A stretch of DNA of 64,000 nucleotides from a phage: the sequence record PZ445551.1, one strand, 5' to 3'. Numbering within the stretch: position 1 is the first letter of the stretch; every line of letters begins with the position of its first letter. The position numbers and the translations under genes were made by a program. Shown here one piece after another: positions 1 through 64,000 of this stretch. The notes under the pieces are model-generated. The model was given only the letters and a program-made list of their open reading frames with translations, was not told the DNA's origin and did not search any database.

Positions 1-115
1 AACAAGCAAAGAAACAACCGTTACCCGTGAGCGGGAAAATTATTGGTTATATATTGCAAGCATGATCGTAATCCTGGCAAAACAGCATAACGTGGCGTAA
101 TTAAGAGGAAGAAAC

Positions 116-253
116 ATGAACGCATCACAGCAGATCGAAAAATTCAACCGCAGCAAGGCGCGTAAAGATTGGAACGAAGAGATCACCAAAAAAGGCGACA
201 AGCGGAACAAAACAAAGAGAGATCGCAGCACAAAAAGATACTGGAACGAATAA
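116..253 (+). CDS. small basic protein (45 aa), not in ORF track
   Basis: ATG 116 after RBS aagaggaag; Lys/Arg-rich; followed by terminator hairpin. Confidence 0.4.
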   Translation: MNASQQIEKFNRSKARKDWNEEITKKGDKRNKTKRDRSTKRYWNE

Positions 254-259
254 CAAAAA

Positions 260-280
260 GGGCGCAATAAGCGCCCTTTT
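260..280 (+). terminator. rho-independent terminator
   Basis: gggcgc-aataa-gcgccc stem-loop followed by TTTT. Confidence 0.55.
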
Positions 281-370
281 AGCTTATATAGAGGCTTGTT
301 ACCCATAGGCAATGGTAACGCCAGGATAAGCCTATAAACCACGTTAGACAGCTTTACAGGAGCTTTAAAA

Positions 371-553
371 ATGAAATTAGACGAAATAAGCAAGGCACTA
401 GCCCAGGGGCAAAGGTTATGCGCCCGATATCGTGATCAATATGGCTTCATAACTAGCGGCGTGATCCTGGGGATTGAAGGCAATAAGATTTTTATTGACA
501 CGTTGAAAAACGTTGTATATAGTGACAATATAATCTCAATAAAACATATATGA
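371..553 (+). CDS. hypothetical protein (60 aa)
   Basis: track ORF; RBS caggag upstream. Confidence 0.5.
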   Translation: MKLDEISKALAQGQRLCARYRDQYGFITSGVILGIEGNKIFIDTLKNVVYSDNIISIKHI

Positions 554-561
554 GGCAAGAA

Positions 562-963
562 ATGAAAAAATTATTGATCGCTGGTTTAATCTCTTTTGGC
601 ATGGTTGGAACATCTAGCGCGGCGATATCCTCCACAGTAGCAGAATTAAGCGCCGTTGATGCAATGGAAAACGTCATGCTTATTAATAACGCGATCCCCG
701 ATGAAATCATGGAGGATTCACACATGATCGCTTATGGTGCTGTTACACAACTAACGGCAAAAATAGATAAATCTATTGTTAACGGCTTAAATGAAGATGT
801 GCCATGTGAAATTATTACCAGTGTGCTGACTACTCAAAATTTTACGCCGTGGTTAAAAAGTATTCAAAAAGTACACAGTACAGCCGCAGATCGTAGCAAT
901 GAAAAACTAGTGTCAGCACTTGCAACGTATACCCTAGCAAAATGCACCGAGATAAAAGATTGA
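562..963 (+). CDS. secreted/periplasmic hypothetical protein with signal peptide
   Basis: track ORF trimmed to MKKLLIAGLISFGMVGTSSA (signal-peptide-like); RBS gaggcaag. Confidence 0.55.
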   Translation: MKKLLIAGLISFGMVGTSSAAISSTVAELSAVDAMENVMLINNAIPDEIMEDSHMIAYGAVTQLTAKIDKSIVNGLNEDVPCEIITSVLTTQNFTPWLKSIQKVHSTAADRSNEKLVSALATYTLAKCTEIKD

Positions 964-1010
964 CAACATAGAAAGCACGTTATAAGATACACACAACAAA
1001 GGAGAACTAC

Positions 1011-1313
1011 ATGAACGGCATAGCTAAAACGTTTTTTCTTTTTTCTGGTGTAAATGATCCATCAATAAAAGTCGATAGTGTAAAAGAAAACAATACTATC
1101 ACCGCTAAATTGTTTCAAGATGAAACAAATAACGTGCTAATCATTAATCTTAAAGAAGTAACTAAAGGTTATTATACTATTGCTTACCATGCGATTTATC
1201 ATGCTGGTACTAGTGAGGAAGTGCAAACAAGCAACAACGAAAGCGCGGCGCTACCTGGTGATCTGGTGCTGGGCGTTATCAGTTTAATTGTCAATGATTT
1301 TTTTAAGGAGTAA
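1011..1313 (+). CDS. hypothetical protein (100 aa)
   Basis: track ORF; RBS aaggag 7 nt upstream. Confidence 0.55.
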   Translation: MNGIAKTFFLFSGVNDPSIKVDSVKENNTITAKLFQDETNNVLIINLKEVTKGYYTIAYHAIYHAGTSEEVQTSNNESAALPGDLVLGVISLIVNDFFKE

Positions 1314-1317
1314 AACC

Positions 1318-1413
1318 ATGCCCTATTTACATTTATTTTTCGGTATCTTATTGACAGGATCTTTTTTCTTCTGTATGCTTGTTTCTATTGTAAACCACGT
1401 TTTAAGACATTAA
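1318..1413 (+). CDS. small hydrophobic peptide (31 aa), not in track
   Basis: ATG 1318 after RBS aaggag; single predicted TM segment. Confidence 0.3.
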   Translation: MPYLHLFFGILLTGSFFFCMLVSIVNHVLRH

Positions 1414-1422
1414 GGAAACAGC

Positions 1423-1542
1423 ATGAAAATTATTCCCGTACAATATAGCGTAATAAATCCAGCATACGAGGAAGGAAGGAAAACAAGCATGGCTTTATGT
1501 TGTATTGCTACTATAGCCATGTTGTTATATATTGTGTTTTAA
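1423..1542 (+). CDS. small membrane peptide (39 aa), not in track
   Basis: ATG 1423 after RBS aaggaaac; hydrophobic C-terminus. Confidence 0.3.
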   Translation: MKIIPVQYSVINPAYEEGRKTSMALCCIATIAMLLYIVF

Positions 1543-1571
1543 TAGGTTTTATAGTTGTACGCTTTAAGGGC

Positions 1572-1627
1572 TTGACAATTTTTTGTTATGCTTTAAACTA
1601 TATCTTGAAAACGGCAAAGGCCGCAAA
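1572..1627 (+). promoter_or_regulatory. sigma70-like promoter (TTGACA-16-TAAACT) plus 5'-UTR hairpin cggc-aaag-gccg
   Basis: TTGACA at 1572-1577, -10 at 1594-1599, hairpin 1611-1627 upstream of ATG 1643. Confidence 0.4.
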
Positions 1628-1642
1628 CAAAAGGGTAAAATT

Positions 1643-1966
1643 ATGAAATCTGTGATCGGTGTTTATTTGGATAACTCTGATTTTTTCTATCATCGCGCTC
1701 GTTTCCTTGATGCGATTGAAATGATAGAATCAGGCTTTAAAGAGTATCGCCTTGCACATGATGACCTGGAAGCATTACAGGGCAATAGTGTTTTTACATT
1801 GCAAGCTAAAGCACTATGCAAAAGCCGGATCGACATTGCGAGCAAAAAGATAGAACGCGGCATGTCCTGGTTGCGCACCGCAGAAATCAACATGGGGCAA
1901 TGGTACGGCGAAAACTTAGAAAATAAACATACTTTTGTCAATGTAGAAAATATTGAAGATTATTGA
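1643..1966 (+). CDS. hypothetical protein (107 aa)
   Basis: track ORF 1583..1966 trimmed to Met with RBS aaaagggtaaaattATG. Confidence 0.5.
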   Translation: MKSVIGVYLDNSDFFYHRARFLDAIEMIESGFKEYRLAHDDLEALQGNSVFTLQAKALCKSRIDIASKKIERGMSWLRTAEINMGQWYGENLENKHTFVNVENIEDY

Positions 1967-2028
1967 TTGACAGCACACCTAACGGGTAGTATATTGTATC
2001 TCATAGAGCGGGGAAATGGTTTCCCCGC
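1967..2028 (+). promoter_or_regulatory. promoter + conserved 5'-UTR stem-loop cassette (PeSL-like), copy 1
   Basis: TTGACA 1967-1972, 17 nt spacer, TATATT 1990-1995; hairpin GCGGGGAAA-TGG-TTTCCCCGC 2008-2028. Confidence 0.6.
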
Positions 2029-2048
2029 CTTAAAAGAAGAGATAAGCT

Positions 2049-2333
2049 ATGAAGATCACAAAAGCACTTTCCAACTATGCAGCACGTCGCGGATTATGTT
2101 TAACCGTTGAAAATTTAGGGAAAGAAGATTTTTTGTGCTTTTGGGAGCTTGAGAATGATAATGAGTGGATCTTCTCTTATTCTATCTGCGAAGATCAAAA
2201 CGGTTGTTTATTAACCTGGCGCGGTAATATCTATTTACCGGAAGAAATCAAAGAAGAATTACCAGGCACGATCATGACTGAGAAACAGCTTAAGGAAGTG
2301 ATCAATTTTGTAGGGCAAAACATTAAAAAATAA
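2049..2333 (+). CDS. hypothetical protein (94 aa)
   Basis: track ORF downstream of promoter/hairpin cassette. Confidence 0.55.
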   Translation: MKITKALSNYAARRGLCLTVENLGKEDFLCFWELENDNEWIFSYSICEDQNGCLLTWRGNIYLPEEIKEELPGTIMTEKQLKEVINFVGQNIKK

Positions 2334-2334
2334 T

Positions 2335-2392
2335 TTGACACTAGGCAAACAACGTAGTAAAGTTTATCACATAGGGCGGCAATAGTGCCGCT
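2335..2392 (+). promoter_or_regulatory. promoter + conserved 5'-UTR stem-loop cassette, copy 2
   Basis: TTGACA 2335-2340, -10 TAAAGT 2358-2363, hairpin GGGCGGCAATAGTGCCGCTC 2374-2392. Confidence 0.55.
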
Positions 2393-2414
2393 CATAACAG
2401 AAGAGAAACAAATC

Positions 2415-2585
2415 ATGATCCCGACTATGTTTTATGTATCGCGCAAAGGTCACAATATTTTTTGGTCTGAAGATTTAAATGAAGCTATGACGTTTGCCCG
2501 TGATCGTGTCGCTATCGGTGGCGTTAACATCACTGTAACCGATGAAAACGGCATTGAATACTATAACGGCGACGATGAAGAGTAA
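2415..2585 (+). CDS. hypothetical protein (56 aa)
   Basis: track ORF 2385..2585 begins at GTG inside the hairpin; trimmed to ATG 2415 with RBS gaagag. Confidence 0.45.
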   Translation: MIPTMFYVSRKGHNIFWSEDLNEAMTFARDRVAIGGVNITVTDENGIEYYNGDDEE

Positions 2586-2592
2586 TCAACAA

Positions 2593-2610
2593 GGCGGGAT
2601 TAATCCCGCC
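2593..2610 (+). terminator. GC hairpin GGCGGGA-ttaa-TCCCGCC, terminator-like
   Basis: perfect 7-bp stem after stop of 2415..2585; weak T tract; stem sequence echoes the cassette hairpins. Confidence 0.35.
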
Positions 2611-2629
2611 TGTATTAAAGGGTAATATA

Positions 2630-2767
2630 ATGAAAACTTTCAACGCAACAGCCTCGACAATTGGTTATATTATTACAGTGCAAGCCGTTGACCTGGTAGC
2701 GGCAGCAAACAAGATTAAAAAGATGATCCCAACAGGCAGCGAATTTTCCGTTTGGGAAGTAAAATAA
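2630..2767 (+). CDS. small hypothetical protein (45 aa), not in track
   Basis: ATG 2630, in-frame stop 2765-2767; lies between two cassette units. Confidence 0.3.
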   Translation: MKTFNATASTIGYIITVQAVDLVAAANKIKKMIPTGSEFSVWEVK

Positions 2768-2770
2768 ATC

Positions 2771-2828
2771 TTGACAATAGTTTATTACTTGATAGAATGT
2801 ATTTCGTAGGGCGGCAATAGTGCCGCTC
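2771..2828 (+). promoter_or_regulatory. promoter + conserved 5'-UTR stem-loop cassette, copy 3
   Basis: TTGACA 2771-2776, -10 TAGAAT 2793-2798, hairpin GGGCGGCAATAGTGCCGCTC 2809-2828 (identical to copy 2). Confidence 0.6.
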
Positions 2829-2849
2829 ACAACTAAAAGAGAAATCATC

Positions 2850-3044
2850 ATGGCGCTTAAAAAATTAACAAGCAATACTCGTTGGGATGAAATCGACGGG
2901 GAAGTATACATTTTCGCCCGTAAACCAGGTGATCAAAAATGGTCAAAGGCTTTTACTTGCCACCCTGCAACAATAGATCTAATAAAAAGTAAAGGTTTAC
3001 GTGAAGCAGTAGCGAGAAGTTTACTGATCCCTTATAAAAAATAG
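2850..3044 (+). CDS. hypothetical protein (64 aa)
   Basis: track ORF trimmed to ATG 2850 after RBS aaaagagaaatc. Confidence 0.5.
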   Translation: MALKKLTSNTRWDEIDGEVYIFARKPGDQKWSKAFTCHPATIDLIKSKGLREAVARSLLIPYKK

Positions 3045-3107
3045 TTTGACAATATGCTGTTATCTGGTAAAGTGTACGACATAGGGCGGGGCAATAAGGC
3101 AACGCCC
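3045..3107 (+). promoter_or_regulatory. promoter + degenerate stem-loop cassette, copy 4
   Basis: TTGACA 3045-3050, -10 TAAAGT 3067-3072, GGGCGGGGCAATAAGGCAACGCCC variant hairpin. Confidence 0.45.
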
Positions 3108-3125
3108 ATTAATGAGGGTAGAATC

Positions 3126-3230
3126 ATGTTAGAGAAAATTTTCACGGTTGTAGTAGTTGGCCTGGCGTTATCGGTTGGATTGGTTGCAACTATGGCTAAC
3201 ATGATCCTATCTTCCCACGGTATTGGATAA
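3126..3230 (+). CDS. small membrane peptide (34 aa), not in track
   Basis: ATG 3126 after RBS gagggtagaatc; hydrophobic core VVVVGLALSVGLVATMA. Confidence 0.35.
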   Translation: MLEKIFTVVVVGLALSVGLVATMANMILSSHGIG

Positions 3231-3240
3231 GGTGAATCAA

Positions 3241-3456
3241 ATGATCACGAATAAGACAGGTAAAACAGAATTTTTACGCGGCTTGCAAATAGGTAAACCT
3301 GAGATCTGGCATTGCACTAAATCCGCGCATAATGAAATGAAAGATTTTACCGCTACTTTACAACGTGTTAAAATATCTATCACGCAGAAAAAAGCCTTGT
3401 TAGTAGTAGAAAACGAGATACCGCAAACCATTATTATTGTCGAGCGTACAGCATGA
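3241..3456 (+). CDS. hypothetical protein (71 aa)
   Basis: track ORF 3223..3456 trimmed to ATG 3241 with RBS aaggtg. Confidence 0.5.
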   Translation: MITNKTGKTEFLRGLQIGKPEIWHCTKSAHNEMKDFTATLQRVKISITQKKALLVVENEIPQTIIIVERTA

Positions 3457-3839
3457 AAACTGAAATCATTATTGAAATCATCAACGGTTATAAAGAAGCC
3501 TTTATTTTTGCTGAATCAGCCAGGGATCATGAAGGCTATTTTATTGATAACTTAGACGATTATGATTTTTCAGATCAAGCCCATCAGCGGATCATTCATG
3601 ACGTAGCGGCTTATTGTGATGCCAATGATGCTGCTATCTCTGAGGCAATGAGCGACGGCGCTACAGCAAACCAGATCGGGAATGATTTACATTTTACCCG
3701 TAACGGTCACGGCGTAGGCTTTTGGGATCGCCCTGAAATATACACTACTAACACCGCCAACCGCCTAACAAATGCAGCTAAATTAATGCCATCGGTGCAT
3801 GCTTACATTGGTGAAGATAATTTGATTTATATTGAATAA
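3453..3839 (+). CDS. hypothetical protein (128 aa)
   Basis: track ORF; ATGA start/stop overlap with upstream gene. Confidence 0.55.
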   Translation: MKTEIIIEIINGYKEAFIFAESARDHEGYFIDNLDDYDFSDQAHQRIIHDVAAYCDANDAAISEAMSDGATANQIGNDLHFTRNGHGVGFWDRPEIYTTNTANRLTNAAKLMPSVHAYIGEDNLIYIE

Positions 3840-3845
3840 AAAGTA

Positions 3846-3904
3846 TTGACACCGATCCCCCATATGGTATTATTTACCACGTAGGCGGGAAATGGTTTCC
3901 CGCC
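3846..3904 (+). promoter_or_regulatory. promoter + conserved 5'-UTR stem-loop cassette, copy 5
   Basis: TTGACA 3846-3851, -10 TATTAT 3868-3873, hairpin GGCGGGAAA-TGG-TTTCCCGCC 3884-3904. Confidence 0.6.
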
Positions 3905-3927
3905 AGGTAATCAAAAAGGTAAATACT

Positions 3928-4317
3928 ATGCGCAACCTGGTTTCTGTTTCTAACGTTGAAAAATTTCAATCCTTGCAGGGTATCGTTAACAACGTAGCGC
4001 CTTTTTTAGTCAATGGCTTGATTGCAAAGATGAAAAATAAACATCATGCGGCATGGTCTGCTTACTGCTTTGATAATGATGAAAAAGCGGCTGAAATGAT
4101 GTTAGATATGCTGTTAAATAGTGTAGAAACATCTTTACCGGAAAACATCGCAGAAGAGATCACCTATCGTTATAATATGGCGATCACTTACCAGGAGGTT
4201 GCGCAATTTAATATGATGGATGATGACGAACAACAGGATCAGGAAATGTTTTGGGAGTATGCAGATCGTCAATCGGCTTTTGATGAAAAGTTAGCGATGT
4301 ATTATAACGAATATTAA
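3928..4317 (+). CDS. hypothetical acidic protein (129 aa)
   Basis: track ORF 3892..4317 starts inside the hairpin loop; trimmed to ATG 3928. Confidence 0.5.
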   Translation: MRNLVSVSNVEKFQSLQGIVNNVAPFLVNGLIAKMKNKHHAAWSAYCFDNDEKAAEMMLDMLLNSVETSLPENIAEEITYRYNMAITYQEVAQFNMMDDDEQQDQEMFWEYADRQSAFDEKLAMYYNEY

Positions 4318-4333
4318 TACACGGTAAAAGAAA

Positions 4334-4357
4334 GGGGCGCACTAAGCGCCCTTTTTT
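4334..4357 (+). terminator. rho-independent terminator
   Basis: ggggcgc-actaa-gcgccc hairpin followed by TTTTTT. Confidence 0.65.
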
Positions 4358-4703
4358 GTATTCTTTTTTCACGATGGAAGTAACACGTAAAGAATAAACG
4401 TAAAAGGTGGTGTAAAACAGCCTAAAACCGATTATAACCGCTTAAACAAGGTAGTAATGACTAATCACCTTGCCAGGATGAAAAAGCTGTTATAAAGCTA
4501 TTTAGAGCGTTTAAAGCACATAGGAAATAATTTGCTTTTTATCTTGCCTTTTATCCTGCTTTTGATTATTATTATGGAACGGGCGGCACCTGGGGACAGG
4601 GGAAGGTAATCACCGGAAGATCCCGCTATATATTGATAGCTAATATCTATTAAACAACAAAACATCAAAGGAATAAACTATCAAATCTTTACAATTCTAC
4701 CTA

Positions 4704-4763
4704 TTGACACAGGATCACCCTTATAATAAGATGTATCCAGTAGGGCGGGAAATGGTTTCCCGC
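4704..4763 (+). promoter_or_regulatory. promoter + conserved 5'-UTR stem-loop cassette, copy 6
   Basis: TTGACA 4704-4709, 17 nt, TAAGAT 4727-4732; hairpin GCGGGAAATGGTTTCCCGC 4745-4763. Confidence 0.6.
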
Positions 4764-4782
4764 TTGATATAGGAATCATACC

Positions 4783-5016
4783 ATGATCGAACAAATTAAA
4801 AGCACTACACCAAATGTTAACGGCAATGTTTCACACTTTATCGGGGATAATGAAAGGGGTACACCATACGCCGCCGTAACCGTGCAACCTAATGGCGATT
4901 ATTGGTTTACCGTGTACGGATCATATTCTTTCGGACGCCCGGCACATGATAAGATCTTGCAAGCGGTTAAGCCTACTGGGAAGAATATCACAGCAGAAAA
5001 ATTTTATAAAAAATAG
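4783..5016 (+). CDS. hypothetical protein (77 aa)
   Basis: track ORF; RBS taggaatc. Confidence 0.55.
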   Translation: MIEQIKSTTPNVNGNVSHFIGDNERGTPYAAVTVQPNGDYWFTVYGSYSFGRPAHDKILQAVKPTGKNITAEKFYKK

Positions 5017-5091
5017 CTTGCTTTATAGTCTCTGTTAATTTATAGTTATCGTGTAGGGCAAACAATTTTAAACGGTAAACGAGGAATCACC

Positions 5092-5475
5092 ATGAGCAAT
5101 ATCAGCAACCTGGCGGCTACTGTAAACGGTAAAGATTTTAACGGCGCTGTAGATCGTGATCCTATGTGGTGCTTATCAGTGTTTAAAGGCGATCTGGTTG
5201 AAGTTAGAACAACCGAAGGGTATAGCGATGATTATAAATGCGAGATCCATTTACACAACTGGTACACGGGTAAAACTTATGCGCTGAATCATGCGTTTAT
5301 CGGCAAGGTTGAATATAGAGAAATGATCGACGAAGAAACGGGGCAAGATTTTAGCGAGCATGTTTATATTCGTTCCGAGACATTAGCCGAACGTTTGATC
5401 GAGAAAATGAAAGCAAAAAATAAAATTAATTTATCTCATTGGATTGATATAACAAACGATCCAGCTTATCAGTAA
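5092..5475 (+). CDS. hypothetical protein (127 aa)
   Basis: track ORF; RBS acgaggaatc. Confidence 0.55.
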   Translation: MSNISNLAATVNGKDFNGAVDRDPMWCLSVFKGDLVEVRTTEGYSDDYKCEIHLHNWYTGKTYALNHAFIGKVEYREMIDEETGQDFSEHVYIRSETLAERLIEKMKAKNKINLSHWIDITNDPAYQ

Positions 5476-5490
5476 ATAACATTTCATACC

Positions 5491-5516
5491 AGGGCGCACA
5501 AAGCGCCCTTTCTTTT
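5491..5516 (+). terminator. rho-independent terminator
   Basis: agggcgc-acaa-gcgccct hairpin followed by T-rich run. Confidence 0.6.
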
Positions 5517-5722
5517 TACCTAAATAAAGATGATAGCTTTTACCTATCAAAAACGTTCACCGAAAAAAGTGAATAGATCGCGGTATCGAGCTAATCAAGG
5601 AGCAGATGAACAACCATACCATGAAGATCATAAGGCGCTTACAACGTGTTTTAGACCGCTTATTTTTAATTTCTCAATGTAACTATCTGGCAAAAACAGC
5701 CTTTTTCTTGTCTTTCCTCTTA

Positions 5723-5740
5723 AATGATAATCATTCTTAT
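5723..5740. promoter_or_regulatory. Fur-box-like site AATGATAATCATTCTTAT
   Basis: near match to the enterobacterial Fur box GATAATGATAATCATTATC. Confidence 0.35.
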
Positions 5741-5780
5741 TTATAGCTGATTATTTATGCAATAAACTGAATAATGCAAT

Positions 5781-5797
5781 AATGATAATCATTCTTA
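5781..5797. promoter_or_regulatory. Fur-box-like site AATGATAATCATTCTTA
   Basis: second copy, preceded by ATAATGCAAT. Confidence 0.35.
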
Positions 5798-6090
5798 ACT
5801 TATGACCATCTAACCTATAAAATAATAAGTTATCTAACTAAATTAAAACTAATTATCTCACCTTTATTTATAACTTACTGTTACTATCTCATTGATAACC
5901 TTATATTAAACAACAATAACCAATATAAATCATTACTAAGCTAAATATAATCTATCTAACCTTTAAAACTATAACTATAATCTATCGAATTGTTGCACAA
6001 AGTAACTATTAAATTGTTAGTAACATTACTAAATAATTAATATCCTATCTATTTATGATCTAATCTTTATCTTCCTATCTATTACCTAAA

Positions 6091-6121
6091 TAATCATTTC
6101 ATACAGTAATCATTTCATACA
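6091..6121. repeat. tandem direct repeat AATCATTTCATACA x2
   Basis: two adjacent near-identical 15-16 bp units. Confidence 0.5.
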
Positions 6122-6157
6122 ATAATTATAACAAGAAATATAATTCGCAAGCGTATC

Positions 6158-6192
6158 ATTAGCAGCCTATGCCGGACACATAGGCGGCTAAT
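6158..6192. repeat. 14-bp inverted repeat ATTAGCAGCCTATG / CATAGGCGGCTAAT around 7-nt spacer
   Basis: one mismatch; GC-rich island in AT-rich context. Confidence 0.5.
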
Positions 6193-6663
6193 AATAACGC
6201 AACTACACACCCCACATAATAACCATCACCGATAGTTATTATTTGTGCTTATGTAGCTTGCAACAATTGCAAGCGCAACAATATACATGGTATATTGTAT
6301 CCCTTACATTGTTGCGGTGCGTTATTATTAGCTAATGTTTAGAACATTGGCTATAATATAAGCTAAGTAATAAGCTATGCAATAATAAACATGGTGAATA
6401 ATGACATTGATGATCATAATGCGCCACCTTCCAGGGGGCGCTATGTGAACACAAAGAAATCTTTCTTGTCAAGAAAAAATATTGCCATTATTGCGCAAAA
6501 TTATTTATATCTGAATAGATGATTTTTCATACTATTGCCCCATATAACATACCTCATTTGTTGAGCATAGTTATAGCCTATTTGTTGAGCCTACTTTCTT
6601 AAAAGCGCAATAAATCAGAATTATCTTGATTTTTAGTCTGTTTTATAGTATAGAAAGTATGCA

Positions 6664-6679
6664 AATGATAATCATTATC
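6664..6679. promoter_or_regulatory. Fur-box-like site AATGATAATCATTATC
   Basis: 16/16 identity to the 3' 16 nt of the Fur-box consensus. Confidence 0.4.
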
Positions 6680-6849
6680 AGCTATCTTCCACGGGTAGCA
6701 CTATTTCACGCCAGATCATTTCATTTGGCAAGGTGTATATAGATGTTTAGACTTGCCAAGCCATTGATTTACTTAGAATTTATCTGTTTTGTTGTGAGTA
6801 GAGCCTTTCTTGCTCAGAAAATAATCAAAAGTCTTATAAGTCATTGAAT

Positions 6850-6874
6850 GATAATGCAAATGATAATTATTCTC
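6850..6874. promoter_or_regulatory. Fur-box-like site GATAATGCAAATGATAATTATTCTC
   Basis: repeat of the ATAATGCAA-ATGATAAT unit seen at 5771-5797. Confidence 0.35.
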
Positions 6875-7236
6875 ATTGATATTTGAGGGGGACGGTCGGC
6901 AGAAATCGGGGGGCGCTGAAAATCGCGTTAAGCACCTCTCGCAAGCGAGCAGTATTTTGCGGCAAGTTATTGATATTATTGGCTTTACGCTTATGAAAAG
7001 GGGGTGTGTCGAAATAAATCGGGTATACCGGAAAATTTTTGTGGCATAGATATTTATTTGTCTATATTATGTACAAAAGGGTGTGTTAAAAATATTAGGT
7101 ATATATAGAATAATTGATAGGGAAATCCTATACTAATTCCTCCATTAATGATGTTTCTATGTTACTGTTCTTGTAACAGATGAAAAGACGCTGTATGATG
7201 TGTGGCATGAAACGTAAATTTATAAAGGAGTCTGAT

Positions 7237-7596
7237 ATGTGTGTTCCTCTTAGCAGTCCACTGCTGTTAGAATTTTACAAAGCATGGATGGAAGATCATT
7301 CCTCAATGCATCGTGAGAATGTTGGTTTGTGTAATTGCCTTATGGATTACCTGGCAACCACTATGTCAAAGAAAAAACCTACGGAAGAAGATATAGAATA
7401 TTTCAAGATGGTTCGTAGCAAAACGCTGGAAGAGATGAAACTGCAATTCACGTGTGCTGGGCTATCCTCCTTTCTACCCTTTAATTATGATCTTCTGTGT
7501 TATGAAGATGAAGGTAAGACACATTCTTGCCATACCAACCCAAAGAGATTGCAGTGGGTGAAAGATCGTATTGCCGATTCATGCAAGGGTGTGTAG
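7237..7596 (+). CDS. paralog family member 1 (LLxFYxxW...GLCxCL...QFxxAGL...LPFN...RxQWVxDRI)
   Basis: track ORF 7180..7596 trimmed to ATG 7237 after RBS aaggag; shares motif with 7743, 10034 and 11312 genes. Confidence 0.55.
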   Translation: MCVPLSSPLLLEFYKAWMEDHSSMHRENVGLCNCLMDYLATTMSKKKPTEEDIEYFKMVRSKTLEEMKLQFTCAGLSSFLPFNYDLLCYEDEGKTHSCHTNPKRLQWVKDRIADSCKGV

Positions 7597-7597
7597 A

Positions 7598-7753
7598 ATG
7601 TTGGAATTGATTGGGATAGTTTGGTTAATGATAAAAGCAGGTTTCGTCGGTTTCGGACTTCTTATAATTTTGTGTATGTTCCTTAGTGCAATACAGGCAT
7701 TCTTTTATCTGCTAGGTAGAATACTTAAGTTGGGAGGTGATAATGAAAAGTAA
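7598..7753 (+). CDS. small membrane protein (51 aa)
   Basis: track ORF 7571..7753 trimmed to ATG 7598; two hydrophobic segments. Confidence 0.4.
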   Translation: MLELIGIVWLMIKAGFVGFGLLIILCMFLSAIQAFFYLLGRILKLGGDNEK

Positions 7754-8111
7754 TATTCCGTTGAGTAGTGCAGCTTTAATACGATTCTATAAAGCATGGA
7801 TTGCCAACCATCCTGCAATGAATCGCACAACGAGTGGCTTATGTGGTTGTCTGGTAGATTATGTAGATGATTTTGTTGGTGAGATAACTAGAGAAGAAGA
7901 TAAAAGATGGCGTGATCGTTTGTTGGATAGTTTGAAATACGAAATGAGGAAACAATTTACATGTGCAGGACTGGACTACAATCTTCCGTTCAATGCAGAT
8001 TGCATGGATTACCTTTCAGAGTGTATAGACTTGGCGTGTCATACCAACACGTTACGTCTTCAATGGGTGAAAGACAGAATCGAAGATGCAAATAATGCTT
8101 GCATTGAATAG
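7743..8111 (+). CDS. paralog family member 2
   Basis: track ORF (GTG 7737) trimmed to ATG 7743 after RBS gggaggtg; conserved GLCGCL, QFTCAGL, LPFN, LQWVKDRI. Confidence 0.55.
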   Translation: MKSNIPLSSAALIRFYKAWIANHPAMNRTTSGLCGCLVDYVDDFVGEITREEDKRWRDRLLDSLKYEMRKQFTCAGLDYNLPFNADCMDYLSECIDLACHTNTLRLQWVKDRIEDANNACIE

Positions 8112-8181
8112 AAATGTCTGTACACTGTGTTCCATAAGATATACAATATCGCGCATAACAAACTACTAATGAGAGGTGTAA

Positions 8182-8640
8182 ATGAAAACTGTATCTTTGT
8201 ATCTTGCTAACACGGAGCGTGTACATAATCTTGTAAAAGAATGCGGTGTGAGTGTTCAATTTAATACAGGAAAGCCTTCCGTGGTGACAGGCAGTGAGAT
8301 ATGTGTTATTGATTTCCTCAATGAATATTTTCGTGGAAAACCTATTGCTCGTCACTTCATTCAAGAAATGCGAGATGTACTACAGGCTTATGAATTCTAC
8401 CCTGAAGTTTGTGAACGCTATGAAACGATTCTTAGCTCTGTAGAAGATCCAGATACTAGTGAAACAGGTGCTTCCCACTTGCTGTGGATGTTGAATGAAA
8501 TTCAGGATGGGTGTAATGGTATGTCTGAAACCAAACGCCATCGTTGGCTAGGCTATATTCAGGGTGTTATGGTTATGAAAAACCTTATTACAGTGAATGA
8601 TGAACGTAACGCTACACGCCCAGTCTTTAATGGAGCATAA
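8182..8640 (+). CDS. hypothetical protein (152 aa)
   Basis: track ORF; RBS gagaggtg. Confidence 0.55.
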   Translation: MKTVSLYLANTERVHNLVKECGVSVQFNTGKPSVVTGSEICVIDFLNEYFRGKPIARHFIQEMRDVLQAYEFYPEVCERYETILSSVEDPDTSETGASHLLWMLNEIQDGCNGMSETKRHRWLGYIQGVMVMKNLITVNDERNATRPVFNGA

Positions 8641-8641
8641 C

Positions 8642-8857
8642 ATGAAAAGCATTAGGGTGTGTATCGAAAATAATTGTGGTTATCTGGGGTTGACACACGT
8701 CGCTTTCCCTCTTATATTGGATGCCGATATAGCTTACAGCGGAGTTGCTTATGTGTCATTCAAAACAATGAGCCAAGTACCTGGCTGGAATTGGGAAGTG
8801 GTTGATGTTGTTGAAGGAGAAGACTATGTTTTCCTTCCACACGAATATACAGTTTAA
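8642..8857 (+). CDS. hypothetical protein (71 aa)
   Basis: track ORF 8597..8857 trimmed to ATG 8642 immediately after upstream stop. Confidence 0.45.
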   Translation: MKSIRVCIENNCGYLGLTHVAFPLILDADIAYSGVAYVSFKTMSQVPGWNWEVVDVVEGEDYVFLPHEYTV

Positions 8858-8871
8858 AAGAGGAAAAGAAG

Positions 8872-9048
8872 ATGGATAAACAAACTACTATGTACTTAGT
8901 AACAAAGAATACCCCAGGCTGGAGCCAATGCAGCACTGTTCCTTATAAGATCTGTGCAACATTAGAACTAGCACAACGTGCAGAAGCAGAAGTGAATGCC
9001 ATGCAATACAGCTATGGTGAAATCATTCCTTTTACTCTTGAACAATAA
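8872..9048 (+). CDS. small hypothetical protein (58 aa), not in track
   Basis: ATG 8872 after RBS aagaggaaaag; fills gap between track ORFs. Confidence 0.4.
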   Translation: MDKQTTMYLVTKNTPGWSQCSTVPYKICATLELAQRAEAEVNAMQYSYGEIIPFTLEQ

Positions 9049-9059
9049 GGATTTGTGTA

Positions 9060-9512
9060 ATGTTTGAAATTGGTAAAGTGTATCGTTTTAAGAACCCATC
9101 TTATATCCGTAAGTTTGCTAACGTGTCTGAGTGCAATAGCAGGATTGCTTCTTTCTTAGGTGATTCTTATTTTCGTGTATTAGATGTGGATGATTGGTAT
9201 GGTGTCACTGCTTTGCAATCCTTGGCAGGAGAACAAGAAATTATCGCTCAAAATGAAGGAGACTTTCTTCAGTGTTACACGTTGCTTGCAAAAAGTGAGT
9301 TTGAGTATTTTGTAGAAGTCTTAGAGGAAGCACCAAAAAGTAAACACGAAGAGAAATACCTGCTTGTAGTGGATGGAGTTCCGATCATGGAAACCATCTC
9401 CCGTGAGGAAGTTGAAAAAGAGGCGAAACGTTACAAACTGGATCGTACACAGAGTGTAGTTGAAATCTATTCTCTTGTTGGTGTTGCAGATATTAGTGTG
9501 AACATCGTATAA
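9060..9512 (+). CDS. hypothetical protein (150 aa)
   Basis: track ORF. Confidence 0.55.
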   Translation: MFEIGKVYRFKNPSYIRKFANVSECNSRIASFLGDSYFRVLDVDDWYGVTALQSLAGEQEIIAQNEGDFLQCYTLLAKSEFEYFVEVLEEAPKSKHEEKYLLVVDGVPIMETISREEVEKEAKRYKLDRTQSVVEIYSLVGVADISVNIV

Positions 9513-9515
9513 TAT

Positions 9516-9728
9516 ATGTGTAATGACAGATACATTCTCCGTGTATCTGATAAGTCTCCTATGTTTGACTGGCGGGGCTGGTGGCTACTAGCTCCGATGC
9601 AAGGTCTGACAGACGTGGAAAAGGAGGCTTATGTGTATACAAAAGAAGAGATAGAAGATAGCCTTTATTTGACAGATAACATTAAGAATGGTATCTTTGA
9701 GTGTAAATTGAAAGGAGAGGAAGAATGA
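9516..9728 (+). CDS. hypothetical protein (70 aa)
   Basis: track ORF; tight spacing. Confidence 0.5.
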   Translation: MCNDRYILRVSDKSPMFDWRGWWLLAPMQGLTDVEKEAYVYTKEEIEDSLYLTDNIKNGIFECKLKGEEE

Positions 9729-10024
9729 CTATTACAGAAAAACTGCGCTGTATTGCAAAGCAAAGTGGAGAAGGTTTATGGTTTCCTATTGAGGAAATTA
9801 TTCAGGACTGTTATGATCAGGCTAAGACTGGCAAATACTCCAAAGCATTTAAACCGTCTGTTTTCGGTTTGGATGACTATCCAAAAAATGAACAAGCAAA
9901 GAAACGACAAGTTGATTTGATTGATCTTGCTATGGAAGCACTACGAGAGCATGGGCTTAGTAAGGTGTATGCTTTAAACACCAAAGAGGGCTTTGTAGAT
10001 TCAGTGATCGTAGACTGGTATTAA
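9725..10024 (+). CDS. hypothetical protein (99 aa)
   Basis: track ORF; start overlaps upstream stop. Confidence 0.55.
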   Translation: MTITEKLRCIAKQSGEGLWFPIEEIIQDCYDQAKTGKYSKAFKPSVFGLDDYPKNEQAKKRQVDLIDLAMEALREHGLSKVYALNTKEGFVDSVIVDWY

Positions 10025-10033
10025 GGAGAAGCC

Positions 10034-10402
10034 ATGCAAGAAAATAATAAAGTGTGTAACATGAAAAGCAGCCCCTATTTGCTACAATTTTATGAGTGGT
10101 GGTTAGAACAAGAAGATACAAACTTTAGCAAAAAGCATTATGGTCTTTGCACGTGTCTTGTAGACTTCTTATACAATATTGCTTGGATAAAAGATGTTGA
10201 GAATGTAGCAAACCTCCAGTCCTCTGTACGAGAGGAAATGAAGGAACAGTTTAAGAAAGCAGGTTTGAACCATTTACACCCATTTAATACAGATTTCTCA
10301 CATTACTTTACGGAAACAGAGTTAGGCATTGCACACCTTAACAAAGAACGTGTACAATGGGTGATTGATCGTATTCGTGATATGGAGGAATATAATGGTT
10401 AA
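10034..10402 (+). CDS. paralog family member 3
   Basis: track ORF; LLQFYEWW, GLCTCL, QFKKAGL, HPFN, VQWVIDRI. Confidence 0.55.
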   Translation: MQENNKVCNMKSSPYLLQFYEWWLEQEDTNFSKKHYGLCTCLVDFLYNIAWIKDVENVANLQSSVREEMKEQFKKAGLNHLHPFNTDFSHYFTETELGIAHLNKERVQWVIDRIRDMEEYNG

Positions 10403-10604
10403 GTTTAAAACTTTCTGTGCAATCTCTGTTTGTCTTATTCTTGCATACGTGTTATTCTCTAGTATCATTCGTTTAGGTGAGTATATGGCAAGAGAAGCTC
10501 GTGAAAGTGAAGCTAAAAAAGAACAGTGCATCGTGTTAAAGCACCAAAGGGATGCTGAAAAATTTCTTGAACAGGATTGTGGGCGCTATGTGAATTATAA
10601 TTAG
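10395..10604 (+). CDS. small membrane protein; paralog of the 15393 gene
   Basis: track ORF 10365..10604 trimmed to ATG 10395 after RBS ggagg; N-terminal TM helix then KEQCIVLKHQRDAEKFLEQDC. Confidence 0.5.
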   Translation: MVKFKTFCAISVCLILAYVLFSSIIRLGEYMAREARESEAKKEQCIVLKHQRDAEKFLEQDCGRYVNYN

Positions 10605-10613
10605 GAGGGAAGT

Positions 10614-10862
10614 ATGTTAGATATTTTTACCTTTGATCGTGTTGGTACACCGATTACCGAAGAAGAACGTACCAAAATTGAACAAGAATTGGATGCTTTA
10701 CGTGCGTCTCTTACAGACACAGCCTCACTACAACGTGAAGCTGCACATCTCACAGAGATCACTGGTATTCAGTGGAGCACGGAGTGGGTTGTAATTACAA
10801 TTGAAGCGGATATTTGGGGACATGAAGAGACGCTACGTACCGGAGTAGTAACGGTTTGGTGA
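10614..10862 (+). CDS. hypothetical protein (82 aa)
   Basis: track ORF; RBS taggaggg. Confidence 0.55.
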   Translation: MLDIFTFDRVGTPITEEERTKIEQELDALRASLTDTASLQREAAHLTEITGIQWSTEWVVITIEADIWGHEETLRTGVVTVW

Positions 10863-10908
10863 TAGATGTTATTCTTTTGTGTTTCTTGATATATAAATAG
10901 GAGGGTTT

Positions 10909-11133
10909 ATGGTAAAACGTCTGGAATGGGATGCGTGTACTGCTCACGCTTGTCACTGTAATATTGTGGAAGATCCTAATGGAGAAATGGTGTATTATGA
11001 GGATTACGAAGCATTGCATAATGCTGTGATCGCTTTACTGGATGATATTAGCTCACGCTATCCAGGACAACAGTTTACGTGTCCACATATCCAACTATTA
11101 GCCAAACTTACGGAGTATCCAAGTGTTTCATAA
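10909..11133 (+). CDS. hypothetical protein (74 aa)
   Basis: track ORF; RBS taggaggg. Confidence 0.55.
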   Translation: MVKRLEWDACTAHACHCNIVEDPNGEMVYYEDYEALHNAVIALLDDISSRYPGQQFTCPHIQLLAKLTEYPSVS

Positions 11134-11134
11134 T

Positions 11135-11302
11135 ATGGGTGTCCCTGAACAACTCCTCTTTATTGTAGGATTAGTGGGCTTATTAGCGGCTGGAGCCAAA
11201 GCCGCTTCTCACACGCATCACATAATGTTAAGATTTCTGTTCCTACTCCCTTCTATCCTTGTATTATTAGTCATATTGATTGATAACATTTTTCACAATT
11301 AA
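11135..11302 (+). CDS. small membrane protein (55 aa), not in track
   Basis: ATG 11135; hydrophobic segments; weak RBS. Confidence 0.3.
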   Translation: MGVPEQLLFIVGLVGLLAAGAKAASHTHHIMLRFLFLLPSILVLLVILIDNIFHN

Positions 11303-11311
11303 GGAGAGGTT

Positions 11312-11896
11312 ATGAGTAAAATTATACCAAGCAGTTATGAATTATTGCAGTTTTATGTATATTACTTAGACTGGGTTAATAGATCGAATGTTAAAGACAA
11401 TGCGATGTTTAGTAAAAACATCTGTTTAACAGAAAGTATCTTCCGTTATTGGCACACAGGCAGAAAGTGTACACACAGTGAAGCTATGCGTATTGTAGGT
11501 GAATACCTGGAGCAATTGCAAAAAGCAGAACTTCCTGTCCTTCACCCATTCAACGAATCTAAAGAAGAATTAGAACAAGAGTGTAGAGAAGGTAAGTGCC
11601 ATTTAAATGAAAAACGTATCGAATGGGTGAGGCAACGTTTAGCCGATGCAGGAAAGACTCCTAGTGACTCTGACTATACGTGGTATGATGTAGAGGGTTT
11701 AGTTCAAGGTTTTGAGGCTTGTGCTATAGATAATACCAACTTTGCCAAAGTTTTATGTGAGGCTTATGATCTGGCAGATAAAATCCGAAATCACGGATGG
11801 AAACAAGAGCATAAAGAATCATATGAACGCCTTGACAAGATTTTCAAACAGATCTATTCTAACCACAAGAAGATGTTCCAAATGGAGGATGTGTAA
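11312..11896 (+). CDS. paralog family member 4 (extended C-terminus)
   Basis: track ORF; RBS aaggagagg; LLQFYVYYLDW, HPFN, IEWVRQRL. Confidence 0.55.
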   Translation: MSKIIPSSYELLQFYVYYLDWVNRSNVKDNAMFSKNICLTESIFRYWHTGRKCTHSEAMRIVGEYLEQLQKAELPVLHPFNESKEELEQECREGKCHLNEKRIEWVRQRLADAGKTPSDSDYTWYDVEGLVQGFEACAIDNTNFAKVLCEAYDLADKIRNHGWKQEHKESYERLDKIFKQIYSNHKKMFQMEDV

Positions 11897-12582
11897 TGAA
11901 AGAGATTATGTTTGAAGGGCATTGTTACGAAGTTCCAGACAATGCAAATTTCATGGCTCGTGATATCACTGGAGATGTGTTCTGGTTTGAAGATGAACCT
12001 ATGTTTTCTTCGAACAAACACTGGTTTTCACAACAATCTTCTTCGGAAAATATGACTTTTGGCTACGTAGAGTCTAAAGTACGTTGCAAAGCAGCTTCTT
12101 CTTTGGTAAAAATTTCCCAAGATGACCAAGAAAATACTCAAGATGTTGTTAGTGCGCTACTGAAGTACATTGCAGAACTTGAGAAGAAAATTAAAGAAGC
12201 AGAAACTAAGGTGAAAGCACGATCAGCAATCATCGAAACTATGTCTGAACGTATTTTAGAACTAGAAGATTTGTGTGGAGAGGCTTATCAAGTGGTTGGT
12301 GCGCTGGCGTGTGAAGCACAAATGTTTGAAACTTCAGAACAAGTTTCGCATATGTTAGATAATTTGAGTGAATGTAAAATGATTCATGATGATGTATTGC
12401 CATTTTGTTGCAATGTTAACAAAACAGAGCAAACACAAGATTCAGAAACAGTTTATGTTCCGCTAATGTGTGTTCCAGATCATCTAAAAGGTGTATTCTC
12501 TTGTAAATGGTCGCTGTTGAGCGTTACTAATTGTGGTGAAAACTATTCTGCCAACATTGAATTGCTAAAACACGTTAAATAA
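11896..12582 (+). CDS. hypothetical protein with central coiled-coil (228 aa)
   Basis: track ORF; ATGA overlap with upstream gene. Confidence 0.55.
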   Translation: MKEIMFEGHCYEVPDNANFMARDITGDVFWFEDEPMFSSNKHWFSQQSSSENMTFGYVESKVRCKAASSLVKISQDDQENTQDVVSALLKYIAELEKKIKEAETKVKARSAIIETMSERILELEDLCGEAYQVVGALACEAQMFETSEQVSHMLDNLSECKMIHDDVLPFCCNVNKTEQTQDSETVYVPLMCVPDHLKGVFSCKWSLLSVTNCGENYSANIELLKHVK

Positions 12583-12592
12583 GGAGAGTAAT

Positions 12593-12997
12593 ATGTGGTC
12601 TGTTAAAATCAAATATAATGCGCAGTATTATGGTGGAAAGCCTTACGAAGTTGTTATTTGTGATTGTATCTCTAAAGAAGTTGCACAGCTTTGTGGCGCT
12701 GGTGTTAGTGAAGCTATGAACAAAATGCATAACTCTACTGTGCGTTACTTGGATCAAGATATTCCAGAAGATGTAAATGACTATGCTTACGAAGTTATTT
12801 ACAGTGAAGGTAAGAAGCTCTCTATTGAAGATGCACTTAAAGCACTACCTGCTATGTGCAGCCCAACACCAAAAGCAGTTAAAGAGATTTTACCAGAATC
12901 CAACCCCGATGAATATGCTGCTATGGTTGCTTCGGACATGTGGAATCTCTGTCGAGAAACTATGATTAAAAATCTGGTGGAAATGGCGCATGAGTAA
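12593..12997 (+). CDS. hypothetical protein (134 aa)
   Basis: track ORF; RBS aaggagag. Confidence 0.55.
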   Translation: MWSVKIKYNAQYYGGKPYEVVICDCISKEVAQLCGAGVSEAMNKMHNSTVRYLDQDIPEDVNDYAYEVIYSEGKKLSIEDALKALPAMCSPTPKAVKEILPESNPDEYAAMVASDMWNLCRETMIKNLVEMAHE

Positions 12998-13208
12998 AAC
13001 GCACTTTATACATCCGTTTGATCCAAAGAACAAGGCGGTTATACACCGCCGTTGGACTGAAACGCGCATTACAAAATGTCCTGTGCCAGCAGCACAGGAA
13101 TATAACAAAACATATAAAGCAGAATTTGTGGAGTACACCTTTGTAAATAACAAAGGGAAGGAGGTTTATGTTCCAGAATACTGCCTTTGGATAAAATGGG
13201 AGGAATAA
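12990..13208 (+). CDS. hypothetical protein (72 aa)
   Basis: track ORF. Confidence 0.5.
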   Translation: MSKTHFIHPFDPKNKAVIHRRWTETRITKCPVPAAQEYNKTYKAEFVEYTFVNNKGKEVYVPEYCLWIKWEE

Positions 13209-13375
13209 TGCAAACATTTTTTATCGACAAGTTCAATAAAAGTATGAACACGTGGATGGCAACATTCACTATGCAATTTGCGTCATTTAAAGAAGCTCAA
13301 GAATGGTGCGATCAACACAAGGATTTTGATTTTTACTATCAAGTTAATGCAAACCTTTCTCCAGAGGAGAAATAA
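13208..13375 (+). CDS. hypothetical protein (55 aa)
   Basis: track ORF 13187..13375 trimmed to ATG 13208 after RBS gggagg. Confidence 0.45.
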   Translation: MQTFFIDKFNKSMNTWMATFTMQFASFKEAQEWCDQHKDFDFYYQVNANLSPEEK

Positions 13376-13376
13376 T

Positions 13377-13721
13377 ATGTTGGCTGATATTGAAATCCTT
13401 ATGTACCGACAAGGTATGATCAAAATGTGGCTAGATTCTTTTAGCAACATATACTGCACAGTACGATCAGCAGACGAGCGTAAAACGCTTATTTTATCTG
13501 CTATTGTTGATAAACAACGTTTCTTCAAAGAAATTTTGCAAACAGGCTTCTCCGATGCAGGAGTAGAGATTGCAACGCTTAGTCTTGGAGTGCTGTCTTA
13601 CTTGGAATCCGTTGTTTTATATGTCTTCTCTTTAGAAGAACACTTGCAATTTGAAGCATTAAAACTTATCTTAGATGCTGCAATTGACATAGAACAAAAT
13701 CGAATTGATTCTTTTGAATAA
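13377..13721 (+). CDS. hypothetical protein (114 aa)
   Basis: track ORF 13278..13721 trimmed to ATG 13377 after RBS gaggagaaa. Confidence 0.5.
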   Translation: MLADIEILMYRQGMIKMWLDSFSNIYCTVRSADERKTLILSAIVDKQRFFKEILQTGFSDAGVEIATLSLGVLSYLESVVLYVFSLEEHLQFEALKLILDAAIDIEQNRIDSFE

Positions 13722-13737
13722 AAATAAGGAGGAAACT

Positions 13738-14196
13738 ATGCAAGAGGTTAAACATTATCCACATGGTCGTAGTTTTGTAGCTGTATGGCATGTTCCTGCT
13801 CGTAATGAACTATTTTGCGCATCTTTTCATTACAAAGATGGACAATATTTCACCTATGACGAGACGATGGATGATTTCATCCCAGAGTGCGATCATGGGT
13901 ATACACCAATGTTCTTTAAACGTATGAAAGCTCGTTTCTTCGTTACAGATGTTGATGGTGAACCTACTTGGCACATCGAAGAAGATTGGCAAGATTCTGT
14001 GGATATTAAAGAAGCCCCAGAATGGGCTACATTACTGGTACACGTCAAAACCCCTACTCTTGACGTTATGGCGTGGGTTAATCATGATGATACCCATTAC
14101 CAATACATAAATGGTAGCACAGAGATTTCTGGTGAGATTATTGGTCGTTGGAAGCCTACGAATCAGGTTGCTATTGTCGGGTATAAGACAGTATAA
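13738..14196 (+). CDS. hypothetical protein (152 aa)
   Basis: track ORF 13705..14196 trimmed to ATG 13738 after RBS aaggagg. Confidence 0.55.
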   Translation: MQEVKHYPHGRSFVAVWHVPARNELFCASFHYKDGQYFTYDETMDDFIPECDHGYTPMFFKRMKARFFVTDVDGEPTWHIEEDWQDSVDIKEAPEWATLLVHVKTPTLDVMAWVNHDDTHYQYINGSTEISGEIIGRWKPTNQVAIVGYKTV

Positions 14197-14197
14197 T

Positions 14198-14392
14198 ATG
14201 AAAAATAGTGTAGATTGGGATGATTTATCCGATTTTGAAAAATGGTTCTTAGGTAGTGGTTGTTATGCAGATGGGGATCTCGAAAGAGATCCTTCTGGAA
14301 ACTACACTATGCCATTAACCCAAGGTTTTTATGAGTGCTGGTGCGCAGCACAAAACAACGTACTGAATAAGGAGACAACACAATGCAATTAA
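14198..14392 (+). CDS. hypothetical protein (64 aa)
   Basis: track ORF 14111..14392 trimmed to first non-overlapping ATG. Confidence 0.45.
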   Translation: MKNSVDWDDLSDFEKWFLGSGCYADGDLERDPSGNYTMPLTQGFYECWCAAQNNVLNKETTQCN

Positions 14393-14622
14393 ACATCGGA
14401 CAACCAATTTTTGATGCAGATACTGGTCAATATGCAGTGATTGTTGCTCGTATGAGCGGTGATGACCTTATTGTTTCAGAACTACTCGGATCAGATCCGC
14501 AACTGCGCGTAGTATGTGACCTATATCTTCGAGACGAAAGTGATCGCATTGCACTGAAAGAAGATGGTATGCTCTACTATACCTGGACTAGAGATCCTGG
14601 GGTAACGGAGGTAGAGGTATAA
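14383..14622 (+). CDS. hypothetical protein (79 aa)
   Basis: track ORF; RBS aaggagac. Confidence 0.55.
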   Translation: MQLNIGQPIFDADTGQYAVIVARMSGDDLIVSELLGSDPQLRVVCDLYLRDESDRIALKEDGMLYYTWTRDPGVTEVEV

Positions 14623-14921
14623 TGGTAAGGAATAGGGGTTTACATAAAAGAAGACACCTTACTTACTGGCATCGTAAAGTACATGAACCTGTATCAAAGA
14701 AAGAATGGCAATATCTGCCTTATGGGAAGGAGCGAAGAAAGTACCTGTTAGCTCACTTAAGGGTACATGGTTCTCTTCCTGTTAACAGTAAGTGGCAATT
14801 GCAAACAGCTTATGACGAAGATATGAAATATCTGTTAAAGAGAGGCATTATTTGCCTTGTTAAGATAGGACGATGGAAATCTCGTCAATCTTATATCGTA
14901 CTTAAACAGGAGAAACGATGA
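14622..14921 (+). CDS. basic hypothetical protein (99 aa)
   Basis: track ORF; Lys/Arg-rich. Confidence 0.5.
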   Translation: MVRNRGLHKRRHLTYWHRKVHEPVSKKEWQYLPYGKERRKYLLAHLRVHGSLPVNSKWQLQTAYDEDMKYLLKRGIICLVKIGRWKSRQSYIVLKQEKR

Positions 14922-15169
14922 ATATCAAAGATGTTGTAGCATACGTAGAAGATGAAGTTAAAAACCATACAAGTTTACTGAAAGTAATGGTTGTGGTTAA
15001 AGATGGTATTGGACAAGTAAACGTACAACATGTCTTATCTGACACTGTATATAATGTGTTTGAATGTAAAGAAACACCTCATGGAGTACGTGTGGTTTAT
15101 ATTGATAACAATTTCAAAGAATGTGTGAGACATACCTTAGAAAATGAACTAAGGATCACAATCTTATGA
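14918..15169 (+). CDS. hypothetical protein (83 aa)
   Basis: track ORF. Confidence 0.5.
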   Translation: MNIKDVVAYVEDEVKNHTSLLKVMVVVKDGIGQVNVQHVLSDTVYNVFECKETPHGVRVVYIDNNFKECVRHTLENELRITIL

Positions 15170-15339
15170 GTTATTATGTTGTACCTTATGCCAATAAGTG
15201 GAGAGTAAGAGAAACTTGTTTTCTATTCTCTTGGTGGGCTACGTTCGGAGATGGTTGTGGAAATGATACAGGAAAGCCTGTAGAGTACGACACAAAAGAA
15301 GAATGTGAACAGTGGATAAAATTAACACAAAGATGTTGA
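15166..15339 (+). CDS. small Cys/Trp-rich protein (57 aa), not in track
   Basis: ATG 15166 overlapping upstream stop (ATGA); in-frame TGA 15337-15339. Confidence 0.4.
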   Translation: MSYYVVPYANKWRVRETCFLFSWWATFGDGCGNDTGKPVEYDTKEECEQWIKLTQRC

Positions 15340-15392
15340 CACGATCTTAACTTCTTGTTAGTATCAATGTGTACTAACGATAAGGAGGGTTT

Positions 15393-15617
15393 ATGAAGTC
15401 TGTAAACAAGTTGCAACAATTTTTGTTATCAACAGCAATCTTTTTGCTTTTGTTAATTGGTATTCTGTATGGTGCATCTAACTTATACAATCTACATAAT
15501 GATGTAGAACAGAATAAAGAGAAGTGCATCATTCTAAAACACAAGAAACAAGCAGAAGATTTCTTAAAGAATAAGTGTTACAACTACATTGATTATGAGG
15601 AGACAAACAATGATTAA
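15393..15617 (+). CDS. small membrane protein; paralog of the 10395 gene
   Basis: track ORF; RBS aaggaggg; TM helix then KEKCIILKHKKQAEDFLKNKC. Confidence 0.55.
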   Translation: MKSVNKLQQFLLSTAIFLLLLIGILYGASNLYNLHNDVEQNKEKCIILKHKKQAEDFLKNKCYNYIDYEETNND

Positions 15618-15852
15618 AGAATTAGGTATGCGAGTATACAGTGAGTGGACTCCAAGCAATGGCCCAGGAGTTGTTGCAGCTAAATGTATCAATGGTCGTA
15701 TTGAGTACCTGGAAGGGTATGAAGATAATGAAGAGTTAGTAGATTATGCTAAATCTTTTATTGAAGATGATACAGACTTTATTGTATTATATGATACAGG
15801 AGAGTTAGAGTATGGGTATGATGGAGATGGGGATATCTTTGAACTTCAATAA
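15610..15852 (+). CDS. acidic hypothetical protein (80 aa)
   Basis: track ORF 15589..15852 trimmed to ATG 15610 after RBS gaggag. Confidence 0.5.
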   Translation: MIKELGMRVYSEWTPSNGPGVVAAKCINGRIEYLEGYEDNEELVDYAKSFIEDDTDFIVLYDTGELEYGYDGDGDIFELQ

Positions 15853-15872
15853 GAGTAGTAAGTAAGGTATAA

Positions 15873-15919
15873 AGAGTATATAGTTAGTTATAGAGTTAGT
15901 AACATTACATATACTCTTT
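15873..15919. repeat. perfect 11-bp inverted repeat AAAGAGTATAT / ATATACTCTTT flanking 25 nt
   Basis: read directly; loop contains AGTTAGT direct repeats. Confidence 0.55.
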
Positions 15920-16059
15920 CCATGTATAACATGGAATATTCTCTACCTCGCTATCGCTCGGTATATAAGATTAGGGTAGCATGTTTTTTACGAAAAGTAA
16001 AACTGTTTATACCGATTGATAGCAGGTTTTTAATAGATTCTATCTATGAGGAGTAGAAA

Positions 16060-16278
16060 GTGTACAAATTATATAAAGGAAAAGATAAGTTTACGGGTAA
16101 TACATCTGGTTTCTATGTAACACCACGTGGCGTTGCCGTATTTGATTGGATTCCTGGTACTCCAGATCGTGAAATGATCTCTCTTGTAAAACTGTCGGAA
16201 CAAGAGTACACTTACGGTGACATTACAACATTCTATTCTCGTGCAGAAAATCCAAAACTGATTGCGGAGTGGGAATAA
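16060..16278 (+). CDS. hypothetical protein (72 aa), GTG start
   Basis: track ORF; RBS gaggag 6 nt upstream of GTG 16060. Confidence 0.45.
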   Translation: MYKLYKGKDKFTGNTSGFYVTPRGVAVFDWIPGTPDREMISLVKLSEQEYTYGDITTFYSRAENPKLIAEWE

Positions 16279-16541
16279 TGGTTACACGATATGATTTAGA
16301 GGTGTACAGCCAAGGTGCTGCTGGTCAATGTGATATTGTACCAGATCCAGAAGGAGACTATGTTCTTCTTGCTGATTACAACAAGCTAGAAGAAAGACTT
16401 CTGGCTGTGTATGCTAAAGAGAACAAAACAATCTGTCCTTATTGCAATGGAATGGGTTGGGTGGTTGCAGATGTTGGACAAATGTATGAGTGTGTACCTT
16501 GTAAAACCACAGGCTTTATTGAAAAGGATACTGACAAATGA
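16269..16541 (+). CDS. hypothetical protein with CxxC...CxxC zinc-ribbon motif (90 aa)
   Basis: track ORF; CPYCNG ... CVPCKTTG. Confidence 0.5.
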   Translation: MGIMVTRYDLEVYSQGAAGQCDIVPDPEGDYVLLADYNKLEERLLAVYAKENKTICPYCNGMGWVVADVGQMYECVPCKTTGFIEKDTDK

Positions 16542-16786
16542 CTGTAGCAGATAAAATGAGAGAACTGGCAGAAAACGCAGAACTTAACAAAGCAAAGGAG
16601 AGTTTACAAAACATCTACGCGTATATTGAAAGAGCAGCTAAAGATGGAGACAGAGAAGCCGCTATATACACGCTTTATCCAACTTTTGTAAAAGTTAGTT
16701 TGGATGCTGAAGGTTTTTCAACTTTTATTGATACAGAAACATCTCATTACGATGAAAACTTTACTCGAATAGTTATTCGATGGTAA
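16538..16786 (+). CDS. hypothetical protein (82 aa)
   Basis: track ORF; ATGA overlap. Confidence 0.5.
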   Translation: MTVADKMRELAENAELNKAKESLQNIYAYIERAAKDGDREAAIYTLYPTFVKVSLDAEGFSTFIDTETSHYDENFTRIVIRW

Positions 16787-16891
16787 ATTTCTGATATTTA
16801 TGCGCCCTGGTTACCTGGGCGTAATAAATTCAGCTTATATTTGATCCGCGCCTTCGGCGCTTAGGCAAAGCCACGCCACACAGGAGAGTTT

Positions 16892-17302
16892 ATGTTCAAA
16901 TGGTTAAAAGAGTTTCTAACATCTTTGGTAGAACCTAAGCAAGACGTTATTAAAAGCTCTATCACAGGAAAACCGCTTGTTATAGTTACAGGCGGCTTTG
17001 GTCATGGGTTTTCTCTTAAACAAACAGATATAGGTTTACAGGGATCTTTGATTAGTTTTAGAATCACTCAATTAGGAGATAATAGACAAACAATCTTAGA
17101 CCTTTTCAATGGGGAATTTGATGACTATTTATCCAAGAGTGGTAAAGAACGTCTGATCGAGCATATAAAACACCGCTATGAGCATGGTGGTTACTACTTA
17201 GATACAAAACGTAATGCACAAGGTGATCTTGACATAGTTCGTATAGCGTGGGATAATGAATTTAAAACTAAACTTGGTAAACTTCTGGAGGAGTTATGGT
17301 AA
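16892..17302 (+). CDS. hypothetical protein (136 aa)
   Basis: track ORF; RBS caggagag. Confidence 0.55.
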   Translation: MFKWLKEFLTSLVEPKQDVIKSSITGKPLVIVTGGFGHGFSLKQTDIGLQGSLISFRITQLGDNRQTILDLFNGEFDDYLSKSGKERLIEHIKHRYEHGGYYLDTKRNAQGDLDIVRIAWDNEFKTKLGKLLEELW

Positions 17303-17478
17303 ATATTAAAACAGGTGATATTGTACGTCTTGCTAGTGAAGAAATGTTAATGACTGTAATGGTATCTACCTACGATACTTGCGAAGTGGTATGGTTTGAT
17401 GTTAATGAACAACTACAGAAAGCTACATTTGATAAACGTATGCTTCGTAAAGTTGAAGAAGTGAAGGAGGAAGAATAA
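17296..17478 (+). CDS. hypothetical protein (60 aa)
   Basis: track ORF. Confidence 0.45.
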   Translation: MVNIKTGDIVRLASEEMLMTVMVSTYDTCEVVWFDVNEQLQKATFDKRMLRKVEEVKEEE

Positions 17479-17479
17479 T

Positions 17480-17692
17480 ATGACAATGTTGCTTCGTATG
17501 TTTGTGTTTCTTATGTTCTGGATTATCGTTGGTAACGGTATTGTGTTTTTGATTTTTCCTGAAGTAATGACAGGTAATGAAAATAAGGCAGTGCCTTACA
17601 TTATGCTTATCGGTTACGGTATTGGTACACTCGGATTACTGTTTGCTGACTGGTTAGTCAATACTTTGTTCTCTAAGTACAGGAACAACTAA
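17480..17692 (+). CDS. two-TM membrane protein (70 aa)
   Basis: track ORF; hydrophobic segments. Confidence 0.5.
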   Translation: MTMLLRMFVFLMFWIIVGNGIVFLIFPEVMTGNENKAVPYIMLIGYGIGTLGLLFADWLVNTLFSKYRNN

Positions 17693-17693
17693 T

Positions 17694-17966
17694 ATGTCGG
17701 AAAAATTACCTAATGTTTTCTTTTGTTTTGTAGATTGTGTTACACAAGAAATTATAGTTGACGAAGAAGGTATGTTTACTTATTTTGCATCTGAAGAAGA
17801 GGCAAAACTGTCAGCTATGAAATGTATAAGCCAATTGTCAGTACCTGCTGTCAACAGGTTCGGTATTGCACAGGTGTATAAAACAGTAACAGAGTTTACA
17901 CCAGATCGAAAACTAACTTTTCTTAACGTTCACTTTGTTTGTAAGTTTAGTGAACTACGACATTAA
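17694..17966 (+). CDS. hypothetical protein (90 aa)
   Basis: track ORF. Confidence 0.5.
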   Translation: MSEKLPNVFFCFVDCVTQEIIVDEEGMFTYFASEEEAKLSAMKCISQLSVPAVNRFGIAQVYKTVTEFTPDRKLTFLNVHFVCKFSELRH

Positions 17967-17979
17967 ATCAGGAGTGAAA

Positions 17980-18579
17980 ATGAAAGAATATTGGAGTGGT
18001 GAGAAGGGCTTACTAAAGCCAGGAATGCTTTTGCGAGTGAAGAACATGTTGATCACACAAGATTACATAATGCCTAATCCTGGAGCATTAGTAGAATTCC
18101 TTACTGCGCGAGATCAACCTGGGGTTGGTGAAATGTGGATTGTAACGTGGATATCTCTCGATGGTAAATTGCGCGTTGCTCCTATTGACCCAAAACACCT
18201 AGAATCTCCTTACGCCAGTATTGATCCTCGGATCATAGATTTGGCTAGAGTTTATAAAGCTCGGACTGGTGTAGAATTAAATGTGGAAATTTTAAATCAA
18301 TGTATTGACTTCTTACCGGAAAAAGTGCATAATGCTCAACAAGAAGGTAACGGTTTAGAAGTTGTTCTTCTTAATGATGGGATGTTCTCTGGTTTGGCAT
18401 CCGTAGATTTTCCAATAACATTAAGATTGTTACCTGGAGAATATGTACTGGATGAAGATACTATTGCTATATCCTCTAAAATTTTAGAACTCATTCCAGG
18501 TGCAAGGTGTGTTGGTGATACATCTTCCTTGCTGTTTACTCTGAATGAAGAAGCCATTATAGTTAAAAAGGAGAAGTAA
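17980..18579 (+). CDS. hypothetical protein (199 aa)
   Basis: track ORF 17935..18579 trimmed to ATG 17980 after RBS caggagtg. Confidence 0.55.
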   Translation: MKEYWSGEKGLLKPGMLLRVKNMLITQDYIMPNPGALVEFLTARDQPGVGEMWIVTWISLDGKLRVAPIDPKHLESPYASIDPRIIDLARVYKARTGVELNVEILNQCIDFLPEKVHNAQQEGNGLEVVLLNDGMFSGLASVDFPITLRLLPGEYVLDEDTIAISSKILELIPGARCVGDTSSLLFTLNEEAIIVKKEK

Positions 18580-18684
18580 ATGATGACGTTTATTGTTGGT
18601 GTTGTTGTTGGTTATTTTGGTCACAAGTACCAGGATGTTATCATCGCTAAAGTTGACGAAGTAATCGAAAAATTTAAACACTAA
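18580..18684 (+). CDS. small membrane peptide (34 aa), not in track
   Basis: ATG 18580 after RBS aaggagaag. Confidence 0.3.
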   Translation: MMTFIVGVVVGYFGHKYQDVIIAKVDEVIEKFKH

Positions 18685-18735
18685 TTTTTTAAAAGGCTGT
18701 ACTGCTGTGCAGCCTATCTTTCAAAGGAGAGTAAA

Positions 18736-18909
18736 ATGTTCAAAGATACCAATTATAAATGTGTACATTGTGGTAAATCTTTTGGTGATCACAAAGCTAA
18801 AACATTCAATTGTCCACGAAAAGGGCGAGGTAGCTTTAAAGGTTTTAATCCATCCCACGTTTATTCTCCCAACTACGAGAAACCAGAAGAAGAAAAATTT
18901 GTAATCTGA
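18736..18909 (+). CDS. small zinc-ribbon-like protein (57 aa), not in track
   Basis: ATG 18736 after strong RBS aaaggagag; CVHCGK...CPRKG; preferred over track ORF 18707..18904 in another frame. Confidence 0.45.
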   Translation: MFKDTNYKCVHCGKSFGDHKAKTFNCPRKGRGSFKGFNPSHVYSPNYEKPEEEKFVI

Positions 18910-18918
18910 GGAGGCAAT

Positions 18919-19206
18919 ATGGAACTAGTGCAAGAAGTTTATGAAAAACTGAAAGAAGAGAATCTTGATTGGCCTGAACATGCTCTTATTGTCGTCAAAG
19001 ATACTAATGGTGAAATAAAATTCTCAAGTGTAAGTGAAGATGATGTTGTTTTAAGTCCTACAGGATATTATATGAGAGGTGTTACGTGTCTATTCAACAC
19101 CAAAGTGTATCCTGAAATTAAACTTAGTTACGGTGAACCTGATCATCCAGAAATCGTTACACGTAATGAATATGAAAATTATTATTTTGCTCGTGAAAGC
19201 AAATAA
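18919..19206 (+). CDS. hypothetical protein (95 aa)
   Basis: track ORF; RBS gaggagg. Confidence 0.55.
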   Translation: MELVQEVYEKLKEENLDWPEHALIVVKDTNGEIKFSSVSEDDVVLSPTGYYMRGVTCLFNTKVYPEIKLSYGEPDHPEIVTRNEYENYYFARESK

Positions 19207-19214
19207 GGAAAACT

Positions 19215-19538
19215 ATGCAAAAAATAAACACTGGTTCTCGTCCTAAACAGAAGCAAACAAAAGCAAGGGTATCTTATGTTGACAACTCTTGTTATAATTT
19301 CAAAAATGTTAAAGAAGTTATCATTGATGAAAAAGAAGGTTTGATTCACATTTCATCTGAACGTTTGAAAGGTAGTGTTACTCTTCGTGAGAATGTATCT
19401 ATACCTATGAAAGTTGTGGCTACACTCTGTGTTGATAAACCAGATGTTGTTAACTACTATGTGTTCCGTGATAGTTGTATTTCATTACATAATAAGATTT
19501 TTAAATCTTCGCACGTTAAAACAAAACACATTGTATAA
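19215..19538 (+). CDS. hypothetical protein (107 aa)
   Basis: track ORF. Confidence 0.55.
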   Translation: MQKINTGSRPKQKQTKARVSYVDNSCYNFKNVKEVIIDEKEGLIHISSERLKGSVTLRENVSIPMKVVATLCVDKPDVVNYYVFRDSCISLHNKIFKSSHVKTKHIV

Positions 19539-19544
19539 CACATA

Positions 19545-19567
19545 AACCCGCTTCGGCGGGTTTTCTT
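19545..19567 (+). terminator. rho-independent terminator
   Basis: cccgc-ttcg-gcggg hairpin followed by TTTTCTT. Confidence 0.6.
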
Positions 19568-19612
19568 GTATGTGTGTTTTTATTTGTCTTAGCATAAACA
19601 ATAGGAGGTATT

Positions 19613-19834
19613 ATGTCTGTAGTTGTAGAAGGTAGTATTGGCTTCTTAGTAGATAACCCTCACCCTTTCGTGGTTAAGGTTCATATTCAAGAAAAGGTAA
19701 GCAACAATACGTGGTTGTGCTTGTTAGATAGTAAGATACACTCTTACACAGAGGTTTATCTTCATACTTGGCAAATTGGTACGATAACAGCAGAGGATGA
19801 ATTGATAATTGAATTATATGAACGAGATCTATAG
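19613..19834 (+). CDS. hypothetical protein (73 aa)
   Basis: track ORF; RBS taggaggt. Confidence 0.55.
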   Translation: MSVVVEGSIGFLVDNPHPFVVKVHIQEKVSNNTWLCLLDSKIHSYTEVYLHTWQIGTITAEDELIIELYERDL

Positions 19835-19915
19835 ATGACTTTACTAGAGAGTATCGTAGTGTTAATCATCTTTATCATTGTTGTCATAGGATATTTTACA
19901 GAAGACTAAAATAAA

Positions 19916-19948
19916 GCCCCCTAGAAGCGATTCTAGGGGCTTTTGTTT
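19916..19948 (+). terminator. rho-independent terminator at end of plus-strand module
   Basis: gcccctagaa-gcga-ttctaggggc followed by TTTTGTTT. Confidence 0.6.
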
Positions 19949-20010
19949 GCATTAGATAGGGAAACGTATTACTAAAATAAAAAGTGCGTTAGAATGCGTT
20001 ACAGGAGGTT

Positions 20011-20268
20011 TTAGGAATGCATAAAATCTTCTTCAGGGCAGGTTGAGAGATAAGAGATGCACGTTGGGACAACAACAACATTATCTTTAAGGTTTGCAAC
20101 CAAGCCTTTTGTAATTCCAGCCACTGCCCCGTTAATATCTGCTTGACGGATACCAAAACCTTGTTGTGCGGATAGATAACAAAATCCCTCACCTTTCTGT
20201 TGATTATTATTGAAGTAATAAACGTAGTGCATCATAAAATGGTCTTTAACGATTTGTTCTGTGGTCAT
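20011..20268 (-). CDS. hypothetical protein (85 aa)
   Basis: track ORF; RBS aggag upstream on minus strand. Confidence 0.5.
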   Translation of the reverse strand: MTTEQIVKDHFMMHYVYYFNNNQQKGEGFCYLSAQQGFGIRQADINGAVAGITKGLVANLKDNVVVVPTCISYLSTCPEEDFMHS

Positions 20269-20283
20269 AATATTCTCCTATAA

Positions 20284-20306
20284 GAAAAAAGGGGCTTTCG
20301 CCCCTT
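20284..20306 (-). terminator. rho-independent terminator after Sir2-like gene
   Basis: minus strand reads GGGGC-gaaa-GCCCC then TTTTTT; same hairpin sequence recurs at 31572 and 45005. Confidence 0.6.
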
Positions 20307-20313
20307 GGTCAAG

Positions 20314-21126
20314 TTACTTAGTCAAATGATCTTCTATCATTTTTATGAAAGCAGGATTGCTAAAAGCATCTGCTGCCTTTTCTCTATAAACAAAGACTCC
20401 TCTATCTTCGTAAAGAAGAGTTTCTTCGTAATTAATTCCTGGGTTAACAACAATCATTTTTATACCCATAGTAAGTGCAGGGAATAATTCCCAATTAAAA
20501 TTGATAACTTGGTTTGAACATCCTACTACAACAACCAAATCTTGCATGGTCAAAGTATCAAACAAGTGAGCCATATCTGCATACAAAGGTGCAGCCTCAC
20601 CAAAAAATACAACATTAGGCTTCACCCAGTTATAATCATCTATGTTTATACTATTGTAACCAATGTCTACCAGTGTTTTGTAATCTCCAGGGTGCATACG
20701 GTAAACTACTTCAGGAAGATACCCGTGCACGTGAATAACAGAATCCCTGTCCACACCTGCTCGCTCTAGTAGATCATCAACGTTTGTTGTCAAGTTTACT
20801 ACTTGGTTAGGATATTCCTTAAACCACTTTGCTATTTGAATATGTGCAGCATTAGGTTGTACATCTTTAAGCTCAACACGTCTTTTGTTATAAAATTCGT
20901 GTGTTTTGGCATACAAGTCCATACCGTTCTCGTCTACACCACCGACCACTGGAAGATCTGGAGATGTTCTCACACGATAACCTGCTTGGAAAGCTCCAAT
21001 ATCGCAGACCTCTTCTAAATCATATTCTTCCCACAAGGCACGACCACTATCTGTGTCTGTTCGGAATGTTCGAATCCCACTGTCTGCACTTAAACCTGCG
21101 CCACTAACAAAAATTACTCTTCGCAT
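20314..21126 (-). CDS. Sir2-family (sirtuin-like) NAD+-dependent protein, no zinc-ribbon cysteines
   Basis: N-terminal GAGLSADSGIRTFR matches sirtuin GAGxSxxxGIPxFR; VIHVHG catalytic His; 270 aa. Confidence 0.7.
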   Translation of the reverse strand: MRRVIFVSGAGLSADSGIRTFRTDTDSGRALWEEYDLEEVCDIGAFQAGYRVRTSPDLPVVGGVDENGMDLYAKTHEFYNKRRVELKDVQPNAAHIQIAKWFKEYPNQVVNLTTNVDDLLERAGVDRDSVIHVHGYLPEVVYRMHPGDYKTLVDIGYNSINIDDYNWVKPNVVFFGEAAPLYADMAHLFDTLTMQDLVVVVGCSNQVINFNWELFPALTMGIKMIVVNPGINYEETLLYEDRGVFVYREKAADAFSNPAFIKMIEDHLTK

Positions 21127-21683
21127 TCAATATCCTCTTCGTAATCATCATCCCAAGAAGATGCGTCGTAACGCTCTTCCTCTTCGAAATCCCAATTAAT
21201 TTCTACTCCAAAATCTAAAAACAATTTAACAATGTTTTCTGTAGAGTAGTATTTATCATAAGCGTCAGCTAGTTCCCAATACTTGTCACTCAATTTTTTA
21301 TATTTAGGATCATTATAGTCATAATCTACTTTATAACCATAATCATACATCTCTTGTTCAGCTTTAAGCATAGCTTCTGGTGTAAGAAGATTAGGGAACG
21401 GACGATTTCTTTCTTTTAACTTAGAAACAATCCAGTTTGCAACATTTGCCACTTCACCATCTTGATTATCACCTAAACAACTTGCATAATCTCCATCTTC
21501 GTAAGTGCCTAAATCCCCACAGACCACATGTACAATACTTGAATACGATCCACACGTTTCACAATCTGAAAAAGTGTCTACTGTTGTAATATCAATAGAT
21601 AAAACTGGTAAAGCCATAGCTTCTTTCACACAAGCCTCCTCATATAATAACATATCATCAAAACCCATATATCCTCCACACAA
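21114..21683 (-). CDS. acidic hypothetical protein co-transcribed with Sir2-like gene
   Basis: track ORF; 13-nt overlap with Sir2-like start; very acidic C-terminus. Confidence 0.5.
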   Translation of the reverse strand: MCGGYMGFDDMLLYEEACVKEAMALPVLSIDITTVDTFSDCETCGSYSSIVHVVCGDLGTYEDGDYASCLGDNQDGEVANVANWIVSKLKERNRPFPNLLTPEAMLKAEQEMYDYGYKVDYDYNDPKYKKLSDKYWELADAYDKYYSTENIVKLFLDFGVEINWDFEEEERYDASSWDDDYEEDIECEE

Positions 21684-21687
21684 ATAA

Positions 21688-21708
21688 AGCCCCTGATTGG
21701 GGCTTTGG
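21688..21708 (-). terminator. hairpin terminator (agcccc/ggggct)
   Basis: GC hairpin between the 21723 and 21683 genes; moderate T tract. Confidence 0.35.
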
Positions 21709-21722
21709 TTAAGTTTTACGGA

Positions 21723-22331
21723 TTATACCAGACTTTTAAGGTACTTGTCAAGGGCTTCTTGATCACCTTGACAAACATAGCAACGGAAGTCTTGAGCAGA
21801 AGGTTCTTTGTCCTCGTCCCAATCCCAATAGACAGTACCTTTATAACGTGAGCCTGGGAACTCGAAATATGCTGTATGAGTAATATGATGTGGGCCACCC
21901 CAAAACTGTGTAAAAGTAAATTGAGGATACGCTGCTTTAACTGTATTTTCAAACCAAGTTTTACGATCTAATGCTTCGTTTATAAAATAAGCATGGCGTT
22001 CCATTTCATCCCAGTTTTTCCAAACGCATTTTTCATCCAGAGAAAAAACAAAATCTTCACTGTTGAATTCATCTGTATCTTCCAAAATATCATAATCATG
22101 TGCACTAGGTATCCACCATCCAGCTTCTAATAGTGCTTTCACGGGTACAAAACCTTTTTCAGCATATTGATCAAATTCTTTTACTCTACGTACAGTGCAG
22201 TATTCATCTTCACCACCAATGTCCAGTAGAAAAGCACCTTTGCGTCTTGCTGCAAGACCATGTGTATCAAAAACTACAACACTACCTTCACCATCTTCAC
22301 GATCTACTTGATATGCAACTTTTTGAGTCAT
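21723..22331 (-). CDS. hypothetical protein (202 aa)
   Basis: track ORF 21723..22487 trimmed to ATG 22331 so it no longer overlaps the methyltransferase gene. Confidence 0.45.
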   Translation of the reverse strand: MTQKVAYQVDREDGEGSVVVFDTHGLAARRKGAFLLDIGGEDEYCTVRRVKEFDQYAEKGFVPVKALLEAGWWIPSAHDYDILEDTDEFNSEDFVFSLDEKCVWKNWDEMERHAYFINEALDRKTWFENTVKAAYPQFTFTQFWGGPHHITHTAYFEFPGSRYKGTVYWDWDEDKEPSAQDFRCYVCQGDQEALDKYLKSLV

Positions 22332-22455
22332 ATTACCCCCCAATGTACATGGGAAATTAACCAAAAGATAAATTCCCAAAAACACCAACCAAGAAAAGTT
22401 AATGGAATTATAAAAGCTATCAGAGCAGTCTTCCAGCCTTTCCACAATGTTTCCA

Positions 22456-23445
22456 CTATTCCTCCATACATTTAAGAATATGTGCAATGACAGGTATAGT
22501 CCAACCGTTACCTAACATCTTATATGCTTGTGTGTTACTACTCACTTTAAAGTAATCATCTGGAACACCTTGTAAGCGGCAACACTCTTTAACCGTTAAC
22601 TTTCTATAATGTACGCCTTCACTCAATTTTTCAAAGGCATCTAGATATCTTCCAGGTGGAATGTAGGCTAATAGTACGTCTTTAGGCACAGTCGTGAGGC
22701 AACGAGTTTTTTCACTGTCCTGAACTTCCAAACAATGTACCAAACGATCAGTTTTAGATGTACTACGTTTGCCATTTTCATTAATTCTACGCCCATATAT
22801 TGCTGCCGGATAAAAAACCAGTTGTCTGCGACTCTTTTCAAAATACTGTTCTATATTACCACCTTTGGCATAATTTGCATCTATGCAATAAGCCTTATCT
22901 CTGTCTACAATACTATCATCTTCAATTATATCTTGCAACACTTCATTGGTAATCTCCCAGGGTTTTATTTCCCAGTTGCACCAGTATAAACGTTGTCTAT
23001 TCTGTGCCGTGAAATCTGCGGAGTTAATGAATACGGGATCAACACCTAAGTAACTTGTGATCACGTTTTCCCACTCCATTTTCATCTTAACGTTTTCAAG
23101 CATGAACTTAACATTAGGATTAAACTTTTTAATATGTTCAAGAATTTCAACATATTCGAAGAATAGCTTAGATCGTGGATCTTGAAAGTTCAAACCCTTA
23201 CCAGAAGAAGAGAAGCCTTGACACGGACTACCACCTAACAAAAGATCAATTTCTCCCCACGGGATATCCCATTCTCTCCATTTTGTAACATCACCTAACT
23301 GAATAATATCTGGAAAATTTGCTTGGCTTTCAGCTACGGCAAATTTGTCTAATTCTGAAGCGTAATATGTATCTACTTCAATACCTGCACTTTTTAGCGC
23401 AAGCATTCCTCCTGACATACCATCAAAAAGACTTAAAACTTTCAT
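22456..23445 (-). CDS. dcm: DNA (cytosine-5)-methyltransferase
   Basis: motif I LFDGMSGG, motif IV GGSPCQGFS, motif VI ENV; 329 aa. Confidence 0.85.
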   Translation of the reverse strand: MKVLSLFDGMSGGMLALKSAGIEVDTYYASELDKFAVAESQANFPDIIQLGDVTKWREWDIPWGEIDLLLGGSPCQGFSSSGKGLNFQDPRSKLFFEYVEILEHIKKFNPNVKFMLENVKMKMEWENVITSYLGVDPVFINSADFTAQNRQRLYWCNWEIKPWEITNEVLQDIIEDDSIVDRDKAYCIDANYAKGGNIEQYFEKSRRQLVFYPAAIYGRRINENGKRSTSKTDRLVHCLEVQDSEKTRCLTTVPKDVLLAYIPPGRYLDAFEKLSEGVHYRKLTVKECCRLQGVPDDYFKVSSNTQAYKMLGNGWTIPVIAHILKCMEE

Positions 23446-23447
23446 TA

Positions 23448-23858
23448 TTACTTCTTCTCCTTAACACTAGCTGGTAATTCTGCCTTGAGGCAGAAGTTTA
23501 AACGGTAAGCCTCATTCTCATTTAAAAGTACAGATTCACACGATAACCAGAACAAGAGATCCTCAATACCAGGACTGTTAAGCCAACAGTGCAGAAGAGA
23601 ATGTTGTTCTATATCAATGTAATTTAGTAACAAGGCTTGTAAGGCGTAACTAGTTCCTGTCGTTTTTGCTTTTTCAAGGATGATATTGTGTTTACTAACA
23701 ACTTTCTTCCTAAGACCAAACCATTTATTAACAACAACAGTCTCTTCTTGTAGTTGTTTTCTTATTTTCTCACATTCTTTAACTACAATCTGCATCTTAT
23801 CCACTGCTGATTGAAGTTGTTCTTTTGTTGGGTTTACAAAATAATCACTATAATACAT
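23448..23858 (-). CDS. hypothetical protein (136 aa)
   Basis: track ORF. Confidence 0.5.
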   Translation of the reverse strand: MYYSDYFVNPTKEQLQSAVDKMQIVVKECEKIRKQLQEETVVVNKWFGLRKKVVSKHNIILEKAKTTGTSYALQALLLNYIDIEQHSLLHCWLNSPGIEDLLFWLSCESVLLNENEAYRLNFCLKAELPASVKEKK

Positions 23859-23914
23859 GCTAAACTCCTCTTCTGTTTTTCTGTAGTCTATTCGAAAAAA
23901 CTGGTGTTGTCAAC

Positions 23915-23936
23915 AAAAAACCCGCCGAAGCGGGTT
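23915..23936 (-). terminator. bidirectional hairpin terminator
   Basis: cccgc-cgaa-gcggg flanked by A-run and T-run. Confidence 0.55.
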
Positions 23937-23940
23937 TATA

Positions 23941-24198
23941 TTATTCTACAGGAACTTCTTCACCAAGAGAAACTTCTAAACGGAATGCTTTACTTTCAAT
24001 ACATTCACTACCTTTTAGAAAATCAAATTGCACTATAGACTGACTTAATAGGATAGATAGAATCACATCACAATCTTCACTAGGAGCTAGATGTTTGTAT
24101 TCTTCCTTCAAGGTAACATCATAAAAACATAAATCCCCTACTCCTAGTTCATCCCATCCTTCCCACGCATCTACAAAGTTAAACTCTAAACCTTTCAT
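23941..24198 (-). CDS. hypothetical acidic protein (85 aa)
   Basis: track ORF. Confidence 0.5.
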   Translation of the reverse strand: MKGLEFNFVDAWEGWDELGVGDLCFYDVTLKEEYKHLAPSEDCDVILSILLSQSIVQFDFLKGSECIESKAFRLEVSLGEEVPVE

Positions 24199-24719
24199 AC
24201 AACCTCCTCGTAATTGTTATTGTGTTTTACTGTCTCAACATACAATAAAGATTCCATCTGTAATACATTACCAGAAATAATAAACCCATAAGCCATTTCA
24301 GATGTGTCTATATCATATGCCCCGTCTTCCGGTTTAGCAAAGTGTAAAACTATTTCATCTGGGTTTTCTTCATCCCATAGTTTAGAAATTTTCCGAACCA
24401 GAATGTTAGCTAAAATAGTTGACATTCGGGATAAAGCTGTATCCTCATATCTTTTAAAACCTAGCCAATAGAGGTTAAGAATTTCTACTTCTTCTTGTGT
24501 TAAGTTTTTGTCTAAAGTAATCAGATCTGTAGAGCACGGCGTTTTTGTTGAACCTACGGTTACAAAACCTGGAGTGTTATGAAAAACAATCTTAACTTTA
24601 TCACGTATAAAGTTTAAACCTTGTGCCTCAACTATATATTGTATTGTAGGTACAATATCGTTTGTTACATCAATAAAACTATCTTTAATGACGCTTATAT
24701 TATTTCTGGACAAGACCAT
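24195..24719 (-). CDS. hypothetical protein (174 aa)
   Basis: track ORF. Confidence 0.5.
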   Translation of the reverse strand: MVLSRNNISVIKDSFIDVTNDIVPTIQYIVEAQGLNFIRDKVKIVFHNTPGFVTVGSTKTPCSTDLITLDKNLTQEEVEILNLYWLGFKRYEDTALSRMSTILANILVRKISKLWDEENPDEIVLHFAKPEDGAYDIDTSEMAYGFIISGNVLQMESLLYVETVKHNNNYEEVV

Positions 24720-25278
24720 TCTCCTCTAAAATAGGCTTAATAAACTCGAAAATTTGTTTTTTACTTTTACCTCGAATATTAAAACAAGGAACATTAAACT
24801 TTTTAGCCAACATCCAAGCTGTTCTTGTACCACCTAAAGGATCTCCATTTTTATCTGTATTTGCACAAGCTAAAAGAAAACAAGATGGTTTTGGATTCTC
24901 AAGATCTCTTCCAAGAACTTGGTGAATATTTCTTTGATGTAATTTTTTAGAACCTTGAGATAATCTGTCCCAAGCTGGATGCAATTCTTTTGCATATTGC
25001 AAGGTTAGAGCATAGTTTACACTATCTGGTCTGTCAAGAACAATAACCTCTCCCTCTATTTCATTACCTTTAAACGAGAGCCAAGGGATGTATATTTCTT
25101 TCTTTGTATTGTTCCCACTATCATATACCCCGCATTCAAATGCGGAATCTGCACCTGCTGCTTTACCAGATCGCAAAATGAACCATGTAGATAACCATTT
25201 TGCAACAGATACCATAGTATCCCATTCTTCGTCTGTAATATCTCTGCTACCAACACCTGTGTAGAATAAATCGCTCAT
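24700..25278 (-). CDS. Rossmann-fold SLOG/DprA-like protein (192 aa)
   Basis: track ORF trimmed to MSDLF after RBS aaggag; YTGVGSR...RSGKAAGADSAFECG resembles the DprA/LOG/SLOG core. Confidence 0.4.
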   Translation of the reverse strand: MSDLFYTGVGSRDITDEEWDTMVSVAKWLSTWFILRSGKAAGADSAFECGVYDSGNNTKKEIYIPWLSFKGNEIEGEVIVLDRPDSVNYALTLQYAKELHPAWDRLSQGSKKLHQRNIHQVLGRDLENPKPSCFLLACANTDKNGDPLGGTRTAWMLAKKFNVPCFNIRGKSKKQIFEFIKPILEENGLVQK

Positions 25279-25288
25279 GGTTTTCTCC

Positions 25289-25609
25289 TTAACAAGTAAT
25301 ATTGGGAGTAACAATTGGATTAACAATTGGAGTAATAGGGTACGTAAACCAAGGGCTTCCAATTTCCCAAGGATTATAAGGTCTACGAGGATCAAATGGA
25401 GGAGTTACTTCAGGCTTTTTCCAAATCTCCGCTAGTTGTTTCTTCCATTTATCCCTTGCTGTCTCATTATCTTCATCCAACTGTTCATCATTATCTTTTA
25501 TTTCTGGTTTTGGAAATAAAAGCTCTTTGACTAACTCAACATCTTCCGTCTCAATAGTAGTTTCTTTCGTAAGTTCTCCTACTGTTTCTTTAATTGTGAT
25601 TTTATACAT
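25289..25609 (-). CDS. hypothetical protein (106 aa), Pro/Trp-rich C-terminus
   Basis: track ORF; RBS gaggagg; TAATG overlap. Confidence 0.5.
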   Translation of the reverse strand: MYKITIKETVGELTKETTIETEDVELVKELLFPKPEIKDNDEQLDEDNETARDKWKKQLAEIWKKPEVTPPFDPRRPYNPWEIGSPWFTYPITPIVNPIVTPNITC

Positions 25610-26355
25610 TAGTCCTCCTCTAAAGTAGAATAAAATTGTAACGTATTTGAATCATCAAAATATGCAAAGGTTAAATTACCATTGAAGCAAGATCCTGTGT
25701 CCATATATACCCTATTACTGCTAATCACAGGTTTAGGAACATAAGAATGCCCGTGAAATACATAATCTACTCCTGAAACCCTAGGGAGAAGAATTCCTTC
25801 AAGTGCGCAATCTATCATATCACGATCCCACATTAAAGATTCTGTGAATCGAGAAACTTGCTCTTTATTCATATTCAAACAAAATGGCAAAACTTCTGTC
25901 ACTGGTAAATGTTTCAAAACTGAAGGATACCCACCGTGAATAAAGCCTAGTTTCATATTACGATAATTGACAACAAGTACAACAGGTAAATCTTCTAGCA
26001 TCAAAGCAAGAGCAGTTGCACCCTCTTCTCCACACTCGTCTAGAACTGTATGGCCTCCGTTCTGAAACCAACATTCGTAATATCGTCTATCACCTTCTAG
26101 CAACCCTTTAATCATCATATCTTCATGATTTCCACGAATACCATAACGATTTAGCTTTCTGGTGAATTCAACAACACAACGAAAATTCTGCTTGCCGCGA
26201 TCTGTAAGATCTCCTAAAGATACAACAACATCTTGATCTCGGATACCTAAAGTATTAACACCTTTCTGGTACAAATCAAAGCAACCATGTAAATCACCAA
26301 TAATAAACAGGTCTTGATCATCTTTTACACTAATTTCTTGATATACTAGCATCAA
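25609..26355 (-). CDS. Ser/Thr protein phosphatase (PPP/lambda-phosphatase-like metallophosphoesterase)
   Basis: GDLHGC, GDLTDRG, GNHE motifs. Confidence 0.8.
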   Translation of the reverse strand: MMLVYQEISVKDDQDLFIIGDLHGCFDLYQKGVNTLGIRDQDVVVSLGDLTDRGKQNFRCVVEFTRKLNRYGIRGNHEDMMIKGLLEGDRRYYECWFQNGGHTVLDECGEEGATALALMLEDLPVVLVVNYRNMKLGFIHGGYPSVLKHLPVTEVLPFCLNMNKEQVSRFTESLMWDRDMIDCALEGILLPRVSGVDYVFHGHSYVPKPVISSNRVYMDTGSCFNGNLTFAYFDDSNTLQFYSTLEED

Positions 26356-26678
26356 CTCTCCTCAAAATCCATAAGTATAAAGATATTAACTTTACCTTCT
26401 ATATTATGTTCTACAACAAGATCTGCAAATTCTTTGTAGGCTTTTTCTTCTATTTGTTCAATGTGAGACGCTACATCTTTGTATATAGCGTCACCATCTA
26501 CTTTAACAAGGAGGAATAGAGATCTTACTTCAATCTCTTTATTTTTACGGGGTAGAAAATCGACGGCTTCTTGTATACGCCAGCCGAGATACCCTGGAGT
26601 CCTTTGAATATCCTCCAAATGACTTTCTAAGATTTCCCTTCCTTTGTCTATTAAAGCCTGTTCTGTCGTTATTTTCAT
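26352..26678 (-). CDS. hypothetical protein (108 aa)
   Basis: track ORF. Confidence 0.5.
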   Translation of the reverse strand: MKITTEQALIDKGREILESHLEDIQRTPGYLGWRIQEAVDFLPRKNKEIEVRSLFLLVKVDGDAIYKDVASHIEQIEEKAYKEFADLVVEHNIEGKVNIFILMDFEES

Positions 26679-26688
26679 CCCCTTCTCC

Positions 26689-27261
26689 TTAATGTGTTAA
26701 TGAAACTGCGTAACTAAACACAGGTTCAGATATTACATCGGCTACAGTAATAAAAACGTCTTCGTCTTGAGTTGTTTCTACACGACATACAGTTACACCA
26801 TTCACCACGAATTCAACGCAATGTGGAATATCTTCACAAACGAAGGTAGTGTAAGTAACACCCAAAGCATCATACAAAGATTTAACAGTGTTTGCAAGTG
26901 CCGCAGTTTCTTCTTTTTCTGAGACAATGAATGCTGTAACAACAAGATTGTTTGCATAGTTTAGACTGTCCTCTATAGCCAATGATTTACAAGGTAGTAA
27001 TGCAAAATATTTACCTGGTTTAATCAGACCTGCTTCCCATTGATTCAAAATTGCTTGGGATGGTTTAGTAATATAAAACAGATTTTCACTTGGGTTATCA
27101 ATATTACTTCTGGCGATACAACGTGAAGGATTATTAATATCAAACACATGATCAAAATCTACACAAACTGGTAAACTGAAAGGTGTGAATTTTTTACCTA
27201 ATAATCCTACTGCTGACAATATGTTTGCTGTGCTTATCTTCCCGTTAAAAGCTAAACGCAT
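26689..27261 (-). CDS. hypothetical protein (190 aa)
   Basis: track ORF. Confidence 0.5.
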   Translation of the reverse strand: MRLAFNGKISTANILSAVGLLGKKFTPFSLPVCVDFDHVFDINNPSRCIARSNIDNPSENLFYITKPSQAILNQWEAGLIKPGKYFALLPCKSLAIEDSLNYANNLVVTAFIVSEKEETAALANTVKSLYDALGVTYTTFVCEDIPHCVEFVVNGVTVCRVETTQDEDVFITVADVISEPVFSYAVSLTH

Positions 27262-27272
27262 ATTTAACTCCT

Positions 27273-27476
27273 TTAACTAGCAACCGTAACTTCCGAACTT
27301 TCTTCTTTCGTACTGTCTACGATATGCCTGGTGGCAATATACGAGACTTGCCAGTTACCATCTGGTGTAGTCTCAATAAGTACCCTATCTACTTCGAGAA
27401 AATGCAAAAATTCAACCATCGCTCGCTTCGATAGGAATTGTTTTTTAACAGTCTCCTCAAAAGATTGAACTGCCAT
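27273..27476 (-). CDS. hypothetical protein (67 aa)
   Basis: track ORF. Confidence 0.45.
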   Translation of the reverse strand: MAVQSFEETVKKQFLSKRAMVEFLHFLEVDRVLIETTPDGNWQVSYIATRHIVDSTKEESSEVTVAS

Positions 27477-27485
27477 GTTTCCTCC

Positions 27486-28148
27486 TTATTTAATATTCAA
27501 TTTTGCACAAAGACGTTGTACCGCTTTGGCATCGAACAAACTCCCACGAATAGTTCTCTTTCCTGATTCATTCAGATGTTTTGCAATCGTCATATATGGC
27601 GTTTTACAAGCTCTGTATGCAACTAAAGAATCTTTTAAAGAAAGCGCAAACTCTTTTGAGCGTTTTGCTTCTTCCGTTTTCGTATAATCTGTTCTTTTGT
27701 ATTTAGGGTTTGCTGCACCAAGAAGCGTTCCCTTCGCTTTTGCTACTTTAAGGCTCTTCTTAACACGATCAGATATTGCACGAGCCTCTTCTTCTGCCAG
27801 AACTGCTAAAATATTTATTATCATATTTTCAGCGGAGGGCATAGTTGCTATTCGTACATTAATCATCTCTAACAAGGTTGCAACAGAAGCTGTGTTACGT
27901 CCAAGACGGTCAACCTTAGCAACAACAAGTGTAGCACCTGTTTCTTTGCAAAGATTAACAGCTTTTACAAGCTCTCTACGTTGCTTCCAATCGCCTTTAC
28001 CCGAATAAAACTCTGCAAAGCTACCTACAATAGTATAATTTTCTTGTGAATCCAGGAAGCGTTGGATATCTGCTTCCTGTGATTCTATACCATACTGGTT
28101 GCCTTGTTGTTTCTTCTTAGAAAGTCGATGATACAGTACAAACTTCAT
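27486..28148 (-). CDS. serine recombinase (resolvase/invertase family)
   Basis: RLSKKKQ catalytic-Ser region, VVAKVDRLGRNTASVATLLE, AVLAEEEARAISDRVKKSLKVAKAKG, C-terminal HTH. Confidence 0.8.
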   Translation of the reverse strand: MKFVLYHRLSKKKQQGNQYGIESQEADIQRFLDSQENYTIVGSFAEFYSGKGDWKQRRELVKAVNLCKETGATLVVAKVDRLGRNTASVATLLEMINVRIATMPSAENMIINILAVLAEEEARAISDRVKKSLKVAKAKGTLLGAANPKYKRTDYTKTEEAKRSKEFALSLKDSLVAYRACKTPYMTIAKHLNESGKRTIRGSLFDAKAVQRLCAKLNIK

Positions 28149-28205
28149 AATACCCTCCTGTTCTGTTACAGGAAGTATGCACTACCTTAACGTTAAAGTC
28201 AACAG

Positions 28206-28421
28206 TTAAGTAGTGGTAATATCATCTTCTTGAATATCAGGATCAACTTCTGCAAAGATAGCTTCTACAGGAATTTCTTCACCTGCTATTCTAGAAAGAA
28301 GCACTGAACCAATAGCTTTTGCGTGTTCTTCGGATTCCGCATAAACATTAGTCCCTGTGTCTTTTTTCTTAGTTTCGTTAAAATATACCAGATAGTAATT
28401 GTATGCCATTATTCTTCCCAA
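28206..28421 (-). CDS. hypothetical protein (71 aa)
   Basis: track ORF. Confidence 0.45.
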   Translation of the reverse strand: MGRIMAYNYYLVYFNETKKKDTGTNVYAESEEHAKAIGSVLLSRIAGEEIPVEAIFAEVDPDIQEDDITTT

Positions 28422-28660
28422 TCGTTGTTACGAGCATTTTCAAGAACCTTGACAACTTCTGCATACTCTACAGCTAAACCAGCACACACTTCAGCTTGTT
28501 TTGCAATTGCTTGTTTAAAGAACATAGCGATTGCAACACTCTGTGTTGTGTGAATGTTATCTGCTTTAGTTGATACGTGAAGATCAAAATCTTCTTCATC
28601 AAAGGTGAGTTCCATAGTAACAATAAATTTCTCGGTCATAAAAATGCTCCTCTTAAACAA
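28409..28660 (-). CDS. hypothetical protein (83 aa)
   Basis: track ORF. Confidence 0.45.
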   Translation of the reverse strand: MFKRSIFMTEKFIVTMELTFDEEDFDLHVSTKADNIHTTQSVAIAMFFKQAIAKQAEVCAGLAVEYAEVVKVLENARNNDWEE

Positions 28661-29162
28661 AATAGAAAGGTTGAGTTAAACCCAGCCTGTTTTTTGGGTC
28701 GTAGACGTACCAAGCATATGCTGTCTTATCAGTACCACCTGCAACAAAAGATGGTCGTTCAGAAAGAACAATCAAATTTGTTGGTGGATTCTGTTTATGG
28801 AATTCCCTTCGTTTAATAGACTCTAGGAAACCAAGACGCAACAAGTATATGCAAACGTCTGCTTCTTTTAAGCTCTTTTGCAAGAACTCAAGTGCAAGTT
28901 TGAATGGGGGATTTGTGATTATAATATCCGGCTTAGTATGCCATTCGTGGTTAAAATAATCTTTCCCTTCTTCTAACTCACAATATTCTGATCCTTCTGG
29001 AAAATGTTGATAAATTGCAGCAGCAGCGCCTTTACACGGTTCTGCAAAAATAAAACCTTCTTCTTTAAGGTTATTAAAATCTATTACACTAAATAATGCA
29101 TTTATACATTTTTGTGGAGTAGGATAGTAATCAGTTGGTGGACGATCATACTTATTTGCCAC
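28653..29162 (-). CDS. putative N6-adenine methyltransferase (phage Dam-like, NPPF motif)
   Basis: DYYPTP and IIITNPPF motifs; 169 aa. Confidence 0.55.
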   Translation of the reverse strand: MANKYDRPPTDYYPTPQKCINALFSVIDFNNLKEEGFIFAEPCKGAAAAIYQHFPEGSEYCELEEGKDYFNHEWHTKPDIIITNPPFKLALEFLQKSLKEADVCIYLLRLGFLESIKRREFHKQNPPTNLIVLSERPSFVAGGTDKTAYAWYVYDPKNRLGLTQPFYFV

Positions 29163-29580
29163 TACTTAAAATCTCCTCTTTTGTGATTTCAGGGTCTTCT
29201 TCAAAAACCATAATATCTCTTAAGAACGTTAATTCTTCCATAGATACTGGTATTGTATCTTCTTCTGTTTTTCGTTTACATAAATCGTCAAGAAAGTTTT
29301 TAAAGTTTTCTGACAAATCGTAAAATTTCAACAGTTGATAATCACAGGAGGAGATCCTATCTAGTTCTAACATTCTTTCTAAGATATTTTCTGTGTTGCC
29401 ATACAGCACACGAACTTCTCCGAAAGGGTTGACTGAGTATTGTGAAGTTCTGAACCATCCCTTTTTAGATACAGTGTAACGCTGTTCTGCTAAACTTTCA
29501 ATAAAATTTTTAGCTCTTTTACAGTTTTGTTCTAAAGAGTAGTAGGCTTTTTCTACAAAGGTTACAGGTACTGGTAACAT
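29152..29580 (-). CDS. hypothetical protein (142 aa)
   Basis: track ORF. Confidence 0.5.
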   Translation of the reverse strand: MLPVPVTFVEKAYYSLEQNCKRAKNFIESLAEQRYTVSKKGWFRTSQYSVNPFGEVRVLYGNTENILERMLELDRISSCDYQLLKFYDLSENFKNFLDDLCKRKTEEDTIPVSMEELTFLRDIMVFEEDPEITKEEILSSGK

Positions 29581-29620
29581 ATCTCCTCCTAATAACCCCC
29601 TTGCGGGGGTTTATACTAGA

Positions 29621-30274
29621 TTAATTATCAGAGGACACTTTATCAAGTTTTTCAGAGACTGTCAATACTTTTTCTTGTGATTCTTTCATTTCTGCTAAAA
29701 TACTTTCAGCTTCATCACTATCAGGATCACCAGTCAACAGCATACTAATTAGTTGCTCCTTGCTGAAGTTCAGAATATCTTCCGCTGTTAGCTCCAGTTG
29801 TTCTTCGATCTCTTCAATAAAAGTTTCACCGCCGGAAAAAGCATCTCGTAGTTTTGCAACTTCCATCGCTTCTTCTGGAGTTGCCCCTGCATCTAAAGCT
29901 GCTAAAGCAAAATCTGCCCCACTACCAACAGCATAATAATCTTCAGTTAAAGGATATGCTCGCGTGGGATTATTACCCTCGTGCATATAAATTTTACCGT
30001 CTGGGTGAACAACCAATGCCACAAATTCTTCATCTTCTTTATCAGGATCTGACTGGATCACCAAACCTGGGATTGTCTCTTGTGCTGCTTGGCATTGTAA
30101 GTTTTGTTCGAACCAAGAAAAGAAAGTCAGGATAGAAGACAGACGTCCTGCACCACCAACAAGGTAGTCCCCAATTTTACGCACTTTCTTGAAATTTAAA
30201 GTGTCTACACGACTACCTACTGTTACTTTACCGTCAGACAGAATTTTGTTACGTGTTGCAATAATTGTTGTCAT
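29621..30274 (-). CDS. HslV-like Ntn-hydrolase (proteasome beta-type) protease subunit
   Basis: MTTIIATRN (Thr2), KVRKIGD, GGAG, AVGSGADFALAAL resemble HslV; acidic C-terminal extension. Confidence 0.6.
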   Translation of the reverse strand: MTTIIATRNKILSDGKVTVGSRVDTLNFKKVRKIGDYLVGGAGRLSSILTFFSWFEQNLQCQAAQETIPGLVIQSDPDKEDEEFVALVVHPDGKIYMHEGNNPTRAYPLTEDYYAVGSGADFALAALDAGATPEEAMEVAKLRDAFSGGETFIEEIEEQLELTAEDILNFSKEQLISMLLTGDPDSDEAESILAEMKESQEKVLTVSEKLDKVSSDN

Positions 30275-30765
30275 TGTACTTCCTCCTGTAGTGTTTTAAG
30301 GACTGCTTTACCACCGCTTACATATTTACGGAGGTAATCAATAGCTCTTAGTGTTTCTTTATCCACAAGAATTTTATTAGTTCTTGTTAGTGGATGATTT
30401 AGTAAATCACTGCAATTTCTTACTAACATAGATTTCTTGTGAAAGATACTGCTAAGAAAAAGAAGTTTAGAATCTTCTTCATCAATCAGGAGTAATTCTG
30501 AATTAGACCCAGCTATATTTATTATACACTCAAACAAGCCTTCTTGACTATCAGATAATTCCTGGTAATATTTAGTTAGCCAATCCTCGCCTTTTAACCA
30601 ACTAAAAAACATCTGAACTTTTTGCAAAGTTGTCATGTTCTCTAAACGAAGAGATATTTCTTTTTCAATCTTGTCAATATAAATCTGTCTAAACTCATTC
30701 GGCTTAACTAAGCCAGCTTGATAGCATTCATCAATACCATTGCGATCAATCTCAATTAGCGTCAT
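30271..30765 (-). CDS. hypothetical protein (164 aa)
   Basis: track ORF. Confidence 0.5.
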   Translation of the reverse strand: MTLIEIDRNGIDECYQAGLVKPNEFRQIYIDKIEKEISLRLENMTTLQKVQMFFSWLKGEDWLTKYYQELSDSQEGLFECIINIAGSNSELLLIDEEDSKLLFLSSIFHKKSMLVRNCSDLLNHPLTRTNKILVDKETLRAIDYLRKYVSGGKAVLKTLQEEVQ

Positions 30766-30801
30766 TTAACCTCCATAACAGGCATCCTTGCCTTGTAATT
30801 A

Positions 30802-31554
30802 TTAATATACTTCCGTGATGAACTGAGACAAACGGGAACGTTGGTTATCAGCAGTTGTCATTTCAACATAACCAATAAAATCCACAATAGCTTCCCTTTC
30901 TCCTTCTTCATTAATAGGAACAACACGATCTAACAAATCACCTAACCCGTTAGCTCTTCGTTTAATTGCATATGTTTGATTAACATCACCCATAATGACA
31001 ATACGTGTATTAAGACCTGCTCGCTCAAGGAGAAGTTTTACTGTATTTGGTGACATAAGTTGAACTTCATCAATAAGAATAATGCTGTTATCCCACGTAG
31101 CACCTAGTGCATAGTTTGGAATATTAAGTTCAATTTTGCCACTTGCAATATCGTTTTCCAATTTATTTGCAGTCATAAACTGTTGGAAAATTCTTTTAGT
31201 TGATTCGTAGTGTGCTGCTAGTTTATCAGTCTTATCTCCAGATAAGAAACCAATTTGATCATCACCTACTTCTGTCGGGTTTTTAAGGAAAATCAACTTT
31301 CTGAAATCACCAGCTTTAAGCATTTGCAATGCTTTCCACAGTGCTGTTGTCGTTTTTCCTGTTCCTGCTGGGGCATTAACAATGGTTAAATCATTCCAAA
31401 CCATGCTTCTTACAATAGCTTCTTGATTCCCAACAGGGGTAAATTCATCAAGACGGTAATCATCATTTCCTACTGCTTTAGCCGCATAACGACTGGCACG
31501 TTTGTCATCATTGGCTGCTGATTGACGACGAGCCTTTGCGGTTTTATTTCCCAT
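30802..31554 (-). CDS. phoH: PhoH-like ATPase
   Basis: Walker A NAPAGTGKTT and PhoH-like downstream region. Confidence 0.8.
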   Translation of the reverse strand: MGNKTAKARRQSAANDDKRASRYAAKAVGNDDYRLDEFTPVGNQEAIVRSMVWNDLTIVNAPAGTGKTTTALWKALQMLKAGDFRKLIFLKNPTEVGDDQIGFLSGDKTDKLAAHYESTKRIFQQFMTANKLENDIASGKIELNIPNYALGATWDNSIILIDEVQLMSPNTVKLLLERAGLNTRIVIMGDVNQTYAIKRRANGLGDLLDRVVPINEEGEREAIVDFIGYVEMTTADNQRSRLSQFITEVY

Positions 31555-31571
31555 GTTTGCACTCCTTATAA

Positions 31572-31590
31572 AAGGGGCTTTCGCCCCTTT
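31572..31590 (-). terminator. rho-independent terminator after lysozyme gene
   Basis: GGGGC-gaaa-GCCCC then TTTT on minus strand. Confidence 0.6.
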
Positions 31591-31592
31591 GT

Positions 31593-32093
31593 TTAGTTAT
31601 AAGCGTCTAATGTTCCAGTTTTAAGTACCTGAATTACACGCTCTGCGCGATTAGGCGTTTGGCGATACCATTTACTTTTACGTAAATTTATAGAGGCTTG
31701 AGTATAATATGAATTACTCACTAAAGTCAAGCTATTTTTGAAAGATTCTGCACCTTTCAATCCCATTTGAAATACCATATTGATAATAGCCATTTTACGA
31801 TTAGGACTTACTTTATCGTAAATAGGAGATAATATGGTACTTGAATGGATTTGTTGTATCGCTTTCTTTACGTCACTTTCAAAGATTCTTCTAGCTTCCG
31901 CTTCAGTAATAACTCCATTGGTTTTTCTACCTACTAAGTTATCAAGAATGCGTATAGCTTCTGCTTTATCTTTGAGTTTTGTCAGAAGGTGTCCAATACC
32001 AACTGTCCAATACCCTTCGGTATCAGGATATACAGTTAGCTTTAGTCCTTCATCAAAACGTAACATATCAAACACATCAACTACTTTAGCCAT
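31593..32093 (-). CDS. T4-type lysozyme (endolysin, GH24)
   Basis: MLRFDEGLKLTVYPDTEGYWTVGIGHLLTK matches the T4 e catalytic E/D/T region. Confidence 0.9.
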   Translation of the reverse strand: MAKVVDVFDMLRFDEGLKLTVYPDTEGYWTVGIGHLLTKLKDKAEAIRILDNLVGRKTNGVITEAEARRIFESDVKKAIQQIHSSTILSPIYDKVSPNRKMAIINMVFQMGLKGAESFKNSLTLVSNSYYTQASINLRKSKWYRQTPNRAERVIQVLKTGTLDAYN

Positions 32094-32105
32094 GTTTTCC
32101 TTATA

Positions 32106-32249
32106 TTAGTCGCCCTCCCCATGATCTAGCTCTTGAAACAGTAGGTGTTCAGGAGACATTTCACGTTTAGGCTTCGTCTTTTTAGTTTGGGACTTAAGCT
32201 CTGTTGCCAAAGCACGAGAAAAGATTTTACGTTTCTGTTTACCTTTCAT
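32106..32249 (-). CDS. small basic protein (47 aa), not in track
   Basis: ATG 32249 after RBS ggag; Lys-rich. Confidence 0.3.
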   Translation of the reverse strand: MKGKQKRKIFSRALATELKSQTKKTKPKREMSPEHLLFQELDHGEGD

Positions 32250-32253
32250 ATTG

Positions 32254-32520
32254 TTACTCCGCAATCTGAGCCATGAATTCACGTAGTTCAGAAAAACCTC
32301 CTACGTGGGTTAGCTGTTCACCATCTTCCACAAAAATCTGAGGAAATGTGCGTGGTAGAACACCTGTTTTCTCTAAAACCAGATTCTGAATCTGATCTAA
32401 AGAATAGTCTTCATCTAAGGTAAGGTATTTAAAATCCTGTTCACGCTGTTCTAGTAGAATCTTAGCGTTAGTGCAGAAAGGACAATTTGGTTTACCGTAG
32501 ATAATAAAATTCATTTTCAC
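32254..32520 (-). CDS. glutaredoxin/thioredoxin-like (NrdC/NrdH-type)
   Basis: CPFC active-site motif near N-terminus; 88 aa. Confidence 0.75.
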   Translation of the reverse strand: MKMNFIIYGKPNCPFCTNAKILLEQREQDFKYLTLDEDYSLDQIQNLVLEKTGVLPRTFPQIFVEDGEQLTHVGGFSELREFMAQIAE

Positions 32521-33347
32521 TCCTTGTTTAAAAGTATAGTTAAAGTTCTTACAATACCGCTATCAACACTTCGCGGATTTAAAGTAGGATCTGTTTTTAA
32601 ATAAGATGTTGCTGGTCTGACTGCTTTTGAATTATAGGTTGAAGCAGATACAGGATTAACTGTAACAGATAAATCTATAACAAGAAATATCTTTCGTGCA
32701 AAATCATACCAAGAAATATAATCTGCACCTGCATAGTGTACAATTTTACTATTTACACCATCTTTTACAAGTTTAAAAATTGTTTCTGCAAGATCAGGTG
32801 CATAAGTAGGACATGATAAATGATCACATACTACATTAAATTCTTTTTGACCACCGTTGTAGCGTTCCAACATAGTTTTCAAAAAGTTATGTCCAAATTC
32901 ACTATAAACAGAAGCTGTTCGGATAATAAGTGCTGTAGGACAAACTGTTTGTACTAAAGTTTCACCTAATTGTTTACTATAACCGTAGGTGTTCAAGGGG
33001 TTTGTTTTACTATCTTCTGTACCAGCAACATGCCCATCAAAAACATAGTCTGTTGAAATATGTACAAACTGTATCAGTAAATCATTACATGCTTTGGCAA
33101 TGTTTGTTGCACCGTATGCATTAACATTTATACAGGTGTTAACATCTTCTTCAGCTTTATCTACTGCCGTGTAAGCCGCACAATTCACAACAACATCAGG
33201 CACATGCTGTACAAGACTATTCATAACATCTTTAAAGTTGGTAATGTCTACATCACTTGCTTCAATCAAAATAACATCTTCGGGCGCAACTTTTGCCAAA
33301 GACTGTCCTAATTGACCTTTTGAACCAAAGACTAAAAATTTTGTCAA
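32517..33347 (-). CDS. rmlD: dTDP-4-dehydrorhamnose reductase
   Basis: N-terminal GxxGQLG Rossmann motif; position after rmlC. Confidence 0.75.
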   Translation of the reverse strand: MTKFLVFGSKGQLGQSLAKVAPEDVILIEASDVDITNFKDVMNSLVQHVPDVVVNCAAYTAVDKAEEDVNTCINVNAYGATNIAKACNDLLIQFVHISTDYVFDGHVAGTEDSKTNPLNTYGYSKQLGETLVQTVCPTALIIRTASVYSEFGHNFLKTMLERYNGGQKEFNVVCDHLSCPTYAPDLAETIFKLVKDGVNSKIVHYAGADYISWYDFARKIFLVIDLSVTVNPVSASTYNSKAVRPATSYLKTDPTLNPRSVDSGIVRTLTILLNKE

Positions 33348-33898
33348 AATATGATCTCCTTTAGTGTTTTGGCTTCCTGATCTTTTTGTGACAAGATAGG
33401 TTTAAAATTAATATCATTAAAGATTAAATCAAAACCCCAATCTATATTGATATCTGGATCATTCCACGCAAGACTACACTCTGAAGTCGGATCGTAATAT
33501 TCTGTACATTTGTATTCAAAATCAGCAATATCACTAATCACAACAAAGCCATGAGCGAAACCAGGAGGAATCCAAAATTGTGTTTTATTCTTTTCAGATA
33601 AGAGAACACCTACCCATTCTCCAAATGTTGGACTACCAACCCTAATATCTACAGCAACATCATAAACTTCACCACGAACACAGCGTACTAACTTCCCTTG
33701 TGGGTTTTTCTTTTGAAAATGAAGCCCACGTAGAACTCCTCGGATAGAACGTGAATGGTTATCTTGGACAAAGTTTTGTTTACCTATGTATTGATCATAT
33801 AAAGCCTGATTAAAACTTTCTAAGAAAAAGCCACGTTCATCTCCATAAACGTCAGGTTGAATGATCAACAAGTCTTCGATTTTTGTTGCTTGAATCAT
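33344..33898 (-). CDS. rmlC: dTDP-4-dehydrorhamnose 3,5-epimerase
   Basis: cupin-type RGLHFQ region; 184 aa. Confidence 0.8.
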   Translation of the reverse strand: MIQATKIEDLLIIQPDVYGDERGFFLESFNQALYDQYIGKQNFVQDNHSRSIRGVLRGLHFQKKNPQGKLVRCVRGEVYDVAVDIRVGSPTFGEWVGVLLSEKNKTQFWIPPGFAHGFVVISDIADFEYKCTEYYDPTSECSLAWNDPDINIDWGFDLIFNDINFKPILSQKDQEAKTLKEIIF

Positions 33899-33910
33899 TT
33901 AATTCCCCTT

Positions 33911-34780
33911 TTATTTTAATTTAAGTAAATACTTACCGTAGTCTGTTTTACTTAAAACCTCTCCAGAACTTTTTACAGAGTCTAAAGTAATCCATTCATT
34001 TTTAAAAGCAATCTCTTCCAGGCATGCAACCTTCATACCTTGTTGCTTCTCTATTGCATGAACAAATTGAGATGCTTCCATAAGACTTTCATGTGTTCCT
34101 GTATCCAGCCAAGTGAAACCTCTTCCTAGCTTACAGACACGTAAAGCCTTTTCTTTCCAGTACATCTCATTTATATCTGTGATCTCTAACTCCCCTCTAG
34201 CAGAAGGCTTAACGCTTTTAGCTTTCTGTATAACAGAATTATCGTAAAAGTACAAGCCTGTAATTGCATAGTTGCTTTTTGGTGCTTTTGGTTTTTCTTC
34301 AATACTTACCACTGTACCTTCAGAATCAAACTCAACAACACCAAATCTTTCAGGATCATTTACGTGATACCCAAAAATATTAGCTCCACCATTCTTTTCA
34401 ATATGTTCTTTAGCAGAATCTAAAATGCTACCAAAACTCTGACCAAAGAATAAATTATCACCTAGCACAAGTGCTACAGAATCTTCACCAATAAAGTTCT
34501 CACCAATAATAAACGCTTCTGCTAAACCTTTTGGGCTATCCTGTACTGCATACTGTAGGGAAATACCAAAAGAAGAACCGTCACCTAGAAGATTTACAAA
34601 ATTAATTTGATCTTCTGGTGTTGTAATTATTAGTATTTCCCTAATTCCAGAAAGCATTAGGACAGAGAGTGGATAATAAATCATAGGTTTATCGTAAATT
34701 GGTAATAGTTGTTTACTAACCCCTTTAGTAACTGGGTAAAGTCTTGTTCCACTACCACCTGCTAAGATAATACCTTTCAT
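33911..34780 (-). CDS. rmlA: glucose-1-phosphate thymidylyltransferase
   Basis: [19 protein letters not shown]-terminal signature. Confidence 0.85.
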
Positions 34781-34788
34781 ACTCCTCC

Positions 34789-35778
34789 TTAAACTTTATT
34801 TTCCCACCACTCTTTGTTATCTACATACCAATCAATGGTTGAATAAAGTTTTTCTTCAAATGTGCCTTTAGCTTTCCACCCTAATTCCTTTTCAATCTTA
34901 TAAGGATTCACTTCATATCTTAGATCATGCCCAGGCCTATCTGTAACCATCTCAATGAGGCTACAAGCATCTGTTTCAGATGGATATACCGCATCCATAT
35001 AATCACAAATCATATAGATTACATCAATATTAGTTCTAGGGTTTCTGCTCCCAATATTATATGTTTCTCCAGATTTGCCTTTAGTTACTACTAGGTGTAA
35101 TGCTTCTGCGTGATCGTCAACGTATAGCCAGTCTCTTACTTGAAGACCATTACCATAAACAGGGATTGGTTTATTCATTAAGATATTTGTTATCGTCTTA
35201 GGTATTAGTTTTTCTGGATGATGATATGCTCCAAAATTATTTGAACAATTTGTTATAACTGTCGGAATACCATAAGTACGATGCCACGCTCTTACCAAAT
35301 GATCGCTTGCAGCTTTAGATGCAGCATATGGACTACTTGGTTTATAAGGATTCTGTTCTGTAAACGGATAATCCCCTTCTTCCAGATCACCATACACTTC
35401 ATCTGTTGAAATATGATGGAACATTTTAAGATTTGATTTATCTCCCATTAAACGAACAGCTTCTAGAAGATTAAATGTCCCAACAATATTTGAATTTATA
35501 AAAACACTCGGTGATGCTATTGAATTATCTACGTGACTCTCTGCTGCAAGATGCATTATATAATCTGGATTAACATCTGCCACAATCTTAGCAGTTAACT
35601 GCGCATTTGTCAAGTCAACACGACAAAACTTTACATTAGGTGTTTCTGATAAATTCCTAGGGTCTGAAGCGTAACCCCATTTATCTATAACGTAAATATC
35701 ATTCTTAGTATTTTTAGCTAGGAAACGAACTACCGCACTTCCAATAAAGCCTAAACCACCTGTTACTAAGTATTTCAT
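34789..35778 (-). CDS. rmlB: dTDP-glucose 4,6-dehydratase
   Basis: TGGLGFIGS Rossmann motif, SDR YxxxK region. Confidence 0.85.
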
Positions 35779-35972
35779 TTAGTCTCCTTCCAATTATTCC
35801 CTTCAGTAAAAATAATACCTTCATAAAACAACCATCTGGAACCTTTTTCAACAGGAACAGGAAGCTCTTCTTCAGTAAAGTTATAAACCTCTCTAGCATC
35901 TTCTAAAAGTGATGCAAATGTTTTTGGACTTACTGTTACGCGAGGAGCATTGATCAGTTGATCTAGCATCAT
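35775..35972 (-). CDS. hypothetical protein (65 aa)
   Basis: track ORF 35775..36065 trimmed to MMLDQ after strong RBS aaggagg. Confidence 0.45.
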   Translation of the reverse strand: MMLDQLINAPRVTVSPKTFASLLEDAREVYNFTEEELPVPVEKGSRWLFYEGIIFTEGNNWKETK

Positions 35973-35985
35973 TCTACTATCCTCC

Positions 35986-36312
35986 TTACCAAACGTGTTG
36001 AGAAATAATAGTTTCCGTTTCAATGTTATATTTTTCAAGAAGTTGTGCATAGGCTTCTTTTGCATTTTTATTTAGTTGCTCAAGATCTACAGCTACACTT
36101 CCTTCGCCACCTTCTAAATAAATGCCATATATGCAATAAGATTCATCAGCATCATAGAAAGGAGAGATACGACTTAAATCAAGACCTTCTTGTAAGAACC
36201 AGTTAAAGTCTCCATCAAATTCTTCTTCAATTCTAGGATCTTCTCCTACAGCTTCTTCCCATTTATTAAAAGGTGCGCCCTGTAACATACGCCATTCAAT
36301 ATTAGTCCCCAT
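35986..36312 (-). CDS. hypothetical acidic protein (108 aa)
   Basis: track ORF. Confidence 0.5.
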   Translation of the reverse strand: MGTNIEWRMLQGAPFNKWEEAVGEDPRIEEEFDGDFNWFLQEGLDLSRISPFYDADESYCIYGIYLEGGEGSVAVDLEQLNKNAKEAYAQLLEKYNIETETIISQHVW

Positions 36313-36442
36313 TATCTTCCTCTTCTTCTTCAGTATGAACGAAACCTAAACCGTTACAATTCCAACAAGGAATAAATTGTTCCATACTAACAATAAAATT
36401 CCCAGTACCACCGCAGATAGGACAAATACTTACATCATCCAT
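36302..36442 (-). CDS. small zinc-ribbon protein (46 aa), not in track
   Basis: ATG 36442 after RBS gaggag; CPICGG ... CWNCNG. Confidence 0.35.
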   Translation of the reverse strand: MDDVSICPICGGTGNFIVSMEQFIPCWNCNGLGFVHTEEEEEDNGD

Positions 36443-36444
36443 TA

Positions 36445-36651
36445 TTAAAGCTCCTCAATCTTTTCTAACATCTGTTTTAACTCATTCTCTGTTAACAGAA
36501 TTTCTGTGATACCATCATAAGTTTCTACCATCAGAGTAAAACATTTCTCTCCATCTGAACACACAAAAGCACCACCTTCATCTTCTGTTAAGTCAGAATT
36601 AATATCTACATCAACAAAATCAATCATCTTTTTCTCCTTTGATAATTTCAA
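36445..36651 (-). CDS. hypothetical acidic protein (68 aa)
   Basis: track ORF; start uncertain. Confidence 0.4.
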   Translation of the reverse strand: MKLSKEKKMIDFVDVDINSDLTEDEGGAFVCSDGEKCFTLMVETYDGITEILLTENELKQMLEKIEEL

Positions 36652-36838
36652 ACTTGGCTACACCATTAACTATAATGTGACCGCAAGACATAACTCCTAG
36701 CCAATGATCACCATTCTTTTTTAAACGTTTACCGTAAACATCACAGAAACCATTCTGTAATTCGGAAGCCTCATAAGAGGCTCCCTTTTCGAAAACGTCT
36801 TTGAAGTCAGAAATTAATCCAACACAAAGTAGTTTCAT
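36620..36838 (-). CDS. hypothetical protein (72 aa)
   Basis: track ORF. Confidence 0.45.
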   Translation of the reverse strand: MKLLCVGLISDFKDVFEKGASYEASELQNGFCDVYGKRLKKNGDHWLGVMSCGHIIVNGVAKFEIIKGEKDD

Positions 36839-37923
36839 TAAAAGTCTAACTCCTCGTCATCACTTACATCTTTATTTGCTGAATTCAGTTTGTAAGCTGT
36901 AATTTGGATCTCCTGTGCTGCTGCTTGAATTTGATCTGGATTTAACCAAACATCCATCCAAGGCAGTGGACTTTTCTTCGGTGCACGGAATTTGTGTTTC
37001 ATTTTCAGTCTGCGATAGATAGGCGCAGCATTGAAGTAAACCCAAAGTTTGAACAACTCTGCGTTACCACCAACGATAATCCTTCCTTCACTAAACAGAT
37101 AGTCACACCAATCTTCCTCTTGTCCAACTACCGTGTCAAGAATTTCTGTCAGAACGTCGATATTATCTTCGTATACTTTTCTCCAGACAGGATCTTTCAG
37201 CAGTGCATCAATAATAGCATAATCCATTTTAACGTGCAATAGTTCATCCAACATAATTTTTTGAATGAGTTTAGCTGCACCTACAAACAGTTGCTGCTCT
37301 GCTAAGGCAAATGTTGCAGCAAAAGATGATATGAATTGAATGCCTTCCAGACCGATAAGTGCAATCATTCCTTTCAGAATCAGTAGACGAAGGTTATCAT
37401 CCTTCTCAATCAGACCTAGAGCATATTTATGCCCTGCCTCTGCCAGATCACTCATTATCTCTTCAACTATACCCATCCTCTGGAAGATTCTTTCGTTCTC
37501 CATAATCTGATCGATAACTTCATTTGGATTAGGGATACACTGACGAATAATTTCAGAATATGTCAAAGCGTGTAAAACTTCCATTTCTGATTGCTTCATC
37601 ATCATTGCACATGCTTCGTTGTTGCTTAAAAATGGTGCAAACAAAGTGATGATTGATTTAGCAAGTGAATCATTTTCCCACTGGAAAGATAGGTTTTTGA
37701 TCATAACATCATAGTTGCTTTTAGAACAAGCTACGAAATCTTTTCGTGTCTGATCTAAGTTTACTTCGTTTTCATCCCAGTCTTGCTGTTTTTGTAGTTT
37801 GTACAGACGATGCATTTCTGGGTATGTTACATTAATAGAATCAAAAATACCTAACTGTTCTCCCAAAAACACAGGGTAGAAACCTTCTTTGTAAGTGTCG
37901 TTGTATAAGTTAATTGCTGCCAT
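36838..37923 (-). CDS. nrdB: ribonucleotide reductase class Ia beta subunit
   Basis: ferritin-like di-iron protein of the right size (361 aa), adjacent to nrdA. Confidence 0.85.
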   Translation of the reverse strand: MAAINLYNDTYKEGFYPVFLGEQLGIFDSINVTYPEMHRLYKLQKQQDWDENEVNLDQTRKDFVACSKSNYDVMIKNLSFQWENDSLAKSIITLFAPFLSNNEACAMMMKQSEMEVLHALTYSEIIRQCIPNPNEVIDQIMENERIFQRMGIVEEIMSDLAEAGHKYALGLIEKDDNLRLLILKGMIALIGLEGIQFISSFAATFALAEQQLFVGAAKLIQKIMLDELLHVKMDYAIIDALLKDPVWRKVYEDNIDVLTEILDTVVGQEEDWCDYLFSEGRIIVGGNAELFKLWVYFNAAPIYRRLKMKHKFRAPKKSPLPWMDVWLNPDQIQAAAQEIQITAYKLNSANKDVSDDEELDF

Positions 37924-37945
37924 TTAAAAATTCTCCTCAATAAAA

Positions 37946-37965
37946 AGGGGCCGAAACCCCTTGAT
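37946..37965 (-). terminator. rho-independent terminator
   Basis: GGGG-tttcgg-CCCC then TTTTT on minus strand. Confidence 0.5.
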
Positions 37966-37967
37966 GT

Positions 37968-38624
37968 TTAGCCTTGGAACACTGTTTTTGTTTCTGCCAA
38001 GTGATAGTATAAATCTGCCTTGTTTATAAGAGTGTTGTATACCTCTTGACAAAAATGTTCTTCCTCTTTGTAACGATTCGCTGTTTCCCTGATCGACTTG
38101 GCTTTATCTTTTAACCAAGCGAAGTGTGCCTCTTCCTCTGTAGCGAAATAGCCTAAATGCTTGCTTTTGCTTCCAGAAGTTTTGGCATAAATCTTGCCAT
38201 CTTTCCTAATATGCGCTCCGAGTAAGTATTTCCTTTTATGTCTCTTGGCATAACTTAAAAGTGTATTGATATAGGGAGGAACAAACCTACAATATTCAGG
38301 ACAATAGACAGTATTTCCCTCAAGAACAAGATCTTTGTCTAAAACAAAACCTTCGACATTGTGTTCTTGATACCAATTATCAAAATTTGAAAAAGTAAAC
38401 CAAGCATCACAGACGGTAACATCTTTATACCCTGGTCTAATATCTTCCATCTTATATGCACGATGAAACATGCCTTTCCAAGCTGCATAGGAAGGGTCTA
38501 TGAATGTGTTAACCCTTTTCCCGTTGACAACGCCACCTTCCCACAATCTACGTTCAACATCCACAATCAAGGGGATTTCTCCCCTCTCTGTGAGAACAGT
38601 AACTTTACGTTTACCCTTCTTCAC
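37968..38624 (-). CDS. putative homing endonuclease with AP2-like DNA-binding domain
   Basis: HLGYFATEEEAHFAW AP2-like motif; free-standing between nrdA and nrdB. Confidence 0.55.
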   Translation of the reverse strand: MKKGKRKVTVLTERGEIPLIVDVERRLWEGGVVNGKRVNTFIDPSYAAWKGMFHRAYKMEDIRPGYKDVTVCDAWFTFSNFDNWYQEHNVEGFVLDKDLVLEGNTVYCPEYCRFVPPYINTLLSYAKRHKRKYLLGAHIRKDGKIYAKTSGSKSKHLGYFATEEEAHFAWLKDKAKSIRETANRYKEEEHFCQEVYNTLINKADLYYHLAETKTVFQG

Positions 38625-38632
38625 CTGTCCTC

Positions 38633-40897
38633 CTACATTTTACAGGCGCTACACCCCTCGTCTTCAGAATCTTCTTGAGCGAGTGAGGATGCCGATTTTG
38701 TTCTGCTATTTAGATAGTACAAAGATTTACCACCAAGTTTTGCAAACTGAAGAATATATTGCATTTCTGATTTAATGGATAAACGACCACCTTCCATCTT
38801 AGAGTAGTCAATCCACTTATCACATGATGCACCTTGATCTAAGAATTTAGTCAACAGGCCATATGCTTCAGCCATATCTTTATCTGGCGTATCCCAAGCC
38901 GATTGGTAAATATCTTTTAGTTTATCGTAATCTGGCACAATAAACAGAACATTACCTTTTTGGCTTTGTTTATAAACTATAGTATCACGTACAGGATACA
39001 CAGAGTTAGTCGTATTACTTACAAGACTACTGGACTCATTTGGAGCAATAGCTGCTAATACGCTATTTCGGATACCACCTTGTGCAATGATATCTTGTCG
39101 TAAACCTTCCCAATCCATTTTAAGTTTAAAATTGCCAATATCGTCTACAGCTTTAGCGTAGGTGTCAATAGGCAACCATCCTTCAGGCCATTTGGTTTTA
39201 TGCATCCATTCTGCATTACCTTTCTCTTTTGCCAAACGAAGAGAAGCTCTTGCTAACCAATAATAATGTCTTTCTGCTAATTCGTGAATTAGTTTTTTGC
39301 CGTAAGGATCTGAATAAGTAACAAAATTACTTGCCAGATAATGTGCAAGGTTTGTAATACCTACACCGATAGACCTACGTGCTTTAGCAGTGATTTCGTT
39401 ATGTTTAAACGGATACTGCATTGTTTCAATAACATTATCAATAGTCAGAACGGTATAATATGCAACATCTTCATATTCTTCTGGTGTAACACGACCAGCT
39501 ACAATAGAAGACAGGAAGCATAATGCCAATTCTTGATCTTCTGTATTCTCACCTGTGAAAAGATCAGTCATATTGTGAAATGCTTTCGTAGGTAAGAAAA
39601 TTTCTTGGCACAAGTTTGACTGGTAAATAACATCCTTAAACGGAGTATGTTTATTAGCATTATCCGCAAAGAACATATAAATACGTCCTGTCTCTGCTCT
39701 TTGTGTAATAATTTCTGCCAGAAGATCTCGTGCTTTTACAAACTTCTTCTTAATTCGTTTGCGACTAACTTTTTCATATACTTCTTCAAACTCTTCCTCG
39801 CTTTTATAAAGCGCCTCATAGAGTTCTGGTGCTTCGTCATAACTGACTAGCATCCAATCTTTACCTTTTGCTGCACGGCGCAGGAAAGCATTGTTTACTA
39901 CAATAGAGTAATCAAGTTTATCTACTCGTTTTTCACTAACAGTAGTTGGGTTTTTCAAACGTACCAGATCTTCAAAATCAGGTTCTAGTATTGTAAACGT
40001 TACTGTTGCACTTCCACCACGGCTTGCTTGTTTTGATGCTCCAACACTTGTTTCCATCCATTTCAGATATGGTAAAAGACCACCGTGAACGATACGGTTG
40101 TTCTTAACACCTTGTCCTGTAGCACGGGTTTGGAGGTTAACACCAATACCTGCATTATTCAATGTATATTCATGAGCAAGATAGTTAGCAATTGCTAAAG
40201 ATTCTGCTGTATCATCTGCTCTAAACAGGCAACAAGAAGCACTACCTTTAATCTTAGTACGCAAAGTTGTTAAATAAGGTGATGGTAAGTTAATCTTAAG
40301 ATCACTTACGTAGGTATATAGACGTTTAATGTCTTCTACTCTGCGATCTTTTGGTTGAATTTCCATTACCTTCATTGCTACACCAATGAATAAAAACTGT
40401 GGTGATTCAAAAACAACATCATTGATCGCATCTTTCACAAGATACTTATCAACCATCTGGCGCAGTACGGAATAACCATAAGTTAGGTTTTTATCGTGAT
40501 TGACAATTTTACCAATCTCAATAATTTCTTCTTCTGTATAATCCATTTTTCCCCAATAGCCTTTACTTACAGCCATATTGTAGAAATCCAGGAGGGAGGG
40601 GATATTATGATATCCCCCATGAGCCTGTTTATAAATCATACCAAGAAGTAACCGACCTGCCATATCACTATATGCCTGATCTTTCTTATCAATACATGCT
40701 GCTATCATAGCTTTATGTAAATCACGAGTAGGCACACCGTCGTAACAACGTTTAACAGCTTCAAGTTCAATTTCAGACCAATTTAATTTACCAGCAGCAA
40801 ACTCTGACCATTTACGAAGTTTTTCTGGATTAAATTCTTCTTTCTTGCCGTTTGTTTTTGTTACATAACGGATAGATTTGCTTAGATACTGAGTCAC
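38633..40897 (-). CDS. nrdA: ribonucleotide reductase class Ia alpha subunit
   Basis: 754 aa; conserved RNR large-subunit core with catalytic Cys and C-terminal CSAC. Confidence 0.9.
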   Translation of the reverse strand: MTQYLSKSIRYVTKTNGKKEEFNPEKLRKWSEFAAGKLNWSEIELEAVKRCYDGVPTRDLHKAMIAACIDKKDQAYSDMAGRLLLGMIYKQAHGGYHNIPSLLDFYNMAVSKGYWGKMDYTEEEIIEIGKIVNHDKNLTYGYSVLRQMVDKYLVKDAINDVVFESPQFLFIGVAMKVMEIQPKDRRVEDIKRLYTYVSDLKINLPSPYLTTLRTKIKGSASCCLFRADDTAESLAIANYLAHEYTLNNAGIGVNLQTRATGQGVKNNRIVHGGLLPYLKWMETSVGASKQASRGGSATVTFTILEPDFEDLVRLKNPTTVSEKRVDKLDYSIVVNNAFLRRAAKGKDWMLVSYDEAPELYEALYKSEEEFEEVYEKVSRKRIKKKFVKARDLLAEIITQRAETGRIYMFFADNANKHTPFKDVIYQSNLCQEIFLPTKAFHNMTDLFTGENTEDQELALCFLSSIVAGRVTPEEYEDVAYYTVLTIDNVIETMQYPFKHNEITAKARRSIGVGITNLAHYLASNFVTYSDPYGKKLIHELAERHYYWLARASLRLAKEKGNAEWMHKTKWPEGWLPIDTYAKAVDDIGNFKLKMDWEGLRQDIIAQGGIRNSVLAAIAPNESSSLVSNTTNSVYPVRDTIVYKQSQKGNVLFIVPDYDKLKDIYQSAWDTPDKDMAEAYGLLTKFLDQGASCDKWIDYSKMEGGRLSIKSEMQYILQFAKLGGKSLYYLNSRTKSASSLAQEDSEDEGCSACKM

Positions 40898-40908
40898 TTC
40901 CTCTCCTA

Positions 40909-41169
40909 TTAATTATGCATATTTAGAACATCTACATCATAACCGCCACGCATCTCGTTATATAAGCCATTTGCGTATAGAAAACCTTCAAAATGATCTA
41001 TACCTTCAAAACCTTTTGCCTTTGCTTTGCGGTCTGCTTCTTGTCTTTTTGGAGATAATCTTTTAGATGTATCAAGGATAACTGTTACATTGCAACCTAA
41101 TGTTTCATCAAAATAGACTTCAATTTCACAGCCTTCATATTTATTACTTTCTGTCATTTGGCCTCTCAA
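40909..41169 (-). CDS. hypothetical protein (86 aa)
   Basis: track ORF. Confidence 0.5.
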   Translation of the reverse strand: MRGQMTESNKYEGCEIEVYFDETLGCNVTVILDTSKRLSPKRQEADRKAKAKGFEGIDHFEGFLYANGLYNEMRGGYDVDVLNMHN

Positions 41170-41580
41170 TTAGAATTCAGAATCATCATCTCGTGATGGA
41201 TCATGTTCATTTCCGAAGTCTTCCATTTTGATATGAGAGCTACCCCAACCTGTAAAATCTTCTTCTCCAAAGTGCAAAATATCCACACCTTGATAGATTC
41301 GTTTATATTTATAGTCTTGACGAACTGGGAAAGTATACAATGTAGTATTTGCAAACACCACACGTCGATTGTTGTTACTACGAATATTAACACCACGTTC
41401 TACTGTATAATGTCCATCGGTAGACATACCAAGCATTACTAATGCTGCTCGCAATGTAGTGTTATGATACTCGTGAGGAATTTTTCCTCCGTGCTTTTTA
41501 GCCATTTCTTTCCAGATCGGTGTAGCCTTAATGGTAGACATACTTACGGTCGCCCAAATGGTTGTATTAATTAGTGACAT
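41170..41580 (-). CDS. hypothetical protein (136 aa)
   Basis: track ORF. Confidence 0.5.
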   Translation of the reverse strand: MSLINTTIWATVSMSTIKATPIWKEMAKKHGGKIPHEYHNTTLRAALVMLGMSTDGHYTVERGVNIRSNNNRRVVFANTTLYTFPVRQDYKYKRIYQGVDILHFGEEDFTGWGSSHIKMEDFGNEHDPSRDDDSEF

Positions 41581-41677
41581 AAATTCTCCTTCTCTCTTTT
41601 AAGGAGAGCATAGCTCTCCTAACGTTAGCCTATACTACACGAATCTCAATTAAAAGTCAACTATAATTTTAAGTTGA

Positions 41678-42649
41678 TCACCATTTTGTATGGTTAGTCA
41701 AAAGTTGACGATGTTGAATCCAACCACAGAAGTTTCCACTCCACAAACGATGTTTACGATCCATATGTGTAATACCTTCTTCCCAAGAGGAAGGGAACGG
41801 AGGAATATTAATACCACCTTTCTGTTGTTTTAATCCTGACAAATCCATTTCTTTCATTGGCGTTGCCTGGTGTTCAAACGGAGATGCATGTACCTTTTGT
41901 CCAGACAGCAAACGAGAATAGATATCCAATGCTTTATCTTTAGTATCATTCAACTTACGATAACTTACCTGAGCGCAACAAGAAGCTGAAATAGCTTTTG
42001 CTTCATCTTCTGTCAACATTTTCTCGTTGGAGAAGGTTTCACCCAAGAAATAACGGATCATACCAGTTTCTGGATCTCGATCACGATTAACGTAAGGTGT
42101 ATGCCACTCCCCTGGGAAAAGAAGATATGGTTCAGAAGATTCATACAGTTTTTTAATTTCTTTAGCAAGAGCCTCAATAGTAGGATCTGCATCAGCATCT
42201 ACGCGCAACCACAAGAAGTTTTCTAATTCTGTAGTGGTTACTACAGTCTTCATACGCTGGAATGGTTCTAGTAGTCGGTTTGCAACCTGTTTATGATAAC
42301 CAGCAAGGGCAAACTCTTCTGCAAAACGTGCAGCACTTAGTGCAGCCAAGTCCCACCATTCTTTTGCAGTGTAACCTGCATCAATCAGGGCATCGTGATC
42401 TGTGCCTTTATCTTGCATACCTGGTTGGTTAGCACCAAAACGATAAGGACGTGCTGGAGATTGCCGTACCATTTCAATCAGGGTTTTAACAGGGATAGCT
42501 CGACTTGATGCGGCATTACGAGAAAACAAACGATGCGTCATCAACTCAGAGTGAATGATTCGAGGATATTCAAGTTCAAAGGTAACAATATCCTTACCTT
42601 CAGATGTTTGAGAGTGTGCAATAATTTTTGCTGAAATAGAATCTGTCAT
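41678..42649 (-). CDS. thyX: flavin-dependent thymidylate synthase
   Basis: ThyX signature HRLFSRNAASSRAIP (RHR...S motif). Confidence 0.85.
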   Translation of the reverse strand: MTDSISAKIIAHSQTSEGKDIVTFELEYPRIIHSELMTHRLFSRNAASSRAIPVKTLIEMVRQSPARPYRFGANQPGMQDKGTDHDALIDAGYTAKEWWDLAALSAARFAEEFALAGYHKQVANRLLEPFQRMKTVVTTTELENFLWLRVDADADPTIEALAKEIKKLYESSEPYLLFPGEWHTPYVNRDRDPETGMIRYFLGETFSNEKMLTEDEAKAISASCCAQVSYRKLNDTKDKALDIYSRLLSGQKVHASPFEHQATPMKEMDLSGLKQQKGGINIPPFPSSWEEGITHMDRKHRLWSGNFCGWIQHRQLLTNHTKW

Positions 42650-42658
42650 TGTTTCTCC

Positions 42659-43249
42659 TTAAGGTAGTAAAATACTTTCAATTTCTTCCCACTGATTATC
42701 TAAACCAGTGATAATTACATTAGGAAGTTTCTTTAACTCTTCCAAATATGGATCTTCGTAAATAGTGTTGAAATATATTTTCAACGTTTCATCTGGAAAC
42801 AGGACAAGATTTTCAGCCCTATCATCAATAGTTACGTCGCAAGGCAATAAGTATTTTTCTTTTGTTGCGAAAAAACCATTACCAGATGTTCTACTAAAAT
42901 CCACTTTATCTAAAGACCGTGTTACGTGTCTATATTTAGAACTAAGGTGTCCACCCTTAGTGTGGCTTGCTATAGATATATTAGCTCCATTTGCAATTAT
43001 ACGATGAACAACATCTGTACTATTAGGTACTACTCCCATAGTATCATATAGATGTTGGTTATCCCAAAAAGAGTAAGGATCAACACCAAATTGCTTTTTA
43101 AAATCAGGGAAATATTTCGTAATATCATAATGCACAGTTTTATGTGTATTATCAAATTTGATATTAGATCTACTTACCGCATTTAACCAATTTAACCACT
43201 CTATATCCGCAGGAGCTATTACTAAATCCCAATCACATACTAGACGCAT
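42659..43249 (-). CDS. HAD-family 5'(3')-deoxyribonucleotidase-like protein
   Basis: track ORF trimmed to MRLVCDWDLV after RBS aggag; DxDxV-like motif I and IDDR motif. Confidence 0.45.
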   Translation of the reverse strand: MRLVCDWDLVIAPADIEWLNWLNAVSRSNIKFDNTHKTVHYDITKYFPDFKKQFGVDPYSFWDNQHLYDTMGVVPNSTDVVHRIIANGANISIASHTKGGHLSSKYRHVTRSLDKVDFSRTSGNGFFATKEKYLLPCDVTIDDRAENLVLFPDETLKIYFNTIYEDPYLEELKKLPNVIITGLDNQWEEIESILLP

Positions 43250-43796
43250 TATTTCTCCTGTTATAACATTTTCTACACATTGTTTCGTAAATGTCTTCTC
43301 CCCCAATAACAATCTGTTCTTTAGAGTCGATAAGTCTAGCATTGAAAATAGCTTTTCTTCCACATTTACAAATGCTTTTCAATTCTGTAATTGAATCTGC
43401 TATGGCTAATAACCGTTCAGAACCTTCAAACAATTCTGTAGCAAAATCTGTTTTAAGTCCATAACAGAATACAGGAATATCGTAATTATCTACCACATCT
43501 CCAAGAATGTCAACCATATCTTTAGTTAGGAATTGTGATTCGTCCACAAATACTGCATCTACTGGATTTTCTTTAAGCTGTGTATAAATTTCCAGCATAT
43601 CTTCTTTTGTTTTAACTGGTTTTGCTTCCTCTTTAATACCTATCCTAGAAGCAATAGCACTACCAGATCTGGTATCTAAAGCTGAAGTTAAAAGAAGAAC
43701 TTTCATATTTCTTTCTTTATAGTTCCAAGCTGTTTGTAGAAGATGTGTGCTTTTACCACTGTTCATTGGACTATATCGGAAATAAAGTTTAGCCAT
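43233..43796 (-). CDS. tdk: thymidine kinase
   Basis: Walker A SPMNSGKST, CxxC zinc pairs in C-terminus. Confidence 0.85.
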   Translation of the reverse strand: MAKLYFRYSPMNSGKSTHLLQTAWNYKERNMKVLLLTSALDTRSGSAIASRIGIKEEAKPVKTKEDMLEIYTQLKENPVDAVFVDESQFLTKDMVDILGDVVDNYDIPVFCYGLKTDFATELFEGSERLLAIADSITELKSICKCGRKAIFNARLIDSKEQIVIGGEDIYETMCRKCYNRRNNASSM

Positions 43797-43841
43797 ATTT
43801 TCTCCTCTAACGCTCCCATTTGTGGGAGCGATAATACTTTA

Positions 43842-44417
43842 TTATTTCTCTTCGTCAAGAAGAATTTTTACTATCTGTTTTCTTCGCTTATTTACTGTAC
43901 TTTCTGGTGAAATTCCGCGCTTCGTTAGCCAATTTTTATCCTTTTTAGACTGGCACAAAGCTATCGCTTCCTTCTCCGCTTTTGCTTCCCTGAATGTCAT
44001 ATCGTGCTTGTCAGCATAAGCCAGGATAGCGTTACACTGCTTACAAACTACACGCAGGTCGTCTTCTGTTACATACAATAGGCGTAAAACAAAACTTGGG
44101 ATATCTTCATAACAGGTTAATGTACCTGCTGCATTAATATGGTCTACTTGAAAGTCTTTCATACCTCCTGTGTGTCCACACAATTCACATTTACAATTCC
44201 AAACCTGTTTCGGTTTGCCTGTTTTCTTATCTAAAACTATATTGCCATCTTTATCCAATCTATCGGCTTTAAATCGTACAGATTGGATCTTTTTTATCTT
44301 ATTCGGGTGTCTCACCCATGCTTTCCTTAAGCAACCCCTTAAATATGTATAAAAGGCTGCTTGAGTTTTCCAAGGTGTTCCATCTCCCCAAATAACTTTA
44401 GGTTCTTTATTTTCCAA
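43842..44417 (-). CDS. HNH endonuclease
   Basis: CKCELCGH...DHINA...CKQCN HNH/zinc motif. Confidence 0.65.
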   Translation of the reverse strand: MENKEPKVIWGDGTPWKTQAAFYTYLRGCLRKAWVRHPNKIKKIQSVRFKADRLDKDGNIVLDKKTGKPKQVWNCKCELCGHTGGMKDFQVDHINAAGTLTCYEDIPSFVLRLLYVTEDDLRVVCKQCNAILAYADKHDMTFREAKAEKEAIALCQSKKDKNWLTKRGISPESTVNKRRKQIVKILLDEEK

Positions 44418-44601
44418 TAGTGCTCACCTTTTTAGCTACATAATCTCCAGGTGGAATGTTATACTTAAAGAAAAGCATACGGTCTAAACCAGCCTTACAC
44501 ATGTTTTCTGGGATTGTGATTGTATATAAGAGTTTATCTCCACGTTTATTGTATATTTTATATACTTCACCCTCTCCGTATTGTTTACCGTGAGAAGCCA
44601 T
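44407..44601 (-). CDS. hypothetical protein (64 aa)
   Basis: track ORF. Confidence 0.45.
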   Translation of the reverse strand: MASHGKQYGEGEVYKIYNKRGDKLLYTITIPENMCKAGLDRMLFFKYNIPPGDYVAKKVSTIGK

Positions 44602-44986
44602 CTACACTCTCCTTCAATTGTTCAATAGCATCTGCTGCTTCAATGTACTTACCTTTATACATTGCTTTTAAAGCCTTACGAACAAGATCATCGTCTGTGT
44701 ATAAATCAATTAGCTGGTTAGCTAACTCAATTTTTACAGGGTTTTTTAGATTAGGGTAGGCTTCATACAACATATTGTAATACTTATCACTTAATTCTTT
44801 TTCAATATGAATAACGTGAATCGCTTTGTTTAGGTTGATCACACGATCACCTTTGTTTCGACAAGCATACTTAGCTAACTTAGTGAAACAAGGAGTTGCA
44901 CCAATTAGATATGCAAGTTCCAAAGGTTGCATACGCATACGTTTGTAGTGATCACCATCAATTTGAATATCCAGTGCTGTAGTCAT
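44585..44986 (-). CDS. hypothetical protein (133 aa)
   Basis: track ORF. Confidence 0.5.
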   Translation of the reverse strand: MTTALDIQIDGDHYKRMRMQPLELAYLIGATPCFTKLAKYACRNKGDRVINLNKAIHVIHIEKELSDKYYNMLYEAYPNLKNPVKIELANQLIDLYTDDDLVRKALKAMYKGKYIEAADAIEQLKESVDGFSR

Positions 44987-45004
44987 AAATCCTCCAAAAA
45001 TAAA

Positions 45005-45024
45005 GGGGCTTTCGCCCCTTTTTA
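45005..45024 (-). terminator. bidirectional rho-independent terminator
   Basis: GGGGC-tttc-GCCCC flanked by A-run and T-run. Confidence 0.6.
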
Positions 45025-45987
45025 TTAAATTCCAATAACAGTGTTTACACGCTTCTCTTTGCTACGCAAATTAACACGTCCACGAGACAGGCTATTACAT
45101 GATGTGCATCTTAGCACTTGGAATGTACTAACCGCTGTTGTGTAAACCTTACCAGGAACAACTTCAAGGTGCTCTTTACCGCAACGAGGACAACGAAGTT
45201 TTTCATCGTCATAGAATGCAGATACGTTAGGATGTTGTGGAATCCATGCACGAAGTTTGATGTAAAGATCTCTAAGAGAAACAACATCACCATCATTGTA
45301 TGTTTGCATACGGAAGAAGGCATGTCTATCTCCTTCACAACATGCTTTCCACAAAGGAAAACCTTCATTATCAAGTTTAAAGTTTTCTGTATCAAAATAC
45401 AAACACATTTCTTTAAGCGCATTAGAAGGTAGTGCAAACTGCTTCTTAGCTGCCTTGAGTGTATCAATTACAACATAATGTGATGGTGGCTCCATACCGT
45501 GAAAAGCAAAACGTTGGTTAATATAAGCCTTATCAAACTTAATACCATTGTGCGCGATCACAATATCTGCATCGTCAAGTAAGTGCCAGAGATCTTGACA
45601 TAATTCCCAATCATCTGTATGATCTATGTCAAACAAAGGGTAATTGCTAAGGTTCTTACCTTCTACTTCCCCTGTTTCTAAATCAGCAGATGAATAGGAA
45701 AGCAAGTAACCTCGACGAATAACTTGTTCAGGTGCAATAAAGGCTTTGAAACGTGAGAAGCTATACACAATCTCCGGTGCTGTCTCTACGTCAATAATTT
45801 TAATTACTGGCCCACCTTTATCTTGCGGAGCACCGCGATGTGGTGAATTTACACGAGCTAAGTAATCATTTACTGTGCTCTTCTTAGTAGAACTTCCCAA
45901 CACCTCTTGTGCAATCTTACGCGAAGAATAACCTTGTGCTTTCATAGATACAATCAAGGCTTTCTGTTCGTCTGTTAATTTACTCAA
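45025..45987 (-). CDS. DnaQ-like 3'-5' exonuclease with N-terminal HTH and C-terminal zinc ribbon
   Basis: IIDVETA and AHNGIKFD exonuclease motifs; CPRCG...CTSCN. Confidence 0.6.
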   Translation of the reverse strand: MSKLTDEQKALIVSMKAQGYSSRKIAQEVLGSSTKKSTVNDYLARVNSPHRGAPQDKGGPVIKIIDVETAPEIVYSFSRFKAFIAPEQVIRRGYLLSYSSADLETGEVEGKNLSNYPLFDIDHTDDWELCQDLWHLLDDADIVIAHNGIKFDKAYINQRFAFHGMEPPSHYVVIDTLKAAKKQFALPSNALKEMCLYFDTENFKLDNEGFPLWKACCEGDRHAFFRMQTYNDGDVVSLRDLYIKLRAWIPQHPNVSAFYDDEKLRCPRCGKEHLEVVPGKVYTTAVSTFQVLRCTSCNSLSRGRVNLRSKEKRVNTVIGI

Positions 45988-47018
45988 TGTTCCTCCTGCT
46001 CTGAAATATATGCTTGTAGCATACTTTCAAAAGTTGTTTCATCATTCGCCCAACGTTTCATATATACCAACTGAAAAATTGTCTCTATCCATTCATCAGT
46101 TGTCATTTCTACTTCTTCACCATCCCAAGAAGTAAATTTAACGCCATCTGGGAACCATTCATAATACTGATCTTTAACTGTCTGAAAAAGTTCAGCCTGT
46201 GTTTTACATTTGGAAATAAGATTAAAGCAAGTAATATCTCCAAACTTAACATCGAAATCTTGGTAAGGTCGAATACTATCTGTCTTATCGCCCATTAGCA
46301 TTTGATAAGCTAACCAGTAACTACCCCAACCCTTAATTTCTTTTTTCTTACCTTTTTCTACGATCCAGATATCACCGATAGATTCATCAATCAGAATAAT
46401 ACAAGGATTTTTATAAACACCATCCTCTTTATAAAAGTTAAAGAGTAAACTTGGTGTGTGCAAGCTATCTTTGTCGATAGATGCTACAATATGAGAAAAC
46501 TTACCAGTTTCCTTGTAGGCTTTATACCCTGCATATCCATAGATTTCTAAAGCATCATCTGCCTCAATACCAGTAACAACGTCACCGTTATGTTTTTCAA
46601 CTAGATAATCTTTAGTATCTGATAAATGGATTGGTCTTAAATCTGATCGTTCTGATTTATATTCTTTTGGCATTTTGAAAGAATGCCGGAAGGTTTTTCC
46701 TACCCCAATGACACCGCAATACTTTTGAAGTTTTAGGTGATCCATCATCTGGGTTATTTTTGTCTTTGCAGCTTGAAACGTAAAAGAAATATTATCTGGG
46801 ACTATTTGAACATCTTTTATTTCAAAATCTTCTCTAGAGAACAACTTCTTACCAGCAGCTTCGCGTTGCGCGTTAAGTGCTCCTAACCATCCTCCAATAT
46901 TTTTTGAAGATTTACCCCAAAAATCTGTTCTTGTTTCAAACTCTTTTACATTACCGGAAGCCTTGTGTACAGCGTGGATTTTTCTTTGTTCTAAAGCTGA
47001 AGACGCTTGGAACGCCAC
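45984..47018 (-). CDS. FEN-family 5'-3' exonuclease / RNase H-like
   Basis: GIEADDAL, SIDKDSLH, LMGDKTDSI motifs; divergent N-terminus. Confidence 0.55.
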   Translation of the reverse strand: MAFQASSALEQRKIHAVHKASGNVKEFETRTDFWGKSSKNIGGWLGALNAQREAAGKKLFSREDFEIKDVQIVPDNISFTFQAAKTKITQMMDHLKLQKYCGVIGVGKTFRHSFKMPKEYKSERSDLRPIHLSDTKDYLVEKHNGDVVTGIEADDALEIYGYAGYKAYKETGKFSHIVASIDKDSLHTPSLLFNFYKEDGVYKNPCIILIDESIGDIWIVEKGKKKEIKGWGSYWLAYQMLMGDKTDSIRPYQDFDVKFGDITCFNLISKCKTQAELFQTVKDQYYEWFPDGVKFTSWDGEEVEMTTDEWIETIFQLVYMKRWANDETTFESMLQAYISEQEEH

Positions 47019-47110
47019 TTGATCGTAGTCTATTGCAAGAATTGTGTTCTCGTCAACATATTTGTGCAGGTCTTCCGGTTGGATTAAAATGTAACCGCTA
47101 ATATTACCTC

Positions 47111-47323
47111 CTATTCATCATCTGAACTCTCTGTTGAGAATGTTCGTGTATAGGGACACTGACGACTTGCAGAAACCTCTATAACCTTGTCGTACATACC
47201 GTTAGAGTAAAAACAGTATTTTGTACTTCCAGAAACTTGTTCTCCAGAATTAATTAAAGTTATTTGACCAGCATAAGAATAAGAACTGATTACTAAAAGT
47301 AAACCGACAAGAAGTTTTTTCAT
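47111..47323 (-). CDS. small secreted protein with signal peptide (70 aa)
   Basis: MKKLLVGLLLVISSYSYA signal-peptide-like N-terminus. Confidence 0.5.
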   Translation of the reverse strand: MKKLLVGLLLVISSYSYAGQITLINSGEQVSGSTKYCFYSNGMYDKVIEVSASRQCPYTRTFSTESSDDE

Positions 47324-47397
47324 GGTGTGTCTCCTTAAAAGCCCACCTAACTAAGTAGGTAGGCATATTAACACATATTAAATTAGTAAGTCAAGTA

Positions 47398-48282
47398 TTA
47401 TTTTTGAATAGTTGACTTAATAAGGTCTTGCATAATACCACGGATTTCATTAAAGCACAGAAGAACAGATGCTTCAAAAGATCCTTCTTCATCGTTAAAG
47501 TATTTAGGGAATTTAATACCACTCAACTTAAATTCTTTATCAACAATAAAGTTAACGAAACCGTCATATTCCAGGCCAATGGCAACAACGTGCTTACCAT
47601 CTTCCATAAGTTCTACTGCACGAGATTCATAAAGGGATTCTTTACTCCATACAACCACACCTTCCGAATCTTCAAGTTTAATATAATTACCAAGGGTCAG
47701 TCGTTCAGCCTCATGTTCTTCTAAGATGGTGTCAAAACCTTTAATAATGGCTTCTTCGTGTACACTAAACGGCAGAACTGGGAAAGTACCCAACACCTCA
47801 CGAAGAAACACAGCAATATCTTCACTAATTTTCTTAGAACCATTAAGAACGTAGGTAATACTGTTTTCAGTGTCTACAACAACATAGTTATAGAAATCAT
47901 CTGCCTCTGTTTCTGGGAGCAGAGAAAACACGATATCAGCCTCAATTGCTTTTTTACTTTCTTTGTCCAGGAAGAATTCTTTAGTAGGGTTTGCAGCAAT
48001 AAACTCTTGTTCCATCTCCTGGAGTTTTTCATTAAGAATGCGTTTAACTTTTTTCTTGTTAACTTTCTTAACAGATTGCCCTACTTTAATAACCTCTAAA
48101 CCAGAGAACACTTTTACATAGGAGCCATCATCTTCAAAACGAACAAGACCAATGGTATGTGCTTGTTGCCCCTGTGCCACAACAAAATCCAGCGGTTTGT
48201 CTGTTACTGTGTTCAGTGCTGAAATAGACAGACCATCACCAGAAATCAGGGTTACGCAAGATTTGAAATTTTTAGCAAACAT
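47398..48282 (-). CDS. hypothetical protein (294 aa)
   Basis: track ORF. Confidence 0.55.
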   Translation of the reverse strand: MFAKNFKSCVTLISGDGLSISALNTVTDKPLDFVVAQGQQAHTIGLVRFEDDGSYVKVFSGLEVIKVGQSVKKVNKKKVKRILNEKLQEMEQEFIAANPTKEFFLDKESKKAIEADIVFSLLPETEADDFYNYVVVDTENSITYVLNGSKKISEDIAVFLREVLGTFPVLPFSVHEEAIIKGFDTILEEHEAERLTLGNYIKLEDSEGVVVWSKESLYESRAVELMEDGKHVVAIGLEYDGFVNFIVDKEFKLSGIKFPKYFNDEEGSFEASVLLCFNEIRGIMQDLIKSTIQK

Positions 48283-48292
48283 AGTTTTCTCC

Positions 48293-48571
48293 TCAAATAA
48301 TAACTACAAAATATTTTACACCATCATATTCGACAATATGATCAGGATATTTAAATCCTTTATAAGATTTACCAAACAGACTAACAGCTTCATTAGCTTT
48401 GTTTTGCGGATTACTCAACCACTGTTCTTCTGTGTAAAACTTAAACTCTGTTCTCTTACCTTCTTTTTCTAAACCAACAATTTCCTGTGTGATATCTTCA
48501 ATACCTGCATTCTTCAAGGATTTGATTACCTGACGCAAACCGTGTTTAAAGATATCTTCTGCTGTTAACAT
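48293..48571 (-). CDS. hypothetical protein (92 aa)
   Basis: track ORF. Confidence 0.5.
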   Translation of the reverse strand: MLTAEDIFKHGLRQVIKSLKNAGIEDITQEIVGLEKEGKRTEFKFYTEEQWLSNPQNKANEAVSLFGKSYKGFKYPDHIVEYDGVKYFVVII

Positions 48572-48607
48572 AATACCTCCAATAAGCCCCCGAAGGGGCT
48601 TTATTTC

Positions 48608-49330
48608 TTAAGCAATGATTGCTGCGATATTAGGTTTAACAAAGGTAGATGGTTTCATAATTTTACCTTTGTCATCAAAGAATACGTACACCTTTTGAAC
48701 TTCGTTATATACAGCATGTACCCCAGTATAAGAACCTTCTGCACGATCTTTGCTTCGCATCTCGATAGCATCGCATTCTTTTTCAAGAGCTTCAATAATA
48801 TCCTTAGTTTCCCAAATAGCCAGGATTTGCTTCTTGGTAGGATACTTGGACTCATTGCTATTCAACACTTCACGCATAACCTTCTTCTCGTTATAGACAG
48901 AACGTACCAAAGTATCTCGTGCCATACGTGTAAGTGTAAGAGACATTAGGGCAAATTGCAAGTCATTTTCTACCATTTTATCAAATTCAATGATAACATC
49001 GTAAATGTTTTCTGCCAGAACATCCCCTGTCGGCATTTCCAGAGCTTTATCAACACCTTCTTTACCAAAGAACATAAATGCCAGGTAGGAGGCTACCACA
49101 AAAATATCTGCTGCTGCATCAAGTAATTCAACGTGATCATTTTCCTGTGCTGCTGCTTGGAACTCTTTAAGTTCTTCTCGTACAAAAGAAAGTTGAGCTT
49201 CAAACATCTCTTGAGTAAATTCTGGAGTTACTCCACCACGTGCCTTAGCATTCCAAGCAACAATTTGATCGGCAGCTTTGATAAAGAAGCTATTGTCCAC
49301 TTTTACTTGTTTGAAAAAATTCTCGATCAT
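48608..49330 (-). CDS. MazG-like nucleoside triphosphate pyrophosphohydrolase
   Basis: EExxE...ELLDAAADIFVV metal-binding region. Confidence 0.55.
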   Translation of the reverse strand: MIENFFKQVKVDNSFFIKAADQIVAWNAKARGGVTPEFTQEMFEAQLSFVREELKEFQAAAQENDHVELLDAAADIFVVASYLAFMFFGKEGVDKALEMPTGDVLAENIYDVIIEFDKMVENDLQFALMSLTLTRMARDTLVRSVYNEKKVMREVLNSNESKYPTKKQILAIWETKDIIEALEKECDAIEMRSKDRAEGSYTGVHAVYNEVQKVYVFFDDKGKIMKPSTFVKPNIAAIIA

Positions 49331-49339
49331 TGTTTCTCC

Positions 49340-49546
49340 TTATTTAAAATATTGTTCTAACAAAACACTAATGCGAACTACAGATTCGCCCATATACGCC
49401 CCAGCACAGAGGAAAACAACAAATCTACAAAAATTGCAGTACCATTTGTCCACTGGAAACGACGCTAACATTATAATTGCAATAGCAATTAACATCATAA
49501 GAACTGTTACTAATACCATATTACCTCTTACTCTGCTGGTTCCCAA
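49340..49546 (-). CDS. small membrane protein (68 aa)
   Basis: track ORF; hydrophobic. Confidence 0.45.
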   Translation of the reverse strand: MGTSRVRGNMVLVTVLMMLIAIAIIMLASFPVDKWYCNFCRFVVFLCAGAYMGESVVRISVLLEQYFK

Positions 49547-50643
49547 GTACCTGGAATCATCTTACGTACACGTACCCCAACAGGCTTGGTAGGAATACCT
49601 TCATCTGAAAATTCTTCGTACTCAATTTCAACAAATTGACCAATAAGTGTCAAAGCATTTTCTTCTTTACGATAGTTAATGGTTTCATCTGAATCCTTAC
49701 GCATCAGGAATTCGACTACTTTACCATTTTCCATCTCGCCTGTCAATACCCCGTCACCATTTTTATCACGCTTTGCACTTACCACTTTAACTTCAAGCGT
49801 CTGCCGTGGTTTACGTTTAATAACATCATAAGAACGTTTATCAAACTCGTAAACACCTTGTGCATTACGATACACAACACCTTCCGCTTTCTCACGCAGA
49901 GCTTTTGCATAGAATTCATCAAACTGCTCTTGGTTTTCAATGTACTCTGTATGTACTACACAAATAAGTTCATCTAAACCTTTATCTTCAACAACGTCTT
50001 TTAGAGCAGCCAAAACTTCAACCCTCTTCTCAAATGGTACAGATGGCACAGGAACATCATATACATAGTATTTAAGAAGCGGAGTGTTAGCATTATGCTT
50101 TTTCCACGCACTATTAATTTGTTGAAGGCTAAGGACACCCAAACCAGCAAAAACTTCACCGTCAAGAGGATGACCAACTACTTCTTTAATGAAGGTTGGA
50201 ATTTCTTTCCAGTGAGGTGGAAGTTTATATACTTCCCCAGCTTTAGATAAACATTCACCTTGCATGTTAATCATTGAACGTAGACCATTCAATTTATATT
50301 GTGCATAACCTGGGAACAAAACACGATCAGCATAATCTTTATAATCCTGACATTTCATGGGTGTGGAAGGAACATGGTTTTCAGCTTCCTCTTTTGTTTT
50401 ATAATACCCATTCTTAAGTTGTTTTGTCCATTTGGCAAGAGCTTCTATTTCAGCTTGTTCTTCTGCTGTTGTTTCATTTGAGCGACCAATATTTTTAGGT
50501 TCTGCTGTATAAGATTTGCTAGTGATCTTTCCACCTAATTGACCATGAGCAACAGTTACAACACTACCTTCGGTATAGACTGACCACTGTTTAATTTTAC
50601 CTGTAGAAGTTTTACCATACAATGTAGGATTAGTTTGTTTCAT
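49528..50643 (-). CDS. ATP-dependent polynucleotide ligase-like nucleotidyltransferase (DNA ligase candidate)
   Basis: track ORF trimmed to MKQTNP after RBS ggagg; motif I KLNGLR, LDGEVF, EGVVYR, KRKP. Confidence 0.55.
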   Translation of the reverse strand: MKQTNPTLYGKTSTGKIKQWSVYTEGSVVTVAHGQLGGKITSKSYTAEPKNIGRSNETTAEEQAEIEALAKWTKQLKNGYYKTKEEAENHVPSTPMKCQDYKDYADRVLFPGYAQYKLNGLRSMINMQGECLSKAGEVYKLPPHWKEIPTFIKEVVGHPLDGEVFAGLGVLSLQQINSAWKKHNANTPLLKYYVYDVPVPSVPFEKRVEVLAALKDVVEDKGLDELICVVHTEYIENQEQFDEFYAKALREKAEGVVYRNAQGVYEFDKRSYDVIKRKPRQTLEVKVVSAKRDKNGDGVLTGEMENGKVVEFLMRKDSDETINYRKEENALTLIGQFVEIEYEEFSDEGIPTKPVGVRVRKMIPGTWEPAE

Positions 50644-50833
50644 CTTTAACCTCCAGTTGCGAAAGAACCCATTTAGCCATTTCAATTTCACCGTGTAGTC
50701 TGCCTAGTTCATAGGCATCATCAATATTACCACCAGTGTAATCATCCACCATAAAGTAAGGATCTTCACTACTGTTAGGCGCGTTTGCAATTCTCGTTAG
50801 TTCTTCAATAAATGTCATAGTTAACCTTACCAA
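50630..50833 (-). CDS. hypothetical protein (67 aa)
   Basis: track ORF. Confidence 0.45.
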   Translation of the reverse strand: MVRLTMTFIEELTRIANAPNSSEDPYFMVDDYTGGNIDDAYELGRLHGEIEMAKWVLSQLEVKDETN

Positions 50834-51051
50834 TTATACACAAGAGTTTGAATTTCTTCCATCAAGTCTTCAAGATCTGTATCAACATATTCAGAAGATG
50901 TTGCCATAAAGTATGTAATCATTGTGAACCCTTCAGAAGAAAGGGCATCAAGGATATCATTAAACATATCTTCCATTTCAGTATTCTCACCAAATGAAAA
51001 TAACATTTGTTGATCTTCGCTTACACCTTTAACATAGATAGCTGTACTCAT
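50827..51051 (-). CDS. hypothetical acidic protein (74 aa)
   Basis: track ORF. Confidence 0.45.
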   Translation of the reverse strand: MSTAIYVKGVSEDQQMLFSFGENTEMEDMFNDILDALSSEGFTMITYFMATSSEYVDTDLEDLMEEIQTLVYNW

Positions 51052-51054
51052 ATA

Positions 51055-51375
51055 TTAATCCTTAAGACGTTCATTTAAATCTGCAATAACATCACCTAAA
51101 TCTTCACATTCTAGGGTTAACTCTGAAACTTGTCCATTCAAATAACAAACTTCTTCATTTAGATCTGAAATAATGTTTTCTAATGAATCTACTTGGTCAT
51201 CATATGAACGTTTTGTTTCTTCAAGGTCTTCCATAAGACTATCAATCAAATGCAGCAAAGATAAGATATAGCCGTCTCCTGTCTCGTTCCTCCACTCACT
51301 TCCGTAGCGATAAATAATAATTTCACCATTATCGACTACTGTAAAATACTTACCTTCACCAGAATAAATTTCCAT
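51055..51375 (-). CDS. hypothetical coiled-coil protein (106 aa)
   Basis: track ORF. Confidence 0.5.
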   Translation of the reverse strand: MEIYSGEGKYFTVVDNGEIIIYRYGSEWRNETGDGYILSLLHLIDSLMEDLEETKRSYDDQVDSLENIISDLNEEVCYLNGQVSELTLECEDLGDVIADLNERLKD

Positions 51376-51384
51376 ACACTCTCC

Positions 51385-51789
51385 TTATTGTAGCTTAAGT
51401 GAACTGCGAAGACGTTTTTCTTGCTGATCACGAATATGTTTTGGAACCTCATGAATTGAATCGTTACCGTGCCTATTTTCAACTACTAAAGAGATAACTT
51501 GATAACCAAACTCTTCAGCAAGAGTTAAATAAGGTTTAAGTTCTTTCTCTGTGGTTGAAGTGTTAGAGACAATAATCTTTTTAATATTAGATGCCATAGC
51601 ATCACGAACAATACTCTGACACCATGCGTGTGCTTTACCTACATTCTCTGGCTTCCAATCGTAAACACCACTTTCTGTGTAATGATATTGATCTGCCTCA
51701 CAGATAGGCCAATAACCTTCAGAAATAATTTCTGCTACTGTAGATTTACCTGCACCTGAAACACCACGTAAGATGATAAGTTGTTTCAT
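51385..51789 (-). CDS. P-loop polynucleotide kinase-like protein
   Basis: Walker A GVSGAGKST; 134 aa; directly upstream-adjacent to the RNA ligase-like gene. Confidence 0.55.
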   Translation of the reverse strand: MKQLIILRGVSGAGKSTVAEIISEGYWPICEADQYHYTESGVYDWKPENVGKAHAWCQSIVRDAMASNIKKIIVSNTSTTEKELKPYLTLAEEFGYQVISLVVENRHGNDSIHEVPKHIRDQQEKRLRSSLKLQ

Positions 51790-52722
51790 TTAGCCTCCAA
51801 AGAAGTTTTCTATTTCTTTACGTCTCTCTTGTGGATCGAGAGCAGCCCATTGAGCCTTCGTAAATTTATTTCGAAGCCATTCTAGCAAAGTATAATATTC
51901 TTCGTCAACAATTTGTTTAGCATTGTTTGGGTTGTCCCAAATCATATCCCACTTCTTATTGCCACCACGCATAAGGAATTTCTTAGCAAGATAGTATGGT
52001 GACTTAATCTTTAACAGTAAGTTAAACGGGTAGTTTGTTTCACGAACAACAAACCCTTCGTGTTTACAATGTTTAGACATTTCAACAACATCTGAAAATT
52101 TAATCATCGGATAAACTTCAGGACGTTTAAACTTTGTAATAGATGCAATCCCATCAAGAACACCTTCAGGTAACATGAAACTTGTCCCATCAAGATTTTG
52201 AATTCTTGCTCCAATTAAGTATGCGCCTGGTTCTTCTTCGACAATATGTGGATCAGAAGGATCACAGATTTCAAAAAGAAAAGTTGCTTTTGCACTTTCT
52301 GTCCACTTAATGAAATACTCTATGTCGTCACACTCGGAAACAATACGGTTCTTTGCCATAATTGCAAAATCTGATTCTAGACTCCCTGTTGTTGATACAA
52401 CAAGTTTCCCTTTGTACACACCTACAGATGCCATAAAACCGTTTACTTTACGGACAGCATCTACAATTTCGTCTGCTGGAAGATCTGTACCATTTTCAAA
52501 ACGATTAAAGATTTTAGTAAAAGGCCAAATAACAACATTGTCTTCTGAGTCAACAACCAACCCACGACAATCTAAAAGTCGTTTGTCAACGTTCCACAAG
52601 TTATCCCAGAATACATTGTTTTTGTATTTAAGTACAGCAAGACCAGCATACTCTCCAGATTTAACTTCTTTTTTATGCACTAAACCTTTTGCAATCAGGT
52701 CATCACAATTGAACTTAGCCAC
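51790..52722 (-). CDS. RNA ligase-like nucleotidyltransferase (Rnl2-type candidate)
   Basis: motif I KVNGFM, EGFVVRE, KIKSPYY. Confidence 0.55.
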   Translation of the reverse strand: MAKFNCDDLIAKGLVHKKEVKSGEYAGLAVLKYKNNVFWDNLWNVDKRLLDCRGLVVDSEDNVVIWPFTKIFNRFENGTDLPADEIVDAVRKVNGFMASVGVYKGKLVVSTTGSLESDFAIMAKNRIVSECDDIEYFIKWTESAKATFLFEICDPSDPHIVEEEPGAYLIGARIQNLDGTSFMLPEGVLDGIASITKFKRPEVYPMIKFSDVVEMSKHCKHEGFVVRETNYPFNLLLKIKSPYYLAKKFLMRGGNKKWDMIWDNPNNAKQIVDEEYYTLLEWLRNKFTKAQWAALDPQERRKEIENFFGG

Positions 52723-52723
52723 C

Positions 52724-53275
52724 TTAATCTCCTTTGATTATCTTATGATGATCTACAACAATAATATCACGCTTATCCATAATAGAAATGATTTCGTCAA
52801 AATGCAAGATTTTCCCGTGTGCATCCCAACCAACATCCAACATTTTCCCATACAAATGATCAGGGAATGATCCGTGAGAGTGTCCGTGTAGCATGATTGA
52901 TCCATGCCCTTGTTTATTCCAGGCAGCCATAGGGTAATGACTTAAGACGAAGAACAGCTTCTGATATTTCACTTCGTCATAATACACAACTTCTCCATAC
53001 TCTGCAAGCACTTTTCTGTGTTTACTATAATCATGGTTCCCAACACAGTAAGTAATATCCCCTTGGAGACGGGAAGCAATCTTACGGGTATCTTCTTCAG
53101 TCCCGAAACAGAAGTCCCCAAGATGGTACATCTTTACTCCTGGTGTTGTGGCACATTTATTCCATGCTTCGATCAGTGCTTCTGTCATATGCTCCATATC
53201 TTCCCACGGACGATATTCAGGAGCAAACTCTCGGATACGTTTGTGCATAAAATGCAAATCACTTGTAATAAACAT
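52724..53275 (-). CDS. calcineurin-like metallophosphoesterase (candidate 2',3'-phosphatase)
   Basis: SDLHF, HLGDFCFG, VGNHDY motifs. Confidence 0.65.
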   Translation of the reverse strand: MFITSDLHFMHKRIREFAPEYRPWEDMEHMTEALIEAWNKCATTPGVKMYHLGDFCFGTEEDTRKIASRLQGDITYCVGNHDYSKHRKVLAEYGEVVYYDEVKYQKLFFVLSHYPMAAWNKQGHGSIMLHGHSHGSFPDHLYGKMLDVGWDAHGKILHFDEIISIMDKRDIIVVDHHKIIKGD

Positions 53276-53634
53276 TAGTATAATCCCTCGCTGAATAGTT
53301 CACTGTTGTGACCATTTCTTTCGTAGTTAATTTGTTTGGCGTTATCTGCAATGATATAAGCATCTTTGCGACTCCACCAGTTATAATACTGATCAATAAA
53401 CCCTTGATTATCAGGTAAGCAAAACAGTTTATCAATCAATCCTGCATCTTTTAAAACATTAAGTTGTGCAGATAGTACAGGATTTGCATGCCTAACACAA
53501 GGAATAATTAACTCTTCGCCATTATTGAGAATATACTTATTCGCAGCGCAGACTATAACACGTTGAGCATAGTGATCCTCACCAAGCCAAGTAAGAGGTT
53601 GGTAACAAATATCATGTTGATTAGTAGCGCACAT
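53275..53634 (-). CDS. hypothetical protein (119 aa)
   Basis: track ORF (TTG 53637) trimmed to ATG 53634. Confidence 0.5.
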   Translation of the reverse strand: MCATNQHDICYQPLTWLGEDHYAQRVIVCAANKYILNNGEELIIPCVRHANPVLSAQLNVLKDAGLIDKLFCLPDNQGFIDQYYNWWSRKDAYIIADNAKQINYERNGHNSELFSEGLY

Positions 53635-53792
53635 CAATTTTCCCCATACTCTTTTAATCTATCAGCGAAAAAACTGTAATCAGGAAGTAAAAGATCATTA
53701 CTCGTATCGCTACAGTTTTCTTCCTCTTTATAGATAAAATGCCCTTCATCCTCTTCTTGCTCTGACCAAACTGAGTAATGCATAATACCTAC

Positions 53793-54134
53793 TTAATAGT
53801 TAACACGTTTAATTTCAACACCATAGGATGAAATAAAATTTTCCTTAGCTAACATATATTTACCAGCAGCAGAAGGATTTGATGTATGAACATAGATAGT
53901 TTTAAGAGCATCCCATTCACCCGCGTACAACATACATTCTACGTCTAAGAACGCATGATATCCTTCTTGATCTTCTCCAAGATCATTATCGAAGTGTATC
54001 TCTGAGATATTATTGAAATTATCTTCATCTGAAACAAAAGATAACCAATCCTCAAAAGATTTTAACCAAATGGCATCCTCATAACCATAATCTTTAGGAT
54101 CTCTTAAATCGTCTAACCAAAGAATTTTAGCCAC
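53793..54134 (-). CDS. hypothetical acidic protein (113 aa)
   Basis: track ORF. Confidence 0.5.
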   Translation of the reverse strand: MAKILWLDDLRDPKDYGYEDAIWLKSFEDWLSFVSDEDNFNNISEIHFDNDLGEDQEGYHAFLDVECMLYAGEWDALKTIYVHTSNPSAAGKYMLAKENFISSYGVEIKRVNY

Positions 54135-54137
54135 TAT

Positions 54138-54329
54138 CTACCCCCCTTCCTGTTTCTCTTCTTTCCAAGTTTTACCATTATCTACCAACTTCTTAGAAAC
54201 AGCAAATCTTTCTCCATTGATATAAAACAAATAAAGAATAAAGGATTTTCCTATAGTTACAGTATCTGCTACTTCTACACGCTTTACACCTTGCATGTAT
54301 TTGGCTTTACCTGAATAAATAAGAAACAT
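54138..54329 (-). CDS. hypothetical protein (63 aa)
   Basis: track ORF. Confidence 0.45.
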   Translation of the reverse strand: MFLIYSGKAKYMQGVKRVEVADTVTIGKSFILYLFYINGERFAVSKKLVDNGKTWKEEKQEGG

Positions 54330-54607
54330 TACTTATTCCTTTTGTTGTTGATCACATCTAAAGCTGTGTAAGGTTTGTTTGTACCGCTGTATTCAAGAAT
54401 AATTGGTACATATTCATAGACCAACTCAAAAGTGCCATACACAGAATCTGCAACTGAAATAAGCATTTCAGTGCCTTCGTCGTTCTTAATTAATGAAAAT
54501 CTTGCCCCTGGTTTATTGAGCACTTCATATTTCTTACCTGCTGTCAGCAAACCTGAATACCATTCATTTTGCACAACAGACAAACACTTCAGATAAGTTT
54601 TTCTCAT
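54329..54607 (-). CDS. hypothetical protein (92 aa)
   Basis: track ORF. Confidence 0.5.
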   Translation of the reverse strand: MRKTYLKCLSVVQNEWYSGLLTAGKKYEVLNKPGARFSLIKNDEGTEMLISVADSVYGTFELVYEYVPIILEYSGTNKPYTALDVINNKRNK

Positions 54608-54945
54608 TTCTTTTTGCTCCTTCTTTTAGGCTTCTCGTATAAACCTAACACAGCCGATTCTTTTGCACAAATAGGAACTGACTTCATTCCTCGTTTTTTA
54701 GCTTCTGGTAGATTCAAAACCCACCAGCCAAACCAGTACAATTCATCTTCTGTGAAAGGATCTGCCATAGGATCTGCATCACGTGCTTCAAATTTAGCAA
54801 GAGCTTCTTCTATCTTTTCTATTGGAGTATCAAAGACAAAAGCCTCTGTGTCAAATTTTTGTTTCTTAGGAGCGGCTTTTGCCGCCCCATCTTTAGATGC
54901 GCGCTTTGTTACGGATCGCTTCTTCGGTGTTTTCGCCATCAACAA
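54604..54945 (-). CDS. hypothetical protein with Lys-rich N-terminus (113 aa)
   Basis: track ORF; KKRSVTKRASKDGAAKAAPKKQK tail. Confidence 0.5.
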   Translation of the reverse strand: MLMAKTPKKRSVTKRASKDGAAKAAPKKQKFDTEAFVFDTPIEKIEEALAKFEARDADPMADPFTEDELYWFGWWVLNLPEAKKRGMKSVPICAKESAVLGLYEKPKRRSKKK

Positions 54946-55132
54946 CCTCCATGCGGTGTAAGAAATCTTGCTGGAATCGCCAATACTGTTGACCAGTCCT
55001 TACATCTTCGTAGATCACAACAGGATCAAATACTTTAGATACACCCGCTGGTTTAGGAAAGCCAACTACACGATATAAACCGCCTTTGCTAATACAAGAA
55101 TATGTTACATCAGTTAAAATTTCTTTTTTCAT
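54893..55132 (-). CDS. hypothetical protein (79 aa)
   Basis: track ORF; overlaps downstream gene by about 50 nt. Confidence 0.4.
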   Translation of the reverse strand: MKKEILTDVTYSCISKGGLYRVVGFPKPAGVSKVFDPVVIYEDVRTGQQYWRFQQDFLHRMEVVDGENTEEAIRNKARI

Positions 55133-55326
55133 TTCTTAATAAACTCCAATACAGGTACGTGATCAGCAGTTAAAGTTACACAATTGTAACTCACCTTTTC
55201 AACTTCAGAGAATGCTTCAACCCAAAGCAAGAAATTCTCTTTAGCTTCTTCATAATTCAATGTTGACTTAACAACATGGAACTCACCAAGGATGACTCTA
55301 TAGATTGTTTGCATAGTTTGATTCAT
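55129..55326 (-). CDS. hypothetical protein (65 aa)
   Basis: track ORF. Confidence 0.45.
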   Translation of the reverse strand: MNQTMQTIYRVILGEFHVVKSTLNYEEAKENFLLWVEAFSEVEKVSYNCVTLTADHVPVLEFIKK

Positions 55327-55392
55327 TTATTTTTCCTTTGTTTAAAATGTGTTAAACAATCGCAAATGCTTGTGACGCACTTTGTGATCCCA

Positions 55393-55761
55393 CTAATTAA
55401 TGTCAGCACTATGATTGTTGAGAGTATAGGATACTCCATCGCCCAAGTCAACATGAATCTCAACTCCTAACTGTCTTTCTAATGGTAAACGTTTTGAGAA
55501 TTGATAATTACAAAGTTTACAGTCTAAGTCAAGCAATTCATGTTTGCTTAAACCTAGGATGATAACTTTGCTTCCCACTGTCCACTCAATACCTTCAAAG
55601 TTATCTCTTCTTTTCAAAATGTCAAGTAAGAAGATGATTTGTTGCCATTCCGTAGACAAGTCTTCTTCATAGAACGCAGAACAAAAAGTTTTATCATCGT
55701 AGAAAGCATACATTATGCCTCCATCTATTGTTTCACTTCTAACGTAACGTGTGACCCTCAT
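55393..55761 (-). CDS. hypothetical protein (122 aa), first gene of the minus-strand module
   Basis: track ORF; RBS aggagg upstream. Confidence 0.5.
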   Translation of the reverse strand: MRVTRYVRSETIDGGIMYAFYDDKTFCSAFYEEDLSTEWQQIIFLLDILKRRDNFEGIEWTVGSKVIILGLSKHELLDLDCKLCNYQFSKRLPLERQLGVEIHVDLGDGVSYTLNNHSADIN

Positions 55762-56102
55762 TATTTCCTCCTGTACGGCTCTGTAACGAGCTAATAGCCT
55801 CTAAGATATGCAATCACCTTACCTCACAGTAAAACTCGTTACAATCGTTTTTAGGAGGTTTAGGTTGTACTTAAAAATAATCTAAAAAGGTGTTGACAAA
55901 CGCAAAAAAGTATGCTACCCTAACCCCCGAAAAACGCCGAGCGCAGCGAGGGGGTGTTATCTAATCTTGTGATACATGATCTAACAGACAACTGAGTAGT
56001 CTACATATAGCACTATGTTATGTCTATAATACTAACATACATACTCTATACTAACAATAGATTCTTTATTAATTTTATTATTAATTAAATAATAAATATC
56101 TA

Positions 56103-56131
56103 TTGACTTTAGATCTATCTGTATGTAGAGT
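56103..56131 (+). promoter_or_regulatory. sigma70-like promoter TTGACT-17-TAGAGT
   Basis: read directly upstream of the Prs-like gene. Confidence 0.5.
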
Positions 56132-56170
56132 AGAGAACATAAAGTCCTAACTCAACTAAGGAGATAAACA

Positions 56171-57064
56171 ATGAAAGTTAGTATTCTACATGGTGTTGAC
56201 TGTTATGTTACTGATGTAGACGTTAAAGTCTTTACATTCTCTGGTGGAGAACAACATGTTCAACTAGATACGAATCTATCAGGTTTCAATCATGCTACAG
56301 ACAGAATCTTACTCTCTTTAGAAGTAAGATCTGCTAAAGACTTGATGACTTTGGTTATGACTAAGAATGCATTGGACAATATGCTATATCATAAACCATA
56401 TTGTGTTGATTTACTCATGCTGTATGTGCCATATGCACGACAAGACAGAGTGTGTGAACCTGGGGAAGCATTCGGAGTTAAAGCATTTGCTTCTATAATT
56501 AATTCATTAAATTTCTCACGTGTTATCGTTGCTGATCCACATAGTGATGTTACTCCAGCAGTGTTTGACAGACTCTGTGTAATACCTCAAGAAGAGATTG
56601 CTTACGAAACTTTAAAATGGAAGTTACGTATGGAGAATTTTGCTCTTGTTAGCCCTGATGGTGGTGCTCTTAAGAAAATATTTAAATTATCTAAGAAAAT
56701 GTCTTTAGATGTGTTCTGTGCAGAGAAGGTTAGAGATACCGCAACAGGTGCTATTGTTCGTACAGACATTTCTGTACAGGATTTCAATAAGCGTAACCTG
56801 ATGATCGTAGATGATATCTGTGATGGTGGTAGAACTTTTATCGAATTGGCTAAAGTGCTACGTGCTCGTAACGCAGGTAAGATTGAGTTATATGTTACAC
56901 ACGGTATCTTTTCTAAAGGTCTTAAAGAGTTAAGTGAGCACTTTGACTGCATTCATTCTCTTAATGTGTGGGAAGATAACATCCAAGAAGATTCCGGTGT
57001 TCTTGTTAAGAATCAGTCAGATTTGCAACAACAAATTGTATCTCCATACGTGTGGAATTTTTAA
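56171..57064 (+). CDS. ribose-phosphate pyrophosphokinase (Prs) family protein; candidate ADP-ribose pyrophosphate synthetase (Adps-like)
   Basis: VPYARQDR, VSPDGGA, MIVDDICDGGRT, VTHGIFS motifs of the PRPP synthetase fold. Confidence 0.75.
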   Translation: MKVSILHGVDCYVTDVDVKVFTFSGGEQHVQLDTNLSGFNHATDRILLSLEVRSAKDLMTLVMTKNALDNMLYHKPYCVDLLMLYVPYARQDRVCEPGEAFGVKAFASIINSLNFSRVIVADPHSDVTPAVFDRLCVIPQEEIAYETLKWKLRMENFALVSPDGGALKKIFKLSKKMSLDVFCAEKVRDTATGAIVRTDISVQDFNKRNLMIVDDICDGGRTFIELAKVLRARNAGKIELYVTHGIFSKGLKELSEHFDCIHSLNVWEDNIQEDSGVLVKNQSDLQQQIVSPYVWNF

Positions 57065-57074
57065 ATAATAAGTG

Positions 57075-57103
57075 TTGACAACAGGGAGTATGCTTAGTAA
57101 GAT
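57075..57103 (+). promoter_or_regulatory. sigma70-like promoter TTGACA-17-TAAGAT overlapped by 7-bp inverted repeat GGGAGTA/TACTCCC
   Basis: read directly upstream of the NAMPT-like gene. Confidence 0.5.
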
Positions 57104-57135
57104 ACTCCCACACTAACAAACAAGGAGACATAACT

Positions 57136-58884
57136 ATGAATATTTTTGCACCTTTTGCTACTGATTGGTATAAACCTGGTCACAAGCAGATGTACAACCA
57201 AAATACAAAACTCATTTTCTCTAATTTAACTCCTCGTAATGATAAAAACTTTGCACACTATGCAGATCGTGAAGCACGTGGTGTGATTGTTTTAGGTATT
57301 CGTCGAGCAGTCACCGATGCCCTTGTAACTATGTGGGACAGCTTCTTTAAAATGTCTCGTAGTGCAGCAGTAAATAAATTTTATCGTATGTCTAAAAATG
57401 CATTAGGTGCTTCTGCTCCTTCTGCTGAATGTTGGGGAGAATTGCACGATTTAGGTTATCTTCCGCTAGAAGTTCGATCTCTGCCAGAAGGTGTTTTGTG
57501 TCCTATTGGTGTTCCTGTGTTTACTGTGCATAACACTTTAGAAAAATTCTTTTGGTTAACTAACTATGTGGAAACACTATTGTCAGATGAAACTTGGAAG
57601 ACAATGACTAACGCCACAGCAGCTTTTCAGTATAAGCGTATCGCTATGGCGTATGCGATGGCAACGTGTGATAACATTGATCACGTTAATTTCCAGTGTC
57701 ATGACTTTAGTCTACGTGGCTTAAGCAATATCGAAGATGGTTATAAGAGTGGTATCGCTCATTTGGCATCTTTCACAGGAACAGATAATATTCTGGCTAT
57801 TGAAACTGTGCATGATTACTATGGTATTGATTATGATCAATTTGTTGCAGGTTCTATTCCGGCAACAGAACATTCAGTAGCAACGACTAACATTGGAGCT
57901 ATTGTTGAAGATCTGAAGAAACATTTCCCACATCTTAAAGATGATGTTGATGGGCTTCGTTATGTAGCAGAGAAAGAGTTTCTTCGCCGCTATATTGAAG
58001 AAATTGTCCCAGAAGGTTTTTGTTCATATGTAGCAGATTCTTATGATTACTGGGCTGTCTTGACTCGCATTCTGGTAGAATTGAAAGAGTCCATTATGTC
58101 ACGAAATGGTCGTCTTGTTATTCGTCCAGATTCAGGAGATCCGGTTAAAGTTGTTGCAGGATACAATGTTGAATCTTTTGATAACTATGAAGACCTTTTA
58201 AATAATGGTATTGCTACAGCCACTGAAGTAGTACATTTGGCTGATGTTAATAAGTATTACAATGTTCTTCAGGATTGCAGTGTTGCTGATTGTATCGATG
58301 AAACTTATGAGATTCCTTATTGTGAAGCAGTAGGTTCTATTCAAATCCTTTGGGAAGTGTTTGGCGGTACTATCAACCGAAAAGGCTACAAGGTTCTTGA
58401 TCAGCACATCGGTATGATTTATGGTGATTCTATTACTGTTGAACGAGAACACGAAATCTTACGCCGACTGAAGAAGAAAGGCTTTGCTGCTTCCAATATT
58501 GTATTTGGTGTTGGTAGTTATACTTATCAGTTCAATACACGAGATACTTTTGGTTTTGCTGTTAAAGCAACAGGTAGTATCATCGGTGAACACGAAATTT
58601 TGGTAAGTAAGGAGCCTAAAACTGATCCTGGTAAACGCTCTGCAAAAGGTTTTATTAAGGTTGTTAAGGATACAAATGGTAAACTTTCTCTTGTGGATAA
58701 TCTTTCTTTTAAAGATATCCAAGATGAAGACAATGAGTTAAAAGTTATCTTCAGGGATGGTACGGTTATTACACCACAAGTAGAAGGACGTGATGAAACA
58801 TTTACTGATATCCGTAACCGTGTTGATGTAGAGGTTCTTCGTACTATGGGAACCATCCAGGTTGACTACATAAAAACTTCGTGA
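57136..58884 (+). CDS. nicotinamide phosphoribosyltransferase (NAMPT/NadV) family protein; candidate nicotinamide ADPR transferase (Namat-like)
   Basis: N-terminal TDWYKPGHKQMY matches the NAMPT TDSYK.TH motif; 582 aa. Confidence 0.75.
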   Translation: MNIFAPFATDWYKPGHKQMYNQNTKLIFSNLTPRNDKNFAHYADREARGVIVLGIRRAVTDALVTMWDSFFKMSRSAAVNKFYRMSKNALGASAPSAECWGELHDLGYLPLEVRSLPEGVLCPIGVPVFTVHNTLEKFFWLTNYVETLLSDETWKTMTNATAAFQYKRIAMAYAMATCDNIDHVNFQCHDFSLRGLSNIEDGYKSGIAHLASFTGTDNILAIETVHDYYGIDYDQFVAGSIPATEHSVATTNIGAIVEDLKKHFPHLKDDVDGLRYVAEKEFLRRYIEEIVPEGFCSYVADSYDYWAVLTRILVELKESIMSRNGRLVIRPDSGDPVKVVAGYNVESFDNYEDLLNNGIATATEVVHLADVNKYYNVLQDCSVADCIDETYEIPYCEAVGSIQILWEVFGGTINRKGYKVLDQHIGMIYGDSITVEREHEILRRLKKKGFAASNIVFGVGSYTYQFNTRDTFGFAVKATGSIIGEHEILVSKEPKTDPGKRSAKGFIKVVKDTNGKLSLVDNLSFKDIQDEDNELKVIFRDGTVITPQVEGRDETFTDIRNRVDVEVLRTMGTIQVDYIKTS

Positions 58885-58940
58885 TAAGATTAAGGTAAGG
58901 AGAGCCTGCAACTGCCCTGGATGGGCTTCACGAAGGATTT

Positions 58941-59162
58941 ATGAAACAACATAATTTTTATTTTCGTTGCCGAGCCTGTAACAGACACTTGACTAATCAC
59001 TCCCGTAGAGACAGGAATGGTAATATTCAAGAGTCGGATCTATGCTCGATTTGTACAAGTTTGGCATTCGACGACAGTCCCGAAAGGGTTTATCAACATC
59101 AAAGTGTAACTGATCTTCTTCTAAATTACACAGCACCAGAGGAGGAATTAGATTTCACATAA
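58941..59162 (+). CDS. small zinc-ribbon protein (73 aa)
   Basis: track ORF; CRACN ... CSIC. Confidence 0.5.
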   Translation: MKQHNFYFRCRACNRHLTNHSRRDRNGNIQESDLCSICTSLAFDDSPERVYQHQSVTDLLLNYTAPEEELDFT

Positions 59163-59175
59163 TTAAGGAAACAGT

Positions 59176-59286
59176 ATGTCTACAGAAATTATTTTTGGCT
59201 TATCTGTTTTTATTGCTCTTGTATCTTTTGTATGCGGTTATACACTAGGTTACAGATCAAGAAAAAATATTGTAAAAACTAGTTGA
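59176..59286 (+). CDS. small membrane peptide (36 aa), not in track
   Basis: ATG 59176 after RBS aaggaaacag; one TM segment. Confidence 0.35.
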   Translation: MSTEIIFGLSVFIALVSFVCGYTLGYRSRKNIVKTS

Positions 59287-59342
59287 CAACATAGCTAGTT
59301 ATTTGCTAAGATAAGCCCAAGTTAAACAAAAAGGAGAAAACT

Positions 59343-59609
59343 ATGACAGAACGTACTTATGGTAAAGAATTGATTGAGAAGCACGTATTGATTGATAATA
59401 AAGGTGGAGCAATCTTTATTTTTGAACCTGAATCAGTTCTTACTGAAAACGAAAATGGTAGCGTTAGCCTTAAAACAGAAAGTTTGGTAATTGACTTCCT
59501 TGCTCTTCTGGATGAAATGGGGCTTCCTCACGAAGAAGAAGCAGCTATTGCTTTGATTGCAGTTCTTCTGGAGAAACGCGAAGCTGGTGAAATGACCCAG
59601 TATGCTTAA
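59343..59609 (+). CDS. hypothetical protein (88 aa)
   Basis: track ORF; RBS aaggagaaa. Confidence 0.55.
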   Translation: MTERTYGKELIEKHVLIDNKGGAIFIFEPESVLTENENGSVSLKTESLVIDFLALLDEMGLPHEEEAAIALIAVLLEKREAGEMTQYA

Positions 59610-59616
59610 TATTCAA

Positions 59617-59692
59617 GGTTCCATAGCTCACTGACGAGAGCGCACACCTCATAAGTGTCGAGGGCAGGGATTGTAACCCTGGGGAACCTCCA
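59617..59692 (+). tRNA. tRNA-Met(CAT) (or Ile2), atypical T-loop ATTGTAA
   Basis: manual cloverleaf: acceptor GGTTCCA/GGGAACC, D-arm GCTC..GAGC, anticodon loop CTCATAA, CCA encoded. Confidence 0.6.
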
Positions 59693-59723
59693 TTTAAAAG
59701 GAGGTGCTATGCATCTCCTATAT

Positions 59724-59809
59724 GCAAGTGTGGTGGAATTGGTGATACACATTGTGCTTAAAACGCAACGCTTAAATGCTTGAGGGTTCGAATCCCTCCA
59801 CTTGCACCA
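59724..59809 (+). tRNA. tRNA-Leu(TAA), type II
   Basis: acceptor GCAAGTG/CACTTGC, anticodon loop CTTAAAA, long variable arm, T-arm GAGGG-TTCGAAT-CCCTC. Confidence 0.75.
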
Positions 59810-59824
59810 ACACCTAAAAATATC

Positions 59825-59853
59825 TTGACATTTACTTAGTTTTTTGTTATAGT
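59825..59853 (+). promoter_or_regulatory. sigma70-like promoter TTGACA-17-TATAGT
   Basis: read directly; 11 nt upstream of the tRNA-like element. Confidence 0.5.
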
Positions 59854-59864
59854 TACTATGAAAA

Positions 59865-59946
59865 CGGGGTGTATCTCACCTGACTTCTAATCAGGCGTTA
59901 ACCGAGTAATTGGAGTATGCAGGTTCGAATCCTGTCACCCCGGCCA
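59865..59946 (+). tRNA. atypical tRNA-Arg(TCT)-like element lacking a D-arm
   Basis: perfect acceptor CGGGGTG/CACCCCG, T-arm GCAGG-TTCGAAT-CCTGT, anticodon hairpin CCTGA-CTTCTAA-TCAGG, but only 7 nt between acceptor and anticodon stem and a 23-nt insert before the T-arm. Confidence 0.4.
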
Positions 59947-60009
59947 AAAAGTTTTAAAAACTACTTGACAAGCAAGATAGTTTTATGTTAGATTTAAAGT
60001 ATAATAACT

Positions 60010-60099
60010 GGAAGGTAGGGCGCAGCGGTGCGCAACCAGGTTTGAACCCTGGCCCATTGTAGCGATACGGTGATGGTTCGACTCCATTATCTTCCTCCA
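60010..60099 (+). tRNA. tRNA-Ser(TGA), type II
   Basis: acceptor GGAAGGT/ATCTTCC, anticodon loop TTTGAAC, long variable arm, CCA encoded. Confidence 0.75.
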
Positions 60100-60117
60100 A
60101 ATTCTCTTAGGAGCTTT

Positions 60118-60270
60118 ATGAATTATAAAACTATTGGACAGGTTGTTACCGGAGTTAAGATTGTAAATAATAAAGTTGTTTATGAGTATTCTAATCTTCA
60201 ACAATCTGAAGATGGTAAGAATATTCGTATGGTAAAAACAGAACAAAAAGATTCCGGTTGTTTTGAATAA
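60118..60270 (+). CDS. small hypothetical protein (50 aa) embedded in tRNA array
   Basis: track ORF 60070..60270 trimmed to ATG 60118 after RBS aggag so it no longer overlaps tRNA-Ser. Confidence 0.45.
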   Translation: MNYKTIGQVVTGVKIVNNKVVYEYSNLQQSEDGKNIRMVKTEQKDSGCFE

Positions 60271-60278
60271 TTAAAAAC

Positions 60279-60364
60279 GGTAGATTGGTGAAATGGTAGC
60301 CACAACAGTTTGCTAAACTGTCGTCGGAAACGGCGTGTAGGTTCAAGTCCTACATCTACCGCCA
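60279..60364 (+). tRNA. tRNA-Ser(GCT), type II
   Basis: acceptor GGTAGAT/ATCTACC, anticodon loop TTGCTAA, long variable arm, T-arm GTAGG-TTCAAGT-CCTAC. Confidence 0.8.
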
Positions 60365-60498
60365 AGTTATCTTTAATGTAGCTTGTAATCTTACTTTAGC
60401 AGAGTAAATCTTCGGCAAGTGGCGGTAACCACTTTACCGATACCCCAATACTTCATAGCTAAGTGCCGCAAACACTGGCTATTTTAAAGATAATTTAT

Positions 60499-60574
60499 AC
60501 ATCGTTAGCTTAGTTGGTAGAGCAAGGGGCTTTTAACTCCAAGGTCGAAGGTTCGAATCCTTCACGATGTACCA
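60499..60574 (+). tRNA. tRNA-Lys(TTT)
   Basis: acceptor ACATCGT/ACGATGT, D-arm GCTT..GAGC, anticodon loop CTTTTAA, T-arm GAAGG-TTCGAAT-CCTTC. Confidence 0.85.
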
Positions 60575-60579
60575 AACAC

Positions 60580-60666
60580 GTAGGTATCGCATAGCGGCAA
60601 TTGCTGGAGACTGTAAATCTCCTGCCCTTCGGGGCTTCGTTGGTTCGAGTCCAACTACCTGCACCA
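60580..60666 (+). tRNA. tRNA-Tyr(GTA), type II
   Basis: anticodon arm GGAGA-CTGTAAA-TCTCC, variable-arm hairpin GCCCC-TTCG-GGGC, T-arm GTTGG-TTCGAGT-CCAAC. Confidence 0.8.
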
Positions 60667-60673
60667 AATTAAA

Positions 60674-60758
60674 GATGGATTGGCCTAGTGGTTGGGCGAC
60701 GGACTGTTAATCCGTGAACGAAAGTTCTAGCAAGGTTCAAATCCTTGATCCATCGCCA
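60674..60758 (+). tRNA. tRNA-Asn(GTT) with unusually long (15-nt) variable arm
   Basis: acceptor GATGGAT/ATCCATC, anticodon arm ACGGA-CTGTTAA-TCCGT, variable hairpin GAAC-GAAA-GTTC, T-arm CAAGG-TTCAAAT-CCTTG. Confidence 0.7.
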
Positions 60759-60837
60759 AATAGTGCTTGTAGAGTTAATAGAAACCTCTAGAATTTTCTA
60801 GAATTGTAGGTATCAAATCCTACCAAGCAAATATTTT

Positions 60838-60912
60838 GCTCCTATCGTATAACGGCTATTACGGTTGCCTTGTAAGCAACTTATCAGGGTTCGAGTCCTT
60901 GTGGGAGCACCA
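60838..60912 (+). tRNA. tRNA-Thr(TGT)
   Basis: acceptor GCTCCTA/TGGGAGC, anticodon arm GTTGC-CTTGTAA-GCAAC, T-arm CAGGG-TTCGAGT-CCTTG. Confidence 0.8.
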
Positions 60913-60935
60913 ATTTTAACTCTAAAGGAGTGTAT

Positions 60936-61259
60936 GTGACAGAAAAAGAGTTAGAGAAATATTTTAATATCAATGTTTTCGATGGTTTTGATGATATTGA
61001 AGATGTTGAAAGATATTATGAAGTAGAGTTAGATAAGGATAACATTGTAATTCTTTCTGCCACTTATGATTGTGCATATTATGAAGGCGAATCTCACGTT
61101 TATTTTTATGATATGAAAACATCTTTGTTTTATGAAGTACACGCATATCATTGTTCTTGTTATGGCTTAGAAGGTCAGTGGGAACCTGAAGAAATAGGTG
61201 ATTTGGACTTTACTATTGCATATCTAAACAGACGTGGTTCATCTACTATTTTAAAATAA
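60936..61259 (+). CDS. hypothetical acidic protein (about 107 aa) embedded in tRNA array
   Basis: track ORF 60930..61259; likely GTG start at 60936, 5 nt after RBS aaggag. Confidence 0.5.
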   Translation: MTEKELEKYFNINVFDGFDDIEDVERYYEVELDKDNIVILSATYDCAYYEGESHVYFYDMKTSLFYEVHAYHCSCYGLEGQWEPEEIGDLDFTIAYLNRRGSSTILK

Positions 61260-61273
61260 ATATCAAAAGCCTC

Positions 61274-61303
61274 TTGACAAAGGGGCTAATAATATGTTAG
61301 AGT
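61274..61303 (+). promoter_or_regulatory. sigma70-like promoter TTGACA-18-TAGAGT
   Basis: read directly; about 12 nt upstream of tRNA-Gly. Confidence 0.5.
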
Positions 61304-61314
61304 AATATTATTAA

Positions 61315-61389
61315 GCGGGTATAGTGTTAATGGTAGCATATGAGGTTTCCACCCTCCAGGTGCAGGTTCAAGTCCTGTTACTCGCTCCA
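61315..61389 (+). tRNA. tRNA-Gly(TCC)
   Basis: acceptor GCGGGTA/TACTCGC, anticodon loop TTTCCAC, T-arm GCAGG-TTCAAGT-CCTGT. Confidence 0.8.
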
Positions 61390-61488
61390 AGATTATTTAA
61401 ATGGAATCGTTAGAGAAAATTTCTCTTTTCGCTCATGGTTTTCTCCTTCAAACTCTAGCGGTTCTTTTTAAGTGATTTTTTAGTTTAT

Positions 61489-61563
61489 TGGAGATTAGCC
61501 TAGTGGGAAGGCAACGGCCTTTGAAGTCGTGATGACTAGGTTCGATTCCTAGATCTCCAGCCA
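61489..61563 (+). tRNA. tRNA-Gln(TTG)
   Basis: acceptor TGGAGAT/ATCTCCA, anticodon arm ACGGC-CTTTGAA-GTCGT, T-arm CTAGG-TTCGATT-CCTAG. Confidence 0.8.
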
Positions 61564-61570
61564 ATATTTA

Positions 61571-61646
61571 CAGTGCGTAGCGCAGTTGGTAGCGTGGGAG
61601 CCTTGGACGCTTCAGGTCGCAGGTTCGAGTCCTGCCGCACTGACCA
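61571..61646 (+). tRNA. tRNA-Pro(TGG)
   Basis: acceptor CAGTGCG/CGCACTG, D-arm GCGC-AGTTGGTA-GCGT, anticodon loop CTTGGAC, T-arm GCAGG-TTCGAGT-CCTGC. Confidence 0.85.
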
Positions 61647-61651
61647 AATTT

Positions 61652-61726
61652 GCAGAGATAGCTGAGACGGATTAGTGCTACCCTGAAAAGGTAGAAAGGA
61701 TGGATCGTTACCATCTCTCTGCACCA
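61652..61726 (+). tRNA. tRNA-Phe(GAA), atypical T-loop ATCGTTA
   Basis: acceptor GCAGAGA/TCTCTGC, anticodon arm CTACC-CTGAAAA-GGTAG, T-stem GATGG/CCATC. Confidence 0.75.
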
Positions 61727-61803
61727 AATAACACCATCCAAGGAGTAGACTTGGTTAACTGTCAATAGCACATTGAGGCTTCTTACAGTGGTGTACTTAT
61801 TAT

Positions 61804-61888
61804 GGCTAAGTGGTGGAATGGTATACACGATACGCTTAGAACGTATTGCCCCAAGGGATTGTGAGTTCGAGTCTCACCTTAGCTACCA
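61804..61888 (+). tRNA. tRNA-Leu(TAG), type II
   Basis: acceptor GGCTAAG/CTTAGCT, anticodon arm ATACG-CTTAGAA-CGTAT, long variable arm, T-arm GTGAG-TTCGAGT-CTCAC. Confidence 0.8.
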
Positions 61889-61903
61889 AATTATTACAGA
61901 TTG

Positions 61904-61982
61904 TGCGGGATAGAGGAGTCTGGTCGTCCTCGCCAGTTTCATATGCTGGAGATCATCGGTTCGAATCCGATTCCCGCCTCCA
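61904..61982 (+). tRNA. tRNA-Met(CAT) (second CAT tRNA; elongator Met, initiator or Ile2)
   Basis: anticodon arm CCAGT-TTCATAT-GCTGG, T-arm ATCGG-TTCGAAT-CCGAT, acceptor with mismatched 1-72 pair. Confidence 0.7.
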
Positions 61983-62040
61983 ATAAATACCTCCCTTCTG
62001 GTGTAATGATTAAGTTACATTGACACTTCAAGGAACTCAT

Positions 62041-62123
62041 AGCCGGGTAGATTTAAAAGAGTATGGTACTCAATATGGCTCCAAACCATAGATCAAGGGG
62101 TTCGATTCCTCACCTTGCTGCCA
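62041..62123 (+). tRNA. atypical tRNA-Trp(CCA)-like element (possible pseudo-tRNA)
   Basis: anticodon arm TATGG-CTCCAAA-CCATA and T-loop TTCGATT present, but 11-nt insert between acceptor 5' strand and D-arm and imperfect acceptor/T stems. Confidence 0.3.
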
Positions 62124-62128
62124 ATTAT

Positions 62129-62204
62129 TGTGGTATCGTACAGATGGTTAGTACACTCGACCGATAATCGAGAAACAACGGTTCGACTCCGTTTACCACG
62201 ACCA
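62129..62204 (+). tRNA. tRNA-Ile(GAT)
   Basis: acceptor TGTGGTA/TACCACG, D-arm GTAC-AGATGGTTA-GTAC, anticodon arm CTCGA-CCGATAA-TCGAG, T-arm AACGG-TTCGACT-CCGTT. Confidence 0.8.
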
Positions 62205-62312
62205 AACTCCGTGCCAGCGGTGTCTTCGAAGAACAAGCCTAGTTCCTTCTGAGATGGAGGGGTGCGACTCCTTAACGCACATACTACTACTAAATACTTA
62301 TCAGGAGATATT

Positions 62313-62582
62313 ATGTATACTTTAAAAGTAATTCGCAAGTTTCCTCAAGAAGAGGAAGTAAGAATTTATAACACTGTCCCATTCGTAGTAAATGAAGAAG
62401 AATTCTTTTATTGCTTAGAAGATGAAGTGATTATTCAATATCATTGGGAAGGTTATGACAGACCAGATGGTGTTGTAGCTTCTGTGATTGCTGGTGAAAG
62501 AGTGTTATTCATTCACAAAACTGAATCAGCATATTTAATGAATGATAAAGGACAAACTGTTAAAGTAATTAACAGACCATAA
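62313..62582 (+). CDS. hypothetical protein (89 aa)
   Basis: track ORF 62262..62582 trimmed to ATG 62313 after RBS caggag. Confidence 0.5.
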   Translation: MYTLKVIRKFPQEEEVRIYNTVPFVVNEEEFFYCLEDEVIIQYHWEGYDRPDGVVASVIAGERVLFIHKTESAYLMNDKGQTVKVINRP

Positions 62583-62595
62583 AGAATTTTATAAA

Positions 62596-62619
62596 AGCCT
62601 CCTTTTTGGAGGTTTTTTA
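62596..62619 (+). terminator. rho-independent terminator
   Basis: agcctcc-ttttt-ggaggtt followed by TTTTTT. Confidence 0.65.
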
Positions 62620-62688
62620 TTATCTATAAAATAAAGATCTTTACAAAACGTATAAAATATGTTATCCTTAAGTAAGGAGGTGCATATT

Positions 62689-62979
62689 ATGCCTAAATTG
62701 AAAAGAGGTCGAGGTAGACCTACAGCCGAAATGCAACAGATTTATGCTATGGATGCTGCACAGGCGCAAGTAAAAGAAATTTTTGCTGGTCGTTATTTAG
62801 ATGCTATGCGTTACATTGCAGATCTTGTTGTAGATGAAAAGGCTTCTGCTAATATTAAGTTGACTGCTTCTAAGATCATCAAAGAACAAGTAGAAGAATG
62901 GCTGGAAGAACATTATGAATCTATGGAAGAAGAAGATATTCTTCCAGAAAATTCTCCCCCTCAAAAAATCGTTATCTAA
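62689..62979 (+). CDS. small protein with N-terminal AT-hook (KRGRGRP) and acidic C-terminus
   Basis: track ORF 62659..62979 trimmed to ATG 62689 after RBS aaggagg. Confidence 0.5.
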   Translation: MPKLKRGRGRPTAEMQQIYAMDAAQAQVKEIFAGRYLDAMRYIADLVVDEKASANIKLTASKIIKEQVEEWLEEHYESMEEEDILPENSPPQKIVI

Positions 62980-63026
62980 TTCTCCTCTCTTGGGAACTTT
63001 GTTCCCCCTCTCCTTGTTAATTAACA

Positions 63027-63056
63027 CCCCTTTCCGAAAGGTTAGGGGGTTTTTTA
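63027..63056 (+). terminator. rho-independent terminator
   Basis: cccc...ggggg hairpin followed by TTTTTT. Confidence 0.5.
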
Positions 63057-63116
63057 TTTATACCTATTGCTTTTATATATGTTTTTATGATATGATTAAT
63101 ACAGGAGGATTATAAA

Positions 63117-63290
63117 ATGAGAAACTATGTAGCTAAACACGATTTCAATAGGGCTTCTTATCACAGAGATAAGAAGAACAGTTATTCGCGTAAATGGGAT
63201 CTGGAGGAAGAGTTAGACTATGATTACAGAAGAACAATGGAAGGAGATTTTGGAGAATGCACAACCGATGGTAGTGAAGAAGATAGTTAA
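63117..63290 (+). CDS. small hypothetical protein (57 aa), not in track
   Basis: ATG 63117 after strong RBS caggagga. Confidence 0.45.
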   Translation: MRNYVAKHDFNRASYHRDKKNSYSRKWDLEEELDYDYRRTMEGDFGECTTDGSEEDS

Positions 63291-63325
63291 TAATTCACCA
63301 AGTCTCCCTAAAGTAAAATTTAAAG

Positions 63326-63757
63326 ATGATGATACTGACTATGTTAATAAACCTACTGAAGAATAAATGGGTTAGGTATTTTGTTCTTATTATAGCACTG
63401 TTTGGTGGTTTGTATGTTGGTTTAAACAAATTACACGATGACGTGTATGCACAAGGCTACAACGCAGGTGTTGCTAAACAAGAACAAATATTACAACAAA
63501 ACCAAATTAAAGCAAAACAGCAATTCGATATCTTACAAGCAAAAGCAGATGCAGAAAGATCTAAATTGAATGAAAAAATTCATTCATTAACGAAAGAAAG
63601 AAATGATCTTCTTACACAACTGGATAAGAAGAGTAATAACATAACACAAGAGAGAATAGATTATGCGAAAACATCTTCTGGCGCTATGTCTTGTTTTAGC
63701 CCTAATGATGACGGGTTGCGCATCATCAACAACAGCTTCCCAGCCTCTACTGATTGA
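63326..63757 (+). CDS. i-spanin (Rz-like): N-terminal TM anchor plus periplasmic coiled-coil
   Basis: hydrophobic VRYFVLIIALFGGLYVGL then Gln/Lys/Glu-rich helical region; o-spanin gene overlaps its 3' end. Confidence 0.55.
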   Translation: MMILTMLINLLKNKWVRYFVLIIALFGGLYVGLNKLHDDVYAQGYNAGVAKQEQILQQNQIKAKQQFDILQAKADAERSKLNEKIHSLTKERNDLLTQLDKKSNNITQERIDYAKTSSGAMSCFSPNDDGLRIINNSFPASTD

Positions 63758-63992
63758 GCAGTGTAAAGCTGTAGCAACACAACAAATAAAAGCCCCTGAT
63801 TCTGTCAGTATGGAAAAACCATCTACCCCTGTTTTATATACCCCTAATCAAATAAAAAAAGGAGTTACAAGATCAGAGGTAGTTGATAATCAAACTTTAA
63901 ATAACGCTTTGTGGGAGAAGGATAGGATAAAACTTATCAGTTTACAAAATTATATTAAAACATTACAAAGCGAAGGAATAATTTCTAATTAG
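63663..63992 (+). CDS. o-spanin (Rz1-like outer-membrane lipoprotein)
   Basis: lipoprotein signal MRKHLLALCLVLALMMTGC (lipobox MTGC); starts inside the i-spanin gene in another frame. Confidence 0.55.
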   Translation: MRKHLLALCLVLALMMTGCASSTTASQPLLIEQCKAVATQQIKAPDSVSMEKPSTPVLYTPNQIKKGVTRSEVVDNQTLNNALWEKDRIKLISLQNYIKTLQSEGIISN

Positions 63993-64000
63993 GAGGAGAT

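Follow-up and report, generated by a model that had tools for sequence, protein, structure and literature searches.

The segment at positions 62041-62123 (plus strand) of the window, by which is meant the whole 64,000-nucleotide stretch of the phage sequence record PZ445551.1, can be regarded with good confidence as a real phage tRNA-Trp(CCA) gene that is maintained by selection and represents a distinct structural class. In the structure proposed here, the usual four-way junction is predicted to be replaced by two three-way junctions, one formed by the acceptor stem, an additional short helix (helix X) and the T arm, and the other by helix X, a D-like hairpin and the anticodon stem. The original prediction, made from the letters of the window, described the acceptor and D region of this element as disrupted and left two readings, a decaying pseudo-tRNA or a non-canonical tRNA. 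The word disrupted misleads, since what looked like defects are conserved traits in a set of 36 homologues. This conserved, rebuilt architecture supports the reading as a non-canonical tRNA, and decay is refuted by conservation and covariation over at least four phage lineages.

Locus, conservation and distribution

The window comes from a phi92-like phage of the genus Justusliebigvirus, and its region 61890-62310 matches Escherichia phage VivaForever at 100% identity and about 50 further records at 95-99%. The element lies within a cluster of 16-17 tRNA genes, on the same strand as its neighbours, and is the only phage-borne tRNA-Trp of this cluster. It is flanked by two genes called by ARAGORN, tRNA-Met upstream (61904-61982, plus strand) and tRNA-Ile downstream (62129-62204, plus strand), the latter starting 5 nt past the Trp element. 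The nearest upstream sigma-70-like promoter match (TTGACA-18-TAGAGT, 61274-61303, plus strand), which comes from a consensus scan only and precedes a tRNA-Gly gene, is the probable start of a polycistronic tRNA transcript containing the Trp element, and a sequence scan places a terminator-like site at 62593-62617 (plus strand).

When positions 61985-62128 were used as a BLAST query, conservation beyond the genus covered 62039-62124, the start and end of which coincide with the tRNA boundaries. Identity is about 81% to Klebsiella phage KP13-26 and Citrobacter phage Tr1, which are other members of Stephanstirmvirinae, and 74% to Hafnia phage Zyzzx (Ounavirinae). A comparison with the homologous locus of related phages had been proposed as a check, and it finds the element conserved, with the same boundaries, in other subfamilies. 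In a four-way alignment, three helices already contain double changes, namely acceptor stem, D-like hairpin and anticodon stem. Further copies were collected by BLAST with divergent members and by pattern scans of IMG/VR, in which a first pattern was too specific (4 loci), two general tRNA-Trp patterns gave at least 120 matches each and a class-specific pattern gave 58 loci. The resulting 36 distinct homologues come from Stephanstirmvirinae, Vequintavirinae (PVP-SE1, BIS47, UPEC06, SSBI34, Av-05 and DU_PP_I), Ounavirinae (including a copy in a phage recorded as Listeria phage LPML1), Bacillus phages of the Tsarbombavirus type (BCP8-2, BCP78 and TsarBomba-type contigs) and uncultured viral contigs.

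The same class-specific pattern, applied to one genome per species of 185,579 bacterial and archaeal species, found three true members, two of which (L307 and L314) come from tRNA arrays that resemble those of phages and were binned into MAGs, the third (L315) being from Paenibacillus. This distribution argues that the class is essentially confined to phages, whose hosts are both Gram-negative and Gram-positive. When phage tRNA-Trp(CCA) genes were collected irrespective of their D region, the distance from the acceptor strand to the anticodon stem (the 8-26 region) was 14-20 nt in 130 and 24-27 nt in 15 among the matches listed, and a length of 21-23 nt occurs in none of them, which argues for a discrete class, as does the rarity of an unpaired 49:65 and a mismatched 4:69 in 151 canonical-length phage tRNA-Trp. 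In about 2.7 Mb of tRNA-rich phage DNA scanned with a structural descriptor, the architecture was found with no anticodon other than CCA, save for one tRNA-Gly(UCC) of contig L294; the architecture thus appears to be almost Trp-specific. The other matches of a loose long-D-region descriptor were mostly mis-registered canonical tRNAs, the tRNA-Gly of L294 being the single real-looking non-Trp case, and a scan for a version with a UCA anticodon gave only unrelated tRNAs.

The element largely escapes detection by standard tools. ARAGORN called 15 tRNAs in the window, none of them at 62041-62123, and called none of the 36 members of the family. The score against the Rfam tRNA model (RF00005) is 22.9 bits, below the gathering score of 29. 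For phi92-like, rV5-like (Vequintavirinae) and Tsarbomba-like phages, GenBank entries mostly leave the locus blank, and a few records (PVP-SE1 and TsarBomba) do label their copy as tRNA-Trp. The loci of KP13-26, Tr1 and Zyzzx carry no annotation, and the Zyzzx record skips a locus-tag number for that slot. Because the records are blank at the locus and ARAGORN calls none of the members, Trp is missing from the tRNA repertoires and the codon-supply analyses of these phages.

Architecture of the element

The structure was evaluated on a rule-based structural alignment of the 36 distinct sequences (A4), in which the register is kept by N padding and one lineage-specific choice is made, namely a bulged base where the 8-26 region is at least 27 nt long. 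Plain MAFFT alignments (A2 and A3) mis-aligned the anticodon loop and the 5' ends, and A4 was used instead. Across the 36 homologues, 92.2% of the cells are paired, as against 43.5-48.9% with slid partners, and 25 of the 26 pairs have changes on both sides. None of 500 shuffles reached the observed values for paired cells, for pairs or cells changed on both sides or for the covariation score, a comparison that overstates independence in that the members are related; the observed value for further pair types was reached in 3 of 500. Mean column identity is about 70% across the members, with compensatory changes in every helix. The single-sequence MFE fold gives the 8/4 arrangement of the acceptor/T branch, the hairpin, the anticodon arm and the 4-bp T stem, at an energy no better than that of the shuffled sequence (z = 0.35). 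RNAalifold gives the 6-bp hairpin, the anticodon stem, the 4-bp T stem and an acceptor of 7 positions, and on the family it predicts neither helix X nor the 8:65 pair; the evidence for helix X is therefore its covariation. L307, L314 and L315, found once the model was fixed, served as an out-of-sample set.

The acceptor 5' strand comprises 8 nt, AGCCGGGT (62041-62048, plus strand), corresponding to positions 1-7 and 8, and pairs with the 8-nt 3' strand ACCTTGCT (62112-62119, plus strand). The 7-nt acceptor strands proper are AGCCGGG (62041-62047) and CCTTGCT (62113-62119), and all eight pairs covary in the 36 homologues. Position 8 (T62048) forms a standard pair with position 65 (A62112) in 36 of 36 members (UA 18, GC 10, UG 5, AU 2, CG 1), compared with 25-39% in slid controls, and in two of the three out-of-sample members, L307 having G.A. 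One bulged base precedes this pair in members with an 8-26 region of at least 27 nt. A49 (62096, plus strand) is unpaired, a standard 49:65 pair being absent in 34 of 36 members and present in 141 of 151 canonical-length phage tRNA-Trp. It is followed by the T arm (62097-62111, plus strand), which has the stem GGGG/CCTC, paired in 100% of cells, and the loop TTCGATT (62101-62107). The presence of 8:65 in all 36 members and the absence of 49:65 in 34 argue for 8/4 instead of 7/5: the branch is predicted to have 8 bp in the acceptor stem and 4 bp in the T stem, still 12 bp in all. The mismatches pointed out in the original prediction do exist: the acceptor stem has C4.U69, and the T stem has A49.A65. 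The former (C62044.T62116), a pyrimidine-pyrimidine mismatch, recurs in 15 of 36 members and is found in 1 of 151 canonical-length phage tRNA-Trp; the latter appears as a mismatch because position 65 pairs with position 8.

A9 (62049, plus strand), corresponding to column 10 of A4, is a single-nucleotide connector and is A in all 36 members. Positions 10-12 (GAT, 62050-62052, plus strand) do not take part in a D stem with positions 22-25 but are predicted to pair with the variable loop, whose sequence is G-ATC-A (62091-62095, plus strand), the ATC at 62092-62094 being the 3' strand of helix X. In this helix, 86.1% of the cells are paired, compared with 12-48% with slid partners, and 51 cells are changed on both sides, compared with 17 ± 5 in shuffles (reached in 0 of 500). 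There are 23 distinct triplet combinations, 13 of them fully Watson-Crick, and the four-way alignment has GAT/ATC, GCT/AGC, AGT/ACT and GGT/ACC. All three out-of-sample members have three of three Watson-Crick pairs in the predefined register. At fixed register, helix X is imperfect in the PVP-SE1 group (2/3), Av-05 (1/3) and DU_PP_I (0/3). It is followed by a U/A-rich single-stranded linker (TTAAA, 62053-62057, plus strand) that is 3-6 nt long, its first base being T in 36 of 36 members, followed mostly by T or A and then by A. The equivalent of position 26 (A62073, plus strand) is a purine in all 36 members. It can pair with the T after helix X in all 36, an invariant pairing that is uninformative because it does not vary, and the pair 26:44 is pairable in only 23 of 36. 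The original prediction had noticed an 11-nt insert, TAGATTTAAAA (62048-62058), between the acceptor 5' strand and the D arm. This stretch is indeed present, but it is not a plain disruption, as three of its bases covary as a 3-bp helix with the variable loop. A spliced insert was also considered and rejected: a bacterial tRNA intron of 9 nt is not possible, and the covariation with the variable loop speaks against splicing as well.

The D-like hairpin (62058-62072, plus strand) is compact. Its stem GAGTA/TACTC (62059-62063/62067-62071) contains the GAGT/ACTC pairing recognised earlier as a D stem (62059-62062/62068-62071); it is closed by the triloop TGG (62064-62066) and flanked by A62058.A62072. 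All six aligned pairs covary, and double changes separate, for instance, GAGTA/TACTC in the window from GTCAC/GTGAA in a homologue. The hairpin has 5-6 bp and a 3-nt NGG loop in 27 of 36 members, and a Bacillus-phage subgroup has 3 bp and a 9-nt loop. Only Salmonella phage SSBI34 (loop TGT) departs from the otherwise invariant GG, and it is also the sole member with the T loop TTAGA; this double change from G19-C56 to U19-A56 supports a docking of the two loops. The spacing from GG to the anticodon loop is 12 nt, the same as in E. coli tRNA-Trp.

Trp identity, proposed function and alternative readings

The anticodon arm TATGG-CTCCAAA-CCATA (62074-62090, plus strand; anticodon CCA at 62081-62083) and the T loop TTCGATT had been recognised as tRNA-Trp-like, and this stands. 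All five pairs of the anticodon stem covary and are paired in 95% of cells, 27:43 being paired in 36 of 36 members, and the loop CTCCAAA, present in 35 of 36, is identical to that of E. coli tRNA-Trp. The discriminator G73 and the encoded CCA end occupy 62120-62123 (plus strand); G73 is retained throughout the listed members, also by those that lack an encoded CCA. A9, G18-G19 and the TTCGA of the T loop vary little or not at all across the family. E. coli tRNA-Trp has the same anticodon loop, G73, A9 and A1-U72 (A62041-T62119), the last of which is kept in most members. The identity set of bacterial TrpRS consists of C34-C35-A36 and G73, with A1-U72 as a minor element, and the phage element carries this set. 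It also has paired ends, the CCA, a 5-bp anticodon stem, a 7-nt anticodon loop with U33 and a purine at position 37, and a TTCGA T arm. What it lacks is a 7/5 branch and a D stem of 10-13/22-25 starting two nucleotides past the acceptor. A 12-bp acceptor/T branch is the length measured by EF-Tu, RNase P and the CCA-adding enzyme.

The conserved anticodon loop, G73, the 12-bp branch and the elbow point to a working Trp tRNA, and the element is most likely a functional one charged by the host TrpRS. It would be transcribed together with the neighbouring tRNAs and excised by RNase P and 3' processing enzymes. The host TrpRS would then attach tryptophan by way of the CCA anticodon, G73 and A1-U72, and EF-Tu would deliver the product to decode UGG, supplementing during infection the single-copy host tRNA-Trp; the tRNA-Trp gene of E. 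coli is single-copy in 5426 of 5426 complete genomes. Helix X probably stacks on the anticodon stem in the place of the D stem, and the GG of the hairpin probably docks on the T loop to make the elbow.

A decaying pseudo-tRNA would be a former tRNA-Trp disabled by the insertion and the stem mismatches and drifting without function. The failure of ARAGORN, the sub-threshold Rfam score and the mismatches in the acceptor and apparent T stems are in line with such decay, and the copy of Avunavirus phage 18-1-2, which lacks a CCA end and whose T loop is damaged (TTCTATT), suggests that some lineages may be losing the gene. Decay of the element in the window is nevertheless highly improbable: the architecture is kept in 36 sequences with compensatory changes in every helix, the very positions of the supposed insert and mismatches covary, and the anticodon loop and G73 are invariant, bar the one loop mentioned above. 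A standard cloverleaf at shifted coordinates would likewise have spoken against a rebuilt tRNA. The nearest candidate is a D-armless tRNA at 62060-62120, the only part to which cmscan aligns the full tRNA model, with AGTATGG taken as the acceptor 5' strand. AGTATGG does pair with CCTTGCT with one mismatch, but the 22.9 bits of this alignment are under the gathering score, the equivalent bases of Citrobacter phage Tr1 and most other members (such as GTCACTG) have no complement in the acceptor 3' strand and covary instead with a 3' partner inside the hairpin, and conservation reaches 62041. The D-armless form is therefore extremely improbable.

It is quite unlikely that the element is a tRNA-shaped RNA that does not decode, such as a regulatory RNA or a decoy or sponge for a host factor, be it TrpRS, a modification enzyme or a defence nuclease or toxin directed at tRNAs. 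Such a role would suit a core without parallel among the tRNAs known to function on the ribosome and a class almost confined to phages, and regulatory roles have been raised for some 8/4 and 9/3 tRNAs in passages of Mukai et al. (2017, PMC5389517). On the other hand, charging and decoding depend on features that are strictly kept, including the 7-nt loop with A36-A37-A38, G73, the 12-bp branch and the G19-C56 elbow, which is preserved even through one double change, and no other phage-borne tRNA-Trp exists in the cluster. A functional tRNA-Trp may also have had its hinge altered for reading UGA as Trp during infection, as in the Hirsh G24A, A9C and 4-bp-anticodon-stem variants. All known UGA-reading variants of tRNA-Trp(CCA) alter the hinge, namely residues 9-12, 23-26, 44 and 45 (PMC13092985), which are the residues rebuilt in the phage element, and the near restriction of the architecture to the CCA anticodon in the scanned phage DNA, with no UCA version found, fits this idea as well. 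In the ORFs of the window, in-frame backup stops are nearer after TGA than after other stops (median 3 vs 7 codons, one-sided p = 0.03-0.06), a weak signal that is also expected from ordinary UGA leakiness. UGA reading is nonetheless rather unlikely, as TGA is a normal stop that is not avoided (23 of 113 ORFs, 20%), 27:43 is intact in all 36 members, A9 is kept, the D stem has no equivalent of position 24, and no candidate read-through gene was identified.

For a functional Trp tRNA, the preferred guess is that tRNA-targeting nucleases or toxins act poorly on the altered core or hinge, with the molecule still competent for translation. Such evasion is plausible given the genes for an RNA ligase and a phosphoesterase near the tRNA cluster, which would fit a conflict over tRNA integrity. 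Nuclease evasion, Hirsh-like UGA reading and a neutral frozen accident are the candidate causes of the rewiring. That the rewired hinge is adaptive and specific to Trp, providing either immunity to a defence or shutoff directed against tRNA-Trp or a Hirsh-type UGA reader for read-through or late-gene control, is a tentative and unlikely proposal. Were either true, it would mean that a tRNA with two three-way junctions in place of the four-way one is acceptable to RNase P, TrpRS, EF-Tu and the ribosome.

Comparison with known systems

E. coli trpT shares with the phage element the CUCCAAA loop, G73, A1-U72, A9, TTCGA, the 12-nt distance from G19 to the anticodon loop and an encoded CCA. Unlike trpT, which is 7/5, the phage element is 8/4, has helix X and C.U at 4:69 and lacks a D stem of 10-13/22-25, and the distance from the acceptor strand to the anticodon stem is 26 nt as against 19 nt in trpT. 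tRNA-Sec resembles the phage element in its extended acceptor stem and in a 6-bp D stem whose very small loop stands in for the usual tertiary layers of the D loop, whereas its 8/5 or 9/4 branch, UCA anticodon, long variable arm, charging by SerRS and use of SelB have no counterpart in the phage element. The Hirsh G24A, A9C and 4-bp-stem variants concern the same isoacceptor and the same 9-12/23-26/44-45 junction, but they are point changes in a 7/5 cloverleaf (PMC13092985), whereas in the phage element the whole D region is rebuilt with A9 and 27:43 intact. A near-Trp-specific change in the hinge involved in UGA misreading leads to testable ideas on phage decoding control or immunity evasion.

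The closest relatives in kind are the (8/4) tRNAs. The consulted passages of Mukai et al. (2017, NAR 45:2776, PMC5389517) describe (8/4) and 9/3 tRNAs, long D stems like that of tRNA-Sec and bulged variants, and report (8/4) tRNA-Ser and tRNA-His in phages as well as minor Cys and Sec species. According to these passages, the 8/4 branch of 12 bp, the long D stem with a tiny loop, the occurrence in phage clusters and a subgroup with a bulged nucleotide are common to those tRNAs and the phage element, but those tRNAs have Ser, His, Cys or Sec identity and mostly a long variable arm, whereas the phage element has Trp identity and a variable region of 5-7 nt. A term search of the same article gives no occurrence of Trp, and a term search of the 2020 review of non-canonical tRNAs (PMC7609411) gives none of "phage"; helix X and the U/A linker do not appear in the consulted passages of either paper (PMC5389517; PMC7609411), and no description of this tRNA-Trp architecture was found in the open-access literature. 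The (8/4) tRNA-Trp with an added inter-strand helix and without a long variable arm appears to be a previously undescribed variant within the (8/4) kind. It extends the (8/4) tRNA family to a new amino acid, Trp, by a new structural solution in which positions 10-12 form a helix with the variable loop, next to a free-standing G18-G19 hairpin, and this scaffold could serve the design of orthogonal tRNAs.

Surroundings of the 8/4 tRNA-Trp in the phage cluster

The tRNA-Trp(CCA) with an 8-bp acceptor and a 4-bp T stem adjoins a 79-nt tRNA-Met(CAU) gene on the + strand (61904-61982), which has a D stem of 5 bp, a D loop of 9 nt and a U1·C72 mismatch, and which is labelled tRNA-fMet in some records. 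The spacer that follows the downstream tRNA-Ile on the + strand (62205-62295) contains a T-arm-like sequence, GGGGTGCGACTCC, and a palindrome, TCTTCGAAGA. A search of this spacer against Rfam gave no match, and its predicted fold has no advantage over shuffled sequence (z = 0.09).

A second non-canonical tRNA is encoded on the + strand of the same cluster (59865-59943). It has a 7-bp acceptor stem, a normal T arm and an anticodon arm with UCU (Arg); the place of the D arm is taken by only 7 nt, and the variable region holds an additional hairpin, CCGA-GUAA-UUGG. This tRNA scores 38.6 bits, above the threshold for Rfam tRNA, with an MFE z-score of -2.15. It is not called by ARAGORN, and it is annotated as tRNA-OTHER in Escherichia phage VivaForever.

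The gene block beside the tRNA cluster occupies 35221-42315 of the VivaForever record (about 51800-58900 of the window). Immediately upstream of the cluster it encodes nicotinamide phosphoribosyltransferase and ribose-phosphate pyrophosphokinase; a phosphoesterase gene and one for an Rnl1-type RNA ligase are found close by on the opposite strand. Among the ORFs of the whole window, a second in-frame stop codon is nearer after TGA (median, 3 codons) than after TAA (7) or TAG (20), with p = 0.03-0.06 by a one-sided Mann-Whitney test.

Unusual members and settings of the 8/4 tRNA-Trp class

The Avunavirus copy in Escherichia phage 18-1-2 (L010, about 1488-1566) has TTCTATT as its T loop and ends in GCAA, not GCCA, changes that could reflect either decay in this lineage or sequencing error. 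Two contigs in Erysipelotrichaceae and Anaeroplasmatales MAG bins (L307 and L314) carry packed arrays of 14-18 tRNA genes, in which a tRNA with a CUA anticodon (amber suppressor) adjoins a member of the class. These contigs are probably TAG-recoded phages wrongly binned as bacterial DNA.

Other non-canonical phage tRNAs

A different type of tRNA-Trp is present in Vibrio phage D421 (L252, about 270-345) and Aeromonas phage 4_4572 (L248, 283-353). It has a 7/5 acceptor/T branch, with one nucleotide only between the acceptor and a hairpin of 3-4 bp that constitutes the entire D arm and bears a GG loop of 3-5 nt. BLAST found matches to part of this tRNA in 291 Vibrio phage records, of which D421 alone was examined; among the matches listed, the locus is unannotated. 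The Aeromonas phage copy is annotated as tRNA-Ser. Further phage tRNAs (L321, L322, L035 and L155) combine A73 and the anticodon UCA or UAG with a variable region that is short and a D region of 24-25 nt that follows the pattern TGGTTAATGYAAATTGGYACAGCT.

A plan resembling that of the 8/4 tRNA-Trp is seen in a tRNA-Gly(UCC) on a 235-kb IMG/VR contig (L294, about 10117-10195, +), the sole non-Trp example observed. Its 7-bp acceptor is free of mismatches, G8 can pair with C65, the hairpin has 6 bp and a TGG triloop, and AAC is complementary to GTT in the variable loop.
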